From an uncultured virus (IMG/VR IMGVR_UViG_3300020051_001048) (taxonomy: Duplodnaviria > Heunggongvirae > Uroviricota > Caudoviricetes), in the IMG/VR virus record IMGVR_UViG_3300020051_001048: a DNA stretch of 64,000 nucleotides. One strand, given 5' to 3'. The translations under genes and the position numbers were made by a program. How positions within the stretch are numbered: position 1 is the stretch's first letter; each line of letters starts with the position of its first letter. Shown here one piece after another: positions 1-64,000 of the stretch. The notes under the pieces are model-generated. The model did not search any database. It was not told the origin of the DNA and was given only the letters and a program-made list of their open reading frames with translations.

Positions 1-491
1 TCGACCTAAATGGTGGTAACATCATAAATAAGGTCGGAGACTCTAATTTTAGTGAAGATCAGAGGCAAATTAGTCTTAAAGTAAGAAATCCTAATAACAA
101 CTATGGTAGTTATGAGCTAGAGTTTTTTACCTATTTTAACCTCTTTGTATATAACTATAGAGGTTATAGAACTGTTGGCGCTGATATTCAAACTGGTAGA
201 TTTTATCACTTTTGCGTTTCTTACGACGGAAATATAGATGGTTCTGATAGATATGGGTTGTTTGTAGATGGCGTAAAATATTCGGTGACACCCACTTACA
301 CGCAGGGATCTTGGGGCAATATTCAGTCTGGTACAGCTAGACTGGCGATTGGCGCACAAATAGGTGCGTCATCTAGCTCTCCAATCGGTCTTAGTGACGC
401 AAGTATTGGGAATCTTTCAATCTACAACCGCGCCCTATCCGCCAAAGAAGTCCTCCAAAATTACGAAGCCACCAAAGGGAGGTACGCATAA
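1..491 (+). CDS. LamG/concanavalin-A-like lectin virion protein, 5'-truncated
   Basis: Frame of ORF 258..491 is open back to the window edge; ends with the family C-terminal motif IYNRALSAKEVLQNYEATKGRY. Confidence 0.85.
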   Translation, partial: DLNGGNIINKVGDSNFSEDQRQISLKVRNPNNNYGSYELEFFTYFNLFVYNYRGYRTVGADIQTGRFYHFCVSYDGNIDGSDRYGLFVDGVKYSVTPTYTQGSWGNIQSGTARLAIGAQIGASSSSPIGLSDASIGNLSIYNRALSAKEVLQNYEATKGRYA

Positions 492-577
492 TGGGTATCG
501 CATACGGAACTACTACGCTTCATCAAGCAACTAAAGGTATCGTTAAGGAGAATAAATATGAGTCACGATCAGTTTGA
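491..577 (+). pseudogene. Possible collapsed relic of a LamG gene (28 aa, MGIAYGTTTLHQATKGIVKENKYESRSV)
   Basis: TAATG coupling like the neighbouring LamG genes; LamG-type MGIAYG start followed directly by the C-terminal ATKG motif. Confidence 0.4.
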
Positions 578-830
578 CCACAGACATTACGTGGTAATTT
601 CAGCGGACGACGTGCCGCTAATTGATTTTAGTCAGGTTATGGAAACGTCCGCAGAGACCTTGAGGTTCAGTGTAGACGGCACCTTGACCTTTGTAAAGTA
701 TGAGGGCGACATGCCTTCAAGTGTAACGGCTTGCCCCAGCAAGAGCCAAGAATACTCGCACGACGAGATTCTGGCGATTCTTAATGCGGAAGATCAAGTC
801 TGGTGGGAACCAATGGAGGAAATGCCGTAA
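558..830 (+). CDS. Small acidic phage protein within the LamG gene array (possible fibre chaperone)
   Basis: AAGGAG RBS; 90 aa; IDFSQVMETSAETLRFSVDGTLTFVKY motif of a type seen beside phage LamG genes. Confidence 0.7.
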   Translation: MSHDQFDHRHYVVISADDVPLIDFSQVMETSAETLRFSVDGTLTFVKYEGDMPSSVTACPSKSQEYSHDEILAILNAEDQVWWEPMEEMP

Positions 831-1552
831 TGGGTTTGGGTCACAGTCCTCGTATTGTTACAGACGGTTTGGTTCTGTGTTTAGATGCGGCTAACGCTAG
901 AAGTTATCCGGGTACGGGGACTACGTGGACCGACCGCTCTGGGAACGGGAATCATGGTACGCTAAATAATATGGATGCTTCTAATTTTAGTAGCGATAAC
1001 GGTGGAAGTTTGACTTTCGACGGAACTAATGAAAAAGTAAACTGTGGAAATTTTCTATCTGACGCACAAAGCGCTCTGTCTATTTGCGTTTGGTTTAAGC
1101 CTTCTTATGTGCCATCTGGAGCGCAATCGCCTTTTCGACTGGTATCTAGATATTTCGGCACCGGCCTGACAGCAGGCATTGTCGTACTTGATACTTACGG
1201 CGTTACTGGCGTCGATGGTGCTAGATTCGGTATTAGTAATTCATCTAATACTTATTATCAGGCTAAAGCAGACTCTGTTCTGGAAGCTAAATGGTTGTTC
1301 TATGTTGGGACTTTTAGTCAAGCAAATTCAAAAATCAAAATCTACAAGAACGCTCAAGAACTAGCATCCACAAATACTAGCGGCACTATTGGAGCATATA
1401 ATTATCCTTGGACGATTGGTGAAGATAATACAACCGCTTCAGTTCAAGAGTGGTTTGACGGCAATATGGCAAGCGTCTCGATCTACAACCGCGCGCTCAC
1501 GGCTGATGAAATCAGGCGAAACTATGAAGCAACAAAAGGGAGGTACGAATAA
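830..1552 (+). CDS. LamG/concanavalin-A-like lectin virion protein
   Basis: Start moved to ATG 830 (TAATG overlap); PRIVTDGLVLCLDAA..RSYPGTGTTW N-terminus and YNRALTADEIRRNYEATKGRY C-terminus. Confidence 0.88.
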   Translation: MGLGHSPRIVTDGLVLCLDAANARSYPGTGTTWTDRSGNGNHGTLNNMDASNFSSDNGGSLTFDGTNEKVNCGNFLSDAQSALSICVWFKPSYVPSGAQSPFRLVSRYFGTGLTAGIVVLDTYGVTGVDGARFGISNSSNTYYQAKADSVLEAKWLFYVGTFSQANSKIKIYKNAQELASTNTSGTIGAYNYPWTIGEDNTTASVQEWFDGNMASVSIYNRALTADEIRRNYEATKGRYE

Positions 1553-2268
1553 TGGGATGCAGTTCTGGTCCTGATGTTGTCGAAGACGGCCTTATGTTTT
1601 TTGTAGATGCGGGTAGCAAGCGCAGTTATCCCGGAACGGGGACGACTTGGACTGATATGGTTAGTGGGAATGGCGGCGGACTAAATAATATGGACGCTTC
1701 TAATTTTAGTAATGATTATGGCGGCGTGTTTAATTTTGATGGCACCAATGAGACCGTACATTTTGGTAACATTGGCGCAATGCCTGACGATGGTTGTATT
1801 TCTTTCTGGATGTATTCTACTTCTGTCCAAAACTATAGAAATATACTCCACACCAGTTACGCAACAAATGGAAATGCTGGTGTTAGATTTGAGCAATATG
1901 ATAATTATGGGGGTAATGCGTTTGGGGTTATAAAAGGAAATGACTCCGGCACTTATGATTTTCTTCAATATTCAACAGACGGTCTAGTTAATGGTTTGTT
2001 ATCGGAAAATACTTGGTACAATATGGCGGCGACATGGAGTAAATCAAATAACAGAATGACTGGATACATGAACGGATTTAAAAGCGCCTCCATATCTACT
2101 AACTCTAGTCGTTGGGCAACTAGTTTTGGCAGTTTTTATATTGGTGTGGGTTATAATAGCACTAGACATTTTCAGGGTAAAATATCAAATGTCTCTTGCT
2201 ATTCTAAAGAATTAACTGCTGACGAAGTTCGTAAGAATTACCTATCGACCAAGCAGAGATATGAATGA
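1552..2268 (+). CDS. LamG/concanavalin-A-like lectin virion protein (paralogue)
   Basis: Same N- and C-terminal motifs as 830..1552; TAATG overlap. Confidence 0.88.
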   Translation: MGCSSGPDVVEDGLMFFVDAGSKRSYPGTGTTWTDMVSGNGGGLNNMDASNFSNDYGGVFNFDGTNETVHFGNIGAMPDDGCISFWMYSTSVQNYRNILHTSYATNGNAGVRFEQYDNYGGNAFGVIKGNDSGTYDFLQYSTDGLVNGLLSENTWYNMAATWSKSNNRMTGYMNGFKSASISTNSSRWATSFGSFYIGVGYNSTRHFQGKISNVSCYSKELTADEVRKNYLSTKQRYE

Positions 2269-2293
2269 GTTTCTTACGGTTAACCCTAAATAT

Positions 2294-2302
2294 GTGTATA
2301 AT
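2294..2302 (+). promoter_or_regulatory. Putative phage late promoter GTGTATAAT
   Basis: Intergenic; identical 9-mer at 8028 and 48628 before major structural genes. Confidence 0.7.
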
Positions 2303-2307
2303 TAAAT

Positions 2308-2559
2308 ATGTTTATAGGTAGTTGTCTAAACGAATTTCCTATTAGCACGTCTGAAGAGATGACCCAGACGTACAACGGAGATGATATAGAATACGTTATT
2401 TATATAGATCAGGGGATTTCTAGGGAAGTTTTTATAGAGCAACAAAAACCTATAGATGTGTATATTAAACAGGACGAGGATTATCCTGTGTTCATAAATC
2501 AGCAGCAAACTTACGACATATACGTAGATCAACAAATTCAATTTACACTGGAAAATTAA
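2308..2559 (+). CDS. Small 10-residue-repeat protein, probably virion-associated
   Basis: 83 aa; five tandem 10-aa repeats ending [VI][YF][IV]xQ; abuts the next gene. Confidence 0.7.
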   Translation: MFIGSCLNEFPISTSEEMTQTYNGDDIEYVIYIDQGISREVFIEQQKPIDVYIKQDEDYPVFINQQQTYDIYVDQQIQFTLEN

Positions 2560-2871
2560 ATGCCTAGTGAAATACATCAAAATGACATAGGGACTCGATT
2601 TTTACTTACGGTGAAAGATGGGGCTGATCTTGTAGATATATCCGCAGCTACGGCTCTTGAGGTTGACTTTAGAAAGCCAAGCGACACAGTGGTAACGCGA
2701 GCAGCTAGTAGATTTAATGATGGCAGCGCCGTATCAGGTGTTATGTATTATGATGCCGTTATAGGAGATTTGGACGAGGTTGGAAAGTATAAACTACAAG
2801 GAAAAGTCTACCTTTCAAACGGTACTTTTCACACGGACATCCATACATTCCAAGTACACTGTAACCTATAG
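2560..2871 (+). CDS. BppU-N-like Ig-fold virion protein
   Basis: DIGTRFLLTVKD..VDIS..FRKP..GDLDEVGKYKLQ pattern resembling BppU N-terminal domains. Confidence 0.65.
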   Translation: MPSEIHQNDIGTRFLLTVKDGADLVDISAATALEVDFRKPSDTVVTRAASRFNDGSAVSGVMYYDAVIGDLDEVGKYKLQGKVYLSNGTFHTDIHTFQVHCNL

Positions 2872-2879
2872 GGGTAGTT

Positions 2880-3401
2880 ATGAGCTGGCAAGGTCAAATG
2901 TCTACGATTGTTAGATACCTTATTAACGACACCGATTCAGAAAATTACAGCTTTAGTGATAATAGGCTTGAAACAAGTATACTAGTAGCTGCGCAATTGG
3001 TTATATCAGAAGTTGACTTTGCTAATGCTTATAGCATTAATGTGGAGTCCTGTTTATTATCACCCGACCCAACGGATGCAGCAACAAAAGACAATGACTT
3101 TATAACTTTGGTATCTTTAAAGTCTGCGTGTATAATCTTAGGTGGAGAAGTTAAAAAAGAAGCCGCAAATGCAGTTTCGATTAAAGACGGGGTTTCTGCT
3201 ATTGATACACGGGGGATTGCCCAAACATTATTAGTCTTACACAAAGACATGTGTTCTAAATACGAAGAGGCAGTATTTAACTACGAATCTGGAGAGTCTT
3301 CAAGTAACGGACAGGCGATACTAAGTCCGTATTCTCCGGGTTCAGATTTTATAACGAGAAACAATACCGATCATAGATCTGGTGGATATTTTAATTACTA
3401 G
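2880..3401 (+). CDS. Putative head-tail adaptor
   Basis: 173 aa; IVRYLIND...FSDNRL N-terminus typical of adaptor proteins; lies before the neck/tail genes. Confidence 0.55.
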   Translation: MSWQGQMSTIVRYLINDTDSENYSFSDNRLETSILVAAQLVISEVDFANAYSINVESCLLSPDPTDAATKDNDFITLVSLKSACIILGGEVKKEAANAVSIKDGVSAIDTRGIAQTLLVLHKDMCSKYEEAVFNYESGESSSNGQAILSPYSPGSDFITRNNTDHRSGGYFNY

Positions 3402-3410
3402 GAGAGAAAA

Positions 3411-4352
3411 ATGCCTACAATAAGAAGTTCTGGAGATATTATAGCGAGTATTTCTTCGGAGTTAGCAGATAATAATGCAGGACTTATTTCTGCTTACGAT
3501 GTTCGTCATAATATGGAAGATACAGTAGCTTCTATATCTAGAATTGTAGCGAGTGGTGACACACAAACTGAGTACCCATTCTATAACAATGTAACGATTA
3601 GACATATTCCGGGAGATACGAACGGTATTCTTTATGTAGAATCCGGCGTGATGTTCCCAAATAGCGACGAGAATCCAACATTACTTCAAAGAGATCCCTA
3701 TCCCGGAAATAACTCTATAGATCATGGTCAACTAGATGCAAGCAGTTTGTTGGACGATGACCATCCTCAATACATAAACCTAAATGGTGTAAGAGCCATG
3801 AACGCCAATTTTGGCGTTGGTAATGAAAATTGGATTAATAGTTCAGGTTTAGAGAATGGATCGTCCGAAGACAGAGGTATTCAATTTGTTCATCAGGGCG
3901 ATCATGATGATATGTATATTGGCACGTCTGGAAAGCTTGAATTTAATCTAGATAATTCTAAAATAGACAGTTTTCATGGCGTTGCAAAAGCTTGGGTTTC
4001 TTTCTCTGGAGGCGCACCTCCAAGTGTTGATGCCTATTATAATGTGTCAGGTATTCAGAGAATGAGTCAAGGAACTTATAAGATTACATTTAATAGTGGT
4101 ATCTTAGATAATAATAATTATGTCGCTATCGCCAACAGTAATGGCTTAGGCGACAATATCAATGAGGCTTCTATGCAGCCTAATACCGTTGGTCTTTTGC
4201 GACGAGAAGGTGACGACGGAACGTCTTTGAGAAGTATTTACTTCAGGGTAGAGCAAGACGATGGCGATTTGGTTGATGCCTCTCAGAACGATCTTGTTGT
4301 TTTTGGTTATGATCTTGGATCTTCTTCTGGAACACCCCCGACTGTAGCTTAG
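3411..4352 (+). CDS. Virion fibre/appendage protein
   Basis: GGAG RBS; HGQL..LLDDDHPQY and VAKAWVSF..YNVSGI..GTYKITF motifs seen in phage fibre proteins. Confidence 0.65.
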   Translation: MPTIRSSGDIIASISSELADNNAGLISAYDVRHNMEDTVASISRIVASGDTQTEYPFYNNVTIRHIPGDTNGILYVESGVMFPNSDENPTLLQRDPYPGNNSIDHGQLDASSLLDDDHPQYINLNGVRAMNANFGVGNENWINSSGLENGSSEDRGIQFVHQGDHDDMYIGTSGKLEFNLDNSKIDSFHGVAKAWVSFSGGAPPSVDAYYNVSGIQRMSQGTYKITFNSGILDNNNYVAIANSNGLGDNINEASMQPNTVGLLRREGDDGTSLRSIYFRVEQDDGDLVDASQNDLVVFGYDLGSSSGTPPTVA

Positions 4353-4362
4353 TAGGTAAATT

Positions 4363-5469
4363 ATGCCAAATGTAAATCCATCACTAACAGACAGAGTAAA
4401 ACAAGTATCTAGAACAACGGGCTTCGACCAGTTTTGTTTAGAAGAGACACCTAATGGTTTCAGTAGCTTCGGTAAATACTTTGCTTCTGGAGATACGGTA
4501 TTCTACGCTGCTTCGGACGGTTCAGATTATGAAGTAGGTTCTGGTACATTTGTTAGAGATGCAACCCCCAAAGATTATATCTACAGAACAGCTATTTTTA
4601 ATAGTAGCAATTCTGATAATAAGGTAAATTTTTACTCTGGCTTAAAAGAGGTGTACTTAACATACCCCGGAGAAAAGGCTGTATTCACAGCTTATGACAC
4701 ACCCGGAAATAATGAGATAGCGGTATTTGACACAAACCAAATATTAAAAACCGACGCTGGATTCGTTATTGATACTTCCACAAGTAGAATGGGGATAAAT
4801 AATACAACTCCCGTTTCTGCTTTAGATGTTAGTGGTGTTATAACTAATAGCGGTCTTACAATAATTCATAACGGTGTATATTTTAATGCGGTAGACGGCT
4901 CTGGTACTGGTTATCAGAAGGAGCCGTTTATGAGAAATGAGCTGAGTAATAATACTGGAACTGATGCAGTTTTTGACTTTACTGGCTTAGTCTCACAAAG
5001 ATTAGAATTTGTAAAACAGCCTAGAACATATGTTCTTTGTGGTCCATCTGGTGAAGATGTCTTGACTCAAGATTATCCAACCTTTAGACAATTAAGACTA
5101 GACGACATACCCGGTTTATCTGGATTTGTTGTTGATGTTAGCGGTTGGAGTAATCATACTTTTCAGACGGTTGGTAGTGGTTTAACTTTTGACAACAATC
5201 AACTACACACCGCTGGAACCGGCAACTTTAATCAATTACAAACGAACAAAGAAATATCTCAAACATACCCTCAAGTCGTTTCTGATAGTGGAATGTCTAA
5301 TACCATTGTTAACAAAGATGGTTTTTTAACTGTTCCAACTTTCAATTTAGTGGACGATGTGAAGAATCGAATTCCTGCTCAAAACACTGGAGCCATAGCC
5401 TTTGCTACTGGCGATAATTTTATTATGATAGCCAATGGCACAAGTTGGGTTAGTGGTCAATTAACGTAA
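4363..5469 (+). CDS. Virion fibre protein
   Basis: DRVKQVSRTTG..YEVGSGTF..SSNSDNKVNF..KEVYLTYP N-terminal fibre domain; RMGINNTTPVSALDVSG fibre repeat. Confidence 0.7.
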   Translation: MPNVNPSLTDRVKQVSRTTGFDQFCLEETPNGFSSFGKYFASGDTVFYAASDGSDYEVGSGTFVRDATPKDYIYRTAIFNSSNSDNKVNFYSGLKEVYLTYPGEKAVFTAYDTPGNNEIAVFDTNQILKTDAGFVIDTSTSRMGINNTTPVSALDVSGVITNSGLTIIHNGVYFNAVDGSGTGYQKEPFMRNELSNNTGTDAVFDFTGLVSQRLEFVKQPRTYVLCGPSGEDVLTQDYPTFRQLRLDDIPGLSGFVVDVSGWSNHTFQTVGSGLTFDNNQLHTAGTGNFNQLQTNKEISQTYPQVVSDSGMSNTIVNKDGFLTVPTFNLVDDVKNRIPAQNTGAIAFATGDNFIMIANGTSWVSGQLT

Positions 5470-5484
5470 TAATCGGAGAGAAAA

Positions 5485-5934
5485 ATGTCTAACATGAAAG
5501 TGATTAACTCCAATGGATTCAATGAATTCGGTGGGATATCATACACAAACTTAAATGGCAATAGCCAAGCGATATCATCGCAACTATTGAATACTGCGCT
5601 ACCCGATGATGGAAATTATCAATATAGCACAGACCCTTCATTTGTTGCTATTAGTGGTTCAGCCGGTCAAACGGTTCTTGTAAATGGCGTTGACGGATAT
5701 CAAATATCTGTTATGTCATATACTTCTGTTGTTGATTCAAATTCTACCTTCCAGATATTTTCTTCTGGCGATGCTGGTAGAACGCCCCTCAGTGGTCCGT
5801 TGTACTTAGCTGCTAATGGAGGTGTTTCTGCGAATGATAATGAGATTATGTACAGAACACTTCCCGGCGAAAGCTTGGTTGTAGAGAATTTAGCTGGTAA
5901 TTTTGGTGGTCATTTAGCATATAAAATAGGTTAA
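5485..5934 (+). CDS. Hypothetical virion protein
   Basis: GGAG RBS; 149 aa, beta-rich; within the structural operon. Confidence 0.6.
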   Translation: MSNMKVINSNGFNEFGGISYTNLNGNSQAISSQLLNTALPDDGNYQYSTDPSFVAISGSAGQTVLVNGVDGYQISVMSYTSVVDSNSTFQIFSSGDAGRTPLSGPLYLAANGGVSANDNEIMYRTLPGESLVVENLAGNFGGHLAYKIG

Positions 5935-5938
5935 TTTA

Positions 5939-6421
5939 ATGCCAATCTCGATACCTAAAAGCGTTTTTGATAAATATAAAGAGATTATTGATTCTACTAT
6001 CAATGACATATTTGGGGTAACGTGTCAGTTGGTGTTCATTGAAAAGATCGAAGTTATAGATAATTCATTTAATAATATTCCAGATAATAGGTCAGTTAAT
6101 CCCCATAGAAGGAATAATGGAGATTATAGAAGGAATGATAAGGTTATAAAAGAAGTTGAAAAACTTCAAGACATAAAGATGAAGGTTTACTGGGAAAGGA
6201 AAAGCTGGCTAAAAATTGGCGGCAATATAGTAATCCCAGACAATGCAATACAAACTATATTTCTTTCTAAGGACTTAGACAAAGTTCTTAGAGCGAAAGA
6301 GTTAATTGCCCACAAAGAAATTAATGACGACTTAGAACTAAGATTCCAAAAGTGGGGAGAACCCTTTCCGGTTGGGTTCCATAAAGAGAGACATTGGTGT
6401 ATGTTCTGGGAGAGGAACTAA
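5939..6421 (+). CDS. Putative head-closure/stopper neck protein
   Basis: 160 aa; size and synteny only. Confidence 0.45.
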   Translation: MPISIPKSVFDKYKEIIDSTINDIFGVTCQLVFIEKIEVIDNSFNNIPDNRSVNPHRRNNGDYRRNDKVIKEVEKLQDIKMKVYWERKSWLKIGGNIVIPDNAIQTIFLSKDLDKVLRAKELIAHKEINDDLELRFQKWGEPFPVGFHKERHWCMFWERN

Positions 6422-7050
6422 TGCCAATAAGATTAGTAGAAAGTGATTTAAGAATAGAGAAGAAGTTTAAGAAGGCTTTGTCAGAAGAAGTTAAAAAACT
6501 TTTTAATAGAAGTTTAAATAGAATAAGAAATGAGATAAAACGTAAATCTTTTGAGTGGGTTTCTGTACAACCCGAAATATCTAGCTTGCTATCAGAAGGT
6601 GATTCAAGCTCGTTAAATGCTCAGTTTGGGTTATATCCGGGTCAGGCATCTCAGATTATACCAAGTATTATAAATTCAATTGTTGATTCCATAGAAGTTA
6701 AAATAAATCCAATATCGAATACATTAAAGGGTGGTATTATTATTAATTTTCAATCCACCACATTTAGCAATCTATTGGGAGATTTAAGTTACGATGTTAT
6801 CACAGAAAAGGGCATTTCGTTGAATTGGTTAGATTGGTTATTAACTAGAGGAGATGAGGTTATAGTAGTAGGATATTCTTTTGTTCCTAGCAATTTAGGT
6901 AGAGCTGGAGCGGGTACTATGAAGCTTGGGTCTGGTTTTCGTGTTTCCCCTGAGTTTTCTGGTACAATAGAAGATAATTTTATCACAAGAGCATTTAGCA
7001 AAAAAGAACAAGAGATACAAAAAATTATTTTGAGGATCTTAAATGTCTAA
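6421..7050 (+). CDS. Putative neck/tail-completion protein
   Basis: Start at ATG 6421 (TAATG overlap, GAGG RBS); basic, with LNWLDWLL..G and NFITRAF motifs; synteny. Confidence 0.5.
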   Translation: MPIRLVESDLRIEKKFKKALSEEVKKLFNRSLNRIRNEIKRKSFEWVSVQPEISSLLSEGDSSSLNAQFGLYPGQASQIIPSIINSIVDSIEVKINPISNTLKGGIIINFQSTTFSNLLGDLSYDVITEKGISLNWLDWLLTRGDEVIVVGYSFVPSNLGRAGAGTMKLGSGFRVSPEFSGTIEDNFITRAFSKKEQEIQKIILRILNV

Positions 7051-8020
7051 TTATTATAAGCCCCTAAAAGGTATATCAGATATTAAATCGTATACCCTGT
7101 ATAACGAGACACAGGATGCGTTAATTGAATACTTCGACTGGGCTTTACTAGATATTGGTAATTTTTTTAATGTTGAGTTAGGAGAAATTTCTCCTGATGG
7201 CTATGATTATAGTCGCTTGAGAACTACTGGAAGTGGAACTTATAATGTCGGTGAGAGTTGGGAAGGGTTTAGAAAGAATTGGGTGTGGCAAAGTGGTGTT
7301 TCCTACTCGCCTGAGCCACTGGTTGGAACTGATAATGCAAATCCCGGCGTTTCAGGGGTTTACGTTAACGGGGACTTCTACCCAAATAATACTACTGGTG
7401 AGTTTGCACACTATATTGATCATTTTAATGGTAGAGTTATTTTTGACAACCCTATATCTGCTAATTCTATAGTTCAAGCTGAATATAGCTATAAGTGGAT
7501 TAACATTGTTTATGCTTCTAATTTACCTTGGTTAACACAGATACAAAAGGATACTTTAGAGCCAAATTCAAATTTTTACGACAGAGACAGAGGGGTTTGG
7601 AATTTACCGCCAGACTCTAGGTTACAATTACCTGCAATTGCTGTAGAGGTTGTGCCAGTCAGGAAGTTTAAAGGATATCAACTAGGAGGTGGTCAATGGG
7701 TGTATTCCGATGTTATTCTTCATTGCGTAGCTGAAGACGAAGTAACTAGAAATAAATTGTTAGATATAGTTTCTTTACAAAGTGATAAAACTATACCTCT
7801 TTTTGACTCTAATGCTATAAATGACGATTATAAATATCCATTAGATTATAGGGGCGTTCCTGTTTCCGGGGCCTATAGATACCCCGAAATTTTAGAAAAT
7901 TACTATGGCGGTAGTTTGCGGTTGACAAATTGCAATGTCCAACAAATGAAAATGATTGATTCTAATCTATTTGGTGGCATAGTTAGATTTTCTACAGAGG
8001 GTATAAAAACAAATATTTAG
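7043..8020 (+). CDS. Putative tail terminator
   Basis: C-terminal LQLPAIAVE..GYQLGGG..DVILHCVAE motif; directly before the tube gene. Confidence 0.6.
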   Translation: MSNYYKPLKGISDIKSYTLYNETQDALIEYFDWALLDIGNFFNVELGEISPDGYDYSRLRTTGSGTYNVGESWEGFRKNWVWQSGVSYSPEPLVGTDNANPGVSGVYVNGDFYPNNTTGEFAHYIDHFNGRVIFDNPISANSIVQAEYSYKWINIVYASNLPWLTQIQKDTLEPNSNFYDRDRGVWNLPPDSRLQLPAIAVEVVPVRKFKGYQLGGGQWVYSDVILHCVAEDEVTRNKLLDIVSLQSDKTIPLFDSNAINDDYKYPLDYRGVPVSGAYRYPEILENYYGGSLRLTNCNVQQMKMIDSNLFGGIVRFSTEGIKTNI

Positions 8021-8027
8021 TATTTTT

Positions 8028-8036
8028 GTGTATAAT
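8028..8036 (+). promoter_or_regulatory. Putative late promoter GTGTATAAT before the major tail gene
   Basis: In a 51-nt gap, followed by AGGAG RBS and ATG 8072. Confidence 0.75.
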
Positions 8037-8071
8037 TAGTTAGATATAATTTTTTAACAAGGAGACTTAAA

Positions 8072-9190
8072 ATGTCTAATAATCAAAGAATCATTTATTC
8101 TTGCCAAGGTGTAGCTATTACTGCTACTGGACAGGCACCAACAGCTGCCGACATGGTACACGGCGTACAAAGTGTCGGTATCACTACCAACTTCAACCTA
8201 GAGCAAGTTTTTGAACTTGGTCAGATTGAGATTTACGAGAACATCGAAGGTACCCCAGATATTGAAGTTACCTTGGAGAAAGTTCTTGACGGATATCCGT
8301 TGATTTATCTTATGGCTTCTACCGGCGTCACCGGAACGCCCAATAGCGGACTGGTTGCTAGATCCAAACAGCAGTGTGACTTGAGGCTTGGTATTTTCGA
8401 TGAAGCCTCCAACAATATCGCTTCTGCTTCAACCGGTGGTGCTGAAACCCAAGTTACCTGTACGGGTATGTTTATCTCCAGCGTATCTTATACTTTCCCG
8501 GTTGATGGAAACTGCACGGAGAGTGTAACTCTCGTTGGAAATAATAAAACTTGGTTGACAAACGATATGGCAGATGCAGACGTTGCTGATTTTGACGGTG
8601 ACGATTCTCCATTTTCGCTAGTTGCTGGTAGTGGTGGTGTTCAAAGACGTGAAGATATTAGAATGGATTACAGTATCCTTCCTCAGAGTATCTATGGTAC
8701 TAATGGTGGCGGCGCGGGAAATGCTTACAGCAATGGCGAGTTGAATGTTGCTGTTCAGAGCGTTAGTATTAGTACTGACTTCAGCCGTGAAGATATTTTC
8801 GAGCTTGGTAGAAAGACTCCTTTCTATAGACCAGCAGCCTTTCCGGTCGAGGTTACATGTGAAATTGAAGCAATTTCAACGTCTGGCGACTTCGTTGAGG
8901 CGCTCGAAGATGGAGATCCAGCGCTCTTTGAAACTGCTTCTTCGGGTAATAACACCGCTGAAGAAGCTATTTACTTTGCGCTTAGAGGCGGAATGGCTTT
9001 CGACTTAGGCTCCAAGAATAGACTGTCAAGTATTTCTTACGGTGGAGGTGATGCTACCGGTGGTAACGCTTCAAATAGTTACAGCTTCTCTAACTTCAAT
9101 GACTTTGACGTTCTACAGCTTGGTCACAATAGCGAAGGCGTTATGGGTTCAGGTGGAAGCTCAACCGACCTTTGGTCTGTCGGTCAGTAA
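8072..9190 (+). CDS. Major tail tube protein
   Basis: Internally duplicated VQSVxI...E[QD][VI]FELG motif; own promoter and strong RBS; upstream of chaperones and tape measure. Confidence 0.7.
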   Translation: MSNNQRIIYSCQGVAITATGQAPTAADMVHGVQSVGITTNFNLEQVFELGQIEIYENIEGTPDIEVTLEKVLDGYPLIYLMASTGVTGTPNSGLVARSKQQCDLRLGIFDEASNNIASASTGGAETQVTCTGMFISSVSYTFPVDGNCTESVTLVGNNKTWLTNDMADADVADFDGDDSPFSLVAGSGGVQRREDIRMDYSILPQSIYGTNGGGAGNAYSNGELNVAVQSVSISTDFSREDIFELGRKTPFYRPAAFPVEVTCEIEAISTSGDFVEALEDGDPALFETASSGNNTAEEAIYFALRGGMAFDLGSKNRLSSISYGGGDATGGNASNSYSFSNFNDFDVLQLGHNSEGVMGSGGSSTDLWSVGQ

Positions 9191-9267
9191 TTAGTTAGCT
9201 GAGAGTTAGGATAGATATAAGAAAAGGAAAAAAATGCATACATCTACTCCCGCCATGAGGTTTTTTA

Positions 9268-10305
9268 ATGAAGCAACATGAGCGGGAGTATTTTGTATCT
9301 AGGATAAGATTAGGAGAGTATTGGTTTAAAAGGAAGGATGTAAAACTTACTATACTTACGCCGACAGTTGAAGACGAATTAGAGTCAAATATCATATACA
9401 ATGAAGCCTATGAATCATCTTTTGATGAAGGTTGCATGACAGTAGATGATAATTTAAAATGGATGATTGATAATAAGCTATGGTCAGAAGAGGAAGATGC
9501 TAAGATAAAGACAATTAGAGAGGATGTAGAGAAATTAAAAATTAAGATATATGAAGAAAGAGTTAATACAGCACTGGTAAAAACTTCTAAGTTGTATCTT
9601 CAAGCCGCAAATAAAGCGCTGGATAAACTATTTGAAAAGAAGAATAAGTATTTTTCTAAAACCTGCGAGGGCATCGCAACTTCTGAAAAGTCATATGAAT
9701 TAACAAGAAGATGCACGTACTCTAATGGGCTAAGATACGGCTTTAATGAATACTCTATCGACTTCTTAACTAATTTCTTTTACTCGCAATTACTTTCAGA
9801 AACTTCTATTAGGCTCTTGGCTAGATCAGAACCTTGGAGAACTCTCTGGAATATATACGAGGATGATTACGATAAATTGTTTTTAAATAAGGATAGAGAA
9901 TTATCTGTAGATCAGAAGAACATGGTTATATGGTCTAAGATGTACGATAACATTCAAGAGTCTATGGACTGCCCTGAAAATGAAGTTATTGAAGATGATG
10001 ACATGTTGGATGGTTGGTTTCTAGTACAGAGTAGAAAAAGACAGCAAGAAAAGAAAGAAAAAGGAATGGAAGATAAACTTAACAGTAAGGTGGCTAATTC
10101 TCAAGAAGTATTTTTAATGGCTTCAGATAAAGAGAGTGCCAAGAAAATAGATGAAATTAACTCGGCTGGATCAAAGGCAGTAAAGCAGAGAAGATTTGCG
10201 CAAATTAGAAAACAAGGGAAAGTCGATCAAATAGATTTTCAAGATGAGCAGCTTAAATTAAAAACACAAGCCGCCCAAGGAATGAAAAATAACTTCAGGA
10301 GATAA
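9268..10305 (+). CDS. Putative tail assembly chaperone
   Basis: 345 aa, charged helical; P..EVIEDDDMLDGW motif; between tube and tape-measure genes. Confidence 0.55.
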   Translation: MKQHEREYFVSRIRLGEYWFKRKDVKLTILTPTVEDELESNIIYNEAYESSFDEGCMTVDDNLKWMIDNKLWSEEEDAKIKTIREDVEKLKIKIYEERVNTALVKTSKLYLQAANKALDKLFEKKNKYFSKTCEGIATSEKSYELTRRCTYSNGLRYGFNEYSIDFLTNFFYSQLLSETSIRLLARSEPWRTLWNIYEDDYDKLFLNKDRELSVDQKNMVIWSKMYDNIQESMDCPENEVIEDDDMLDGWFLVQSRKRQQEKKEKGMEDKLNSKVANSQEVFLMASDKESAKKIDEINSAGSKAVKQRRFAQIRKQGKVDQIDFQDEQLKLKTQAAQGMKNNFRR

Positions 10306-10306
10306 G

Positions 10307-10675
10307 ATGGAAAACTACAACTCTTTAATAAGACAGCATCAAGAGTATAAAAAAATTAAAGAGGAAAAATTTAATTTTGACTCTAAAGATAGACTATCTA
10401 AGATATTAAAAAAGAAAGTTACTACTACGATGATTGGTTCGCTTAGTAGTATTGAAAAACACTTCGGGTTTCTTTGGGAGGGTGATCCTAATGACATGAC
10501 ACCTGAGCAAAAAACGATGTACGAAATATATCAAAAAACCCGTCAGGAAATATTAGACAAGGGAAATGCGCAAGCTAAAAATGTTGATGCTGAGTTGTCT
10601 CAATATGATGTAAAATGGTTAAGATATTCTGTTAACATTCCAGTTAAAAACGATAAGGAAGGATCAAATGAATAG
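10307..10675 (+). CDS. Hypothetical helical protein (tail assembly region)
   Basis: AGGAG RBS; 122 aa; overlaps the next gene. Confidence 0.65.
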   Translation: MENYNSLIRQHQEYKKIKEEKFNFDSKDRLSKILKKKVTTTMIGSLSSIEKHFGFLWEGDPNDMTPEQKTMYEIYQKTRQEILDKGNAQAKNVDAELSQYDVKWLRYSVNIPVKNDKEGSNE

Positions 10676-11543
10676 AAAAGAAGTAGAAGTTAAGGTTGAT
10701 GACAAGGTTGTAAAGATATACGTTGTGCAGCCACCAACCAACGTGGTCTCTAAAGCAGATAGGTATAAAGCTAAAGTCTGGACTGAGTGTATTGAGGATG
10801 GTATTAAAACCAGAGAACAGCTTGGTGAGTTTATGATAGAAAAAGGCATCTGGTCTCAAGAGTCTGTCAGAGAAGAAACTGATATTATTGAGAAAATTTC
10901 TGAACTAGAAAAAGAATTATATCTAGGATCAAAAGATAAAAAGAAAAGACTTCTTAATGAAGGTAAAGAGATCGCTATAACGATGCGTTTTTTAAGACAA
11001 AGACTAAGAGATATTTATACAAAAAGATCTAACCTAGAACAAAACACGGCAGAAGCGCTGGCTGATAACGCAAGATTCGACTATATTGTAGCGAACTGTA
11101 CTTTCTATGAAAACGGACAAAGAGTGTATAAAGATATAGAAGATTATAACTCAAAAGCTTCTGATCAGATTGCATACTCAGCTGCCTCAAAACTAGCAGA
11201 AATGATGTATGGATATGATCCAAAAACTGAAGAAGCATTGCCGGAAAATAAATTCCTCAAAAGATTTGGTCTAGTTAACGATGACGGAAGTTTGGTTAAT
11301 CAAGACAAAGAACTGGTTGACCTTGAAGGTAGAAGAATAAATGAGTTTGGTCATTATGTTGACGAAAAGGGGAATAGGGTTGATATTACAGGAAACCCTT
11401 TAGATGAAGATGGTAATTATCTATTAACTGTTGAGTATGAGTCTGAAGATAAACCAAAAGAGAAACCTAAAACTCGTAGACCGAGAGTAAAGAAAACAAC
11501 AAAGAAAACTACAGAAAGTAAAACGGATAGTGTAGCTCAATAA
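10668..11543 (+). CDS. Putative tail assembly chaperone
   Basis: 291 aa; N-terminal half resembles 9268..10305 (WS..E..I..L..ELY...TAE..A..A); immediately before the tape measure. Confidence 0.55.
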   Translation: MNRKEVEVKVDDKVVKIYVVQPPTNVVSKADRYKAKVWTECIEDGIKTREQLGEFMIEKGIWSQESVREETDIIEKISELEKELYLGSKDKKKRLLNEGKEIAITMRFLRQRLRDIYTKRSNLEQNTAEALADNARFDYIVANCTFYENGQRVYKDIEDYNSKASDQIAYSAASKLAEMMYGYDPKTEEALPENKFLKRFGLVNDDGSLVNQDKELVDLEGRRINEFGHYVDEKGNRVDITGNPLDEDGNYLLTVEYESEDKPKEKPKTRRPRVKKTTKKTTESKTDSVAQ

Positions 11544-11563
11544 CACCATATTAGAGAGCAAAA

Positions 11564-14500
11564 ATGTCTAAATTCGTATTAACTGCCGAGCTAGAGCTAC
11601 GCGCACCTAGAAATTCTAGGCAAATAATCAGCAATATACAGAATCAGCTAAATGGCGTAAAGATAGACCTAAAGGTTAAAAATAGCGCCCAAGCTGCTAG
11701 ACAGATTGCTGGTGTCAATAAACAGCTTAAAGAATCTAATGATTTAGCATCTAACCTCGGCAAGAATTTAGGCGTATCTATAAGAAGGTTTACAGCTTTT
11801 GCTATTGCTACTAGGGGTGTTAGTTTATTTACTAATAGCCTTAGTAATGCAACCAAAGAGGCTATTGATTTTGAAAGAGAGTTGATTAAAATCTCTCAAG
11901 TTACTAGGAGGGATATTGAAGACCTTCAAGAACTAGAAAATACAATCACAAGGCTAGCTACTTCTCTTGGTGCTTCTTCTCAGTCTCTTCTTTCTGCTAC
12001 GAGAATATTGGCTCAGGCTGGTATTGAAGCCTCAAGATTAGAAGTTGCATTAACAGCTTTAGCAAAGACTACTCTAGCGCCTACGTTTGAAGATATTGGT
12101 AAAACAGCGGAAGGTGCCATTGCTATCCTTAGTCAGTTTGGTAAGGGTGTTGGCGCGTTGGAGCAACAGCTTGGTGCAATCAATGCTGTGGCTGGTCAAT
12201 TTGCTGTCGAATCTGGTGACTTGATATCTGCCGTTCGCCGTACTGGTGGTGTGTTTGTTTCTGCGGGCGGTCAGCTAGAAGAGCTTTTAGGTCTTTTCAC
12301 TAGTGTTCGTGCTACTACTCGTGAAAGCGCAGAAAGTATTGCAACTGGTTTGCGTACAATTCTGACACGTATTCAGCGACCAACTACTATTAAATACCTA
12401 GAACAGTTTGGCGTTAAGTTAACTGATCTCAATGGCAAGTTTGTTGGTCCATTTGAAGCTATCAAAAGATTAAGTCAGGCGTTAAGGGGGCTAGAGCAGG
12501 GTGATATTAAATTTGTCGAAATAGCCGAAGAGCTTGGTGGGTTTAGACAGATTGGTAAAGTTATCCCTCTTTTGCAGCAGTTTGAGGTTGCAGAACGAGC
12601 TAGACAAGCCGCTATTGAAGGTGGGTCAAGCTTAGATGAAGATGCTAGAAAAGCCCAAGCATCTCTCGCCGTTCAAATAGAAAAGACCAGAGAAAAATTC
12701 TTAGCTTTGATTAGGTCTTTTTCTGAAACGGGAACTTTTCAAACTGCTAGCAGAACTGTTCTGCGTCTTGCAGATTCTTTTGTGCAATTAGCTGATGCTA
12801 TTAAACCCATCTTGCCTTTAATCGGAGCTGTTGGTGCATTTAAAGCCTTAAAGGGTATATCTGGATTTGGCAGGGCGCTTAAAGGTGGTTTCACTGGTCA
12901 GACCAGAAATCAGGGCGGTAAGATATTAGGATTTAATACCGGTGGATTCGTACCCGGAGTTGGTAACAGTGATACCGTTCCCGCTATGCTTACGCCGGGA
13001 GAATTTGTTATAAGAAAAGCTAGTGTTAAAAAGCTTGGCACTGGTAATCTTGCGGCGATGAATGAGAATAGATATGCTGACGGGGGCTTTGTCAGCACGA
13101 AGAGATTAGCAAATCCGCGCGTGCAGGGCGGAAAAACGATACAGAATTTATTAGGTGCTAACCGTGGAAAAGGCTGGACTAGCATTGATGAATTTAAAGT
13201 CCCTTATCGTATTTCTCAAGTAGATCCATATTCTAAGTCTGTTCCTAAAAAATTAAGAGATGAATATTCAGAATCAGCAAACGCTTCTAAAAGAGGCTTT
13301 GTTTTTGAAAATATTGTTTCGCGTGTTAAAAAAAGAAAACTAAATAAAAACAATGAATTTCTAGATGCTAAAAACGCAGAAATAAAAAGCGATAAAAGGT
13401 TTTCAGAGAAAAAATCTGGAGGATTAAAAAGTTCTGCATACAAAACTATTGTTGCAAAAACATTAAATACAGTTTTATCACGTAAAAAAGTTGAAGATTT
13501 AGATTTTACTTCAAATAAAGATAAAAAAGATCTAAGTTCTTATATAACCGCTGGGCAAATTACGGTATATACAGATCCAAGCATTGAAAAATGGGAGAGT
13601 CAAAATAAAAACCTCGGTGGTTTAATTCAAAAATTCGCCACTGGTGGCATTGTAGATCAAAAAGCTGCCGGAGCTGCTATTCTAGATCCAGAAGCCGCCT
13701 CTAGTAAAAAAGTAAATATTACCGGCGAAGATATAAAGAAAGAATTTACAGAATTCAAATCTCTACCAAAGGGCAAAGATCCTGTATCTAAATATTACAA
13801 ATCTTCAAGTTTTAATATTGCTAAGTCTGGATTAAATAAAGAAACATCTGACAAATTTAAAATGTCACTTGAAGACGGTCTTGTTGCAGGTATCAATACA
13901 TCCACGGCGTCTCTCGCAAATGATCTTGGAACACCCAATGCTAAAATAGATAAAAGTCAAATATCTAATTTTATTAAGAGTATAAATACTTCTATATTTG
14001 GTAGATTGTTTGAAACTACAATGGACTCTATTTCTAGGAGCGGTCAGTATGCTACTCCTGATAATGATTCAGATAGACCTTTCGACGCTCCAAATGGATT
14101 GCCCGCATCTTTAAAAGATAACTTTTCTGGACTTCCAGATCAATATATTGATTATAAAGCTAGCTTAGAAGCTGCTAGCGATGCAAACATGAAAGGCAAG
14201 ATTGTCGATCAAATCAAAAGAGAGCTTATACAAGATGGTATTCTCAATGAAGAATACCCAAGAAAAGAGTTTAGAGATAAAGAAAGGGCTTCTTCGCAAG
14301 CTAAAACAGAAAAGAAAAAACGGGCGAATCAGGCTGCTGGTCGTGGCTTCCCTGTAAAAAGGGCGAATGGTGGTCCCGCTCCGTCTGATACTGTTCCAGC
14401 TCTTTTGACTCCGGGCGAATTTGTCTTTAATGAAAAATCGGCTCGGAGTATCGGCTATGCTAATCTAAATAAGATGAATAAGCAAGGTGTTGCTGGGTTT

Positions 14501-17500
14501 GCCAAAGGCGGTCCCGTTGGCTTTAAGAGGTTTGCCGAAGGCGGCAATGTTGACTTTGGAGACAGGGATTCGTCTAACAGAGAGGTATTTAACATTCACT
14601 CTGAAGAAGGTTCGCAGAAGTTTGACTTTGCTTTTATAGACAGTCTGGAAGATGCTGTTAAGGAGCTGAAAACTACACTATCCGGTTTAGGTAAAAGCTT
14701 TGATGATATAGAAGCAATTGGGGATGCATTTGGTGAAAATCTCAAAGAGGGCGGTTCAGCTCTTGACATTCTTGTTTCTACCCTTTGGGATTTTGGCATG
14801 ACGGTGGAAAAAACAGGAGAAACCGTGGAGTCGGAAATTGAAGGAATGTTAGGTAGATCTAATGACAAAAAAGAAAAAACATCTCCGCAAAAAGAAAAAA
14901 CATCTCCACAAGCAGAGGTAGCAAACAAGAAAGCTGCACAGCAGGTCGCTACACCTCAAAAGTCAGGCTTATTAAGTAATGCCAACCAGAAATTAGATAA
15001 TATTAACAAAAAGGGTGAAGAGGTATTTGAAAAGGTCTTTAAGTCCATTGATCGTGGCGGAATGAAGGTCTATGATTTTTTTGCAGACTTTGCAAGTAAG
15101 GCAAAAACTTCTGGAGATAAGGTTTCAGAAAGTTTAGATAACGCAGCTGAAGAAATATCTAAGACACCTATAAATAGCCCAGCGCAAAGCTCTTTGTCTA
15201 ACAAGCCTTCAGACGGTCAGGCAGGCGCAGGTGCTGATGATCTTATAAATAGCACTAAGGAGCTGGCCGAGGCGAATAAAGAAAACGCAGATCAGGTTCA
15301 GAAAAAATCTGCCGCAGAAATTTTCGGCTCTATTACTATGGCTTCTGCTTTTATACCGAGGGTAGAAGAAGCCTCTACAGCTGCTCAAAGGATGCAAAAT
15401 AGCTTTCTTGATAGTGTCACAACTATAAGCGCAACCATTACGGCTTTAGAGGCTTTTGGTATTAGTTTAAATAAGCAGTCGTTACTTGGTGGGTTTGGTG
15501 GTAAAGGTGGATTTGGCAAGGGCTTTAAGAATATTCTGAAAGGGGTTGGCGCAAGAGTAGCAGTATTTGGCTCTATTGCTTATGCAGCGGGTAGTCTAAT
15601 AGACGCATACTCAGGAAAACAGGAAGAGGCCAACAAAGCAATAGAAGAAGGAAATGTTGCGCAGGCCGCTAGAGCTTCCGTAGAAGCTCAGGTTGCTAGC
15701 TCTCAAACGAAATTGGCAACCGCAGCTGTTGCTCTTGGTTCGGCATTTGGCCCCATTGGACTTGGTGTTGGGCTTGTAGCCGGTGGTTTAATAAAATTCG
15801 GATTAAGTACAGAGCAAGCTACATATATTACAGATCAGTTTGGTAGGATTACTGGCAACACGACCGCTTTAGTTGCGGCTCAAGCTACGGCGGCAGCCGA
15901 AAGGGTTAGGCTAGATAAACAATTAGCAGAGTCTTCTAAGAAGGCTTCTCAAACTTTAGAGGCATTTGCTCAGGGTGGCGCAACGTTAGATCAGGCTTTG
16001 ATGGCTTTGAGCGGTGGTTTAAAAGAAGAAATGCAAATTTCTGAATCTAAAACAAGACTTGCTCAAGCAGAAATAGCAGCTCAAAAACAAAGAACCAGTA
16101 TTTTAGGGTTTGGCGGCCCAGACGAAGAAGTAATATCTAAAAATAGTAAAACAATAGAAGAAGAAACCAAGAATAGAGAAAAGCTAGCAACAGAAGCCTT
16201 GAAAAAAGGTATAAGCTCTGAGATTTTAAGAAAAGCCATCAATAATAGTATAGCTGCGGGTAAGCCAGTTAGCGCAGAAGAACTTATTAACAAGATCATA
16301 CCAAAAGAAGCAAGAGGTATGATTGATGATGAAGATATTAAAAATGCTGAACTAGCTATAAATAATATGGCAGATGCCGCCCAAAGAAATGCAGATTTCT
16401 TGAGAGCATTGAACTTTGGACTTCAAGGTGTAACAGCCGCCATTGATGCTAGAGTCGTCAAGGTGGAAAATACAATTGCCTCTTTTGAGCCGGGCTTTAA
16501 CAGCCTTTCGATTGCCGCTAGAACTTTAGAGGCTTCAATAACCGCTGCTGGAGCTAATATCGACTCGGCTTCAATTGATAAGTCTTTAGTCTCTCTAGAA
16601 CAGCAATTTTTAAGATTTGGTGGAGACCAAAAAGAGGTTGAAAATCTATCTAACACAATACGTGAATTAAATAGAATACAAAAAGAAGCTGTAAATATTA
16701 TACCTAATATAAATAAAAAATTAGAAGAAAATATTGATTTTACCGGTGGTGGTACTGGGTTGACAGATATTCTTAAAGAAGAGCTACTTGAATTAGTGCC
16801 AGATGACTCACCAATTAGAGATAGGCTCTTAGCTATAATCGGTAATCTTGATTTTGACAAACTTCCAGAAGAAATACAGAATCAGATTAAAAAGGGAGAT
16901 ATTAGCGGACTTGTTCAAAGTGTCTTTGGAGAGTTGGGTCAAGCTACTCAAGTTCAAATAGAGTCATTTAAAAAGACTGGTGAATTGCAAGATAAGCTAA
17001 AACCAATTCTACAAAAAAGAATTGAATTAGAGAAAGATTTGGTTTCAGCTCAGAAAGAGGCGCTTAAAGTTCAAATTGAAGCGGCTAAAGCTATAGAAAA
17101 ATTTGGTGGCCCGGCTGTAACCTTTGCGGACCAGTTAGAAAACCTAAATAGGCAATTAAACCTTGATTTGGCAGCCGCAGGTATAGGTGGAACGGCTAGC
17201 GGCTCTTCTCCTGATGACCTTGTGGCTATCAATAGGAGATTAGTAGCAGAAATTGAAAGTATAAATGCAGCTGGCCCACTTCCCGAAGAGCAGGGCGAAG
17301 AACAAAAAGCAAGAAGATCACAACTAGAGACATTGCAAAAATCTTTGCTTGACAACCTAAGACAGAGAATCGGTTTAACTGAGCAAGAAATAGAGCTAGC
17401 CAAGAAGAAAAACGATCTAGAAAAATCTGCATTACAAAAGTTGATAGAGGGCGATGCTATAGGTTTCTTTGAGCAACAAGAAACTGCCGCTGCCGCTTCA

Positions 17501-20500
17501 GCATTAAAGTCGGGGGATGATCGAGCCTTGAGATTGTTTACTCAAGATGCAATAGGTAGAGCATTTGCTAGCCTTCAAACTGAAGACCAAACACCACAAG
17601 AGAGAAGAAGGCAGGCTAGAGCTGCTCTTGGCGGCTTTGCAACCGAAGAAAATGTTTCTGTTTTAAGCGAAACTACTCCAGAACTACTCGACTTACAGCG
17701 ATCTGGTAGAGAAGCTGCGCAGGCTCTTCGAGAAGTAGCTGACACTGCTAGTCAAATTGTTAAAAGCGATTTAGTTAAAGTTGACGCCAACGTTGTAGAG
17801 CTAAGGGGTCAAATTAATGAACCGCAAAAAGTCGCAGGAAGTACACAAGGACTCTCTAGCGGTGGTACTGTTTATGCCAACAATGGAGTATTTGTACCAA
17901 GGGGTACAGATACTGTTCCAGCTATGCTCACACCCGGAGAGTTTGTTGTAAATAGAAAAGCTGTTCAAAGTGGTAATAATTTATCAATGTTACAAAATAT
18001 GAATAGCGGTAAAACCGTTTATGCTAGCACTGGTGGTATGATTAGTAACGGTGTTCTATATGCTAGTGATGGTGTTGATCTTACTCAAGCACTTGGAATT
18101 CTAGGTCAAAGCGCTGATATAGAAGAAAAAGATGGCGTATATTATATGACTCGTGGTGATGGTTCTAAATTTGTTGTACAGGATACTAGAACTATTGCAG
18201 CGATAGAAAAAGCTTTTGCCGACAGAAGAGCTAGGGTTAATGCTGGTAGAGCTGAAGTAAATCAAGGAGGAGCAGAGATTGTTGGTAGAGGGACTTTAAA
18301 TATGGCTTCTCTGTTGGCTGCGGCAGATCCAACAGGTACTTCTGATCTTACCGTTGGGATTTTAGCTGCTATTGCTGGAAACGTTACAGACGCAGAGCTA
18401 GCTGATAAATATCAAGGCGCTGCTGTTGCGGGAGTTATGGGCGCTGGAATGACTGGAGCTTTAAATAGAGGTAACTTGCTAAACCAGACAGCCATTAGTA
18501 AAACTGTTAATAAAATTAAAGATGGAGATTTTGGTGGACCCGGAGCTGCTGGGATATTAGAGCAATCCATCAAAAAATCCATTGTAGATAGCCCCCCAGT
18601 AGGAAAGCTTGCTGATTCTACCACTACAAGATCAACCGCTTATGCTGACGACATAATGAGAACAGCAGAAGAATCGGTTGGTGTAACCGCTAAAAAAGTG
18701 GCTTCTAGCAAGGTTTCCGCAGAAGCTGCTGCTAAAAATCAAAAAATTACCCAAGGAATACTACAAGAAGCTGAAAAAGTAAAAGTAACAAAGTCTAATA
18801 AAATAGATATAAGACCACTTCCCGAAGGTAAAAAGTTTAGAAGGTATGGTGCCGCCAATTTTGAAACTCTTGAGTTAAAGCTTTTTAAGGGGGCGGATGG
18901 TCAAACTCTTACTCATGAAGGTCTTCACTTAGCTTCTTTTTTGATGGGGAAGCAGCAAGCTAAACTTGGCATTAGCGCCGTTCCTTCTGAAGCCATATCC
19001 GCACTTCAAAAAGCCTTAGCTGAAAAAGGTATTGATGTATCAGAACAATCTTTGAAGATTATGTCTAAAAACGCTGGCATAAGACAAGCAGGTAGAGCGC
19101 CAGCAGGTAGAGCGCCAGCCGGTGCTAATGAAATTGCATTAAGGAGATTATCTGATTTTCAAGAAGAAGTTTCAGTAGCTCAAGCTTTAAAATGGGGAGA
19201 GGGATTGAAAAATATTAAGACTGGTTCTATACGCAACACAAGACAAAGATTATTATCTGATTTAAATGCAACTAAAGATGTAACAATGCAAAAACAAATA
19301 ATGGATCAGCTAAACAGCACATATGGAGTAAAAAATAACCCGTTTGCAATTAAAGATGGTAAGTATATTCTAAATAATAAATCGAACTTAGGTGGGGTTG
19401 ATATAGTTGATAAAAATATCTTTAATCCTAAGATTAAACAAGCAGACCTTGAAAAATCCTTAACGAATGTTAGTAATAAAAATACTGTAGAGCAAATGGC
19501 TGAAAACGCTAATGTGGCGGCTAAAGAATTTGCCGAGTCTCAAAAACCGCCAACCGTTAAGCCCACGTCCGACGAACCGACTGATTACATTTCAGAAGCT
19601 TTGAAACTTGATAAACAACCCCGTAAACCGCCAGTCGCTAAAACCACAGATGAAGGTTATACGCTTCAGCCCACATTGAATAGACGAGCTAACCCAGTTG
19701 TTGAAGATGCAATGAAGGGTGCTGGCCTTCGTTCAGCCGCATCGGAGGCTAAAGCCGCAAAATCCGCATCGGAGGCTTCAGACGCTGGAAAGTCTGCGTT
19801 TAGCGCTGAAAGAATCGGGCAGCTTAAAAAGAACTTATTAGTTCGCATGTCTAGATTGAGCAACAAAATGGGTAGTAAATCAATTGTTGAAATCTTTGAA
19901 AAAGAATTGTCTCAACTTAAAATGACTAAAGAAGAGTTAGCCGGTGCGTTGGGCGCTATTGGTGGAGGAGCTAAGGCGACGGGGATTGTCGCTGCTGGTG
20001 GCTCTACTAGAGCAATAGTTCAAGCTGTTATAAATAGCGATGTTCCAACAGGCTTTGATAAAACCACAGAACAGGCTATAAACTTAGGGTTTACAGTTTC
20101 TGAAAATGAAGACTTGCGTCCAGAGCGAAAAGAGGTCAACGACTTAATTTCTCAAATTGCAGACGCTGGACTTACCGAGGACGTTGTTGAAGCTAGAGAA
20201 TTTTTATTAGAAGAGGCTTCTTTAAGATATCCCAATCTCTCTGAAGATGAACTTATAGATCAAATTCTTCAAGATAGAAATGACAAACTTAAAGAAAAAG
20301 AACGGTCAGAGAGGCTCGCACAGCAAGCTTTAGATAGCAGAAGGAGGCGTCGAATTGATTATGCTAAAAATTTCTCAACTAAGGAGCTTTTAGAAAACAG
20401 TGAAGCCTTTACTCTTCAAAATGTATTAGAAAAAGAAGCTCTCGACAGAGAGATTTATAGTTCCAACGTCACGACGGGTGCTGCTGAAGCAAAAATTAAT

Positions 20501-22876
20501 CGAATAGGAACCCAAAAAGATTTTGAGTGGTCCGATTTACTTAGCCCTGTTGAGACAGTCGCTAGATTTTCCATGAGTGACACGATCTCAGAAAGAGATA
20601 GGCTTAATAGTCAAATTGATAGTTCTGAGGGGGCTTCTCAGGTTGCAAGGCAAAATGCATTACAGGAGATAGCTTTAAATTTACTTGACAAAAATAAAAC
20701 GGCAGACTCAAAACAGGCATCTATAGACGCAGGCGTAAAACGAACTGATGACGAGTTTAAAAGAAATCAAAAAGATATCTTGGAATTTAAAGAGTTTATG
20801 AATAGCCAGTTTGGTAGTGATCCAACAACATGGCCTGAAGATGTAAGGGGTAAAGGTCTTGATTTAATTTCTGGAGATATGTCAAGTCTTAGTACAGATG
20901 AGAAGAGAATAATCTCTAAAGAGATGGGTTTTATAAACCGCACTAACTCTGCTGTAAATAGAAATAGAGATGTGTTTAAAAATAAACCTCTTAATTTTGC
21001 TTTTGAGGGAGGGTTTTTGAGGGCTTGGGAGGCTTCTGAAGAAGAAGTTTATGATAAATATAAAGATATGGAGCCAATAGAATTGGCAAAACTTCTACGA
21101 AAAAATGAAATTGACTACACTACCGCTGTTGATGTTTTAGCTAGAAAGGGCTATAGTATTCCAGATGTACATACAAAACTCCGAGAAGAATCAGATACTT
21201 TACGTGAAGCTGAAGCGGCTCAAGCGGAGTTCGCACGACAACAACGATTGGTAGAAGAGGAAAAATCTAGAGAAGAACAAAGAGCTAGATCAGAAAAAGA
21301 GAGGATGCAGGCGAGGCGGGCTTATGATAGCATGATCGCTAGGCAAAAGAAAGAGTTTAGTATTAGGACCGCTGAAACACAGTTTCCGGGATTTAAAGGT
21401 CAGGCTGCCCTAGACGAAAAAAACAGGGTTGAGACAAATAAGGCTGCAAGACTTGAAGGTAGAGCTAGAAGAGCAGGTTTTGATTCTTATGAAGGTATGT
21501 TAGAAGAAAAGAAAAAAGCTTATGAGGCGAGAAAAGCAGAAAGCGCTAGAGTAGAGCAAGATAAGGTGTTCAATCAAAGAGATCAAAGATATCTTCAGAT
21601 GGAAAGAAGATATAAACTAGGAATAAACAAAGACCAAGCCGCATTAGAAAAAGCTAGAAGATTTAATAATACTAGACAAATTGAAAGGCTAGAGAAAAAG
21701 ATTGCTAGAGATGAGCAAGAGTTTATGCAGAGAACTGGGGGAAGTTTATCAGAATTTCAAGCCCAAACAAATTCTATGTACGCATCAACGATGCCAACTG
21801 GACAAGCCATGACAAAGCCAAAAGATGAAGTTAGCCTTAAAGGAAAAACTGCCTCATTGGCTTCAACAGAACAGCAACGAGAGCTGTTAGATTCTCGTGC
21901 AGGAACACAGAGACCAGACGGCTATGAAGACGAATTGAAAAAAACAAAAGCGAGAGACGACAGCGCAAGACAGGAGAGAAAAGATATTAGAAGTCAACGA
22001 GATCGAGATTTTGCTTTCGGTGCAGCGAGTGTTTCGGCGGGAGACCAATTTGAAGTTGGCACTTTTATGGGAAATAGGTCCGTTCCACCAACTGAGCAAG
22101 CTGCTATGGAAATAATGACACCTGAGAATTTTAAGGCGATGGAAAGGCTAGATGAAAATCCTGATTTTCAAAGGGGGAGGATACAAGGCGCTGCTCTAAA
22201 TCCATCTGTTCCTAATACCCTTCCGGGGACTGGTAATTTACCGGGTGTTAATCTTGTAGACGAAGATCGACTTAGATTACCCGGAAGTATGGCTAGGGGT
22301 TATCAGTTTGGTGGCTTAATTTATGCCTCTCGTGGAAGGTTTATACCTAAAACGATATTTAAGCCTCGTGGAACTGACACTGTACCCGCTATGCTAACCC
22401 CCGGAGAATTTGTTGTTAATCGTCAAGCTGTTAGAGCTGGAAATAATCTTTCGATACTTAAAGCCATGAACAGCCAACCAGCTGCTCCAGCAGCTCAAGT
22501 TGCAACAATGTCTAACGGTGGACCTGTTGGGAGTACGCAATACTTCCAGAATGGAGGGGAAGTTTCTGGCGGTGGTCAGGATAGCGCATACCTACAGGCT
22601 CTTGAGGGACAATTAGCTTCATTGGCCCAAAAGCTAGAGACTGGATTTAGCAGCTTTGGAAGACATGTTGAAACATTCCAGAGTGCTACTCAGACAGAAA
22701 TGGCTGTCAACGTTAATCAAAATGGAATGATGAGAGTTGAGGCTGGTAGTTCACTCACAAGCTCTCTTATGCAGAACTCAAAAGATATAGCTACCAGCTC
22801 TGTTAATGGGCAAATTGAAAGATCATCAATTGGACTAGACGGTAAAACGAGAACAACTAACAGTGTTTTAGGATAA
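11564..22876 (+). CDS. Tail tape-measure protein (TP901-type core) with multiple accessory domains
   Basis: N-terminal AIDFERELIKISQVT..LAQAG..ATTRESAESIATGLRTILTRI tape-measure core; long coiled coils; four DTVPA[ML]LTPGEFV motifs. Confidence 0.9.
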   Translation: MSKFVLTAELELRAPRNSRQIISNIQNQLNGVKIDLKVKNSAQAARQIAGVNKQLKESNDLASNLGKNLGVSIRRFTAFAIATRGVSLFTNSLSNATKEAIDFERELIKISQVTRRDIEDLQELENTITRLATSLGASSQSLLSATRILAQAGIEASRLEVALTALAKTTLAPTFEDIGKTAEGAIAILSQFGKGVGALEQQLGAINAVAGQFAVESGDLISAVRRTGGVFVSAGGQLEELLGLFTSVRATTRESAESIATGLRTILTRIQRPTTIKYLEQFGVKLTDLNGKFVGPFEAIKRLSQALRGLEQGDIKFVEIAEELGGFRQIGKVIPLLQQFEVAERARQAAIEGGSSLDEDARKAQASLAVQIEKTREKFLALIRSFSETGTFQTASRTVLRLADSFVQLADAIKPILPLIGAVGAFKALKGISGFGRALKGGFTGQTRNQGGKILGFNTGGFVPGVGNSDTVPAMLTPGEFVIRKASVKKLGTGNLAAMNENRYADGGFVSTKRLANPRVQGGKTIQNLLGANRGKGWTSIDEFKVPYRISQVDPYSKSVPKKLRDEYSESANASKRGFVFENIVSRVKKRKLNKNNEFLDAKNAEIKSDKRFSEKKSGGLKSSAYKTIVAKTLNTVLSRKKVEDLDFTSNKDKKDLSSYITAGQITVYTDPSIEKWESQNKNLGGLIQKFATGGIVDQKAAGAAILDPEAASSKKVNITGEDIKKEFTEFKSLPKGKDPVSKYYKSSSFNIAKSGLNKETSDKFKMSLEDGLVAGINTSTASLANDLGTPNAKIDKSQISNFIKSINTSIFGRLFETTMDSISRSGQYATPDNDSDRPFDAPNGLPASLKDNFSGLPDQYIDYKASLEAASDANMKGKIVDQIKRELIQDGILNEEYPRKEFRDKERASSQAKTEKKKRANQAAGRGFPVKRANGGPAPSDTVPALLTPGEFVFNEKSARSIGYANLNKMNKQGVAGFAKGGPVGFKRFAEGGNVDFGDRDSSNREVFNIHSEEGSQKFDFAFIDSLEDAVKELKTTLSGLGKSFDDIEAIGDAFGENLKEGGSALDILVSTLWDFGMTVEKTGETVESEIEGMLGRSNDKKEKTSPQKEKTSPQAEVANKKAAQQVATPQKSGLLSNANQKLDNINKKGEEVFEKVFKSIDRGGMKVYDFFADFASKAKTSGDKVSESLDNAAEEISKTPINSPAQSSLSNKPSDGQAGAGADDLINSTKELAEANKENADQVQKKSAAEIFGSITMASAFIPRVEEASTAAQRMQNSFLDSVTTISATITALEAFGISLNKQSLLGGFGGKGGFGKGFKNILKGVGARVAVFGSIAYAAGSLIDAYSGKQEEANKAIEEGNVAQAARASVEAQVASSQTKLATAAVALGSAFGPIGLGVGLVAGGLIKFGLSTEQATYITDQFGRITGNTTALVAAQATAAAERVRLDKQLAESSKKASQTLEAFAQGGATLDQALMALSGGLKEEMQISESKTRLAQAEIAAQKQRTSILGFGGPDEEVISKNSKTIEEETKNREKLATEALKKGISSEILRKAINNSIAAGKPVSAEELINKIIPKEARGMIDDEDIKNAELAINNMADAAQRNADFLRALNFGLQGVTAAIDARVVKVENTIASFEPGFNSLSIAARTLEASITAAGANIDSASIDKSLVSLEQQFLRFGGDQKEVENLSNTIRELNRIQKEAVNIIPNINKKLEENIDFTGGGTGLTDILKEELLELVPDDSPIRDRLLAIIGNLDFDKLPEEIQNQIKKGDISGLVQSVFGELGQATQVQIESFKKTGELQDKLKPILQKRIELEKDLVSAQKEALKVQIEAAKAIEKFGGPAVTFADQLENLNRQLNLDLAAAGIGGTASGSSPDDLVAINRRLVAEIESINAAGPLPEEQGEEQKARRSQLETLQKSLLDNLRQRIGLTEQEIELAKKKNDLEKSALQKLIEGDAIGFFEQQETAAAASALKSGDDRALRLFTQDAIGRAFASLQTEDQTPQERRRQARAALGGFATEENVSVLSETTPELLDLQRSGREAAQALREVADTASQIVKSDLVKVDANVVELRGQINEPQKVAGSTQGLSSGGTVYANNGVFVPRGTDTVPAMLTPGEFVVNRKAVQSGNNLSMLQNMNSGKTVYASTGGMISNGVLYASDGVDLTQALGILGQSADIEEKDGVYYMTRGDGSKFVVQDTRTIAAIEKAFADRRARVNAGRAEVNQGGAEIVGRGTLNMASLLAAADPTGTSDLTVGILAAIAGNVTDAELADKYQGAAVAGVMGAGMTGALNRGNLLNQTAISKTVNKIKDGDFGGPGAAGILEQSIKKSIVDSPPVGKLADSTTTRSTAYADDIMRTAEESVGVTAKKVASSKVSAEAAAKNQKITQGILQEAEKVKVTKSNKIDIRPLPEGKKFRRYGAANFETLELKLFKGADGQTLTHEGLHLASFLMGKQQAKLGISAVPSEAISALQKALAEKGIDVSEQSLKIMSKNAGIRQAGRAPAGRAPAGANEIALRRLSDFQEEVSVAQALKWGEGLKNIKTGSIRNTRQRLLSDLNATKDVTMQKQIMDQLNSTYGVKNNPFAIKDGKYILNNKSNLGGVDIVDKNIFNPKIKQADLEKSLTNVSNKNTVEQMAENANVAAKEFAESQKPPTVKPTSDEPTDYISEALKLDKQPRKPPVAKTTDEGYTLQPTLNRRANPVVEDAMKGAGLRSAASEAKAAKSASEASDAGKSAFSAERIGQLKKNLLVRMSRLSNKMGSKSIVEIFEKELSQLKMTKEELAGALGAIGGGAKATGIVAAGGSTRAIVQAVINSDVPTGFDKTTEQAINLGFTVSENEDLRPERKEVNDLISQIADAGLTEDVVEAREFLLEEASLRYPNLSEDELIDQILQDRNDKLKEKERSERLAQQALDSRRRRRIDYAKNFSTKELLENSEAFTLQNVLEKEALDREIYSSNVTTGAAEAKINRIGTQKDFEWSDLLSPVETVARFSMSDTISERDRLNSQIDSSEGASQVARQNALQEIALNLLDKNKTADSKQASIDAGVKRTDDEFKRNQKDILEFKEFMNSQFGSDPTTWPEDVRGKGLDLISGDMSSLSTDEKRIISKEMGFINRTNSAVNRNRDVFKNKPLNFAFEGGFLRAWEASEEEVYDKYKDMEPIELAKLLRKNEIDYTTAVDVLARKGYSIPDVHTKLREESDTLREAEAAQAEFARQQRLVEEEKSREEQRARSEKERMQARRAYDSMIARQKKEFSIRTAETQFPGFKGQAALDEKNRVETNKAARLEGRARRAGFDSYEGMLEEKKKAYEARKAESARVEQDKVFNQRDQRYLQMERRYKLGINKDQAALEKARRFNNTRQIERLEKKIARDEQEFMQRTGGSLSEFQAQTNSMYASTMPTGQAMTKPKDEVSLKGKTASLASTEQQRELLDSRAGTQRPDGYEDELKKTKARDDSARQERKDIRSQRDRDFAFGAASVSAGDQFEVGTFMGNRSVPPTEQAAMEIMTPENFKAMERLDENPDFQRGRIQGAALNPSVPNTLPGTGNLPGVNLVDEDRLRLPGSMARGYQFGGLIYASRGRFIPKTIFKPRGTDTVPAMLTPGEFVVNRQAVRAGNNLSILKAMNSQPAAPAAQVATMSNGGPVGSTQYFQNGGEVSGGGQDSAYLQALEGQLASLAQKLETGFSSFGRHVETFQSATQTEMAVNVNQNGMMRVEAGSSLTSSLMQNSKDIATSSVNGQIERSSIGLDGKTRTTNSVLG
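14870..14911 (+). repeat. 21-nt tandem duplication (KEKTSPQ x2) in the tape measure
   Basis: aaagaaaaaacatctcc[g/a]caa twice, 1 mismatch. Confidence 0.9.
19088..19117 (+). repeat. 15-nt exact tandem duplication (AGRAP x2) in the tape measure
   Basis: gcaggtagagcgcca twice. Confidence 0.9.
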
Positions 22877-22880
22877 ATAA

Positions 22881-25800
22881 ATGGCTGTAATTAAATTAGA
22901 ATGTTCATGTCAGGACGATCATCTTAGTCGCGCCGCTGACGGCGCGGCTACTCTTGATGCAGACCTTACAGTTATATATAAATTATCACAAATGATAATG
23001 GGCGAGGGTAGTTTAAAATCTCCCGAAGAACATTTAACAAGAACTCCACTATATGACATTCTCTCCGTCGAGGGATCTGGCCCCTATTATAATATAACTT
23101 TAGGTGGAGATATTGCCGTATTTAACAATGAGTCTGGCGAATATCAATTCGTAGAGATTGGTAACACTGGCCTTATTGAGCATGACGGAGAAAGTTACGA
23201 ATACGAAGTAACAAATATTAATGATAATATCCTCACTATATTTTATACCGGTGGAACAAATGGTGATGCGGATATAACCACTTTGTGTGAAGTCATAGAC
23301 TCTGAATACGAGGGGTATGATGGGTATGATGGATATGATGTAGGAACGTGCTATCCTCAGATATCTTTCTTATATCAAAACGATAATCCATTTATCACAT
23401 ATTCTTATGCATCAGAAACTTCGATTACAGCCATCGGAGATGTACAAAGTAATCTATCTGCTGACTTATCATTGTCGCATGATTATAATGTTGAAGGTGA
23501 TATTTTTGATAGGATCGGCAAAGAGATACACCAAGAACAAGAGTTTATTTCTGACTCAGAGATTGACGCAACGCTGGACAAATTTATTGGTGATTTCACT
23601 TTCTTTGACTGTTTAAGTAAGTTGTATCCAACTGGAGATGTTTCTATTTCCAGTTTTATAAATTCTGACACTACAACATCTAACCTTTATTCATATATCA
23701 ATGAAGGTGTATTTGCTGGAGATTATCGAACCACTGGGTATCTTTTAAGCGATGACGTTGGCGGTTATATACAACCATCCGCCGTGGATGCCGAGGGTAG
23801 GTTTAGTTACAAGGCTTATGTTAACCCGCCTATGGTGGTACCTGATGATTCAAGATTAAGGATGAGAATATCAGCACCTTATGAAAATCAAGAGTCTTGG
23901 AGTATTAATTATTTAATCAGTGGCGTTAAGTTTAGAGACCCTAACGGGAAACTTATAGTAGAATACGAACCAGTAGAAATCAAGGGTGACGGCCACAAAG
24001 ATAGTGATCTGCATTATACCACCCTATCCTTAGCTCCGCTTGTTGAAAATTATAAACTACATCCTGAGTGGAGTGCTGAATATCCTTCGTTTGAACTAGA
24101 CGATCAATATACCGTAGAGTTTGAGATTATAGCTTTTGATCTTGGCGAGGTATTTGACGAAGGGTTTACATTTGGATATCAAAAGAATCCAGACATTGAA
24201 GAAGAAGATATAATAGGTGTTATGAACTCTATGCGAGTTTCTGCGCTTGAGATATGTATGAGTGGAAGTGTGATTGTTAAACAACAACCACTTAATCTTA
24301 AAATATTTAATGAGCAAAGATCACATAAAATAGAGAGATGTATAAAACCGTCTAACTTTGGGGTATACAACTTTGACGACGGCGTTTATCCGACCGTTAG
24401 TAGCATATGGTCTACGAGTGACGGAACTCCAGCAAACTTAACTTCGCTTGCATCTAGGGCGCTTATTGAATCATTAAATGACAATAGGGGTAGCACATAC
24501 GCGCAACTTCAAAGCATGGGGCCGCTTGCTGATTCTGGAAAGCTGATACTAGAATTTTCTCATACTTCACAAGACTCTTACAAAGAGATCACGCCGGGCG
24601 CATTTTCGTTTGGGTTTGACCAAAATCAAACAACTGGAAATATGTGGTTCTCTCCTTCTGGCTCATTTAATACATTAAACGATTCTGGAATTAGCGTTGT
24701 AGATAACTTCTTTAAACCAGAAACAGTCACTCTAAAAATTCTAGCAAAAAAACAGCAAAACTCAAGAGACTATATTCTAGATGTTGTTGGGTATAGTGAT
24801 GACTGTATTATCAATGTCACCTCTCCTTCTACTTCATTCCTTCAAAACTCAAGCGGTGTATTTTTAAGTAATCCAGATACCGACGTTGTAACGTTCTATG
24901 GGGATGGCGGTCAAACGCCCGTCTTCTCTGGTTACGCAAGTGTTGACGATCTTGGCATAGCGTCAGAGGCGATATCAGATAGAGATCAATATTACGAAAC
25001 AAATGAAAATGCTAATCATAGGCTTTTATCAACTTATCCAGTAATAGACTCTACAGAATACAGATGGTACGAGATACCTCTACAGATTTATCCAGACGAA
25101 GTTACTCTAGGAAAATCTAAGAACTACTTTACCAGTTCATTATTTGAAAAATTATATTTAGACATCTTCCCATTACCAAGCGGTGCTAGCATAGGCGCTG
25201 TAGAACTTTGTGTTAGATATTCTCCTAATGGTGGATTATCTTTAATTACAGAGGGTGGGGAATATATAAAAGCGCAAGATGGGAGGTCGTTTAATTCCTT
25301 CTACCCAATTAGCCGACAGTCTTCTGACAATTACCTAAATGCTGGCTCTGGTTACAATTCCTTGTCAACAATAAACGGAATACCTCAAGGTTATTGTTCT
25401 TCAGATAGCTTGAAGACCAATTACTCTAGAAGATGGAGGGGTATGAAAGGTCTTTCCTACGGGCCATTTAATATCAATGAATTTGGTTTTAGTTTTAGTA
25501 GTCCGCTGCTGGATACACCACTTATTGATTGTTTCATGAACTTTGAAACTCTTGATAACTATACATTTACATCTAAAGATTTGGGCGTTGTCGATCCCGT
25601 TGAGTCCAACTTTACTAGTGATGGATCTTTGACGGCTCCAGAAAAATACAGTAATATTGGCTTGAGATTCTCTGGTGGTAGTATGTTTGATACGATACTA
25701 CCCGGATATAGCAGTAGCCATATTACAGCGGACTGGACTGCCCTATCTAATGGCGGTTCAAACTTTACTAATAATGAACTTTATGGTCAAATATTTGACG

Positions 25801-28800
25801 GTTATGAAAATGTTGTAAGATTTGGAATTAAAGATAATCTAGAATTTACAAACGTTGATTGTTCCAGCGGTATAGTTCTATATGCTAGATTTATTCCTGA
25901 CGCAAATGTAACTGGACAAAACTTTAACTTCTATGACAGAAGTGTTATTTTCTCTCTGAAAGACACGCCGTCTTCTACTCAAGTATTGGAGATAGGATTT
26001 ACGGGTGGATACCTCTACGCTAAAGCAGATGATGACAATGGTCAGATAGAAATTGTAACCGACACCCTACAGTACGACCAATATCAATATCCTTTATCTG
26101 TATTGGTGACTTACGATGATAATCACGATAGAAAGATTAGACTATACACAGACAATGAATTAAGTGAAGGTGCGTTTACAAATCTTAGAGGTACTAGTAA
26201 TTCTATTAACCTGCCAGACACCTCTAATAATCTGTACTTTGGATATAGCAAGGCTTCTCTATCTGGCCTTCCAATGTTGGCCTGTGAACTTGGATTCTCT
26301 GAGCCATTTACGGGTAGTGGATGTAATGTGGTAGAGTCTGTATTTGATAGAAATCTTAAACAAATAACCGCTACCGAATTCTTTGATAACCAACGGGCAA
26401 AGTTCTTCAATCCCGGAGAGCCTGTAGAAAATGACACATATAAACTATGGGATTATGTTGATGAAAATACTTACAGCGACTGGAGCTTGGGTTCGTTTAG
26501 ATACTGCCCGTTCAATTATGAATTTGCTTCTCTCGGCTCAACTGTAGGCAAGAGAACAGGAAGGGATTCCATAAACTTTAGCCTAAATCATCATGGCTCT
26601 GGATATTCTCAGATTACAGATATATCTTTACCTTCATCTATTAATTCAAGCGTATCTTATCACACGCAAATAGAAAACGATTTCCTAAGATTTAATCTTT
26701 CTGACACCGAAAGTAACTTTAGGTCTATAGCTACTAGGGTAAGTAAATCCTTACCTCGCGGCTACTCGTTTAAAGAGCGTGCGCTTGTGGTTGAAACGGT
26801 TATGGAGCATAACTCTGTAAGCAATAACATTGTTTGGGAAGATGGAAACATTGGTCCTAAATTGATCGTTAGTCTTTATACTCCAACGAAAACTCCAAAC
26901 TGTGAAGATGGATGCGGAGATAGAAGTAATTACGGCTTAGTAAATAGGCACATACATTACTTAGCCCCATCTAGCTGCATGTTTAAAGCAGATTCTGTCT
27001 TTGATTACAACAGTCTTTGCGATGAGACAGAAGAGTGGTCACTATTCGCCAGAGAAAGAAAGTTATCAGAATTTGATGAAGAATATATATCTACAGATGT
27101 TGACCAAATGTTTGTTCAATATGACTTGTCTTATCCTTCTGGTAGCCCTTTTGATTCTAGAATAGATATTCACAGTGTGCATGTGAGAGCCGAAGATGCT
27201 TGGGTCACACCTATTAACAATAGCGGAAGCCTCAATTTAATATCTAGCGGTAATTATGCTAGGTCAGAACGTCTAAACTTCTTTACGTTCGGTATAATTG
27301 GTTCTGACTCAGGTAGTATGCCTCTTGTTATGTCAGATTTATTTACTGATGTGTCTGGCTCAATGCCGCTTTACACATTTGGTGCTTTTGTTAATAATGA
27401 TAGCCTACCGTTAGCTATCGACTTTATCGGTTCAGGTAATACATCTGTAGACCTTGTTACGCTTGGCGATGATATAACATGGGAAGATTTGCTTCCAAAT
27501 GAAACAGCGCTTAAATCAGTATCTCTAAATATATTTGGTCACTTAGAAGCAGAAAATGATTTTCCATTGTCGGTGTTTAACGCCGAAACAAACCTTGAAG
27601 ACCAAGATTCTATTCCATTGTCTATGTTTGCTTCTAACATGGCTAGGTCTGGAATAAGAGACTTCTTAACATTTAACTTACTGGGTGCAGATACAGAATC
27701 TGGTAACAATGATGATGTTGTTATGTCAATTGTACCAGTAACACAAGATCAGGCCACGCTATTCTCTACGTATTTAAGACGTAGTATGCCACTTGTTATT
27801 AAAACTCCAGATATATTAGAGAGAAATGCTGATGGGTGGGCTGTCATCTCTAATCATGACGGTGGATTAAAAGTGCCATCCCTACCACTCGTTATTCCTT
27901 ATAACGAAACGGTTTCTGAGAATTTTGACAGCGGCAACATGACACTCTCTGTCTACAATCTCGGAGAAGGTACATCATTCATAAAATGGAATAGCGAGAA
28001 TTATGGTCAAGATATTAATCTTATTGATGAGTCTGGCGGAATTCCTTCTCTACCACCAGAAGATGAAATACGGGGTGTTGATCTTATAGGCTATGGCTCT
28101 TGTGATGGTTCTAGTCCAAGAAAAGCTATTGACGACCCGATTGTAACAGACAACTTTACATGGAGAGAAGAAGTTTGTAATGAGGGTGGTATTTCCAGAG
28201 CGGTTGATACTTACACAAATACAGATATAGGATATAGTGGTAGCTACTATGGAATTAGAAAATATACAGACTTAATTGGCAATTCTGCATACAACGCTGT
28301 TATGAGAATTACAACTGGCTCAACAAATCCTATACCAGTACCTAGAGACTGGGAGTATTGGAATTATGGAATTTGTGGGCCAGATTGGTATGCTGATGGT
28401 AGCGGTTGCTGCAACGAAGACTGTGATCAAAATATCAATTACAGTGGTAATAAGATGATTGCAGATTACCCATATTTAAGTGGAGACCAAACGATAACAG
28501 ATCCTTCAGGAAGACTTGAGGGTGATAGGTATGGAACATCTGTGAGCGTTAAAGAAGACTTGATGGCAATAGGTTCACCTTACCATGACGTGAGAGATGA
28601 GGTTGGTCAATTAGTCAACAATGCGGGTTCGATTTTCCTATATAGAAGAGGTGAAGATGTTCCCGGCAAGAAGGCTCCTTGGACGCTAGAAGATCAGTTA
28701 ACTTTACCGTCTGGCTATATTAGGGATTACCCCAAGCAAAGAAACTCAATTTTAACATATCTAAATGACGACGGAACAACGTTTAGCATATCTGGTCAAA

Positions 28801-31800
28801 AGTGGTATATTGGTCAAGAAGGTAGGCAGCTTGGTTACTCTCTAGATATTACGAAGAGTGGCGAAAGAGAAATTGTTGTTGCTGGCGCACCCGGAGCAGA
28901 ATGGTCTAGAACATTCCCAGATATTGAGGTTTCTGGAATACCTGTATTTATGATGGTGTTTACTGATAAGTTTACATACAATTCTAATGATGCTAAGAAG
29001 ATCGGCGCAACTGCAAGTAAGTTTGATATTCTCTATAAATACTTTAGCCAACCTTGGGTCTTTAATGATGGATCATTTAATCCTGAGTTAGATATTCAAC
29101 TGTTAATATGTCAGATATACTCAAGCGGTGAAGAGTTAAAAACACCTTATATAAGAGAACCTTGGTTGCATCATTTGTATATCAATAATCTTCAAGAGCC
29201 TAATGTAGATAAAGAAGATGTATTTAATTACAATTATAGTGGAATATTAAATAAGTTTAACTCTATATTCCCATATAACGATAATATTTACAGCGGCATA
29301 CCTCCAATCTTAGGTGTGTTTGGTGACGATACATTGTCCACAACAAACGGTTTAGCGTATCAAAGATATGTTGATAACTTTATAGATTTTTATGAAAATT
29401 ATACTTTCGCTAGTGGTGTTGAAGATTTACAAACATCTCTACCTGCAACTGGTTTTGTTAACGAAATATATTCAAACAGCTTTGAGTGGGACGACGCATC
29501 GGTAGAACTATTGAATAAGACTCTAGCTACTGGTTACTTACAGCAGAATGATGTGCTGAAGCTAATTACTAGTGGGATTGGTCAAGAGTATGCACAGAAA
29601 GACGCTGGAGAATTCCAATTACCGCCCGAATCTGGTGGTAGGGCTTACATCTTTGAGAAAGAGTTTGGTAGGTTTAACTTTGTTCAAGAGCTTATTTCGC
29701 CAGACGCAGAAATCTTCCGAGACGATCAAGATGAGAATTCTGATCTTAGGTACGATACGGAGCTTCTACCATCTGATAGATATGGACACTCTGTTGCAAT
29801 TAGTAAAAATGGTGAAGTTATAAGTGTCGGATCGCCATATTCTGCTGAAGCGTGTCAGGTTTACGAAAGAGATCCTTCTGAAACAGAAAGAATGTATGAA
29901 GGGCTTTCTGGCTGGCTGGACTTTAGAAATCTATCTTCTGAAAAGTCCAGATACGATCAGTTGTTCGTTGACTCTGGATTTGATGTAGCTTCCCAAACTG
30001 TTTACAGCGAGTTGAGCCAAAGTAATAAATTCTTACTAAGAACAGACGATTCTTACTGGGGCTTTAATAACGGTATCAAACCTTATAAGAAAATATTTAA
30101 GTACCATCATAGCGATATTGATTATATCGGAACTTGGAGTTTCTTGCCAGACGAGTTCGCTGGTACTTCTAGACTTGGCTTTAGTACGTCTATTAGCGAT
30201 GATGGAGATATTGTAGCATTTGGCGCGCCAACGGATTCGTTCAATGAGTTTGATGACATCAATGTTTGGGGAGAGGGTGAGCAAAGCTGGGCGTCTTATG
30301 TAAATGCGGGCGCAGTTAGAATTTTTGAATCTAGAAAATACTTCGATCACAATAAAGCTGTTGAGTTTTATAAATTCGGAAATATTGATAGATCAATAAA
30401 CGAAGACAATAAAGAGCTTGAGGGAGAGTACGATAAACTCGCTGACATTTTTGCTAGTGGTCAAAACCCTGTTCCTTTCGAGAGAACCGAATTTGCGAAT
30501 ATAGAAATTCCAAAAGACGCAGGTTTGGCGTTTATCATTACCCCTCACATAGATGCTGCAAGCGACGAGGTTATAGACAATATAAAATCTTGGTTGTCTC
30601 TGGGTGATAGAACTCTTGTGCTTGTTGGTAATGATCCAGAGTGGCAAAATAATGGCGCTTATAAACAGTCTAATGAATTGATTAATAAGATCTTGAAGAA
30701 ACTTGGCTCTAGAATGAGAATTACTGCCGCTAGGAATAATTACGAGTCTTTGCCATATGCTCCATCAGAAGAAGATTTTGTCAACAATAAATTTAACATT
30801 ACTCGCGCTCACCTTCCAACCAACTCTAGAGAAGATGACACGGTATCATCTCATGAAACCTACATACCTCAGATTGAGATGTTTGGTCAAAATGTTGCCG
30901 ATATTAAGATAGATTTATCTGACTTGGGATTGGAAGACCTTCTGATCTATGGACCTTGCAATGAAAAGAATCCTATTTGTAGTTTGCCAATTAAACACTC
31001 TGGAGATATCAGGGCGGAGTGGCACTCTGACTGCGTTTCAAAGATAGAATTTAACACTAACTGGCCTTTCCACTTTGATAATCCAAATCCAGCTCAAGGG
31101 TGTGACTTCTACCCAGAAATTGTAAAACCTGAAATAAGAAGAGAATATGAAGATATTAGACCTATCTTGACTGCCGCTGAGTACATTGAAAGAGAACCTT
31201 TAGTCATACCTGCTGATAGTGGTTGCGATTTCGTGGGTTATGAATATACTCTGTCGGGTCAAATTTGCACAAAGATTGGTAATCAGTTTACTTCGTATAA
31301 ATTTGCAAGCCAACAGGAAGATGAACTTTCGTTTGGTGTATCACAGCAGGATGATATTGAAGAATATCTAACTATAGATAGAAACGGAGCATATTTCGAT
31401 CCGCTATCATTTGATGGTAGGAACTCTCTAATTCAAGGTAGAGGAAAGACTAAGGGTGAAACCGTTATACTGTCTAGAGAAATTGCGCCAGAAAGTCCAT
31501 TTGTTATTTCCGAAACGTACTTTAACCTTGGTGTAGAAACCACCTCCGATGTAGTCATAATGGCCGGATTACAGTCAGAAACTAAATGGTCTTTAGGTAA
31601 AGAGAGTGGTCAAGAATATAGAACCGGAAATAGTGATCAAAACATCGCTTTCTATAATAATTTGGTTATTACCTCGTGTAGTTCTCCTTCTGCTTCTAAG
31701 ATTGTGCAGCTAGGTGGTTGGACGCAAAGAACATCGTTTAAAGATGCCTATGAGGGTTCTTTCTTAGATAACTTCTTTACTGAGTACGGCCACGAGCTAT

Positions 31801-34800
31801 TAACTAATCAGGTATATATAAATGGTGACGCTATAGACTCTGATGTAGATGTTGTTTGGATTAGTAACGCAGATCAAGTTCCATCTACTTTAGATATACA
31901 AGTATTAAAAGAATGGCTAGCTTTAGGTAGCAAGCGCCTTGTCGTGACTTATGATTCTAACAAAAGAAGAGCCGGTATTGCAGAGAGCATCATGTCTGGA
32001 TTGGGTCTTAACAGTAAGCCTTATCAGATCGCAGGAATAAATCCGGGCTATGCTGTTCAAATAACAGATTCGATTAGAGCTTCTAACGAGGCATCTATTC
32101 CATTCACTTCAGATTATGAGCCACAAATAGTTTCTAAAGATAATCCTATTATTAGCGGTTGCGATGCTGGATATAGTTACCCCAACTCTATTGGTTCATC
32201 AACCAAGGTTGATAAGCTAGCCATCATTCCTACCGGCGCATGTCCGCCTGAAGGGTATTGTACTCCTTACTCCTTACAAGAAGTAGATTATGACGAGATC
32301 GACTATACAGATACTTATAAGTATATACCAATTTCTGGCGGTGCTAATTCACAGTCGATTATAACAATTCCAGATAAGATATTTGAGAGATATGAGCAGT
32401 CGTCTGAGTACTGGCAGCTTATTGGTGATTCAAATGTTAGCTTCTCGGTTGAGGCTGGCTCTGGATATAGGATATTTATTGATTGGGTTTCTGAACATGA
32501 CTCAGAAAAATATGAAATATATACTGACTTTGGCGATGCTTCGTTTACCGCAGATCCAGAAGGATATGGTCAACCAGAGGAAGATGGTGTATTCGGAAAG
32601 ACGGTAAAGAATATTCCAAATCAATATGTCGCAGACATAAGAATACCTCAAGATATATCTGTATTAAATCTAAGTTTTAATACCTATGAAGGTAGAATTA
32701 ATCAAAGTGAGCTTGACGGTAATTCACCATTTACTCCGAGGATTTTGTCTATATCTGGATGTCTTCTACCTATAATTAAAACAGTTACAACTGCAACGAA
32801 GGAAGAATGTAAAAATGTATACTATCCACCTGTACCAGTTTATGATTGCTGGGAAACACCAGAATATACTATAACATATGACCCAGAGTTTAGACCTATT
32901 TCTACTTATCACGGCCAATATTGCGATCCTGATAATACTGGATGTTTGAACACTGATCCTAATATTGTTATTGAGGACGGCCCAGTTGTAGCTGCTGAAG
33001 AGCTAGAACACTTTACGAACTTTACTCAAGGCGCTAATAGGTCTAGAATTGTTCTTATGACTGATTCTTCTATGATTCAAGGTAAGAATCCTCACTTTAG
33101 GCAGGAAGGTGGTCCTAATGTGGAATTCATTAGAAGTTTGTATCCACCAACTCCATCGGAAGTTATTAATAGATCTGATGAGTTTCTTTCTTCAATTGAC
33201 GGTAGAAATTTTAGCTTTACACAGAAATTAAGATCGCCAGAATCTAGCAGTCCCGCTAAATACTTTGCTGTTAGCGGATTACCCGGACTTGTTGATAGAT
33301 TTGGCTACGCCGGTGTTGCTGGTAATCTAGATAATTACACAGACCAAGAGGATAAATTTAATCCAGCTGATGTATTTAGGAGATTTACACCCGTAACCAA
33401 AAGAGAAATAGACACAGAAATAGAACTGTTTGGAACTAATGTAGTAGGCGAGTACGGTATATTTACTAGATTTAGTGGTATATTCACACCTGTAAATTCT
33501 GACGATCCAGTTTATGTTGACGCTGGTTGGCAGGGCGGATTCTCAAGATTCCATAAAGAAAATGGCTACGACTACTTAGACTTTAGATCGAACGCTATGG
33601 ATTCTGGATTCTTGGGAGATATGTTTGGATGGTCTGTATCTCTAGATAATAACCAATTGCTTATTGGTACTCCATTTAACGCAACTATTGATAAAGATGT
33701 TGTATCTTGGTCTGGCATTAAAGACTTGGTTGACGCTGGATTCCCAGAGTCGGGATATTTGTTGAGTAACAACGGTGGACCCGGATCTGCTTTCTACTAC
33801 CAAAGAACTGGTAGGGGTATAAATGCTGTTAGCGAGTTTTTACCTTGGGAATTTGTTCAGAAAATTAAACCTGATGATTTATACGCTGGTTTAGATAACG
33901 CAACAGCTCAATATCTGACAGAGCAAAGAGGTTCTCATAACCTTCCAGACAGCTTCGTTGAAGAGTGGGCGGATAGAACCGACATGTTTGGTTTCTCTGT
34001 TAGTGTTGCTTCAGACTTCATGGCCGTTGGCGCTCCGGGTCATGATTTTGGAACCTTCCACGAAGAGGTGTTTAGCGGTGTCGTCACGGAAAATGGACTG
34101 AGTACAGCTTTTGTTAGAAAGAGTTTCACTGAAGATTTTGATGTTCCAAAGCATAATACATATGATTTAGCTAATTCTGGCATCAGGGTTGATCAGTTTG
34201 CTGACCAGAGTGGCAAGATGGTACTTAATAATGGCGCTATCTTTACCTTTAGAAACAATGTAACAAATTGGGGCGATAATACCAAAGAGTGGAAGTTCGC
34301 AGAAAAGCTAGTATCTCAGGGCTATAGCGACAGAAATGAAAACGAAGCAGCTACCAGTGGAACGGAAAATGACTCCCTTGGTTACTCTGTTTCTATCAAT
34401 AGAGCCTTTAGGGGTGACAGCGATTATGTTTTAGTCGGAGGTGCGCCATATCACAACTTTGCAACCAGTGGTAATCACATCACTGGCGAAAGTGGTAATG
34501 CGGGTGCTGCATATACTTGGGACGCAATGCTCCGAGAGCAAGCTGACGCAATTCCTCTTGAGGGCGGATATATTGACGCTCAGGTGTTTGGAACTAAGCC
34601 AGAAAAAGAACTTATGTTAAGAGACGTTGTATATCAGCCAACCACTGGACCTCAAGTGTCTTATGAAACTCAGGGTGTAGTTGTGGCAGATGTTAACGGA
34701 AATATATTCTTAGAAGTTTCTGGCTTTGATCCATCTACGCGAGGGTTTGTGGCGCATCGACCATATGTAGAATTTATTATAGGAGAACTCCTACCATCAG

Positions 34801-35156
34801 ATAGATATCAAGAAAGACTATTGATGAATATTGGAGGTAGAGGATATCGGGTAGATAACGCTTGGCCTGAGTTGGTTGGATCACTAGAATCTGGATACCC
34901 AACACCCGGCTATAATGCGCCATACCTTGGACCTAATTATCGACCTTCCGGTATGTCTCTCTATGTTTCAGGTCCAGATAACGATAACGTGTATAATAAT
35001 ATGAACTTATTATCATTTGGTACTTATGTTGACAGTGGGACTTTATCTATGTTTACGGCAGCCCCCAGTTCGTATATCTCGGACTCAATGTTGCTAACAA
35101 TGCCTTCGGCAACTCCATTAATAGATGAATTAAATTTAAGGGTGAGAGGAAAATAA
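22881..35156 (+). CDS. Giant virion adhesin-like protein (LamG-like region, FG-GAP beta-propeller, GIFT/GldG-like inserts)
   Basis: 4091 aa; seven [FYL]GxSx[SAD][VIL]...GxP blades; two alpha/beta units with IKSWLSLGDRTLVLVG / LKEWLALGSKRLVVTY. Confidence 0.75.
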   Translation: MAVIKLECSCQDDHLSRAADGAATLDADLTVIYKLSQMIMGEGSLKSPEEHLTRTPLYDILSVEGSGPYYNITLGGDIAVFNNESGEYQFVEIGNTGLIEHDGESYEYEVTNINDNILTIFYTGGTNGDADITTLCEVIDSEYEGYDGYDGYDVGTCYPQISFLYQNDNPFITYSYASETSITAIGDVQSNLSADLSLSHDYNVEGDIFDRIGKEIHQEQEFISDSEIDATLDKFIGDFTFFDCLSKLYPTGDVSISSFINSDTTTSNLYSYINEGVFAGDYRTTGYLLSDDVGGYIQPSAVDAEGRFSYKAYVNPPMVVPDDSRLRMRISAPYENQESWSINYLISGVKFRDPNGKLIVEYEPVEIKGDGHKDSDLHYTTLSLAPLVENYKLHPEWSAEYPSFELDDQYTVEFEIIAFDLGEVFDEGFTFGYQKNPDIEEEDIIGVMNSMRVSALEICMSGSVIVKQQPLNLKIFNEQRSHKIERCIKPSNFGVYNFDDGVYPTVSSIWSTSDGTPANLTSLASRALIESLNDNRGSTYAQLQSMGPLADSGKLILEFSHTSQDSYKEITPGAFSFGFDQNQTTGNMWFSPSGSFNTLNDSGISVVDNFFKPETVTLKILAKKQQNSRDYILDVVGYSDDCIINVTSPSTSFLQNSSGVFLSNPDTDVVTFYGDGGQTPVFSGYASVDDLGIASEAISDRDQYYETNENANHRLLSTYPVIDSTEYRWYEIPLQIYPDEVTLGKSKNYFTSSLFEKLYLDIFPLPSGASIGAVELCVRYSPNGGLSLITEGGEYIKAQDGRSFNSFYPISRQSSDNYLNAGSGYNSLSTINGIPQGYCSSDSLKTNYSRRWRGMKGLSYGPFNINEFGFSFSSPLLDTPLIDCFMNFETLDNYTFTSKDLGVVDPVESNFTSDGSLTAPEKYSNIGLRFSGGSMFDTILPGYSSSHITADWTALSNGGSNFTNNELYGQIFDGYENVVRFGIKDNLEFTNVDCSSGIVLYARFIPDANVTGQNFNFYDRSVIFSLKDTPSSTQVLEIGFTGGYLYAKADDDNGQIEIVTDTLQYDQYQYPLSVLVTYDDNHDRKIRLYTDNELSEGAFTNLRGTSNSINLPDTSNNLYFGYSKASLSGLPMLACELGFSEPFTGSGCNVVESVFDRNLKQITATEFFDNQRAKFFNPGEPVENDTYKLWDYVDENTYSDWSLGSFRYCPFNYEFASLGSTVGKRTGRDSINFSLNHHGSGYSQITDISLPSSINSSVSYHTQIENDFLRFNLSDTESNFRSIATRVSKSLPRGYSFKERALVVETVMEHNSVSNNIVWEDGNIGPKLIVSLYTPTKTPNCEDGCGDRSNYGLVNRHIHYLAPSSCMFKADSVFDYNSLCDETEEWSLFARERKLSEFDEEYISTDVDQMFVQYDLSYPSGSPFDSRIDIHSVHVRAEDAWVTPINNSGSLNLISSGNYARSERLNFFTFGIIGSDSGSMPLVMSDLFTDVSGSMPLYTFGAFVNNDSLPLAIDFIGSGNTSVDLVTLGDDITWEDLLPNETALKSVSLNIFGHLEAENDFPLSVFNAETNLEDQDSIPLSMFASNMARSGIRDFLTFNLLGADTESGNNDDVVMSIVPVTQDQATLFSTYLRRSMPLVIKTPDILERNADGWAVISNHDGGLKVPSLPLVIPYNETVSENFDSGNMTLSVYNLGEGTSFIKWNSENYGQDINLIDESGGIPSLPPEDEIRGVDLIGYGSCDGSSPRKAIDDPIVTDNFTWREEVCNEGGISRAVDTYTNTDIGYSGSYYGIRKYTDLIGNSAYNAVMRITTGSTNPIPVPRDWEYWNYGICGPDWYADGSGCCNEDCDQNINYSGNKMIADYPYLSGDQTITDPSGRLEGDRYGTSVSVKEDLMAIGSPYHDVRDEVGQLVNNAGSIFLYRRGEDVPGKKAPWTLEDQLTLPSGYIRDYPKQRNSILTYLNDDGTTFSISGQKWYIGQEGRQLGYSLDITKSGEREIVVAGAPGAEWSRTFPDIEVSGIPVFMMVFTDKFTYNSNDAKKIGATASKFDILYKYFSQPWVFNDGSFNPELDIQLLICQIYSSGEELKTPYIREPWLHHLYINNLQEPNVDKEDVFNYNYSGILNKFNSIFPYNDNIYSGIPPILGVFGDDTLSTTNGLAYQRYVDNFIDFYENYTFASGVEDLQTSLPATGFVNEIYSNSFEWDDASVELLNKTLATGYLQQNDVLKLITSGIGQEYAQKDAGEFQLPPESGGRAYIFEKEFGRFNFVQELISPDAEIFRDDQDENSDLRYDTELLPSDRYGHSVAISKNGEVISVGSPYSAEACQVYERDPSETERMYEGLSGWLDFRNLSSEKSRYDQLFVDSGFDVASQTVYSELSQSNKFLLRTDDSYWGFNNGIKPYKKIFKYHHSDIDYIGTWSFLPDEFAGTSRLGFSTSISDDGDIVAFGAPTDSFNEFDDINVWGEGEQSWASYVNAGAVRIFESRKYFDHNKAVEFYKFGNIDRSINEDNKELEGEYDKLADIFASGQNPVPFERTEFANIEIPKDAGLAFIITPHIDAASDEVIDNIKSWLSLGDRTLVLVGNDPEWQNNGAYKQSNELINKILKKLGSRMRITAARNNYESLPYAPSEEDFVNNKFNITRAHLPTNSREDDTVSSHETYIPQIEMFGQNVADIKIDLSDLGLEDLLIYGPCNEKNPICSLPIKHSGDIRAEWHSDCVSKIEFNTNWPFHFDNPNPAQGCDFYPEIVKPEIRREYEDIRPILTAAEYIEREPLVIPADSGCDFVGYEYTLSGQICTKIGNQFTSYKFASQQEDELSFGVSQQDDIEEYLTIDRNGAYFDPLSFDGRNSLIQGRGKTKGETVILSREIAPESPFVISETYFNLGVETTSDVVIMAGLQSETKWSLGKESGQEYRTGNSDQNIAFYNNLVITSCSSPSASKIVQLGGWTQRTSFKDAYEGSFLDNFFTEYGHELLTNQVYINGDAIDSDVDVVWISNADQVPSTLDIQVLKEWLALGSKRLVVTYDSNKRRAGIAESIMSGLGLNSKPYQIAGINPGYAVQITDSIRASNEASIPFTSDYEPQIVSKDNPIISGCDAGYSYPNSIGSSTKVDKLAIIPTGACPPEGYCTPYSLQEVDYDEIDYTDTYKYIPISGGANSQSIITIPDKIFERYEQSSEYWQLIGDSNVSFSVEAGSGYRIFIDWVSEHDSEKYEIYTDFGDASFTADPEGYGQPEEDGVFGKTVKNIPNQYVADIRIPQDISVLNLSFNTYEGRINQSELDGNSPFTPRILSISGCLLPIIKTVTTATKEECKNVYYPPVPVYDCWETPEYTITYDPEFRPISTYHGQYCDPDNTGCLNTDPNIVIEDGPVVAAEELEHFTNFTQGANRSRIVLMTDSSMIQGKNPHFRQEGGPNVEFIRSLYPPTPSEVINRSDEFLSSIDGRNFSFTQKLRSPESSSPAKYFAVSGLPGLVDRFGYAGVAGNLDNYTDQEDKFNPADVFRRFTPVTKREIDTEIELFGTNVVGEYGIFTRFSGIFTPVNSDDPVYVDAGWQGGFSRFHKENGYDYLDFRSNAMDSGFLGDMFGWSVSLDNNQLLIGTPFNATIDKDVVSWSGIKDLVDAGFPESGYLLSNNGGPGSAFYYQRTGRGINAVSEFLPWEFVQKIKPDDLYAGLDNATAQYLTEQRGSHNLPDSFVEEWADRTDMFGFSVSVASDFMAVGAPGHDFGTFHEEVFSGVVTENGLSTAFVRKSFTEDFDVPKHNTYDLANSGIRVDQFADQSGKMVLNNGAIFTFRNNVTNWGDNTKEWKFAEKLVSQGYSDRNENEAATSGTENDSLGYSVSINRAFRGDSDYVLVGGAPYHNFATSGNHITGESGNAGAAYTWDAMLREQADAIPLEGGYIDAQVFGTKPEKELMLRDVVYQPTTGPQVSYETQGVVVADVNGNIFLEVSGFDPSTRGFVAHRPYVEFIIGELLPSDRYQERLLMNIGGRGYRVDNAWPELVGSLESGYPTPGYNAPYLGPNYRPSGMSLYVSGPDNDNVYNNMNLLSFGTYVDSGTLSMFTAAPSSYISDSMLLTMPSATPLIDELNLRVRGK

Positions 35157-36976
35157 TGCCAGTTAGAGTAAGATATCAAAACGAAGAAGATTGTACGATT
35201 AGACCAACTCCGCTATGGTCTGTATCTACTAACGTTCTAAAAAACGGTGCCGGAGAAGCGTTTGGTGTTACCTATACAATCACGCTTAATGGTACTATTA
35301 TTTACAATGAAGGTACTCCGTATGCCTTCAAACCAGATGAAAGCCGTTACGATTTTTATGATGACGGGCGATTAACAGCCCCTAATGCAGTTGGTCCTTA
35401 TTTATCTTTTGATAATAATCAAAGTCATTTTAGAGAGGCTGAATACAATCGTCCGCCAAGACAAAAAATAAACTGCGATGATGCTCTTGGTGCCATTCTT
35501 TCTAAGCAGCAGTCCTTGAGGGCGCTTTTTGCAAAAGATGGACAAAGGCTTGAATTAACAGATTGGGATGATGACGAACCTTCTATCATATGTTACCCAA
35601 GAGTTACTAGCGTTTCTTTTCAAGAAGGTATTTATGTAAATACAGCTGCGTATACCATAACCTTGGAAGCAGACACATTACTAAATAAGGACATTGAAGT
35701 AAATGAAGAAGGAACATTAGTAGCGCCAGCACTCCCAGACGATTGGAGAGAGGGGCTTCAAGATAAAACAGAAAAGCAACTACTAGAACAACTTAATGCT
35801 GCATTTATATCAGATTTTTCTGAAAGTTGGAGTATAGAGGTTGACGATTCTATGGGCGAATCTCCCGAACAACCATTTGCTTATAGGATTTCTAGAAATT
35901 TAAGTGCTACTGGTAAAACTCATTATGGACCAAAAGATAATGATGACTCTGAAGTTATAAAACACGAAGCTTGGGAGCAGGCTAGGAAATTTATAAAATA
36001 CAGAACAGAAGAGTCTTCTCAGGGTGACGAGGTTCATGTAGAGGGGTATTACCCTAATGTCCGAGAATTGTCTAGTGTATTAGGATATATTGGAAGTGGT
36101 AGTTTAAATCTAGCTCAAGAATATAAGGGCTATAACCATATAAGATCTGAAAATGTAGAACAGACTAATGGTATTTATAGTCTTTCAGATACATGGATTA
36201 TTTCTAGATCAAAAGTATTTGAAAATTTTACGACTTCTGTAAATAGTTCTATCAGCGCGCCTTTCATAACGGTAGCAATCGAGGGAACCATCAAGGGTCT
36301 ATCAGAAATACCCGTCAGTGGATATCCAATAAATAGAGAAGGCTTCACTCCAGACATCTCTCCAACAGGTATCTTTGCGGAAAAAACGCCATATGCTAAC
36401 GCAACGGATAAATATTACCAACTAACTAATAGTGGTCAATTTGGCCTAAGTTCAGATTTATTTAAACGTGCAGATAATTTAGTAGCGGTTCAATTAAATT
36501 CTCAGCCAACTTCAGTATCCGTAGGAAGCAATAAATATACGGGTGAAATTAATTATAATCTTGAGTTTGATAATAGGCCGACTAATATTATTAGTGGTGT
36601 TATTTCTGAGAATATACAAATATCTGATACATATCCGGGAGATGTATTTGCTGTCATTCCGGTGATAGGTAGACCAACGGGGCCAGTTTTACAATACATA
36701 GGCGGTAGAACAGAATACACAAGAGATTTTAACCTAGACTTGGTATTAGATTATACAAAAATACCTTATGAGTCTGGAAGGAATCCGATGCTTCTTAAAA
36801 AACCGAGCGTTGTTAAGCCGACATGCGATCAAATAGCAACCTTGATTAATGAAGTTAGCCCACAAGGAGAGCCGGGAGTTAGGAAATATTTTTTAAATCC
36901 ACCAAGAGAAAGTTGGTCTCCAAAAGAAGGGGCGTATAGCCTTTCTATGTCATGGGTTTATGAATTAGATAAATAG
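35156..36976 (+). CDS. Putative distal-tail/baseplate protein
   Basis: 606 aa; repeated YTITL.G / ESWS / V.IEGTI.GL beta modules; TAATG overlap; synteny. Confidence 0.55.
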   Translation: MPVRVRYQNEEDCTIRPTPLWSVSTNVLKNGAGEAFGVTYTITLNGTIIYNEGTPYAFKPDESRYDFYDDGRLTAPNAVGPYLSFDNNQSHFREAEYNRPPRQKINCDDALGAILSKQQSLRALFAKDGQRLELTDWDDDEPSIICYPRVTSVSFQEGIYVNTAAYTITLEADTLLNKDIEVNEEGTLVAPALPDDWREGLQDKTEKQLLEQLNAAFISDFSESWSIEVDDSMGESPEQPFAYRISRNLSATGKTHYGPKDNDDSEVIKHEAWEQARKFIKYRTEESSQGDEVHVEGYYPNVRELSSVLGYIGSGSLNLAQEYKGYNHIRSENVEQTNGIYSLSDTWIISRSKVFENFTTSVNSSISAPFITVAIEGTIKGLSEIPVSGYPINREGFTPDISPTGIFAEKTPYANATDKYYQLTNSGQFGLSSDLFKRADNLVAVQLNSQPTSVSVGSNKYTGEINYNLEFDNRPTNIISGVISENIQISDTYPGDVFAVIPVIGRPTGPVLQYIGGRTEYTRDFNLDLVLDYTKIPYESGRNPMLLKKPSVVKPTCDQIATLINEVSPQGEPGVRKYFLNPPRESWSPKEGAYSLSMSWVYELDK

Positions 36977-36984
36977 GAAAAAAG

Positions 36985-37380
36985 ATGACTGACGATAATT
37001 TTAAACAAAAAGAATATAAAAATCCGCCTGAAGACCCACTATACAAAGCGCCTCTTTTATCAGAAGAAAAGAAGATAGAAGTATCTGGGGTGCTTATTCC
37101 GTCTGGTGAATCTAACTTTTTTGACTTTGCTCAACATCAAAATTCGGTTGAAGCAAGCGGTCGCGGTATTAATGCTAAATACCCTCACTACCAACCGGAA
37201 AAAAGTGGAGAGCAAATTATAAACACATATCCACCAGATATTTTAGGTGATATTGAAAAGATATTAGATGCAGATAGGTTAAATGTTCCGTTTTCTATAT
37301 CAATAGAAGAAAGTCCTAATTCAACTAAATCTCAACTTACATTCAATGATTATATTCACTATGTGAACAGGGAAGATTAA
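36985..37380 (+). CDS. Hypothetical protein
   Basis: AGGA RBS; 131 aa; tightly packed. Confidence 0.65.
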   Translation: MTDDNFKQKEYKNPPEDPLYKAPLLSEEKKIEVSGVLIPSGESNFFDFAQHQNSVEASGRGINAKYPHYQPEKSGEQIINTYPPDILGDIEKILDADRLNVPFSISIEESPNSTKSQLTFNDYIHYVNRED

Positions 37381-37381
37381 G

Positions 37382-38932
37382 ATGGCTGAAGATTTTAAAA
37401 TATTCGAGAATCCAGACGAACCTAAAAAGCCGAAAAGAAGCGCTTACATTATATCAAAGCGTGTTTTTGACGCGCAGTTAAACAGGTTTGTTTCGACTTC
37501 TGAACATACAGTCGGAAAGAATAAATACGATCAAGATTATCCATACCCAGAAGCGTCCAATATTTCAGTGTCAACTGGCGCAACTTCTTCGGACTCTAAT
37601 GAGTACGGCCTTTGTCACACTGGGCCGTTTACATTTTATGGTGAAAATTTTATTGGAATGTTCGATTCTTATTCCTGCAAAAAAGCAGACTGTGAAGGAG
37701 TATTTCTTCCTTGCTCAGATCCAAACCAAGGTACAGACTTGAAGTATCAGCCAACCGGAGTGCAAGAAGAAAGAGCTACGCGAAAAATGGACCTATATGT
37801 AATTGGTTCTGATACTGTTTACATAGATGTTCAACTGATAGATAATAAAACGTGCGAATATAAACAAAGTTTTCAGCTTTTTGAGCAATATCAGGTAGAC
37901 CCAAAAGTTTCCGCTAATAAGCCAATTAGGATTGTTGGTGGAAGCGGTTTAAAAAATGTTTCTTATAATGAGAGTGAAGGATATCAGGCTTGGGTTCCAA
38001 ATGAGGAAACTGGTATACCTGAACAGATACCTTGGGTTGACGTTTCTGGCAAATTAATAGAAGACAGAGTTAACTCACAAATCGCTTCGGTGTTTAGAAA
38101 CAATCCTGATATAGATATATACACTATAGACCCAACAGCTTACCCACCTGAGAAAATAAATATTGGTTATGTCGAATTTACAGAGCCTGTGTTTGATTAT
38201 ATGGATTCGGAAAGTCACCCAGCAACAGCTAATTGTGAAGTACCTTTTCTTCAGCCAGTTAATAAGAACTCGATGGAAAGAGACGGCTCTCGGGGTTCAA
38301 TATGTAGTTTTGAGCAGGCTATGATTTACAATCAATGTTCTAAAAATTATGTGGTTATAGAAGATTTAACTATCCCTGACGGGGATACACCAAGGAGTGG
38401 TGGTCCAGCAATCGACGATTTAACTATAACTGAAACGTTTTTCGGGGAACTTCACGATAAGAATGGTAATGCTTATGGATTTGCCACGGTGTCAGAAGGT
38501 ATCGGAGAAGAAGACGGAACGCCAGTGGATGGTATATTTGGTTTAAACTGGGCTTGGGATGACGAACAGGAAAAGTGGGTGAGGGGCGACCTTTCGATGC
38601 CAATTATAGACGATCCTAAAAAACCTTGGGAGGGACAGGGCGGTTACTTTATGGGACTAGGTACTTATGCAGCACTAAAGAAAACTTGGGCCGAAGGATT
38701 TTTAAAGAACGGTACAACGAAAGTGCAATTGTTACCCGGAGTTTTTGCTGGCGCATCAAGAACCCAAACATTTGAACGTAATGCTAAAAAAATAATTAAC
38801 GGGGGCGGAATTGACGCAACTTTTCGTTCACCCGCAGAATTAAGAGAAAGATTGCGAGACGCAAACAATTCACTAGAATCTTTTTGTGGTTGTGACTGCG
38901 ATAAATTACAAGCCATCAAGGAGTTAAATTAA
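37382..38932 (+). CDS. Hypothetical Cys-containing virion protein
   Basis: 516-aa ORF within the operon; no recognisable motif. Confidence 0.65.
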   Translation: MAEDFKIFENPDEPKKPKRSAYIISKRVFDAQLNRFVSTSEHTVGKNKYDQDYPYPEASNISVSTGATSSDSNEYGLCHTGPFTFYGENFIGMFDSYSCKKADCEGVFLPCSDPNQGTDLKYQPTGVQEERATRKMDLYVIGSDTVYIDVQLIDNKTCEYKQSFQLFEQYQVDPKVSANKPIRIVGGSGLKNVSYNESEGYQAWVPNEETGIPEQIPWVDVSGKLIEDRVNSQIASVFRNNPDIDIYTIDPTAYPPEKINIGYVEFTEPVFDYMDSESHPATANCEVPFLQPVNKNSMERDGSRGSICSFEQAMIYNQCSKNYVVIEDLTIPDGDTPRSGGPAIDDLTITETFFGELHDKNGNAYGFATVSEGIGEEDGTPVDGIFGLNWAWDDEQEKWVRGDLSMPIIDDPKKPWEGQGGYFMGLGTYAALKKTWAEGFLKNGTTKVQLLPGVFAGASRTQTFERNAKKIINGGGIDATFRSPAELRERLRDANNSLESFCGCDCDKLQAIKELN

Positions 38933-41900
38933 TGGAAGACTATAAATCATTAATACCGTCAAGTGGTGATTTAGGAACACATTGGCCCGGATCATTTAAT
39001 ATAACTCAAGGTAAAGAGGGTAAGACTTCTTTTGCCGACTGGACTAATGGTAACGAGGGGTTTGTTCAGCAGACCTTTTTAGGTGCTTCTATTAGAAATT
39101 TTAATATTAATATCGGTTTTGGTGACACTAGCTCTACGTTATCAGTCTCTCTAGTGTCGGATGAGTATAATAAATCTGATAAAAAACCATTGGGAGAGGG
39201 TGACGATGTATATCACAATGGAGAATATGATAATTTCATTCCGCCTCCGGTCGGTTCACCTGTATTCTTTAAGTTTGGCAAAAACTTAGCATCCGTAAAA
39301 GAATCTTGGCTAAGATATTTAGATATACTATATCCTCAGTATATTGGAGAAAAGGGCTACCATCCAGCAGTAAGACCAAAATTTAAAGAATTTCTTACTT
39401 CTGGTACTTTTGATTCTACTCCCGGACCACATTATATTTTAATAAAAGAAGATCAAGACGGAGTAAGAACTTGGGAAGATAGAGAAAAGCTCGTAGATAT
39501 TGATTTATTAAAAAAAGGCGAGAATAGAGGTTACGATCATATATTATTTGGAGGAATTTTACAAAACTACACTGAAAATAAAAGTCAGAACGGTAATCCG
39601 CTTTTTGACGTTCAAGTTGTAGACCCTAGAGAAATACTTTCTAATGTTCAATTGATACTAGGTAATTACGCAGATACAACTTTTGATAATCAAAACATGA
39701 TTAATGTTTTTGGCTTCTTAGAATATGACCCATCTGACAAACTAAAAACAGCTCTAGAAAATGACTGCTATGATAAATGGATTTTTCAGAAAAGAGTAAT
39801 GGTTACTGGAGAAGATATTGGGAAAGTTAAATATGTAGGTAGAAGTGAATATACTAAAGAGGAGCGTGTCGCTTCTACATCTAAGGCTTCCGATGCTTTA
39901 TTAGACATATATGAATTTAAAGATTTTTTACCGGGTGTCACTTTTGGTAGCGCTATTTCTATTTTAGAAGGTGATGTTCTTCCAGATCCAATGCCTAGAT
40001 ACTTTCCAATAACCGGAGAGGGTTTTGCTAGAAGAAGCGACCTCGGCATACCTTGGTTTAGAGTTTCTCAGGCGTTAGCTGCTATGTGGGAAGAATATGG
40101 TCAGCTACCCAAAGAGTACAAAGACGCTGGCTTTGGCGGTGAGATAGATTTTAGAGGGTTTAATTATATTGTAGATTTTAGTGGCTTCCCGGTAGATAAG
40201 ATTCCAGATCTTTATTTCTTAGATTTTGAACAAATAGATCTTTTATCGCTATGTCAAGAGATGTGCGATATTATTAGTCACGACTTAGTTGTTTCATTAC
40301 AGCCAGTGGTTGAGCATCCAGCATTTAAGTTCTTGTATGGTAGAAATAAATATTATATAGAGCAAGGTTTGTACGAGAAAATAGTTCACGGCGTTATAAG
40401 GGTAGAAGCTATCGACAGGTCTAAACAACCTTCATATGGCGCCATTCAAAAATATCTTGATGAGTTATCTGCTAGAAATATTTACGTAGAAAATCAAGAC
40501 GTTGGATTTGAATTATCTAACGTCGTTACCGATAAATTAGTAGCTGGCGCACAAGAAGTGAACATGTATTTCTTTTCATCTCAATGCGATAGAGATGTTT
40601 TGGAATATAGAAAGAAATTATACAACGTTAAAGACGAAAGACATCAAGACGTTGTAGATAATCAATGGAGCCTTGAGGCTTCTTTGAAGCAGCAGATCTT
40701 GCCTTTTTATGGGTTTATTGGCGATAATGCTGTGACTATACCTAGAGGTTTTGGTTCTTATCAGCAAGTTATGTTAGACACCTCCAACTTAGACGCTATA
40801 GGAGTCGGCAACTACTACGTAGCTACTGAAATGGAAATGAGGGCGGCTCTTGTTTCTTACGAAAAATGGAAAAATTTTCTTTTAGATTACAATGACCTAT
40901 ACATAGAAGAGCTAACAGAAGGTAAAGCCTTTTACGATAACTTGGCCGCCACCACAGATGCGCAAATAGATGGGTTTACAAATCTACCAGAAAGCTTTGG
41001 TCTTGGGGATTTAACAAATAGACAATTTGGTGTTTCTGTACCAAGGTGCGTATTTAATTCAGATCGCGGTCAAAGTTTTGGGATGACGGTAGATCCAGAA
41101 AATTTTTATCCAGAAGACTTGACTTATTTAGATTCTAAACCGAGTACCAGTTTAGCTATAGACTCTGAGTACAATCTACCAAGAAGCCCTTGCTCTCCAC
41201 CTTACGGTTATCCTTTATATTATAAAAGGGCAGAAAGAATTGGCATCCCCGAAGCTGGTATTATTAGACTAGGAAATATTAAAAATAATATTCTTACTAA
41301 AATTCAGGATTATAGAGATAAATTAGCTAAAGATAGTGACGCTGTTTTAAATGTGGACAAACAGGAGGCAGATCCGAATAGGAACCAGCCAACCGGTTCT
41401 GATAACACCTCTCAACCAGCGGGCAATCAGCCACATTCTGCCGCAGTTACTAACGTTGAATTAAATGAAGATACAACATTATTAAACGATCAATTAAACT
41501 GCGCCCAAAAACGGATGAAAGAAATTCAAGACGATTGGAGTGAGGTTGTAAAAAACACCGGTCCAGATGAAATTGTTCGAGAGTTAGCTAGAATAGAAAG
41601 CTTTTTAGAAAGAAATGAAAAGTTAATGAGGAACATTAGCAAGAACTCAAGAAAAGCAGAAAAGAACGCCAAGAAAGTTTATGAATTTATTAAGTCTGTT
41701 GCAGAAGAAAACTTAGGAAAGAAGTTCTTAGTTAAAATACCAAAATATACTAATAATAACTTCTCTACCTTCTCCTCTATAAATGCTAATATCGAACTGG
41801 TTCCAGCTTTAGATGCTGAAGGAAATGAGATACCGGGAGTATTGGTTGACGGAGGTGACGTTGGAGAGAAAATACTAGAAACCATTGGTAGTCCCTTCGG

Positions 41901-44217
41901 CTTTCCCGCTAAACCCGTACATAAGACGGGTAATAGCTTCATCTCCTCTTCCGTTTGGTTGGGTAAAGAGGGGGAGAGAAGATTTAATGAATATAGCTCA
42001 AGAACACAGTTAAAGTTTCCATATCAAAGATATCTATATTGTGAAAATTTTGAAAAAGCTCAATTCCCAAAGTTGATGCCAATAAATATTACTGATCCTG
42101 AGATTATATCTTTATATTCAACAAGTCCGCCTTATGTCGTAACTTTGAAAGAGGATTTTAAAAATAGTGACGGTGCGCTTAAAGTTCATTGGAACCCAGT
42201 TTCCGACAAGTGGGAATACAATTATTTACCAGAACCCCAAGGTGGATTTTTTGATTTTGACTTATTTCCTCGTAATTTGAATTATAACGCTATATCTGCA
42301 ATAGCGGTTTCCGAAACCAATGATAAGAATTCAATTCCGCCAATTCAAATGCAACAACTAGCTCCTAAAGATTTGACTTCATTTCTTAGCGAGAACGGTA
42401 GACTTTCTGCTTATGTAAGATTCAATGATAGTCAGTATTTAGATTTTAGTCAAGTGGGGGCTGATAGCGTTTATCAAGAAGTCTTAACAAAAGACGGGAT
42501 TGTTCCAGATATTATGGATGATTTGGAAAATGTTAATCCAGAGCAACCAGATACAATGAATAGAATTAGAGAAAGACTGCTATCCGATGGTGATTACAAA
42601 AAACCAAAGGCCGTGGCGTATGTAAAATGCTCTATAGATAGTAAATTTTACATGGCTCCTAAAATATTAAAGGATAAGGTTGATCTCCTTCTACCGTCTG
42701 AAGACAAGATGGTGGCGCCAGAAACATATGTTTATGGTCGTAGGGTTAGGTGGCAACCGTCGTTTAGTAAGCCAGAAGTAGTTCAATTTACAGATCCCAC
42801 TGATGGCAAAGAAAAAGTTGGATGCGCTCAAGCTGTTGTCTCTCCGTTATTCGATGTCGCCTCAACGGGTGGTTATGATGAAACGAGATATAGAAATCAA
42901 GATTATATGCGTAGGTATCACCAAGAAACTGAAAGCTGGAAAGTTGTTACAAACGATGAAGAGTTAGACCCAGATCACGTATGGGCTTTGATTACGATTC
43001 CCGGTAGAATCTCTTCTACTGAAGAAAAAAGATTTGTAGATTCTATATTTTCATCTGCTAATACAAATACAATAAAAAGTATATTAACTCAAGATGTTGT
43101 TAGAGGTCCGATTGGATTTGACCAACCAGCACCTTTTATTAACGAGCAAATTCCAATTGATTGCGAAGAATTTTCCTTTTCAGAATTGCATAACGCACAG
43201 ATTGCACAAAGAGAAGCAAAACGTAATTATAATATTGCAAACCCAGATTTAAATATAAACTACGCCGCACCTTCTCCTATATACCCAGATATTGTAGCGC
43301 TTCCTCTTATGTCGAACGAAAGGTGTTATGGTCCTTGGTACTCTTCTTACAACTTTAATTCCGACTATGCCTTTTCTGGCATTAAACCAGTAGCCCAAAA
43401 GCAAAGATATATTGATATTGGCGGTAAGTCTGAATTTATTAAAGATGAGAATTTAGCGCCTTGGAATTATGCTGGATATCAACTAATGAATGAAGCTGGA
43501 AAACTAAAGTCAGAGTTTTCAAATAGCCTAATGCTGTTTTCTGAACGTGGTGGATTCGTATTCCCAGATATGCCAAGTGGTATTATAGCCGGTAGAAGTT
43601 TAAAAGAAGATGGACCAATAATTACATCCATATCTTTAGATATATCTAATAGCGTTAAAACAACGGTTAAGCTAGATCTGTATTCGTCTAGATTTGGTAA
43701 GCTACAAAAACAAAAAGAAATTGCTATAAGCCAAATGGCTAGAGAGCGACAGAGGATTATTGACGATAGAAATAAGAGAATAAGACAGGGTATAAGAGGT
43801 TCTATTAAGGGGCAAGATATTATCGGAAGTCAAGCAAGAGCTGTGTTTGCTCAATCTTCGCAGATATATTCTTCTCTTGAAAGAGGTGAGACGGTGTATA
43901 ATAATCTATACGCATCTGTTGATAAACAAACTACACCTTATAAGCTTTCTAGCGTATATCCAGAAAGTCAGATTGAAGATCCAATAATTTCTATAGATAA
44001 ATACACCCTTTCATCTGCTACGCAAACCCCTCAATATCTAGAGGAAGCGATTAGCATAGATGACGAAAAAGCTTTACAGAGAATTAAGTGGCAATCTACT
44101 GCCGGTGGTAATTACAACACCTTCTTTCACGGTGCAGATAATTCTTCTTATAGCGATTATTTTCCACATGCTGGATACATAGACATGAGTGCAACACTTA
44201 GGAGGACTAATCAATGA
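38932..44217 (+). CDS. Putative baseplate hub/central tail protein
   Basis: 1761 aa; QQTFLGASIRNFN..GFG..STLSVSLV and VQVVDPREIL N-terminus; GPIITSISLDI..TTVKL C-terminal hub-like strands. Confidence 0.55.
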   Translation: MEDYKSLIPSSGDLGTHWPGSFNITQGKEGKTSFADWTNGNEGFVQQTFLGASIRNFNINIGFGDTSSTLSVSLVSDEYNKSDKKPLGEGDDVYHNGEYDNFIPPPVGSPVFFKFGKNLASVKESWLRYLDILYPQYIGEKGYHPAVRPKFKEFLTSGTFDSTPGPHYILIKEDQDGVRTWEDREKLVDIDLLKKGENRGYDHILFGGILQNYTENKSQNGNPLFDVQVVDPREILSNVQLILGNYADTTFDNQNMINVFGFLEYDPSDKLKTALENDCYDKWIFQKRVMVTGEDIGKVKYVGRSEYTKEERVASTSKASDALLDIYEFKDFLPGVTFGSAISILEGDVLPDPMPRYFPITGEGFARRSDLGIPWFRVSQALAAMWEEYGQLPKEYKDAGFGGEIDFRGFNYIVDFSGFPVDKIPDLYFLDFEQIDLLSLCQEMCDIISHDLVVSLQPVVEHPAFKFLYGRNKYYIEQGLYEKIVHGVIRVEAIDRSKQPSYGAIQKYLDELSARNIYVENQDVGFELSNVVTDKLVAGAQEVNMYFFSSQCDRDVLEYRKKLYNVKDERHQDVVDNQWSLEASLKQQILPFYGFIGDNAVTIPRGFGSYQQVMLDTSNLDAIGVGNYYVATEMEMRAALVSYEKWKNFLLDYNDLYIEELTEGKAFYDNLAATTDAQIDGFTNLPESFGLGDLTNRQFGVSVPRCVFNSDRGQSFGMTVDPENFYPEDLTYLDSKPSTSLAIDSEYNLPRSPCSPPYGYPLYYKRAERIGIPEAGIIRLGNIKNNILTKIQDYRDKLAKDSDAVLNVDKQEADPNRNQPTGSDNTSQPAGNQPHSAAVTNVELNEDTTLLNDQLNCAQKRMKEIQDDWSEVVKNTGPDEIVRELARIESFLERNEKLMRNISKNSRKAEKNAKKVYEFIKSVAEENLGKKFLVKIPKYTNNNFSTFSSINANIELVPALDAEGNEIPGVLVDGGDVGEKILETIGSPFGFPAKPVHKTGNSFISSSVWLGKEGERRFNEYSSRTQLKFPYQRYLYCENFEKAQFPKLMPINITDPEIISLYSTSPPYVVTLKEDFKNSDGALKVHWNPVSDKWEYNYLPEPQGGFFDFDLFPRNLNYNAISAIAVSETNDKNSIPPIQMQQLAPKDLTSFLSENGRLSAYVRFNDSQYLDFSQVGADSVYQEVLTKDGIVPDIMDDLENVNPEQPDTMNRIRERLLSDGDYKKPKAVAYVKCSIDSKFYMAPKILKDKVDLLLPSEDKMVAPETYVYGRRVRWQPSFSKPEVVQFTDPTDGKEKVGCAQAVVSPLFDVASTGGYDETRYRNQDYMRRYHQETESWKVVTNDEELDPDHVWALITIPGRISSTEEKRFVDSIFSSANTNTIKSILTQDVVRGPIGFDQPAPFINEQIPIDCEEFSFSELHNAQIAQREAKRNYNIANPDLNINYAAPSPIYPDIVALPLMSNERCYGPWYSSYNFNSDYAFSGIKPVAQKQRYIDIGGKSEFIKDENLAPWNYAGYQLMNEAGKLKSEFSNSLMLFSERGGFVFPDMPSGIIAGRSLKEDGPIITSISLDISNSVKTTVKLDLYSSRFGKLQKQKEIAISQMARERQRIIDDRNKRIRQGIRGSIKGQDIIGSQARAVFAQSSQIYSSLERGETVYNNLYASVDKQTTPYKLSSVYPESQIEDPIISIDKYTLSSATQTPQYLEEAISIDDEKALQRIKWQSTAGGNYNTFFHGADNSSYSDYFPHAGYIDMSATLRRTNQ

Positions 44218-47200
44218 GTAGGATTTATAATACAAATCACAAAATGAAGGGACTTTTTCAGGACTCAAACTGGAATGATTCTCATTTATTTGTTGTTAAG
44301 CATAGATTCTTTGAAAAATTAGGTTTATCTACTTTTTCTTTGAATGAGATTTATGACTGGGTTTGCGAGACAAAAACCGGTGTTGATAGAGTGTCAATGG
44401 GCGAGATGTTTTTTCTTGAACCAAACGCGGTTATGTCAAAGTATGAAAACGTAAAATTATACCAAAACGCACTTAATACTCTATATCCCGGCCCCGATTC
44501 GCCCGTAGATGCTATCATTGGTTCGCAAAATTTAACAAAAGATCTTTACATAAGCGCTTGGAGAAGTAGCGGTAGAAATGGTCGATACGAAGAGATAGAA
44601 ATACAAAATTGGTCACTTCAGATAAAGGAAGAATCGTATACATATAGCGACCTTCAACTTGACGAGTTTGAAGGAAAAATTGTCAATGGTGGAGACTTAG
44701 AACCAACTTCCTATTCTGAAAATAAGTTTGCTTTAGACTGGACTATTATTGACAAGATCATACAAGTAAATAATTTTGTTAATATTCTTCATAGAACAAA
44801 GAAAGTAGAAGACTTTACTAGAAAAGAACGGGCAAGATATGAATTTATAACAGATATTAGGGCTAGCAAGCAGGGTTGTATTCTATGGAAGTCTCGCCTT
44901 GGTTTTGTTTTACAGTTACCAGTGAAAACGCACAGGGGAATCCCAAGAGAGGTTAGCGATAGCTGTGTAAAAAACGATGAAATAGAATTTAAATTACATC
45001 TCTATGGTGGTAGTAACCCAAAAAATACAGAGAGGGTTGCGGCAATTCAAAACCCTGTATATGCACAATTAAGACAAAATCCCATTGGGCAAACTTATGT
45101 TAATGAAGACGAAAAAGGCTCTCAAGTAGAATATAACGTATCCAATCCTAAACCTTCAAACGCCGTTTCTGCTTCAATGAGTATGACGTATAGCGAGTTA
45201 GAGGGAAGATGGGAGTCTGGTACTCAGCAAATTTTTGCAATTCTTCAGAGCGACATAGCTGCTGCTGAATATCCAGTAGATTTTCTTCTTTCCGATGAGA
45301 ATACGTTGTTAGACCCAAGCAATGGGTTTGGTATTAAGATGGGTTCTGCTATGCCAATATTAATGAAGAATAGGAATCCAAAACAATGGATGCCAAACTT
45401 TAAGCTAACTAGAGAGCAGAGAGAAAGGGCAACAGAGGAGGCAATAAAAAATGAAAAAGTCTTTATTGATGTATATAATCCATTTAATGTTGGGTTTGCG
45501 TCTGGCGATCCCGTCATTTTACAGAAAATCCAAGGTGTGTGGATTCCATTAACTCCGGGTGCAGGAGCGGCAACGCCCGTTGCGCCAGCAGATCCTAACT
45601 GGGATTTTACGTATTTGATGACGAATACGATGCACTATTTTAAAACCAAAGATAGAAAAGTAACCATTGATCCACTTACATACGAAAAAGCTTTTTATAA
45701 TGAGTTTTATAAAGGCGATGAGATTCCTGTTGAAAATTCAGCTACGATTAAACCTATAACTAATAGTGCAAAATCTAACAAAGAAAGGTATAGCGGAAGT
45801 TTTCCAGTCATAGATATTGACGGACAAGAAAAAAGCTCCGAGGAGTATATAAAAACTACAAATGGATATATGCAGATAACCTCTTGGGATTATATGGGTA
45901 GGCATTTTGGTGGGACAAAGACTAATAATCAAAATTCTTTATCTGCTATTAGATTTGGGTTTGACGCAGACAATCAGCCGTTTGAGGATGATGGTTATGA
46001 TAAGAAGATGAATACCTATCCATTTTTTGGATGTGTATTTCCAGACGGCCATGTTGGAGGCACAACTTTAGCTCAAGTTCAAAATGAAAACAGAGATTTT
46101 TGTTTATACGCTAATAATATGTGTATCAATAATACCTTTACTTCAACTGGCGTTCTTACTGAAATAACATATGGATTTTTTAATAATGTCGGTAAATCAA
46201 CAAATCCTCTTACCACCCCATTTTCTGACGATATTTCTGTTAGAGGTAATTATGAAGTGACTGGTGTCGCCGCAGCAAAAAAAGGTATGTTTCATGAAGA
46301 ACAAGGAAACTTTTGGAATCTTCCAGCCGACATTGCCACCAACTGTAGTACGCAGGGTCAATGGGGTTGGCCTATTTCCTCTGTAGGCCATTGGCAACAC
46401 AAGATAGAAAGAGCAATTTTTTTTCCCGGTTTTAGATCTAACATATATAGATACTTCGATGAACGTGAAGACGGTCGTCCGATTAGATATAATTGGGTTT
46501 CTAAGAGGAAGATGAATGACGATATTCTAGAAAACGGTGAAGATCAAGAATCAAGCGGCGTGTTCTCTGCTGAGAAAGTTAGCTTCTTTTCTTCTAGCGG
46601 TACGGGCGGCGATTCATATTCATATCACGATAATGTATTTAATATAAAGCCTAATAATACTCTTAAAATTGAGTTTAGACCTTTATCACAAGAGCTTTAT
46701 TCTCAGTGGGAATTTTACACAGCTGAGTTTCCTAATAGTTGGGATGGAGATGGCTCTGTAAACCTAGTAGCTGATAGTAAGGATTTGGCAAAAGATTCTG
46801 ACAAGAGAGGTGAGTACGCTTATCGTATTTATCAAGCCACTGACTATAACCCATATGAACCCTTTCTCTCAAAAGAATCTTTATTAAGAAATTGGTATAC
46901 GACAGGTGGCGATATAGAGAGTGAGCATAGTTTAATAGGACAACAGGGGAGAGGTGAAAATCTTGATAAAATATTTCATAATGGATTAAAGTATAATGTA
47001 GACATCTCTCCGTATGAAAACAATGGCATACCTGATACAGTAAATAATCCAAGAAATTGGTGGATTGAAGATTGGCATAATCCTCAAGTTGACGGCGGCG
47101 CTGGGGCTATTGGTGTTATTGGCGCAGTCGTAACTGTTTCAACAAACGACATAATTGATATAACGACAGAAAATGCACTAGGGGTTGACGGATATTTAGA

Positions 47201-48614
47201 ATTTTTCTCTCCAATTGAGGGCAATCAATTTGGATGCTCTATTAGAAACGGCGATTATAAGGATGCCGCTACGACTAATCTTTATGCTAGAATATACACT
47301 CAGCACCCAAGAGAGTTGACTGTCTACGATCCAAGATTTTTTGTTGTTCATCATTTTAACGATGACATTGTAATCGAAAGACAAGATGTTACGATGAATT
47401 GGGCTAGCGGTGGAGCGGTTTACACAGATGAAGAGATATTGGCTGACACTGGCGTAGGAGGTTTGTTTTATAATAATGATCCTGTTACTGACACTTTTGT
47501 AGATCAAGACCCATACAGCTATAGCGATAAGTGGTATGAAGTTTCAAGAAGAGATTCAGATTTAGATTTAAGAGTTCCCACTTATGCTACGACCAACGGT
47601 TTGGATGAGATACCAATTGGCATTGACGTTTTTGGGGACGCCATAACTACTGGCCCTCATAAAATCAGATCAAACTCAGAGGATTGGAAGCTAACTACGC
47701 AAAGACGTGGAAAACTTCTACCATATTCATTTAATTATAACGTCTTAGCGGTTGCACCTTCGGGTAGCGATGATATTACCGAGTCGATAGAAGAGGGGTA
47801 TGGCCCTATGACGGTTTATGAAATTGGTAAAAAGATATTAATAACAGCCAGCGGTGCTGGTTACTCAAATTCAGATTTATTCAGCGTGGCTGGCGGAAAA
47901 GGAGGTTTCCTATTAAGAGCAATAACAACAGGAGACCACGGCGGTATTACAGGTTTTAAAGTAGAAGCGCCCGGTTTAAGGTTTAATATTGAGGACTTTT
48001 TACCATCGGGACATATTATTCAGTGGGAAGTTGGTGGCGATGCTCCTACCGGCGGATTGGAGATTATACCATATCCTCAATCAGTTAATCCAATTCAAGG
48101 TACTGGATTAAAAGCATTTACCATTGCTGGTCAGGTTATTCTTAGTCCAATTTTAACAGATTTTAAACCCAAACTCGCTACTGGCTCTAGAGAAATTAAG
48201 GTAACACCAAATATTCCAAGGTGTGATGATAATAATTTGACACCACAGCAGCAAGATGCCCTAACAACTAGTATAGATATTATAGATTTTAGTGCTAATA
48301 ATCAATACGACATATTTCTGCATTATCATAATGATATTTCTCACACTAGGATAGATGCTGGCGATATACCTTTCCCAGCAGAACAGATGGTAAGATTGAA
48401 CATTGGAACCAACGACGGGTCTACTACTTCAACCAATTCTGCAAATTCTACTCTTGATCTAAATGGAAATGATTTTTCGAGTTTTGATGCGGATTCATTC
48501 TCTATGAATTCTAATCTTGACACTGGACTTGGTGGAGCCTTCTTTGACAATAGTAATAATCAAGGAAACACCTTGGGTGGAGGAGGACTCGGTGGAGGGG
48601 CTTCTTTCAGATAA
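44214..48614 (+). CDS. Large virion protein (tail tip/fibre-like)
   Basis: 1466 aa; ITASGAGYS..ITGFKVEAPG fibre-type repeat near the C-terminus; ATGA overlap. Confidence 0.6.
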   Translation: MSRIYNTNHKMKGLFQDSNWNDSHLFVVKHRFFEKLGLSTFSLNEIYDWVCETKTGVDRVSMGEMFFLEPNAVMSKYENVKLYQNALNTLYPGPDSPVDAIIGSQNLTKDLYISAWRSSGRNGRYEEIEIQNWSLQIKEESYTYSDLQLDEFEGKIVNGGDLEPTSYSENKFALDWTIIDKIIQVNNFVNILHRTKKVEDFTRKERARYEFITDIRASKQGCILWKSRLGFVLQLPVKTHRGIPREVSDSCVKNDEIEFKLHLYGGSNPKNTERVAAIQNPVYAQLRQNPIGQTYVNEDEKGSQVEYNVSNPKPSNAVSASMSMTYSELEGRWESGTQQIFAILQSDIAAAEYPVDFLLSDENTLLDPSNGFGIKMGSAMPILMKNRNPKQWMPNFKLTREQRERATEEAIKNEKVFIDVYNPFNVGFASGDPVILQKIQGVWIPLTPGAGAATPVAPADPNWDFTYLMTNTMHYFKTKDRKVTIDPLTYEKAFYNEFYKGDEIPVENSATIKPITNSAKSNKERYSGSFPVIDIDGQEKSSEEYIKTTNGYMQITSWDYMGRHFGGTKTNNQNSLSAIRFGFDADNQPFEDDGYDKKMNTYPFFGCVFPDGHVGGTTLAQVQNENRDFCLYANNMCINNTFTSTGVLTEITYGFFNNVGKSTNPLTTPFSDDISVRGNYEVTGVAAAKKGMFHEEQGNFWNLPADIATNCSTQGQWGWPISSVGHWQHKIERAIFFPGFRSNIYRYFDEREDGRPIRYNWVSKRKMNDDILENGEDQESSGVFSAEKVSFFSSSGTGGDSYSYHDNVFNIKPNNTLKIEFRPLSQELYSQWEFYTAEFPNSWDGDGSVNLVADSKDLAKDSDKRGEYAYRIYQATDYNPYEPFLSKESLLRNWYTTGGDIESEHSLIGQQGRGENLDKIFHNGLKYNVDISPYENNGIPDTVNNPRNWWIEDWHNPQVDGGAGAIGVIGAVVTVSTNDIIDITTENALGVDGYLEFFSPIEGNQFGCSIRNGDYKDAATTNLYARIYTQHPRELTVYDPRFFVVHHFNDDIVIERQDVTMNWASGGAVYTDEEILADTGVGGLFYNNDPVTDTFVDQDPYSYSDKWYEVSRRDSDLDLRVPTYATTNGLDEIPIGIDVFGDAITTGPHKIRSNSEDWKLTTQRRGKLLPYSFNYNVLAVAPSGSDDITESIEEGYGPMTVYEIGKKILITASGAGYSNSDLFSVAGGKGGFLLRAITTGDHGGITGFKVEAPGLRFNIEDFLPSGHIIQWEVGGDAPTGGLEIIPYPQSVNPIQGTGLKAFTIAGQVILSPILTDFKPKLATGSREIKVTPNIPRCDDNNLTPQQQDALTTSIDIIDFSANNQYDIFLHYHNDISHTRIDAGDIPFPAEQMVRLNIGTNDGSTTSTNSANSTLDLNGNDFSSFDADSFSMNSNLDTGLGGAFFDNSNNQGNTLGGGGLGGGASFR

Positions 48615-48627
48615 TTAAACAATTTTC

Positions 48628-48636
48628 GTGTATAAT
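48628..48636 (+). promoter_or_regulatory. Putative late promoter GTGTATAAT
   Basis: Intergenic; followed by TAACAGGAGA RBS, closely matching the tube-gene leader. Confidence 0.75.
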
Positions 48637-48666
48637 ATAGTGAAATTTCTTAACAGGAGATAAAAA

Positions 48667-49401
48667 ATGGCAGCTTCAATTACATTTCACGCTAACATTC
48701 CGGCGCAAGCTAGTAGCGACGACCCAACTCTCATAGAGCATACCAGTAATTCTGGTATTGGCTTCTTTGGCGACTTGTTTGGTCTCTCGGTTCCGGTCGG
48801 AGAGTGGCAAAATACTACATATGTAACAAATTCTAACGGTACATCGTCTGGTGTTAAGGTAAATAATACTAAATTTATCACTTCTACCGGAGTTTCTAGC
48901 AATGGCGCTGGCGCAATTGAGCTAGATGCTATGCCAAATTATTACGCTCCATTGAATGTTAGATTTACGAACGACTCGGCTGTAAAGGTTCAGAACTGCA
49001 AGTTGCGGATTTTCGATAGAGTCAATCCAGCTAACCCAGCTACCGGGGTTTCTACAAAGGTTTTCGAGTGTCGTCATCCACATCCGGTTTCTGCTGATAA
49101 CGCTGGAACAGGTACTCTTTCACTTAAAGGCGATTCAGCTTCCACTTGGAAGACGTTTTTAGCTACAGATGATGACAACGAGCTAGATTTAACGTCATCT
49201 CCCGGAGAAAGTGGGCTAAACACAAGTCCGGAAAGCACACTTCCGTCTCAGGCTAGTGACGGTTACTATAACTATGTTACTACTGATGGAACGCTACACA
49301 GTAGCGCACAACACGACTGGTACATCGCTCTTTCTGCTTCCCCAGATACCATTGGGAGCAAGACGGAATACGGACTGTACGTCACTTTAGAATATTTATA
49401 A
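48667..49401 (+). CDS. Probable abundant virion protein
   Basis: 244 aa, Ser/Thr/Gly-rich; own promoter, strong RBS and a terminator. Confidence 0.7.
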   Translation: MAASITFHANIPAQASSDDPTLIEHTSNSGIGFFGDLFGLSVPVGEWQNTTYVTNSNGTSSGVKVNNTKFITSTGVSSNGAGAIELDAMPNYYAPLNVRFTNDSAVKVQNCKLRIFDRVNPANPATGVSTKVFECRHPHPVSADNAGTGTLSLKGDSASTWKTFLATDDDNELDLTSSPGESGLNTSPESTLPSQASDGYYNYVTTDGTLHSSAQHDWYIALSASPDTIGSKTEYGLYVTLEYL

Positions 49402-49404
49402 AAT

Positions 49405-49430
49405 AACCCCGCTTTCACACGGGGTTTTAT
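49405..49430. terminator. Bidirectional intrinsic terminator
   Basis: AACCCCG-N8-CGGGGTT stem; T-rich tails on both strands (+ TTTTAT, - TTATTTTAT). Confidence 0.8.
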
Positions 49431-49684
49431 CTGGTTTGTACATCCTTTTATTTGATTAAGGCCAGAATCTTATCATCTCATAATAAAAGGTATGAGGGGG
49501 TAATACCCCCTCTGCTTTTTGGAGTCGCTAATAACTACTCAAGAAAGCTAACTTAGTTTTAGGTTATTAGATGGCTTGTGTTCACTACTATAAATTAAGG
49601 CCATGATTCTTATTTAATAATAGTAGTGCTATTTGATCTTTCTGTCTTATGGTAAGATAGCAACACTTACTTTGTTTAAGACAG
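49430..49684 (-). ncRNA. Array of four structurally homologous pseudoknot units (unrecognised structured RNA)
   Basis: Each unit has an 8-9-bp stem, bulge, AAG-loop(8-9)-CUU and a CAA linker, followed by a 5-6-nt strand complementary to the loop; pairings are conserved while sequences differ. Confidence 0.75.
49494..49512. other. GC-rich hairpin inside the array (terminator-like or processing element)
   Basis: GAGGGGGT-AAT-ACCCCCTC, 8-bp perfect stem. Confidence 0.7.
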
Positions 49685-49687
49685 TGG

Positions 49688-50023
49688 TCATTCATTTTGA
49701 CCAGTTTTGGCGTTCCACTTTACCCACCCGTGATCAGGCAACCAGTTTCCGTCTGGGTCTTTACGTTTCGGGAATAGTGTTCCACCTTTCTTATTTACAC
49801 CAAACGATAGTCTTGCGCCACAGTCTGCACAGCGTAGTTCATAATATTCATTATCATCTACAGTTCTAACGACAAATCTTACATTGTCGCTACCGCATTT
49901 ACCGCAAGATGACTCTTCAAAAACCTCTTGGAACTTTGCGATTTCTGCAAAGATGCTTTTTTGGTCATCCCCTGACAACTCAACGCTAAGACGACCGTTA
50001 CGTGTTTGATAATTTACTTTCAT
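49688..50023 (-). CDS. Zn-ribbon protein
   Basis: CGKC and CADC pairs; likely start ATG 50023 (ATGA overlap, GGAG RBS). Confidence 0.75.
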   Translation of the reverse strand: MKVNYQTRNGRLSVELSGDDQKSIFAEIAKFQEVFEESSCGKCGSDNVRFVVRTVDDNEYYELRCADCGARLSFGVNKKGGTLFPKRKDPDGNWLPDHGWVKWNAKTGQNE

Positions 50024-50790
50024 GCATTTCTCCAATCTTCTTGATAACCAGTAATTGAACTAGGAATTAAATCTTTATTTTGCTGATACTCATTGAGTTT
50101 CTCAATCGCATCACTCGCTTGCTTCTTATCAATCTTCCTTGACACAGAAAGATTAAATACATCTTTAAACAGTTTTGCTGGACTGATATCCAACTGCTTA
50201 CTTTTACCATCAATGAACCTTTCTTGGTTCTCTGTCATTCTACCTGTTGATTGATATTCTCCTTGTGTACTTTGTATCGCATTAGTTTGACTGATACTCT
50301 TAACGATCTCAGCGGTATTCTTTTTAGTGACCTCTTCTGCGGCAACCACACGCAATCTAAGAGCTTTTCTTAGCGCACGACCTTCTGCTCTAGTCGCTGC
50401 CGTAGCGGTGTTAAACACACAAAATGTGTCGTCTGTATTGCCCTCCCAGCAGTCTGCCACATCACTGAACGATTGCCCGTTCTCAAACACGATTTCCCAG
50501 ATAACAGTTGCTCTACCAATACCATTATCATCTTGCGGCGGGAAGACTTTTGTAGGTCTACTGATTACGATATCACCGAATAGCAATTCTGCTACTCGCC
50601 GTAAACCGTGGCATAACGGTCGCCCATCATACATTTCATTATCTTCAAATAGACTTAGAACATAATCATTCCATCCGGGATCTGTGGTTTTTGGTCTACC
50701 GTCATCTATGATATCTACAACGCCGGTTCTGGTATTGGAAGGGGTTTGTAATTCAACGTCTTCAAATAAATCATCTGTTTTACTACTCAT
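50020..50790 (-). CDS. Putative Rad52/Sak-like ssDNA annealing protein
   Basis: GLRRVAE..RATVIWEI..FSDVAD..ATAATRAEGRALRKAL motif plus a C-terminal MTENQ..FI small helical domain. Confidence 0.6.
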   Translation of the reverse strand: MSSKTDDLFEDVELQTPSNTRTGVVDIIDDGRPKTTDPGWNDYVLSLFEDNEMYDGRPLCHGLRRVAELLFGDIVISRPTKVFPPQDDNGIGRATVIWEIVFENGQSFSDVADCWEGNTDDTFCVFNTATAATRAEGRALRKALRLRVVAAEEVTKKNTAEIVKSISQTNAIQSTQGEYQSTGRMTENQERFIDGKSKQLDISPAKLFKDVFNLSVSRKIDKKQASDAIEKLNEYQQNKDLIPSSITGYQEDWRNA

Positions 50791-51554
50791 AATTCGATCT
50801 CTATAAACCTTTCAGTTTTAGGTGGAAACTTCTTTTTAATATTATTAACTGCTTCTATTACTTTATTAGATAAGTCTTCCTTTTTATTTAGTGATTCTTG
50901 ACCAAGTGACTTCACTCTAATTATAGCGTAACCACGACTCAAAAGCAAGCCAGATTTGTGTAAATCTGCTTTTATTTGTTTCTGTAGTTTTTCTTCGCCC
51001 CAAATAGGGAGAAAGTGCGAAGGCCCATCTACTTCTATTATAGTTTTTATCTCTGGCAGATAGATGTCAATTTCTAGTTTTTCTGTAGGAATAAGACGTT
51101 TATTATGATGCTCAATTCTGTATCCAGATTCTTCTATTTTATTGCCTATAAACATTTCTAGCTTTGAACCCTCTTGACCGGCTTTTCTGATCGCTTCGGT
51201 AGCGAGTTTAGACATTCTGTCTTTTTGTGCGCTACTCATATTTTGCCATCTTTCTTTTGCTTGAAGAGACCTCTCTTCTTTCTCTTTTTCGGATAGAGAA
51301 CTCCAGTGCGATTCCAAGGAAGAACTAATCTTAACTCTTTCTTCTAAAGATCGCTCTTTACCGGCTGTCGGGTGTTCACATCTACCATTTTCAAGCGCTA
51401 GTTTTTGAGCTTCGCTTTTAGTTTTAAGTGATATACCATGCTTTTTTAAGATTCTTCTAATCTTATTAGGGTACGTATTTAATTCTTCGGCAATTTGATA
51501 AGTACTCTTATTCATATCGCTGTAGAGTGATATGACCTTTTTTTCTAAGTCCAT
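50787..51554 (-). CDS. HTH + DUF559/Vsr-like endonuclease (homing-endonuclease-like)
   Basis: N-terminal HTH (STYQIAEELNTYPNKIRRIL), NUMOD3-like repeats, C-terminal EIDIYLP..IIEVDGPSH. Confidence 0.8.
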   Translation of the reverse strand: MDLEKKVISLYSDMNKSTYQIAEELNTYPNKIRRILKKHGISLKTKSEAQKLALENGRCEHPTAGKERSLEERVKISSSLESHWSSLSEKEKEERSLQAKERWQNMSSAQKDRMSKLATEAIRKAGQEGSKLEMFIGNKIEESGYRIEHHNKRLIPTEKLEIDIYLPEIKTIIEVDGPSHFLPIWGEEKLQKQIKADLHKSGLLLSRGYAIIRVKSLGQESLNKKEDLSNKVIEAVNNIKKKFPPKTERFIEIEL

Positions 51555-52003
51555 TATAACACTTCCTTTAGTTTGTCGATTGTTAGACCGTCCACCAGTA
51601 CAGCGTCTTTACCAGTAATTCTTTTGACGTATTGACGATCTTCTTCTTTTGTTACGATAACTTTGCATGAGTTAATAATTTCGTTCAGCGCAAAAACCGT
51701 TACGTCTGAGACCCCGCTGTACAAAAAGCAAGATGTAAACTTGTTGATAATGTTAGATGCTGTTTTGTAAGTTTCCCAGCTTGTTGTGACCAACTTTCCA
51801 GTAAAAAACCAAAGATCAGTAGAATTAAAAATTCCAAATTTAGGAATCGTAGAATGATAGTCAACATTGTCATAAAATATAGACCCACTCTCTATTTGAT
51901 TTGTCTCTACTGCTGTATTTAGCATTTCAAAAAGCTGCTTGCTATCTTCATTTTCTTTTAAGCTGTCGATATAAAATCCTAAGTTCATATATTGTTCTCC
52001 CAA
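51554..52003 (-). CDS. Hypothetical protein (possibly a degenerate GT-B fragment)
   Basis: 149 aa; real start may be MNLGFY near 51988; coupled to both neighbours. Confidence 0.55.
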   Translation of the reverse strand: MGEQYMNLGFYIDSLKENEDSKQLFEMLNTAVETNQIESGSIFYDNVDYHSTIPKFGIFNSTDLWFFTGKLVTTSWETYKTASNIINKFTSCFLYSGVSDVTVFALNEIINSCKVIVTKEEDRQYVKRITGKDAVLVDGLTIDKLKEVL

Positions 52004-52926
52004 TTATTATCGTTCATAAACCATTCTATTGTTTGTTTAAGTCCATCCTTCCAATATGTTTTTGCTTCAAACCCAAGGACTTCTTTTGCTTTTGTTGTAT
52101 CTAGACAGCGGCGAGGTTGACCGTCTGGATAATCTGAATTAAAATATAAATCTCCTTCATATCCCATAATATGTGATATCTCTGCGGCCAAATCCATAAT
52201 CAATACTTCTTCTCCATTACCAATATTCATTGGTTCTAGAGTTACATCATTTTTGATCGCTAGAGCAATTGCCTCTGCGCAGTCTGGCGCGTACAGAAAC
52301 TCGCGAGAAGCATTACCAGTACCCCATAGCTCAATCTGCTTGTCACCGTTTTTAAGGGCGGTGTAGACCTTCAGAATGAGCGCTGGAATAACATGACTGC
52401 TTGTTAAATTGAAGTGGTCGTGAGGTCCATACATATTCACGGGAATTAAGTTAGCACCCCTCATTCCGTACTGCTCTCCATACGCCTGTAATAGTCGCAT
52501 AAGTGTTTTCTTTGCAATCCCATAAGGAGCATTGGTTTCTTCTGGATATCCATTCCATAATTCATCTTCGTTAAATGGAACAGGTGTGAATTTTGGATAG
52601 GAACAAACTGTACCCAAAAGAATAAACTTGGAGGTATTTTGTACCCTTGCTGCTTCTATTAAGTTAGTACCCATGATTAAATTTTCATACATAAACTTTC
52701 CGGGGTTATCACGATTAGCGCCGATACCACCAACCGAACCTGCTGCATGTACGATAATGTCTGGGTTATAATACTCTAGCACTTTCCTACAAGCGTGTTG
52801 ATTTCTAAGATCGTACTGACTAGAACCTATAAAAGACACGCCATAATCTACCCCTAAAATTCTAGGCAAATGATCGTAAAGGTTCTTACCTAAGAACCCT
52901 GATCCACCTGTTATTAATACCCTCAT
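51985..52926 (-). CDS. fcl: GDP-L-fucose synthase family NAD(P)-dependent epimerase/reductase
   Basis: TGGSGFLG, HAAGSVGGIGAN, GTVCSYPK, YGIAKK, SHVIPALI, WGTG..SREFLY, DGQPRRCLD motifs. Confidence 0.92.
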   Translation of the reverse strand: MRVLITGGSGFLGKNLYDHLPRILGVDYGVSFIGSSQYDLRNQHACRKVLEYYNPDIIVHAAGSVGGIGANRDNPGKFMYENLIMGTNLIEAARVQNTSKFILLGTVCSYPKFTPVPFNEDELWNGYPEETNAPYGIAKKTLMRLLQAYGEQYGMRGANLIPVNMYGPHDHFNLTSSHVIPALILKVYTALKNGDKQIELWGTGNASREFLYAPDCAEAIALAIKNDVTLEPMNIGNGEEVLIMDLAAEISHIMGYEGDLYFNSDYPDGQPRRCLDTTKAKEVLGFEAKTYWKDGLKQTIEWFMNDNNWENNI

Positions 52927-52933
52927 ATATAAT

Positions 52934-52976
52934 CCTCCTTACTATTATTATAGTTTAGGAAATATTTCTTTTTCAA
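52934..52976 (-). promoter_or_regulatory. Sigma70-type promoter and strong RBS for fcl and downstream genes
   Basis: Minus strand TTGAAA(52976-52971)-N18-TATAAT(52952-52947), then AAGGAGG(52940-52934) 7 nt before ATG. Confidence 0.65.
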
Positions 52977-53785
52977 GATTGTTCTGTCTTAATTCTAATT
53001 TTTTCTGATATTTCTTTTGCAATTGGGCAATTTCCAGTAATATTTAGTTTTCTGTAGCATGGTTGATCGTAAACCAGTCTTGGGTAATGGCCTTGATCTG
53101 GACCTCTTATGCCTAACTCTGCTTTTATCCCAACCATATGTATTTTCATTTGTTCTAAAGCCATAAGGCATAATGGCTCTGCCATTCTAAAATTAAAACC
53201 AACGTATTCATGGTTATATTTTCCAACCTGTCCTTGGTCGCATATTGATCTAATTTTATTGCCATCTAATTTAGATTTTTTGGGTATGCATATCATACCC
53301 CCTTCAAATGTTGAGATGTTTTTTGTTTTGTAGAACGAGAATGTTCCTACATCTCCATTCATTCCAGCGTAATTTCCTTCTCTATCAGTCGCGCCAAATG
53401 CCTGAGATGTATCTTCTATAACTATTAAGTTATATTTTTCTGCAATTCTGTTTATTTCTTTCATATTACAAACTCGACCGTAAAGATGAACGGGCATGAT
53501 TGCTTTAGTATTTTTTGTAATAGCTGCTTCTATTTTAGAGGCGTCTATCAGATAAGTAGATGGGTCAATATCTACAAACACAGGTTTTGCTTTACTGATA
53601 AGTATAGAATTAGACGAGGCAATAAACGTAAAGGGTGTCGTTATAACTTCGTCTGTGTTTTTAAGATCCATTGACCAAAGCGGAGCAATTAGAGCAGACG
53701 TTCCATTGTTGACAGCTATACAATCCTTTAGATCAAACCTCTCCTTGACGTATTCTTCAAAAATATTTCTAACTATTTGTGGCAT
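52973..53785 (-). CDS. DegT/DnrJ/EryC1/StrS sugar aminotransferase (WlbC/WbpE-like), shortened
   Basis: VNNGTSAL, EVITTPFTFIAS, PVHLYG, IEDTSQAFG, SFYKTKN (PLP Lys), GFNFRM; start at ATG 53785 after AAGGTG. Confidence 0.88.
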   Translation of the reverse strand: MPQIVRNIFEEYVKERFDLKDCIAVNNGTSALIAPLWSMDLKNTDEVITTPFTFIASSNSILISKAKPVFVDIDPSTYLIDASKIEAAITKNTKAIMPVHLYGRVCNMKEINRIAEKYNLIVIEDTSQAFGATDREGNYAGMNGDVGTFSFYKTKNISTFEGGMICIPKKSKLDGNKIRSICDQGQVGKYNHEYVGFNFRMAEPLCLMALEQMKIHMVGIKAELGIRGPDQGHYPRLVYDQPCYRKLNITGNCPIAKEISEKIRIKTEQS

Positions 53786-53810
53786 TTTATTCACCTTATT
53801 AGATTAAAGT

Positions 53811-54284
53811 TTAATTTCTGTATGTTTTTCTTACTTTTGCAGGATTTCCATAAGCAATAACATTGCTAGGTATATCCTCTGTTACAACTGATCCAGCGCC
53901 TATTATACTAAGATTACCTATTGTAGTACCACAAACTATAGTGGTATTAGCCCCTGTGCTACAGCCTTTTTTAAATAGAGTTTTTTTAAATCTTTCTTTT
54001 TTCCAATCTCCATAAACGCTTGGTAGTATATCATTGGTTGTTACGGTGTTAGGCCCAATGAAAACATCGTCTTCTATAATAACCCCTTCATAAATTAAGC
54101 TATGATTTTGTATTTTACATCCATTTCCGATTATTACATTTGGTCCGATGTATACACCTTCTCCTATAATGCAGTTGCTTCCTATCCTAGCTCCTTTGCA
54201 AATGTGAGAAAATGCCCATACTTTAGATTTTTTTCCAATAAAACTTGTTTCTATGATTGAAGTTTCATGAGCAAAGTAATTCAT
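53811..54284 (-). CDS. Hexapeptide-repeat sugar N-acetyltransferase (WlbB/WbpD-like)
   Basis: KVWAFSHI..GCKIQNHSLIYEGVIIEDDVFIGP..TND..GAGSVVT..YGNPA. Confidence 0.88.
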   Translation of the reverse strand: MNYFAHETSIIETSFIGKKSKVWAFSHICKGARIGSNCIIGEGVYIGPNVIIGNGCKIQNHSLIYEGVIIEDDVFIGPNTVTTNDILPSVYGDWKKERFKKTLFKKGCSTGANTTIVCGTTIGNLSIIGAGSVVTEDIPSNVIAYGNPAKVRKTYRN

Positions 54285-54286
54285 AA

Positions 54287-55105
54287 TTAAATTTCCACTT
54301 GATTTATATTAATTAAAAGATCATGAGATTTTTTACAGTTTATGTATTCAGGATTTTCCGAAAAAAAGTTTCTATGTTCATTCTCTATTGGTGAAGATTT
54401 TTCAACGAATAGCGATTGAGATATGTGGTGTCCGTTAGACTCCCAGTGCTTCACTACAGATTGCTCCTGTAGATCTACCTCGTAGGTACAGTCATTTTGC
54501 CTAACAATGATTTTACGTTCCTTAAAAAATGTGTCTTTACTCCATATCATTCTAATCAAAGGTTCGTATGACAAAAAAACAGTTGTTTGATCTACACTTA
54601 CTATATTATAGTCAATTACTTCTTGTAAATCAAGTAGATAAAAAAGTAAATCTATATCATGGATTCCTATGTCCTCAAAGATTGAAACTTTTGAAGACTG
54701 AGATGAAACACAACATCTACTAAAATCAATATTAATTACTTTACTTCGATCTATTAGCGATTTTAATGTTTGTATGGCTGGATTAAATCTTTCAACCATA
54801 CCTACTATAACCTTGTCGTCTAACATTATTTCATTAACGTGCGAAGCGGTCAAGGCTACAGGCTTTTCTATGAAAATATATCCATCATAACCAGAGTCTC
54901 TAACTTTTTTGTAGATATCATAATGGCTATACTCAGGAGATGCTATTAACACTCTATCAAAACTTGGCGACTGTTCAATATGTGACTCTTTTTCTTTTGG
55001 ACCCGTTCCTTGAGGGTCGCACCATCGCCATTTTATATTATTTTTCGTTAAATATTTAGCGTGAATTTTTCCTATATTGCCTAATCCAATAATCAAACAC
55101 TCCAC
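54287..55105 (-). CDS. Gfo/Idh/MocA oxidoreductase (WlbA/WbpB-like)
   Basis: IIGLGNIGKIH, IEKPVA, VGMVERFNPA, DIGIHDID motifs. Confidence 0.85.
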   Translation of the reverse strand: MECLIIGLGNIGKIHAKYLTKNNIKWRWCDPQGTGPKEKESHIEQSPSFDRVLIASPEYSHYDIYKKVRDSGYDGYIFIEKPVALTASHVNEIMLDDKVIVGMVERFNPAIQTLKSLIDRSKVINIDFSRCCVSSQSSKVSIFEDIGIHDIDLLFYLLDLQEVIDYNIVSVDQTTVFLSYEPLIRMIWSKDTFFKERKIIVRQNDCTYEVDLQEQSVVKHWESNGHHISQSLFVEKSSPIENEHRNFFSENPEYINCKKSHDLLININQVEI

Positions 55106-55941
55106 ATTAAATCTCCTATTAGCTTGTTTATATATTGACTATAATGTTCATATGGTCTATGACTATGATACTCAGAATAATGTCCACTTCTTAGTTTTTC
55201 AGTATCATAGTTAACATTTTGTCCACCCCTGTCAATTCTGCTAGGATGCCAGTAATCGTAGAAAAATTCTGACAAGTGAAATATATCTTCTTTTTCGTGA
55301 GAAAATATAAAATCAGACGAATAACACTCATCAAGTCCCCAAAAAGTCTGCTGGTTTGTGTGATGGTATTTATTCCTATGAGAAAAAACTTTAGTAATTT
55401 CTTTTTCCCAGTCGTCTTCAATCTTGTACACTTCTTTATATAGACTACCTTTTGCCACATGATGAGAAGAAGGAAAGTAAGAAGCAGGAGATCGTTTAAC
55501 TAGCGGAGAGTCATTGTCGGGAGAAAACATGTAACCTAAAGTTTGAGGTGTATAGTTTTTATATGCATCAGCAAAACCTATTACGTATTTGTCTTCATCA
55601 ACATTTTTAACATAATCCAAAAAAAAGTTGGTTAGCAATAGTTGGTCAATGCCACACGTCATACAGACTTCTGACGGAAATTTCGCTGCCGCCCAAAAAA
55701 TCGACCAAGTTACAGACCAATCAAGGTTTTTATATACAGAAACGCTATCCACAACTGGTACTACTATTATTTCCCCGTACTTGTCAGATAGGTTTAAATC
55801 TTTTAGTTCTTGATGTGTTCCATTAAAAACTAATGTCGGTGTAATATTCCACTTTTCTTGCCAAACTCTAGAATATAAATTCCAAAAGCTAGAATATATA
55901 ATATTATTATTCAAGCAAAGCATTACTCTATCTATTTTCAT
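55093..55941 (-). CDS. Putative glycosyltransferase-like protein
   Basis: 282 aa in the glycan island; VCMTCGID, WGLDE, RIDR, EYHSHRP pattern suggestive of GT-A fold. Confidence 0.45.
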   Translation of the reverse strand: MKIDRVMLCLNNNIIYSSFWNLYSRVWQEKWNITPTLVFNGTHQELKDLNLSDKYGEIIVVPVVDSVSVYKNLDWSVTWSIFWAAAKFPSEVCMTCGIDQLLLTNFFLDYVKNVDEDKYVIGFADAYKNYTPQTLGYMFSPDNDSPLVKRSPASYFPSSHHVAKGSLYKEVYKIEDDWEKEITKVFSHRNKYHHTNQQTFWGLDECYSSDFIFSHEKEDIFHLSEFFYDYWHPSRIDRGGQNVNYDTEKLRSGHYSEYHSHRPYEHYSQYINKLIGDLMWSV

Positions 55942-56779
55942 CTAAAATCTCCAATATTCTTTGTGTCCTATTTTTATATGTATGGTTTTGTTTAACTAAG
56001 TTATAACCCGCCTTGCTAATGTCTTCTCTATAAGTATGATTTTGGATGGCGTGTTTTGCATAGCCAACCATTTGAATAGAATCTTGATAAATTAAACAAT
56101 TTTCCCCGTGTATAATACCTAGTTCTGCATAGTCTGGATGTGCCGATGTGAGCAAACAAGTATGACATCCCATAGTCTCAAAGTTCCGATAATTAATATC
56201 TACGCTAATATTTGCGTTCCAGTGTATCTGGTAAGAGTTAATCGCTCTAACCATATCATCACCGATAACCATTTCGTCAAATACAAATCCCGGAACATTT
56301 GCTTTCATTAAATCAATTTGTAATTTTCTGTTTACTACGTTTCCGCAAAAGCCAATCGGAATACGATTATAGTAACTATTTTCTATTGGATGTAATAGAG
56401 TATCGTCGTAACAGTTTGGTAGCCAGCACCCGTCTTTAGCAAATTTTTTTGTAGCATGTAGAACCTTGTCAAATCCATATTGTTCATAAACCTGTGGACC
56501 CTTGCAATGTGCGTCAATTGCCCAGATAAATTTCTTGGTGTGTACTTTACTCATGTCTGGCATCCAGTCCCAGTTTTCAATCGCAAACACCAAATCAAAG
56601 TGACTGAAGTATTGGTCGTACATTCGCTGGTCTGGATTTGGATCGAAATCATCGTGACCCTTTCCCCAAATTTCTACTGTAGCACCATGATACTCAAATC
56701 CACGCTTGAGACAAAAGCACTCTCTAAAGTTCCTATTTTTTTCATGGTGACCGTTTTCTTGGATAATTAAAATGTTCAA
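55928..56779 (-). CDS. CgeB/Glyco_trans_1_2-type glycosyltransferase
   Basis: WLPNCYD, IGFCGN, INYRNFETMGC, HTYKNR motifs; TTG start. Confidence 0.8.
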   Translation of the reverse strand: MNILIIQENGHHEKNRNFRECFCLKRGFEYHGATVEIWGKGHDDFDPNPDQRMYDQYFSHFDLVFAIENWDWMPDMSKVHTKKFIWAIDAHCKGPQVYEQYGFDKVLHATKKFAKDGCWLPNCYDDTLLHPIENSYYNRIPIGFCGNVVNRKLQIDLMKANVPGFVFDEMVIGDDMVRAINSYQIHWNANISVDINYRNFETMGCHTCLLTSAHPDYAELGIIHGENCLIYQDSIQMVGYAKHAIQNHTYREDISKAGYNLVKQNHTYKNRTQRILEILDENR

Positions 56780-57402
56780 AATTGCGTAACCTCATTTTCA
56801 TCGTACACCTGACCAACAAAATCTTGTAAATTTTTCCTTGGGGTTGGGAATGGTTTTCTTTCAAAGTATTCGTCGTGGACTATGCTATCATCTTTTACTA
56901 AAGGATATACTATCTCTCGTAAAAAGTTTTGATCTACCTGATATTTATTATCATACGACCCAGTATTGTAGTTAGCTATCATGTCCTTAATTCCATTTAA
57001 AAGACCATTGCGAACCCCCCACATACCGCCAAGAATCTCTGTCTTATGATATGGGTGGTCACGCATAATGTGGAAGTCTTTGTCACTGGCAAGCCATTCA
57101 TCAACGGCGGCTTTTTCTCTAGTTCCAAGACGAGAGTCTGTATCTCTAGAGATCATAATATCGTCACTGTCGGCAGCGAAAAAACGCCAGAACATTCCAT
57201 TCCAACTTGAGCCATCCATTTTACAGACTTCTGCACCATTGTCAATAAGTTGATTTTCAATATCTTCTGAAACATCATCGCCAGTGTAGAATCTACAAAT
57301 CCAGCCCGGATAAATTTCTTTTGCTAATTCTGTGTTACGTATAGCACCTATTGTATATTTCGGATTTTTACCCCACAAACTAAATGCAATAACTTTAGTC
57401 AT
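56776..57402 (-). CDS. GT-A-like protein
   Basis: IAFSLWG..KY..GAIRN, GMFWRF, SRDTDSRL, MRDHPYH..ILGGMWG, DQNFL motifs. Confidence 0.65.
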   Translation of the reverse strand: MTKVIAFSLWGKNPKYTIGAIRNTELAKEIYPGWICRFYTGDDVSEDIENQLIDNGAEVCKMDGSSWNGMFWRFFAADSDDIMISRDTDSRLGTREKAAVDEWLASDKDFHIMRDHPYHKTEILGGMWGVRNGLLNGIKDMIANYNTGSYDNKYQVDQNFLREIVYPLVKDDSIVHDEYFERKPFPTPRKNLQDFVGQVYDENEVTQF

Positions 57403-58111
57403 TTGTTATCCTTTGCTTAGGAAATCCCAACTCTTTTCTCTTCTCAAAAACCATTTGGTCTCTACCAGCATAATGTAGAGTTTTCTTAGCTGATAGATCA
57501 AAGTCTCCCGAATTACTATTTCCTTCTTCGCCGTAATGCTCATGTTTAATTATAATGCGGTCAATATATTTAGCTCTGTTAAGTCTATATACCTGCTGAG
57601 TAAATTCATCATCGCAATATAAACTCTTATAATCTGGATGGTAAATATATCCGAAATAATCATATAGCTTTCTACCCAATATAGAAAGAGTTATCAACTT
57701 TCCTTTTTGATGCCCGTCAGAATAATGAAGGGCGCCATCTCTGTGTGGGAAATGAGTTTGCATATCTGTAGCGATAATGTCATCCCACCCCTCTTCCTGC
57801 GGTATCATATCATCTGATGCGCAAATTACAATATCAAAATCAAAAAATCTTGCGTCAATATGGCTGTTGATAGCGGATATCTTGGTCGTATTTTTATCAA
57901 ACTTTAAACTAAATGTACAATTATCTTTTTCTTGAAACAAACCGCAGACATCTGCTACAAATTTACTGTTATTACAGAGATCGTCGTCTTCGTCACAGTT
58001 AATATTAAAATGTAGCTCATGTTTAGAGCTATACGTAGAGAGATATTTTTCTAGGCACTTAGTAAATTTCTCAGGTCTAGCATATGTAGGAAACTGAATC
58101 AATATTTTCAT
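57395..58111 (-). CDS. GT2-like glycosyltransferase
   Basis: FPTYARP, ASDDMIP (DxD-like), YKSLYCDDEF, IIKHEH. Confidence 0.8.
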   Translation of the reverse strand: MKILIQFPTYARPEKFTKCLEKYLSTYSSKHELHFNINCDEDDDLCNNSKFVADVCGLFQEKDNCTFSLKFDKNTTKISAINSHIDARFFDFDIVICASDDMIPQEEGWDDIIATDMQTHFPHRDGALHYSDGHQKGKLITLSILGRKLYDYFGYIYHPDYKSLYCDDEFTQQVYRLNRAKYIDRIIIKHEHYGEEGNSNSGDFDLSAKKTLHYAGRDQMVFEKRKELGFPKQRITND

Positions 58112-58965
58112 TTAACTTTTTCTTCAATCTTTTTGAGTAGTTGTTTGGATCTGACGTTAGAGGTGTGCTTCAGCATCACTTGGCTCTTAATCTTTTCTAA
58201 AATATTTGACTCATCAACATCTTCTTCATCTAGTATTTCAGACAAGAACTTTGATAAATTTTCTGAGTCTTGTATTTTCAGCGAAACATCTTCTGAATTT
58301 AAAATGCTATCAAAGAAAATCTGACCACATAGATCTTTTGTTTTCCCGCACAATGTAATATTCTTATAATTTCTATATATTGGTTTCATTGTGACGGTGT
58401 TTACAAAGAAGTCAAAATCGGGATCTTTCTCATGACTAATTTTAATCTTATGGTATACTTCTTTTTTTGAACATAATTTTTGATATTCTTCAGAGTTTTC
58501 AACGGCGAGAACAGCACTGTCAATATTAAATTTAGGTGTTGATATTTGAATTTCATCAATGTTAGCTGCTGGTAGAAGTTTAAACAGTTCGTGTTTTTTT
58601 GGTTTTACTGATTCCATGAAGTCATAAGCATTAGAAATCATAAACAAACAATTTATATTAAATTGATCTATAATGCTCTCTAATTTGTCTAAATCTTCTT
58701 GAGATTCCAAGCCGCTAATACTGAGAATTACTTTGATGTTTTTTTCTTGATTTGTTGATAGATACTTAACAATATCTTTGTTCATAAGCCCAAAGTGACA
58801 GATAAGAATGTCTGGCTCAGTTCTATCTAACATATCATATGCGCTGTAACGGTTTACCTCCCATAGTCCGCTCTGGTGATCTGACGGATGGCTATTGATT
58901 CCATTGCTTAGATAGTATGGCTCACTAGAAGTTGGGGTTGTATAATTTTGTATTAGAATTTTCAT
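58108..58965 (-). CDS. Divergent GT-B-like protein
   Basis: MKILIQ N-terminus, PDILI, KHTSNVR C-terminus resembling the CgeB-type ending. Confidence 0.45.
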   Translation of the reverse strand: MKILIQNYTTPTSSEPYYLSNGINSHPSDHQSGLWEVNRYSAYDMLDRTEPDILICHFGLMNKDIVKYLSTNQEKNIKVILSISGLESQEDLDKLESIIDQFNINCLFMISNAYDFMESVKPKKHELFKLLPAANIDEIQISTPKFNIDSAVLAVENSEEYQKLCSKKEVYHKIKISHEKDPDFDFFVNTVTMKPIYRNYKNITLCGKTKDLCGQIFFDSILNSEDVSLKIQDSENLSKFLSEILDEEDVDESNILEKIKSQVMLKHTSNVRSKQLLKKIEEKVK

Positions 58966-59693
58966 ACCGAGTCCTTTATACTTTTTAAGTTATTATATTT
59001 CTTTACTTGTCTTTCTAGATTTTTTATAACAGCTACTTCATAGTTTCTTGAGAAGTCATTTATGGCTTCAAATAAAAATTTTGTCTTATAGTTAATATTA
59101 GAAATTATTTCATAAAATTTATTTACTTCTCTTTCACCGCATAGATAAAAATTCTCAATCCAATAGTTATCTTTTAATCCAAGTGAAAGATTTTGCAATT
59201 TATAATTGTGGTTTATAGCTGAAATTTCAAACAGAGAATTAGAATTAGTATCTTGAGTTATGATTGAATTTTTAGTATAGTCAATCTGCGAGTAATTCTC
59301 TTTAGAAAGTATTGTATTACATTGCTGTATGAAGATCCTAGAATTATTAGTATTTCCCAAACATAGTCTAATACTTTCACAACAATTAGTATTGTAATGT
59401 ATCTGATTTTCAACAACTCTTACGTTATCAAATAATCCATCTTTAATGTGGCTATTTATTTTAAATGACTCAAACCCCGTACATACGATTATTTCATAAT
59501 TTACAAAACAAGACTTGATTGTTTCAATTTGTTTTTCCAGAATGGTCTTTTCACCAATCTTAATCATTGGGATTGGGCCATGAGACTTCATTCTATATCC
59601 ATGATTTTCAGCAAGAATTATAAAGGTTATAAACTCTTTTATATCCTTGCGTTGCCTATTTCTAGGGCTTGTTATACAGAATTTATTTTTCAT
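58962..59693 (-). CDS. Nucleotidyltransferase-fold protein (NTP_transferase, degenerate)
   Basis: IILAENHGYRMKSHGP..TILEKQIE..EIIVCTGF; canonical LAAG/PK altered. Confidence 0.7.
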   Translation of the reverse strand: MKNKFCITSPRNRQRKDIKEFITFIILAENHGYRMKSHGPIPMIKIGEKTILEKQIETIKSCFVNYEIIVCTGFESFKINSHIKDGLFDNVRVVENQIHYNTNCCESIRLCLGNTNNSRIFIQQCNTILSKENYSQIDYTKNSIITQDTNSNSLFEISAINHNYKLQNLSLGLKDNYWIENFYLCGEREVNKFYEIISNINYKTKFLFEAINDFSRNYEVAVIKNLERQVKKYNNLKSIKDSV

Positions 59694-60429
59694 TGATATT
59701 TTTATAAAATTGAGATCCTTTAATCATCTTTCTAATATCTGATTCCATCATATCGTAATTATTGAAATCTAGATAACGAGATTTAACAATTTTTGAGGAT
59801 ATGGTGAGGTTTCCGCTTGAATCTTCAAACACAAGTATCTTTTCTAAATCTTTATTTATAGAAGCGTTTATATTACTTAAATAGTTTTTGTCTATTGTAG
59901 AACCCGCTTTGAGTTGCATGAGATAATTAGACTTTGATAGATATTTAAACGAATCAAAGTCTTTGATGTGTTGAACATTATTAAAATTGAATACAACTTT
60001 ATTATTAATATCTTCTGCTTTTAATTGATGAGAAAGCAATACAAATTTTGATACTTCTTCTTTTTTTGCGGTACACTGTACTACTACGGCAAATTTGTTC
60101 TTAGGGTAGTCAATATTTTTTATAGAATCAATTGACTTTTGCATGTCCTCAAGGCTATCTTTTACAACAAGCACGATACCAACAGATGGATAAATATTTA
60201 GCAGGTCTTCTTCAAGTGAAGAGTCTTTATTGTTATTTAGATTGCAAACTCTACTTATACTGTAAAATTTACCTTCTTCATTTATCTCTGCTTGTTGGTT
60301 TTCTTTAAACTTATCTAGTCTATTCGCAGAGCATCCTACTTGAATATTTTCTACTATAGCATACTTACACCCTTCACAGGAAGTTGTTATACTAAGATCT
60401 GACTGCTGAGATTTCATATCTAAATCCAT
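59683..60429 (-). CDS. Cys-motif + degenerate GT2-like protein
   Basis: N-terminal CEGC..C..C; PSVGIVL..SIDSIKNIDYPK GT2-like start; no DxD seen. Confidence 0.5.
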   Translation of the reverse strand: MDLDMKSQQSDLSITTSCEGCKYAIVENIQVGCSANRLDKFKENQQAEINEEGKFYSISRVCNLNNNKDSSLEEDLLNIYPSVGIVLVVKDSLEDMQKSIDSIKNIDYPKNKFAVVVQCTAKKEEVSKFVLLSHQLKAEDINNKVVFNFNNVQHIKDFDSFKYLSKSNYLMQLKAGSTIDKNYLSNINASINKDLEKILVFEDSSGNLTISSKIVKSRYLDFNNYDMMESDIRKMIKGSQFYKNINEK

Positions 60430-60817
60430 TCATTTTAGAGTGTACGACGGTGAGGTTTAAAGATTTTACAATGTTTTCTGCTGATGCGAGATTCATCATA
60501 GACTTTACCTTTGAAACACAATCTCTTGCGCTTGATTCATCTATAACATTGTTTGTTACATTCTTGCAGAACATTCTTAAATCAATTCCACCCACCACAA
60601 TCCTACCATTAACTCTTAGTTTATTTGTTATAGCCATCAGGTTTTCACCTAAAGCTTCTGGTTCAGAGTCATCTATAATATTTTGAGCAATGATTAATTC
60701 GCACTCATTGTCGGAGAACTCTTGTAGCTTTTGTGTCAGTGGGACATAATCCATTTTAACATAATTAAATCCACCGATAGGTGCTTCATCTTTCGTAAGA
60801 ATTTGTAATTTTGTCAT
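60392..60817 (-). CDS. Degenerate SAM-methyltransferase-like protein
   Basis: DNECELIIAQNIID..KLRVNGRIVVGGID resembles the class I MTase C-terminal half; motif I absent. Confidence 0.5.
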   Translation of the reverse strand: MTKLQILTKDEAPIGGFNYVKMDYVPLTQKLQEFSDNECELIIAQNIIDDSEPEALGENLMAITNKLRVNGRIVVGGIDLRMFCKNVTNNVIDESSARDCVSKVKSMMNLASAENIVKSLNLTVVHSKMNGFRYEISAVRS

Positions 60818-60824
60818 TTTATTC

Positions 60825-61811
60825 CTATAGTATAGAAGATTGATAAATCTGATTAAAAATCGTATTCCATTTTTCCGTAAAGTTTTCAGTTGTAAATCTA
60901 CTTAACACTGTAGACCTAGCAGCTTTACCCATTTCTACTGCCATCTCTGGATTATTTAGTAGCTGTTCTACATATCCACGTAGTTCTTGTTCATCGTTTG
61001 ATATAAAACCATTTTTCCCATGTTCAATAATTTTTGGTATTTCACATGTAGCGGTACTGACAATCGCACAACCACAAGACATGGCCTCTAATAGAGCCGT
61101 AGGGAGCGGACTGAAGGTAGACGTATTAAGGAATACCGATGAAGACTGATATCCCTTTACAAGCTCTTGAACCGAACTAGCGGCTTCAGAAAGACCCGGA
61201 GTATTTCCAATAACTTTCACTGGAAGCCCCTTTGTAATTCTTTGCCACCCAGAAAAGTTAAGACAATAATCTCTATTAATAAAATCGTTAGCTACGCTCA
61301 ATACAACGTTGTCTCTTTTCTCTTCGCTAGAACAAAATGTTTCTGAGTCAACATTATGTGGAGCAACAATTCCATCACTAGAAAATCCCCAAGCATCTTT
61401 ATTATACTCTGTATTAAATATGTTTAGGTGTCCTTTTATGGATTTTAAATAATTAACTTGCTCATTTGTCATATTTGGCGTAGGTACTGTATGCTCCATG
61501 CAAATTATTGGCAATTTAAAGGTTTTAGAAATATCAAACGCAATTTGCAGTTGACCAAATTTACTTTGAGCTAAAATAAAGTCTAAATCAAGACCTTGAG
61601 GAATAGTATTTTCTGGTAAGATGTAATAGTTACTTGGTATTTTTGCGTAGTTTTCGTCCCACTTCTTACCTTTATTGTGATCGAAACAATAAAAATTGTG
61701 ACCCGTTAGACATAAATCTGATTCGTATCTTTCATGCGTAGCAAAGGTTAAGATATTATATTTATCCTTTTTGCTTAATTTAGATAAAATCTGTAGCGTT
61801 TGATTACTCAT
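60825..61811 (-). CDS. GT4-family glycosyltransferase
   Basis: VFLNTS..PTALLEAMSCGCAIVST..IEHGKNGF. Confidence 0.88.
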   Translation of the reverse strand: MSNQTLQILSKLSKKDKYNILTFATHERYESDLCLTGHNFYCFDHNKGKKWDENYAKIPSNYYILPENTIPQGLDLDFILAQSKFGQLQIAFDISKTFKLPIICMEHTVPTPNMTNEQVNYLKSIKGHLNIFNTEYNKDAWGFSSDGIVAPHNVDSETFCSSEEKRDNVVLSVANDFINRDYCLNFSGWQRITKGLPVKVIGNTPGLSEAASSVQELVKGYQSSSVFLNTSTFSPLPTALLEAMSCGCAIVSTATCEIPKIIEHGKNGFISNDEQELRGYVEQLLNNPEMAVEMGKAARSTVLSRFTTENFTEKWNTIFNQIYQSSIL

Positions 61812-62943
61812 TTATCGCTCCCTTCATTAGTTCTGCAACGTTTTTATAGGAGAATTGTTCTGCTCTCTTCAGTCCAGCAGCCTGATTCCTAGACTTATAG
61901 GAAATACTATCCTTTTTCCAAGAGTTATACAGTCTTCTCATTTGTTCTTTAATATCTTTCTCTGACGGCTGAAACCAATACTCCCTTCCGGTAAAGAGGT
62001 CTTGAAATGCTGCATCATCACATCTACAGATAGTTGAAACTCCATTAGCCAAGAATCCAGTTCTCCAATCATTCCTATCAATAAAATCTCTAGGTCCACC
62101 AAAATTAGAGCAGATTGGAGTGTTGCCAAAGCACATTGCTTCAAATGATGGGATAGACCAAGCTTCTCCGTGAGACGGACATATGAAACAATCGCAATAC
62201 TGATGTAGCGCGTATAACTCTTCTTCTTTAATTTTAGAAGGCACTATAACTGGTCTTTTGTAGTCTGTCGAATTTCTATATAGACGCACATCTTTTTGGA
62301 CTTTCGCAGATAGATTATTAACTAGCTCTTCCATCATTTTTGGATCGTGACCAAATTTACTAACTTTAAGTATTAGAGCTACATCTTCTGAAGATTCAAA
62401 TTCTGAATAAAAACAAGCAAGAATAGACTCAAGATTTTTTCTCTTATTTACATCTCCAATATAGTAAAATTTGAATTTACCCTCTACGTTGGGTACTTTT
62501 ATGTCGCCATATCTCCGTTTATATTTTTCTAATTCAAAAGTATGTGGAATCACTTTAACCGGGATGCCGATTTCATCTTCAATTAAAGAATTTTTAAGTT
62601 GTTCATTTGGAACCCATACCTCATCCATCATTTTAAGGTTTTCTAACCAAGCGAGACCTTTAATACTGGTTGATTCGGAAGCAAAAAAAGCAATATTCTT
62701 TTTAAGCTTGTTATATTTAACAAGATAGTGCGGTAGAACATGTTGAATACAAATATCACAATCAGAAGAATCTTTCTTCTCTAGCGCTAGAAGTCTGCTA
62801 TCAACATCTTCTTTGTCACTAGTCAAAGTAACATTTCTGCAAACAACATCAACACCATTTTTGTCTAAGGCTAGTATATAGTCGGTTGCAGCCTGAGACC
62901 AGCCACCAAATTCCTTGTAATGTCCTATGTATAATATTTTCAT
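61804..62943 (-). CDS. GT4-family glycosyltransferase
   Basis: DEVWVPN, RKNL, DCFICPSHGEAWSIPSFEAMCFG. Confidence 0.88.
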   Translation of the reverse strand: MKILYIGHYKEFGGWSQAATDYILALDKNGVDVVCRNVTLTSDKEDVDSRLLALEKKDSSDCDICIQHVLPHYLVKYNKLKKNIAFFASESTSIKGLAWLENLKMMDEVWVPNEQLKNSLIEDEIGIPVKVIPHTFELEKYKRRYGDIKVPNVEGKFKFYYIGDVNKRKNLESILACFYSEFESSEDVALILKVSKFGHDPKMMEELVNNLSAKVQKDVRLYRNSTDYKRPVIVPSKIKEEELYALHQYCDCFICPSHGEAWSIPSFEAMCFGNTPICSNFGGPRDFIDRNDWRTGFLANGVSTICRCDDAAFQDLFTGREYWFQPSEKDIKEQMRRLYNSWKKDSISYKSRNQAAGLKRAEQFSYKNVAELMKGAINE

Positions 62944-62951
62944 AAAATTAT

Positions 62952-63617
62952 TTATCCTAAGTTATTGTTTTTGTAAAGAATATCTTCTTGCCATCCTTTT
63001 AAATTAGGATTATTTTGATTTGAAAAATTATTATCTTTTAAAAAGCTGTTTAATTCTTCAAACATAACTTGACCAGAATAGATTTCTTTATATGTTACTT
63101 CAGTATATATATATTTAACATTTTTCAGGTAGTCACCAAGACCTTTAAGTGCTAACATCTCAGCGCCTTGAAGATCCATCCATATAATGTCTACGTTTTC
63201 AACGCCATGTTTTTGCATTACACTGTCTAACCTATGACAATTTACGTTTATTTTGTATTGAGGAAGGCTTTCCGCAGTATAAGTTCCATTGTGTTGGAAC
63301 ATGGATGACGCTCCCGGATTTCCGTCTGCGTGAACTGTTTCATTTTTTTCTTGGTCTATAGGATAAAAATCAACTGTGCCGTCATAGTCGCATACAGCAC
63401 CTTCTATTAACTTCACCCTGTCTCCAACTTTGTAATTTTTTATATTGTTTTTACAAATATCTAACGTGTTTGGATTGCACTCAAAAGAATATATATTAGA
63501 GTTTGGGAAAGCATAATACAACTCTATGCTTTGCATACAATCTCTAGCTCCAACATCCAGTATATTGTACTTTAAATTTCTATTTAAGTCTATATTGTAA
63601 ATTAGATTTTCAATCAT
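62952..63617 (-). CDS. FkbM-family methyltransferase
   Basis: ILDVGA, YSFECNP, GASS, IIWMDLQGAE..ALKG, YIYTEV. Confidence 0.9.
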   Translation of the reverse strand: MIENLIYNIDLNRNLKYNILDVGARDCMQSIELYYAFPNSNIYSFECNPNTLDICKNNIKNYKVGDRVKLIEGAVCDYDGTVDFYPIDQEKNETVHADGNPGASSMFQHNGTYTAESLPQYKINVNCHRLDSVMQKHGVENVDIIWMDLQGAEMLALKGLGDYLKNVKYIYTEVTYKEIYSGQVMFEELNSFLKDNNFSNQNNPNLKGWQEDILYKNNNLG

Positions 63618-63653
63618 TATTTTCCTCTAGTTTGAGTTCTGTTTTTTATTGGT

Positions 63654-64000
63654 TTAGCAATTAACTTTAGTTAAACAGCTTGCATGATAGTAGCTTACAG
63701 ATTTAAGCTCGCAGTATTCTGATTTATCAAATCCGTAATATAACGCTTCCCCCCACAGCATATGGTCTCCCCATCTATAAATATAGATACCTTGAGATTC
63801 ATTTACCTTGTCTATAAAATATTTAACGGTATCGTTTCCTCTAATTTTATTTAGATCCCAAGCAACGAGATTAGTATACGGGCCGCCTATCTCCTGCCTT
63901 GGTTGATCTGGAAAAATCTTTTTACAGAAGTCACTAAGCCCGTAAACATTGAACCAATCGTCTCCGCACCATTTTCCATAGACGCAAACTTTTTCATCAA
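63654..64000 (-). CDS. GT15 (Kre2/Mnt1)-like glycosyltransferase, 5'-truncated; absent from the ORF track
   Basis: Manual translation: ...PYTNLVAWDL...YFIDKVNESQGIYIYRWGDH...SYYH..*, resembling the GT15 RWGD motif. Confidence 0.65.
   Translation of the reverse strand, partial: DEKVCVYGKWCGDDWFNVYGLSDFCKKIFPDQPRQEIGGPYTNLVAWDLNKIRGNDTVKYFIDKVNESQGIYIYRWGDHMLWGEALYYGFDKSEYCELKSVSYYHASCLTKVNC

Follow-up and report, generated by a model that had tools for sequence, protein, structure and literature searches.

Tandem pseudoknot units behind a phage Zn-ribbon gene indicate an uncatalogued family of ~60-nt RNA modules that may cap RNA boundaries

Four pseudoknot units of 56–60 nt each are arrayed on the minus strand at positions 49430–49684 of the 64,000-nt stretch of phage DNA analyzed here (the window). 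Comparative sequence analysis places them in an uncatalogued family of ~60-nt RNA modules specific to phages, and sequence and covariation show each module to fold on its own into a closed double pseudoknot.

In each unit of the array, outer stem P1 encloses an inner stem (UAAG/CUU[AG]) whose loop forms a pseudoknot with the strand after a CAA trinucleotide. All four units given in a preliminary description of this DNA were reproduced letter for letter on the minus strand. Unit D (49627–49684) reads, from 49684 down to 49627, CUGUCUUA-AACAAAG-UAAG-UGUUGCUAU-CUUA-CCA-UAAGACAG-AAAGAU-CAA-AUAGCA. Its P1 pairs 49684–49677 with 49649–49642, and the inner stem pairs 49669–49666 with 49656–49653 around a loop at 49665–49657; after the linker (49641–49636) and CAA (49635–49633), the pseudoknot strand at 49632–49627 pairs with 49662–49657. 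Unit C (49571–49626) follows the same plan, with P1 at 49626–49620/49591–49585, the inner stem at 49612–49609/49599–49596, the linker at 49584–49579, CAA at 49578–49576, and a pseudoknot strand (49575–49571) that pairs with 49604–49600. In unit B (49514–49570), P1 joins 49570–49563 to 49535–49528 and the inner stem, UAAG/CUUG with one G-U pair, joins 49555–49552 to 49543–49540; the linker (49527–49522) and CAA (49521–49519) lead to a pseudoknot strand at 49518–49514 paired with 49548–49544. Unit A (49430–49489) has its P1 at 49489–49482/49452–49445, to which C49490-G49444 adds a ninth pair, and its inner stem at 49472–49469/49460–49457; a linker (49444–49439) and CAA (49438–49436) precede the pseudoknot strand at 49435–49430, which forms 5 bp with 49466–49462. 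The inner stems of C, B, and A extend past a bulged A, that of C being extendable as AAAUAAG/CUUA(A)UUU. The pseudoknots measure 5–6 bp, and the linkers are AAAGAU in D, UGAACA in C, CGACUC in B, and GAUGUA in A. A close homologue of unit A lies at 3440–3500 of contig L004.

Two details of the earlier pairing scheme required adjustment. Perfect basal stems of 8–9 bp had been reported throughout; the 9-bp stem of C is better read as 7 bp (CUACUAU/AUAGUAG), since its outer two pairs draw on the final two letters of the pseudoknot strand of D and a strain variant disrupts them. Similarly, the loop-tail pairing of unit A stands as the 5 bp UCUGG/CCAGA, and the sixth position is an A-C mismatch. 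The remaining layout agrees with what had been described: the array begins 3 nt after the stop codon of the Zn-ribbon gene (UGA at 49690–49688, then CCA, then D), 0 nt separate D from C and C from B, a GC hairpin (49494–49512, strand not assigned) separates B from A, and a terminator follows A. The GC hairpin is terminator-like on both strands and is crossed by contigs from RNA libraries. The terminator, a minus-strand hairpin with a U-run at 49405–49426, closes the minus-strand transcription unit 4 nt past the stop of the convergent plus-strand gene. The array occupies the 3′ UTR of the minus-strand Zn-ribbon gene (49688–50035, 115 aa), whose product has weak Zn-ribbon Pfam matches, all under the curated cut-offs, and 37 relatives in IMG/VR. 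On the other side, a plus-strand gene (48667–49401, 244 aa, no family match) bounds the gap and lies outside the RNA element; the junction is syntenic in relatives.

The clustering of the four sites was examined with a descriptor (P1 of at least 7 bp, AAG-N7–10-CTT, CAA, and loop-tail pairing of at least 5 bp), which matched only the four array sites on both strands of the 64-kb window and gave 2 matches in total on 20 block-shuffled windows (~0.1 per window); having been derived from the array units themselves, it shows clustering rather than independent discovery. A relaxed descriptor lacking the UAAG/CUU letters was uninformative, with many chance matches. Independent support for the array units comes from the covariation of the family and from a model, R2, into which no window sequence entered and which finds D, A, and C. 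Searching 128 kb, R2 ranked D first (20.4 bits, E 0.005), A third (19.1 bits, E 0.011), and C fourth (13.3 bits, E 0.3). Its one false positive at E 0.01 (62072–62135, plus strand) is antisense within a glycosyltransferase gene and has neither inner stem nor pseudoknot. Unit B was absent from the R2 matches at E up to 10 and was recovered by another model, R1. Two weak R1 matches elsewhere (G006 and G007, E 0.5–0.8) contain no unit, and three loci with the pattern and a possible pseudoknot (L074, L093, and L114) were excluded as doubtful because they have no P1.

That the array belongs to no named family, as had been suggested, is borne out by Rfam searches. The whole window gave 0 matches at gathering level, and 49300–49800 gave 11 weak, unrelated matches at E up to 10, the top one being Clostridiales-2 on the GC hairpin (22 bits vs a cut-off of 58.6); nine related loci matched tRNA and tmRNA only. 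A phage collection contained no match to the array (blastn), to the surrounding 12 kb (megablast), or to a 372-aa protein (tblastn). The unit-A pattern (16 fixed bases) occurs at 24 IMG/VR loci, approximately the number expected by chance, with units found only on the contig of L004. A pattern scan of 185,579 representative prokaryote genomes returned 11 loci, 0 of which are true units, so that no cellular counterpart was found in this set.

For the wider family, another 50 distinct units were gathered from contigs of marine phages and metagenomes. In a MAFFT alignment of 34 units that excluded the window sequence, 92.9% of cells pair and 14 of 17 pairs show compensatory change; none of 500 shuffles reached any of these measures, and slid controls were 31–54% paired. 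With all 50 units aligned to a model lacking the pseudoknot, pairing extends to 95.6% of cells, and compensatory change to 16 of 17 pairs, including all five pseudoknot pairs. Conservation of the loop-tail pairing in relatives, on which the preliminary description had depended, was thus recovered. The sequence constraints are sharp. P1 is 7–9 bp long, begins with CU, and ends with AG, as in 4/4 window units; its terminal C-G is kept in 49/50 family units and the next U-A in 37/50. The inner stem pairs in 50/50 units, which also share the C of CAA without exception. Between P1 and CAA, the linker is hypervariable in sequence and exactly 6 nt in length, its six alignment columns being gap-free in the family and its length the same in the window units. 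After CAA comes the strand that pairs with the 3′ half of the inner loop, and the pseudoknots of the window units abut the inner stem.

Two types can be distinguished. The type-1 consensus has an internal loop with invariant letters, its 5′ strand reading UAAAG(Y) and its 3′ strand NNCGA. A type-1 example lies at 43784–43843 of G005. The window units do not have these letters and are therefore treated as a second type, with A/U-rich loops of other lengths that contain no CGA. Their membership in the family is argued from the shared CU...AG ends, the 6-nt linker, CAA, and the abutting pseudoknot, from the R2 ranks, and from two homologous junctions: the Zn-ribbon 3′ UTR holds one type-1 unit plus one window-type unit in L004 and a single type-1 unit in L184. 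These two loci also answer the earlier expectation of homologues behind the Zn-ribbon gene in related phages. The gene occurs without units at its 3′ end in 36 relatives, and across relatives the junction may be empty or may contain one hairpin, one, two, or four units, or a triple repeat of another kind. Where close variants can be compared, change is confined largely to the linker. Of the 6 differences in an RNA-library contig from a related strain (49461–49750), 5 are listed, every one inside the 6-nt linker of D or C; in L099, L101, and L116, too, it is mainly the 6-nt linker that varies among the near-identical repeats. This concentration of differences points to purifying selection on the units.

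Several observations favor a role as RNA on the annotated strand. G-U pairs occur throughout the family, and units are co-oriented with adjoining genes, tRNAs, and tmRNA, always on the transcribed strand; together, these features argue that the modules work as RNA on this strand, and with the family covariation they uphold the proposal of a covarying pseudoknot array on the minus-strand transcript. Folding of both strands, an earlier suggestion, showed that each beats its shuffles (z of −3.7 and −4.1), so energy does not distinguish the strand. Contigs from RNA libraries join the Zn-ribbon ORF to the array in three runs, two of them continuing through the GC hairpin into unit A, and bridge the ORF-D, D-C, C-B, and B-A borders; they carry no strand or end information and may derive from DNA. 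In four runs, depth was flat and 49370–49436 was uncovered in all.

Across the family, units recur in a limited number of genomic settings. Five blocks begin 6–9 nt past a −10-like hexamer, seven begin 1–10 nt past the stop codon of the upstream ORF or overlap that stop, and an eighth such block, in L234, was read by eye as abutting the stop. Twelve units end 7–34 nt upstream of a ribosome binding site and ATG. At nine junctions, on either side of a tRNA or tmRNA piece, the distance is 1–8 nt, with units beginning 1 nt after tRNA-Ile at three loci and 1 nt after a tmRNA acceptor piece; in a permuted tmRNA gene (RF04321, 91 bits), two units fill the intervening segment. Neither the link to tRNA and tmRNA genes nor the wider family was anticipated in the preliminary description. 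Arrays reach five units. A stand-alone layout of sigma-70-like promoter, 1–5 units, and U-run is found in L099 (TTGACA-17-TATACT), L176, L182, L071/L086, and G005 at 35.9 kb, and L099, L101, and L116 carry 4–5 near-identical units behind a strong promoter. On five contigs, 1–2 units, usually followed by a U-run, separate a promoter from a PHP-domain-like gene whose product starts MDWFPL.NYTHYSL. Units are present in 0 of 3 complete related phages with tRNAs and number 0 in a fourth that is 73% complete.

Because units gather at transcript starts, at gene ends, and on the flanks of tRNAs and tmRNA, we tentatively favor, at a probability of roughly one in three, the reading that the modules are cis-acting, nuclease-resistant boundary caps akin to the exonuclease-resistant RNAs (xrRNAs) of RNA viruses, a function read from genomic context. 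Among the alternatives raised previously, nuclease-blocking elements fit the family contexts best. Within the module, the inner stem and the pseudoknot helix would form one stack, in the manner of a classical H-type pseudoknot, the CAA adenines would occupy the inner stem's minor groove, and the 14–15-nt path of linker, CAA, and pseudoknot strand would close the fold beside the module's own 5′ end. The phage would place modules where RNA ends are made or exposed, namely at the start of transcription, right after a stop codon and before the terminator, and on both sides of tRNA or tmRNA pieces excised by RNase P and 3′-processing enzymes. There they would shield the adjoining message and themselves persist as stable small RNAs. 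In the window, three modules plus one between two terminators would armor the 3′ end of the Zn-ribbon operon transcript.

The comparison with xrRNAs, which stand in tandem in flaviviral 3′ UTRs, is one of architecture. PMC8374639 describes plant-virus xrRNAs as a stem-loop with a required pseudoknot and a ring of ~15 nt around the 5′ end; those of Tombusviridae and Luteoviridae resemble the modules in having a small stem-loop without a three-way junction and a required pseudoknot to a strand 3′ of the stem. The parallel between that ~15-nt ring and the 14–15 nt of linker, CAA, and pseudoknot strand is our own. Both are small, protein-free folds placed where an RNA end needs protection, a function that in the modules is suggested by position. 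There is no sequence likeness, and the modules differ in having a 7–9-bp P1 with fixed CU/AG ends, their own internal loops, and CAA; moreover, in their bacterial host they would face RNase J or a 3′-5′ exonuclease and not Xrn1. An xrRNA from a DNA phage was described nowhere in the literature searched.

Several considerations weigh against boundary caps. The 4–5-unit near-identical arrays behind a strong promoter resemble a means of raising dosage more than a cap. Directly behind the CCA end of the tmRNA acceptor piece, a fold that withstands nucleases would hinder exonucleolytic trimming. Given that riboswitch-like loop letters occur in type-1 alone, type-1 and window-type modules may not share a function. 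Finally, the absence of units from related complete phages with tRNAs counts against capping and means that the modules are dispensable.

The stand-alone promoter-units-U-run layouts and the arrays of 4–5 near-identical units are what would be expected if the modules were trans-acting small RNAs, either cut from longer transcripts (by tRNA-processing enzymes where tRNAs flank them) or transcribed alone, whose multiple copies serve as a decoy or sponge for a protein of the host or the phage. Close packing against tRNAs would release discrete ~60-nt RNAs, and invariant loop letters such as those of type-1 would be expected in a binding site. We regard this as possible at a low probability. Many units lie within operons, some only 7 nt before the next ribosome site and without a terminator, and no partner protein co-occurs, the Zn-ribbon gene standing without 3′-end units in the 36 relatives mentioned above. 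The invariant loop letters are missing from the window units, between which, at 0 nt, there is no known nuclease site.

The abutment of units at 0–2 nt, which requires no spacer, and the units 1 nt after tRNA-Ile (three loci) and after the tmRNA acceptor piece recall a different class of element. Theta ribozymes (PMC10879173) cleave within 5 nt of phage tRNA 3′ ends and are also found solitary, in sense orientation, in noncoding DNA. By analogy, the modules could be a new self-cleaving ribozyme that cuts its own 5′ edge, which would free tRNA and tmRNA 3′ ends upstream, cut messages right after stop codons, and dice arrays into monomers; the conserved C-G and U-A pairs of P1 and the C of CAA are consistent with this. 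A role of this kind has been shown for theta ribozymes, which are minimal HDV-like ribozymes, beside the tRNAs of gut phages. The likeness extends to phage restriction and to placement directly after tRNA 3′ ends or alone in sense noncoding DNA (PMC10879173). In structure, both have a nested pseudoknot with P1 at the 5′ edge, and a conserved C with adenines before the 3′-terminal pairing strand. The modules differ in offering no assignable 2-bp P1.1 or 5′-edge G1-U wobble and in lying also upstream of tRNAs, at the start of transcripts, and within 3′ UTRs; they are marine or estuarine, whereas the theta ribozymes of that account (PMC10879173) come from gut phages.

Overall, we consider self-cleavage unlikely. 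Five blocks open a predicted transcript, so that a 5′-edge cut would have nothing to remove, units also lie upstream of tRNAs, and no Rfam ribozyme matched (HDV-type in the window at E up to 10, and in the nine related loci). A CCA-adding enzyme was not found in five related phage records. The RNA-library contigs bridge unit borders, a weak argument as they may include DNA. Minimal HDV-like ribozymes have an order of linker, J4/2, and P2 that resembles the module's linker, CAA, and 3′-terminal pairing strand, and an HDV-like core with rewired strands would make the modules a ~60-nt ribozyme class, as yet undescribed, that punctuates the polycistronic RNAs of marine phages. The evidence disfavors this more specific version, which we hold to be slightly less probable still: HDV connectivity is different, as the module's 3′ strand pairs with the hairpin loop and not with a P1-hairpin segment. 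An HDV-like refolding was rejected, the CUC/GAG hairpin that it requires being lost in UGGG, UCAG, and CAAG variants while the inner stem pairs in 50/50 units.

Riboswitch-grade conservation of the type-1 internal-loop letters and CAA, together with the 1–2 units between promoter and PHP-domain-like gene on five contigs, would suit ligand-binding aptamers, whether riboswitch-like leaders or arrays that sequester a small molecule. Tandem aptamers are known from glutamine riboswitches. In Melnitz-like marine myophages, the two-piece tmRNA gene is reported to contain a glnA-like motif (PMC9004378), likewise a small structured RNA in a permuted tmRNA gene of marine phages; its consensus is different, and most modules lie outside tmRNA genes. 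Aptamers are nevertheless a distinctly doubtful explanation. Neither an alternative pairing nor an expression platform is present, the conserved loop letters are missing from window-type units, and neither the window nor the related loci match the Rfam families glnA (RF01739) or Downstream-peptide (RF01704). Furthermore, a gene switch would have no purpose in the 3′-UTR arrays (window, L004, and L184), beside tRNAs, or in the tmRNA spacer.

The type III antitoxins ToxI, CptI, and TenpI are built of tandem repeats that form pseudoknots, near-identical direct repeats of ~34–45 nt. The preliminary description drew on this likeness, shared with pseudo-ToxI, for an antitoxin mimic processed to neutralize a ToxN-type abortive-infection toxin of the host. 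The head-to-tail, near-identical arrays of some relatives share this likeness. The analogy is not supported, and we judge it very improbable: size, diversity, the missing toxin gene, and the contexts are all against it. The units are longer (56–60 nt), and those in the window have pairwise identities of 53–70% against a shuffled mean of ~55%. Downstream lie a terminator and a convergent gene in place of a toxin gene, and PADLOC and Pfam found no toxin-family match (ToxN, AbiQ, CptN, or TenpN-like) among six neighboring proteins, for which defense models gave one weak restriction-enzyme-like match, on a homing-endonuclease-like gene. A toxin cleavage site should be fixed, yet the 6-nt linker is free to vary and no fixed cleavage motif is seen; transcript-start and tRNA-flank contexts are left unexplained, and 0/11 prokaryote pattern matches are true units. 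Equally remote is a DNA-level role (recombination, packaging, replication signal, or mobile miniature element) with incidental RNA folds, as might be suggested by the varying content of the Zn-ribbon junction, a hot spot among relatives, and by the equal folding of both strands, because the family's G-U pairs become A-C mismatches on the opposite strand, orientation strictly follows transcription, the pseudoknot covaries, and there are no terminal inverted repeats or target duplications.

If the fold is right, phages use a new, compact, modular RNA architecture at RNA boundaries, on tRNA flanks, and in a tmRNA gene. The module family is strongly conserved and absent from Rfam and from the literature searched, and its fixed-length, sequence-free 6-nt linker and invariant CU/AG stem ends supply sharp design rules for structural work. 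Should the modules prove to be ribozymes, decoys, or aptamers, they would represent a new class of that kind. As exonuclease-resistant caps, they would offer a 60-nt insulator or stabilizer for synthetic biology and constitute a bacterial-virus counterpart of xrRNAs, and phages would manage tRNA-type processing ends by RNA structure alone.

The array (49430-49684, minus strand) lies in the 3′ UTR of a Zn-ribbon gene (115 aa, 49688-50035, minus strand), whose stop codon UGA is followed by CCA (3 nt) and then by unit D. Reading of region 49200-49900 on the minus strand and re-derivation of every unit segment by script reproduced the four units as first written in a preliminary description, together with their layout: D, C and B abut without a spacer, B and A are separated by a GC hairpin (49494-49512) that resembles a terminator on either strand, and a terminator (49405-49426) follows A. 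From 5′ to 3′, unit D comprises CUGUCUUA (5′ strand of the outer stem, P1), AACAAAG (L1, leading to the inner stem), UAAG (inner 5′ strand), UGUUGCUAU (loop), CUUA (inner 3′ strand), CCA (L2, leading back to P1), UAAGACAG (P1 3′ strand), AAAGAU (linker), CAA and AUAGCA (pseudoknot strand). Segment by segment in the same order, unit C reads CUACUAU, UAUUAAA, UAAG, AAUCAUGGC, CUUA, AUUU, AUAGUAG, UGAACA, CAA, GCCAU; unit B reads CUAAUAAC, CUAAAAC, UAAG, UUAGCUUU, CUUG, AGUA, GUUAUUAG, CGACUC, CAA, AAAGC; and unit A reads CUUUUAUU, AUGAGAUGA, UAAG, AUUCUGGC, CUUA, AUCA, AAUAAAAG, GAUGUA, CAA, ACCAGA.

A descriptor of this architecture matched only these four sites on both strands of the window, the shuffled control giving two matches in 20 windows. 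The Rfam search proposed in the preliminary description returned no window matches at gathering level and, at E up to 10, weak and unrelated ones only; no family in Rfam 15 matches the units of the window and related loci. Literature searches, which covered few subscription journals, found no description of such a motif, so its absence from print is unproven. ARAGORN predicted no tRNA genes in the window. Two genes upstream of the array, a 255-aa gene (50787-51554, minus strand) shows matches to PHROGs of homing/HNH endonucleases (best E 1e-9) and a weak match to a methyl-directed restriction enzyme model. On the plus strand, 11564-35156 holds two giant ORFs in head-to-tail order (3770 and 4091 aa), and two more, of 1761 and 1466 aa, come after them. 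The 1466-aa ORF, the one of these four that was scanned, matched nothing in PHROG or Pfam; another five ORFs from this half of the window lacked PHROG matches too. Searches of the deposited-phage collection gave no match to the phage itself.

IMG/VR contains 37 relatives of the Zn-ribbon protein (58-90% identity), among which the convergent junction is syntenic while the content between the genes varies, most junctions holding just one or two terminator hairpins. The homologues that the preliminary description had suggested seeking downstream of this gene occur in two contigs besides the window. R1, the earlier covariance model of the unit family, placed units at the junction in only one of the 37 loci (L004), where a first unit 3 nt past the stop is followed by a GC hairpin, a close homologue of unit A and a terminator. 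A later scan added a third contig, L184, in which a Zn-ribbon homologue is followed by a single unit 1 nt past the stop and then a terminator. Other elements occupy the same site elsewhere. Four relatives (L001, L002, L010, L037) carry a 9-bp hairpin in the first ~40 nt past the stop, with a varying stem and a constant loop (CACACC, this strand); its sole non-Watson-Crick position is a G-U on the opposite strand only, and the hairpin probably belongs to the transcript of the convergent gene. In the 90%-identical relative L003, three copies of a different ~95-nt repeat (about 3350-3600), each ending in a hairpin and then AUAAAUC, follow the gene, and the next gene is co-directional rather than the convergent one; this repeat had no Rfam match at gathering level.

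Searching whole related phage records with R1 revealed units away from this junction in a complete 173.8-kb genome (G005), where they flank tRNA-Ile on both sides, precede tRNA-Leu as a pair and follow a TATAAT box as two tandem copies. The same genome encodes a permuted, two-piece tmRNA (53226-53531, equal to 5226-5531 of L084; ARAGORN and Rfam RF04321, 91 bits; tag AKPSFALAA); two units make up the intervening segment that separates the acceptor piece, at its CCA end, from the coding piece, at its 5′ end. Units of this kind, termed type-1, share the order CU-P1, AAUAAAGU, UGAG, a loop starting UU, CUCA, NNCGA, the P1 3′ strand, 6 nt, CAA and, last, the strand of the pseudoknot. Patterns made from these letters retrieved 15 loci in IMG/VR (five with true units), 53 loci in metagenome contigs (14 with true units) and, in looser form, at least 105 IMG/VR loci (at least 13 with true units); 11 loci in representative prokaryote genomes contained none. 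In three contigs (L099, L101, L116), four to five units form an array that repeats every 62 nt. The successor model R2, derived from 34 units that all lie outside the window, detected 51 units (50 distinct) across 21 loci and nine in G005; it detected none in four other relatives with tRNAs, three of them complete and one 73% complete.

Covariation supports the fold. In a MAFFT alignment of 34 units, 92.9% of cells were paired versus 75.7% in shuffles, compensatory changes occurred at 14 of 17 pairs, none of 500 shuffles equaled any measure, and sliding the partner by 1-3 columns reduced pairing to 31-54%. The model-fitted alignment of the 50 distinct units raised these values to 95.6% of cells and 16 of 17 pairs. 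Here the inner stem is paired in every unit (as UGAG/CUCA, UGGG/CCCA, UCAG/CUGA, CAAG/CUUG, UAAG/CUUA or UGAG/CUUA), and all five pseudoknot pairs covary (95.4% paired); the pseudoknot was not part of the model, so the alignment was not biased in its favor. P1 starts with CU and ends with AG, its inner pairs being free to vary; the linker from P1 to CAA is always six nt and unconstrained in sequence, and CAA is nearly invariant. Frequent G-U pairs fix the strand.

All four window units obey the CU/AG stem ends, the 6-nt linker, CAA and the abutment of pseudoknot and inner stem. Their UAAG/CUUA inner stem recurs in L156 and in unit five of L099, both of type-1, and type-1 units in L004 and L184 share their location in the Zn-ribbon 3′ UTR. 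R2 ranked D first (E 0.005), A third (E 0.011) and C fourth (E 0.3) in the window and missed B. A match at 62072-62135 (plus strand, E 0.01) was rejected as a false positive, being antisense within a glycosyltransferase gene, with an imperfect outer stem and neither inner stem nor pseudoknot; R2 is therefore weak for window-type units. These lack the type-1 loop letters UAAAG and CGA, and in C, B, A and the second unit of L004 the inner stem is instead lengthened past a bulged A by two to three covarying pairs, read from the sequences as AAA/UUU, AC/GU, UGA/UCA and GA/UC. We therefore call the window units a second type of the same family.

Units always share the orientation of their neighbors. 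Five blocks start 6-9 nt past a -10-like hexamer, approximately at the transcription start (the L099 promoter is TTGACA-17-TATACT); at nine junctions a tRNA or tmRNA piece is 1-8 nt away, before or after the unit; and seven blocks overlap the stop of the upstream ORF or start 1-10 nt past it, with an eighth, read by eye in L234, abutting the stop codon. A ribosome-binding site plus ATG follows 7-34 nt past the end of twelve units, and many terminal units precede a U-run. A promoter and one or two units before the same gene form a recurrent leader arrangement in five contigs (L071, L086, L176, L182, L234); the product starts MDWFPL.NYTHYSL, which we take to resemble the start of a PHP domain.

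Contigs from three metatranscriptome runs link the Zn-ribbon ORF with the array: X15 (49444-49777, 0 differences) and X18 (49461-49750, six differences in 290 nt) cross D, C, B and the GC hairpin and extend into A, and X17 (49575-49761) reaches only C. Five of the six X18 differences (49583, 49584, 49636, 49638, 49640) are listed, and all fall within the 6-nt linkers of C and D; contigs of neighboring ORFs from this strain differ by 4-7%. Likewise, the near-identical repeats of L099, L101 and L116 have frozen stems and loops and a scrambled linker. This confinement to linkers indicates strong purifying selection on the window units. In the latter arrays (L099 504-749, L101 566-811, L116 1-244), nearly all differences lie in the 6-nt linker and 2-nt spacers, positions either spared by concerted evolution or actively diversified. 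The unit is a closed double pseudoknot, modular and autonomous, that occupies RNA boundaries and is under selection as RNA.

As a candidate function, we tentatively propose a cis-acting, exonuclease-resistant boundary cap (probability roughly one in three). Against it stand arrays of up to five near-identical units, the dispensability of units in relatives and the placement of a unit directly after a CCA end that needs trimming. A small RNA acting in trans as a decoy is the next, rather unlikely, candidate.

A new self-cleaving ribozyme is less likely again. Theta ribozymes, which are minimal HDV-like ribozymes found where gut-phage tRNAs end 3′ (PMC10879173), resemble the units strikingly in context and also have a similar core topology, in which P1 forms the 5′ edge, a hairpin follows and the strand past P1 pairs into the hairpin loop. 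The connectivity of the units is not the HDV fold, however; covariation contradicts a refolding of the HDV-like kind, and none of the Rfam ribozyme models matched. Since strand and ends cannot be read from contigs and DNA may be present in RNA libraries, the bridging contigs are weak evidence for a read-through transcript and equally weak evidence that unit borders are not cut efficiently. An aptamer is unlikely; the type-1 loop conservation, which is of riboswitch grade, also counts against the cap, and the unit motif differs from the glutamine riboswitch reported within the tmRNA gene of Melnitz-like phages (PMC9004378). Mimicry of type III antitoxins, raised in the preliminary description, fails on unit length, the lack of a toxin among the six neighboring proteins and a repeat identity (53-70%) like that of shuffles, and is as improbable as a DNA-level element.

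For the boundary cap, the predicted 14-15-nt closure of the units recalls the ring of roughly 15 nt in xrRNAs (PMC8374639). The inner stem and pseudoknot would stack coaxially, the CAA adenines may occupy the minor groove, and linker, CAA and tail, a path of 14-15 nt, would close the fold beside its own 5′ end. Such caps would mark where primary transcripts begin (5′), where messages end (3′) before terminators, and the ends bared by tRNA or tmRNA excision.
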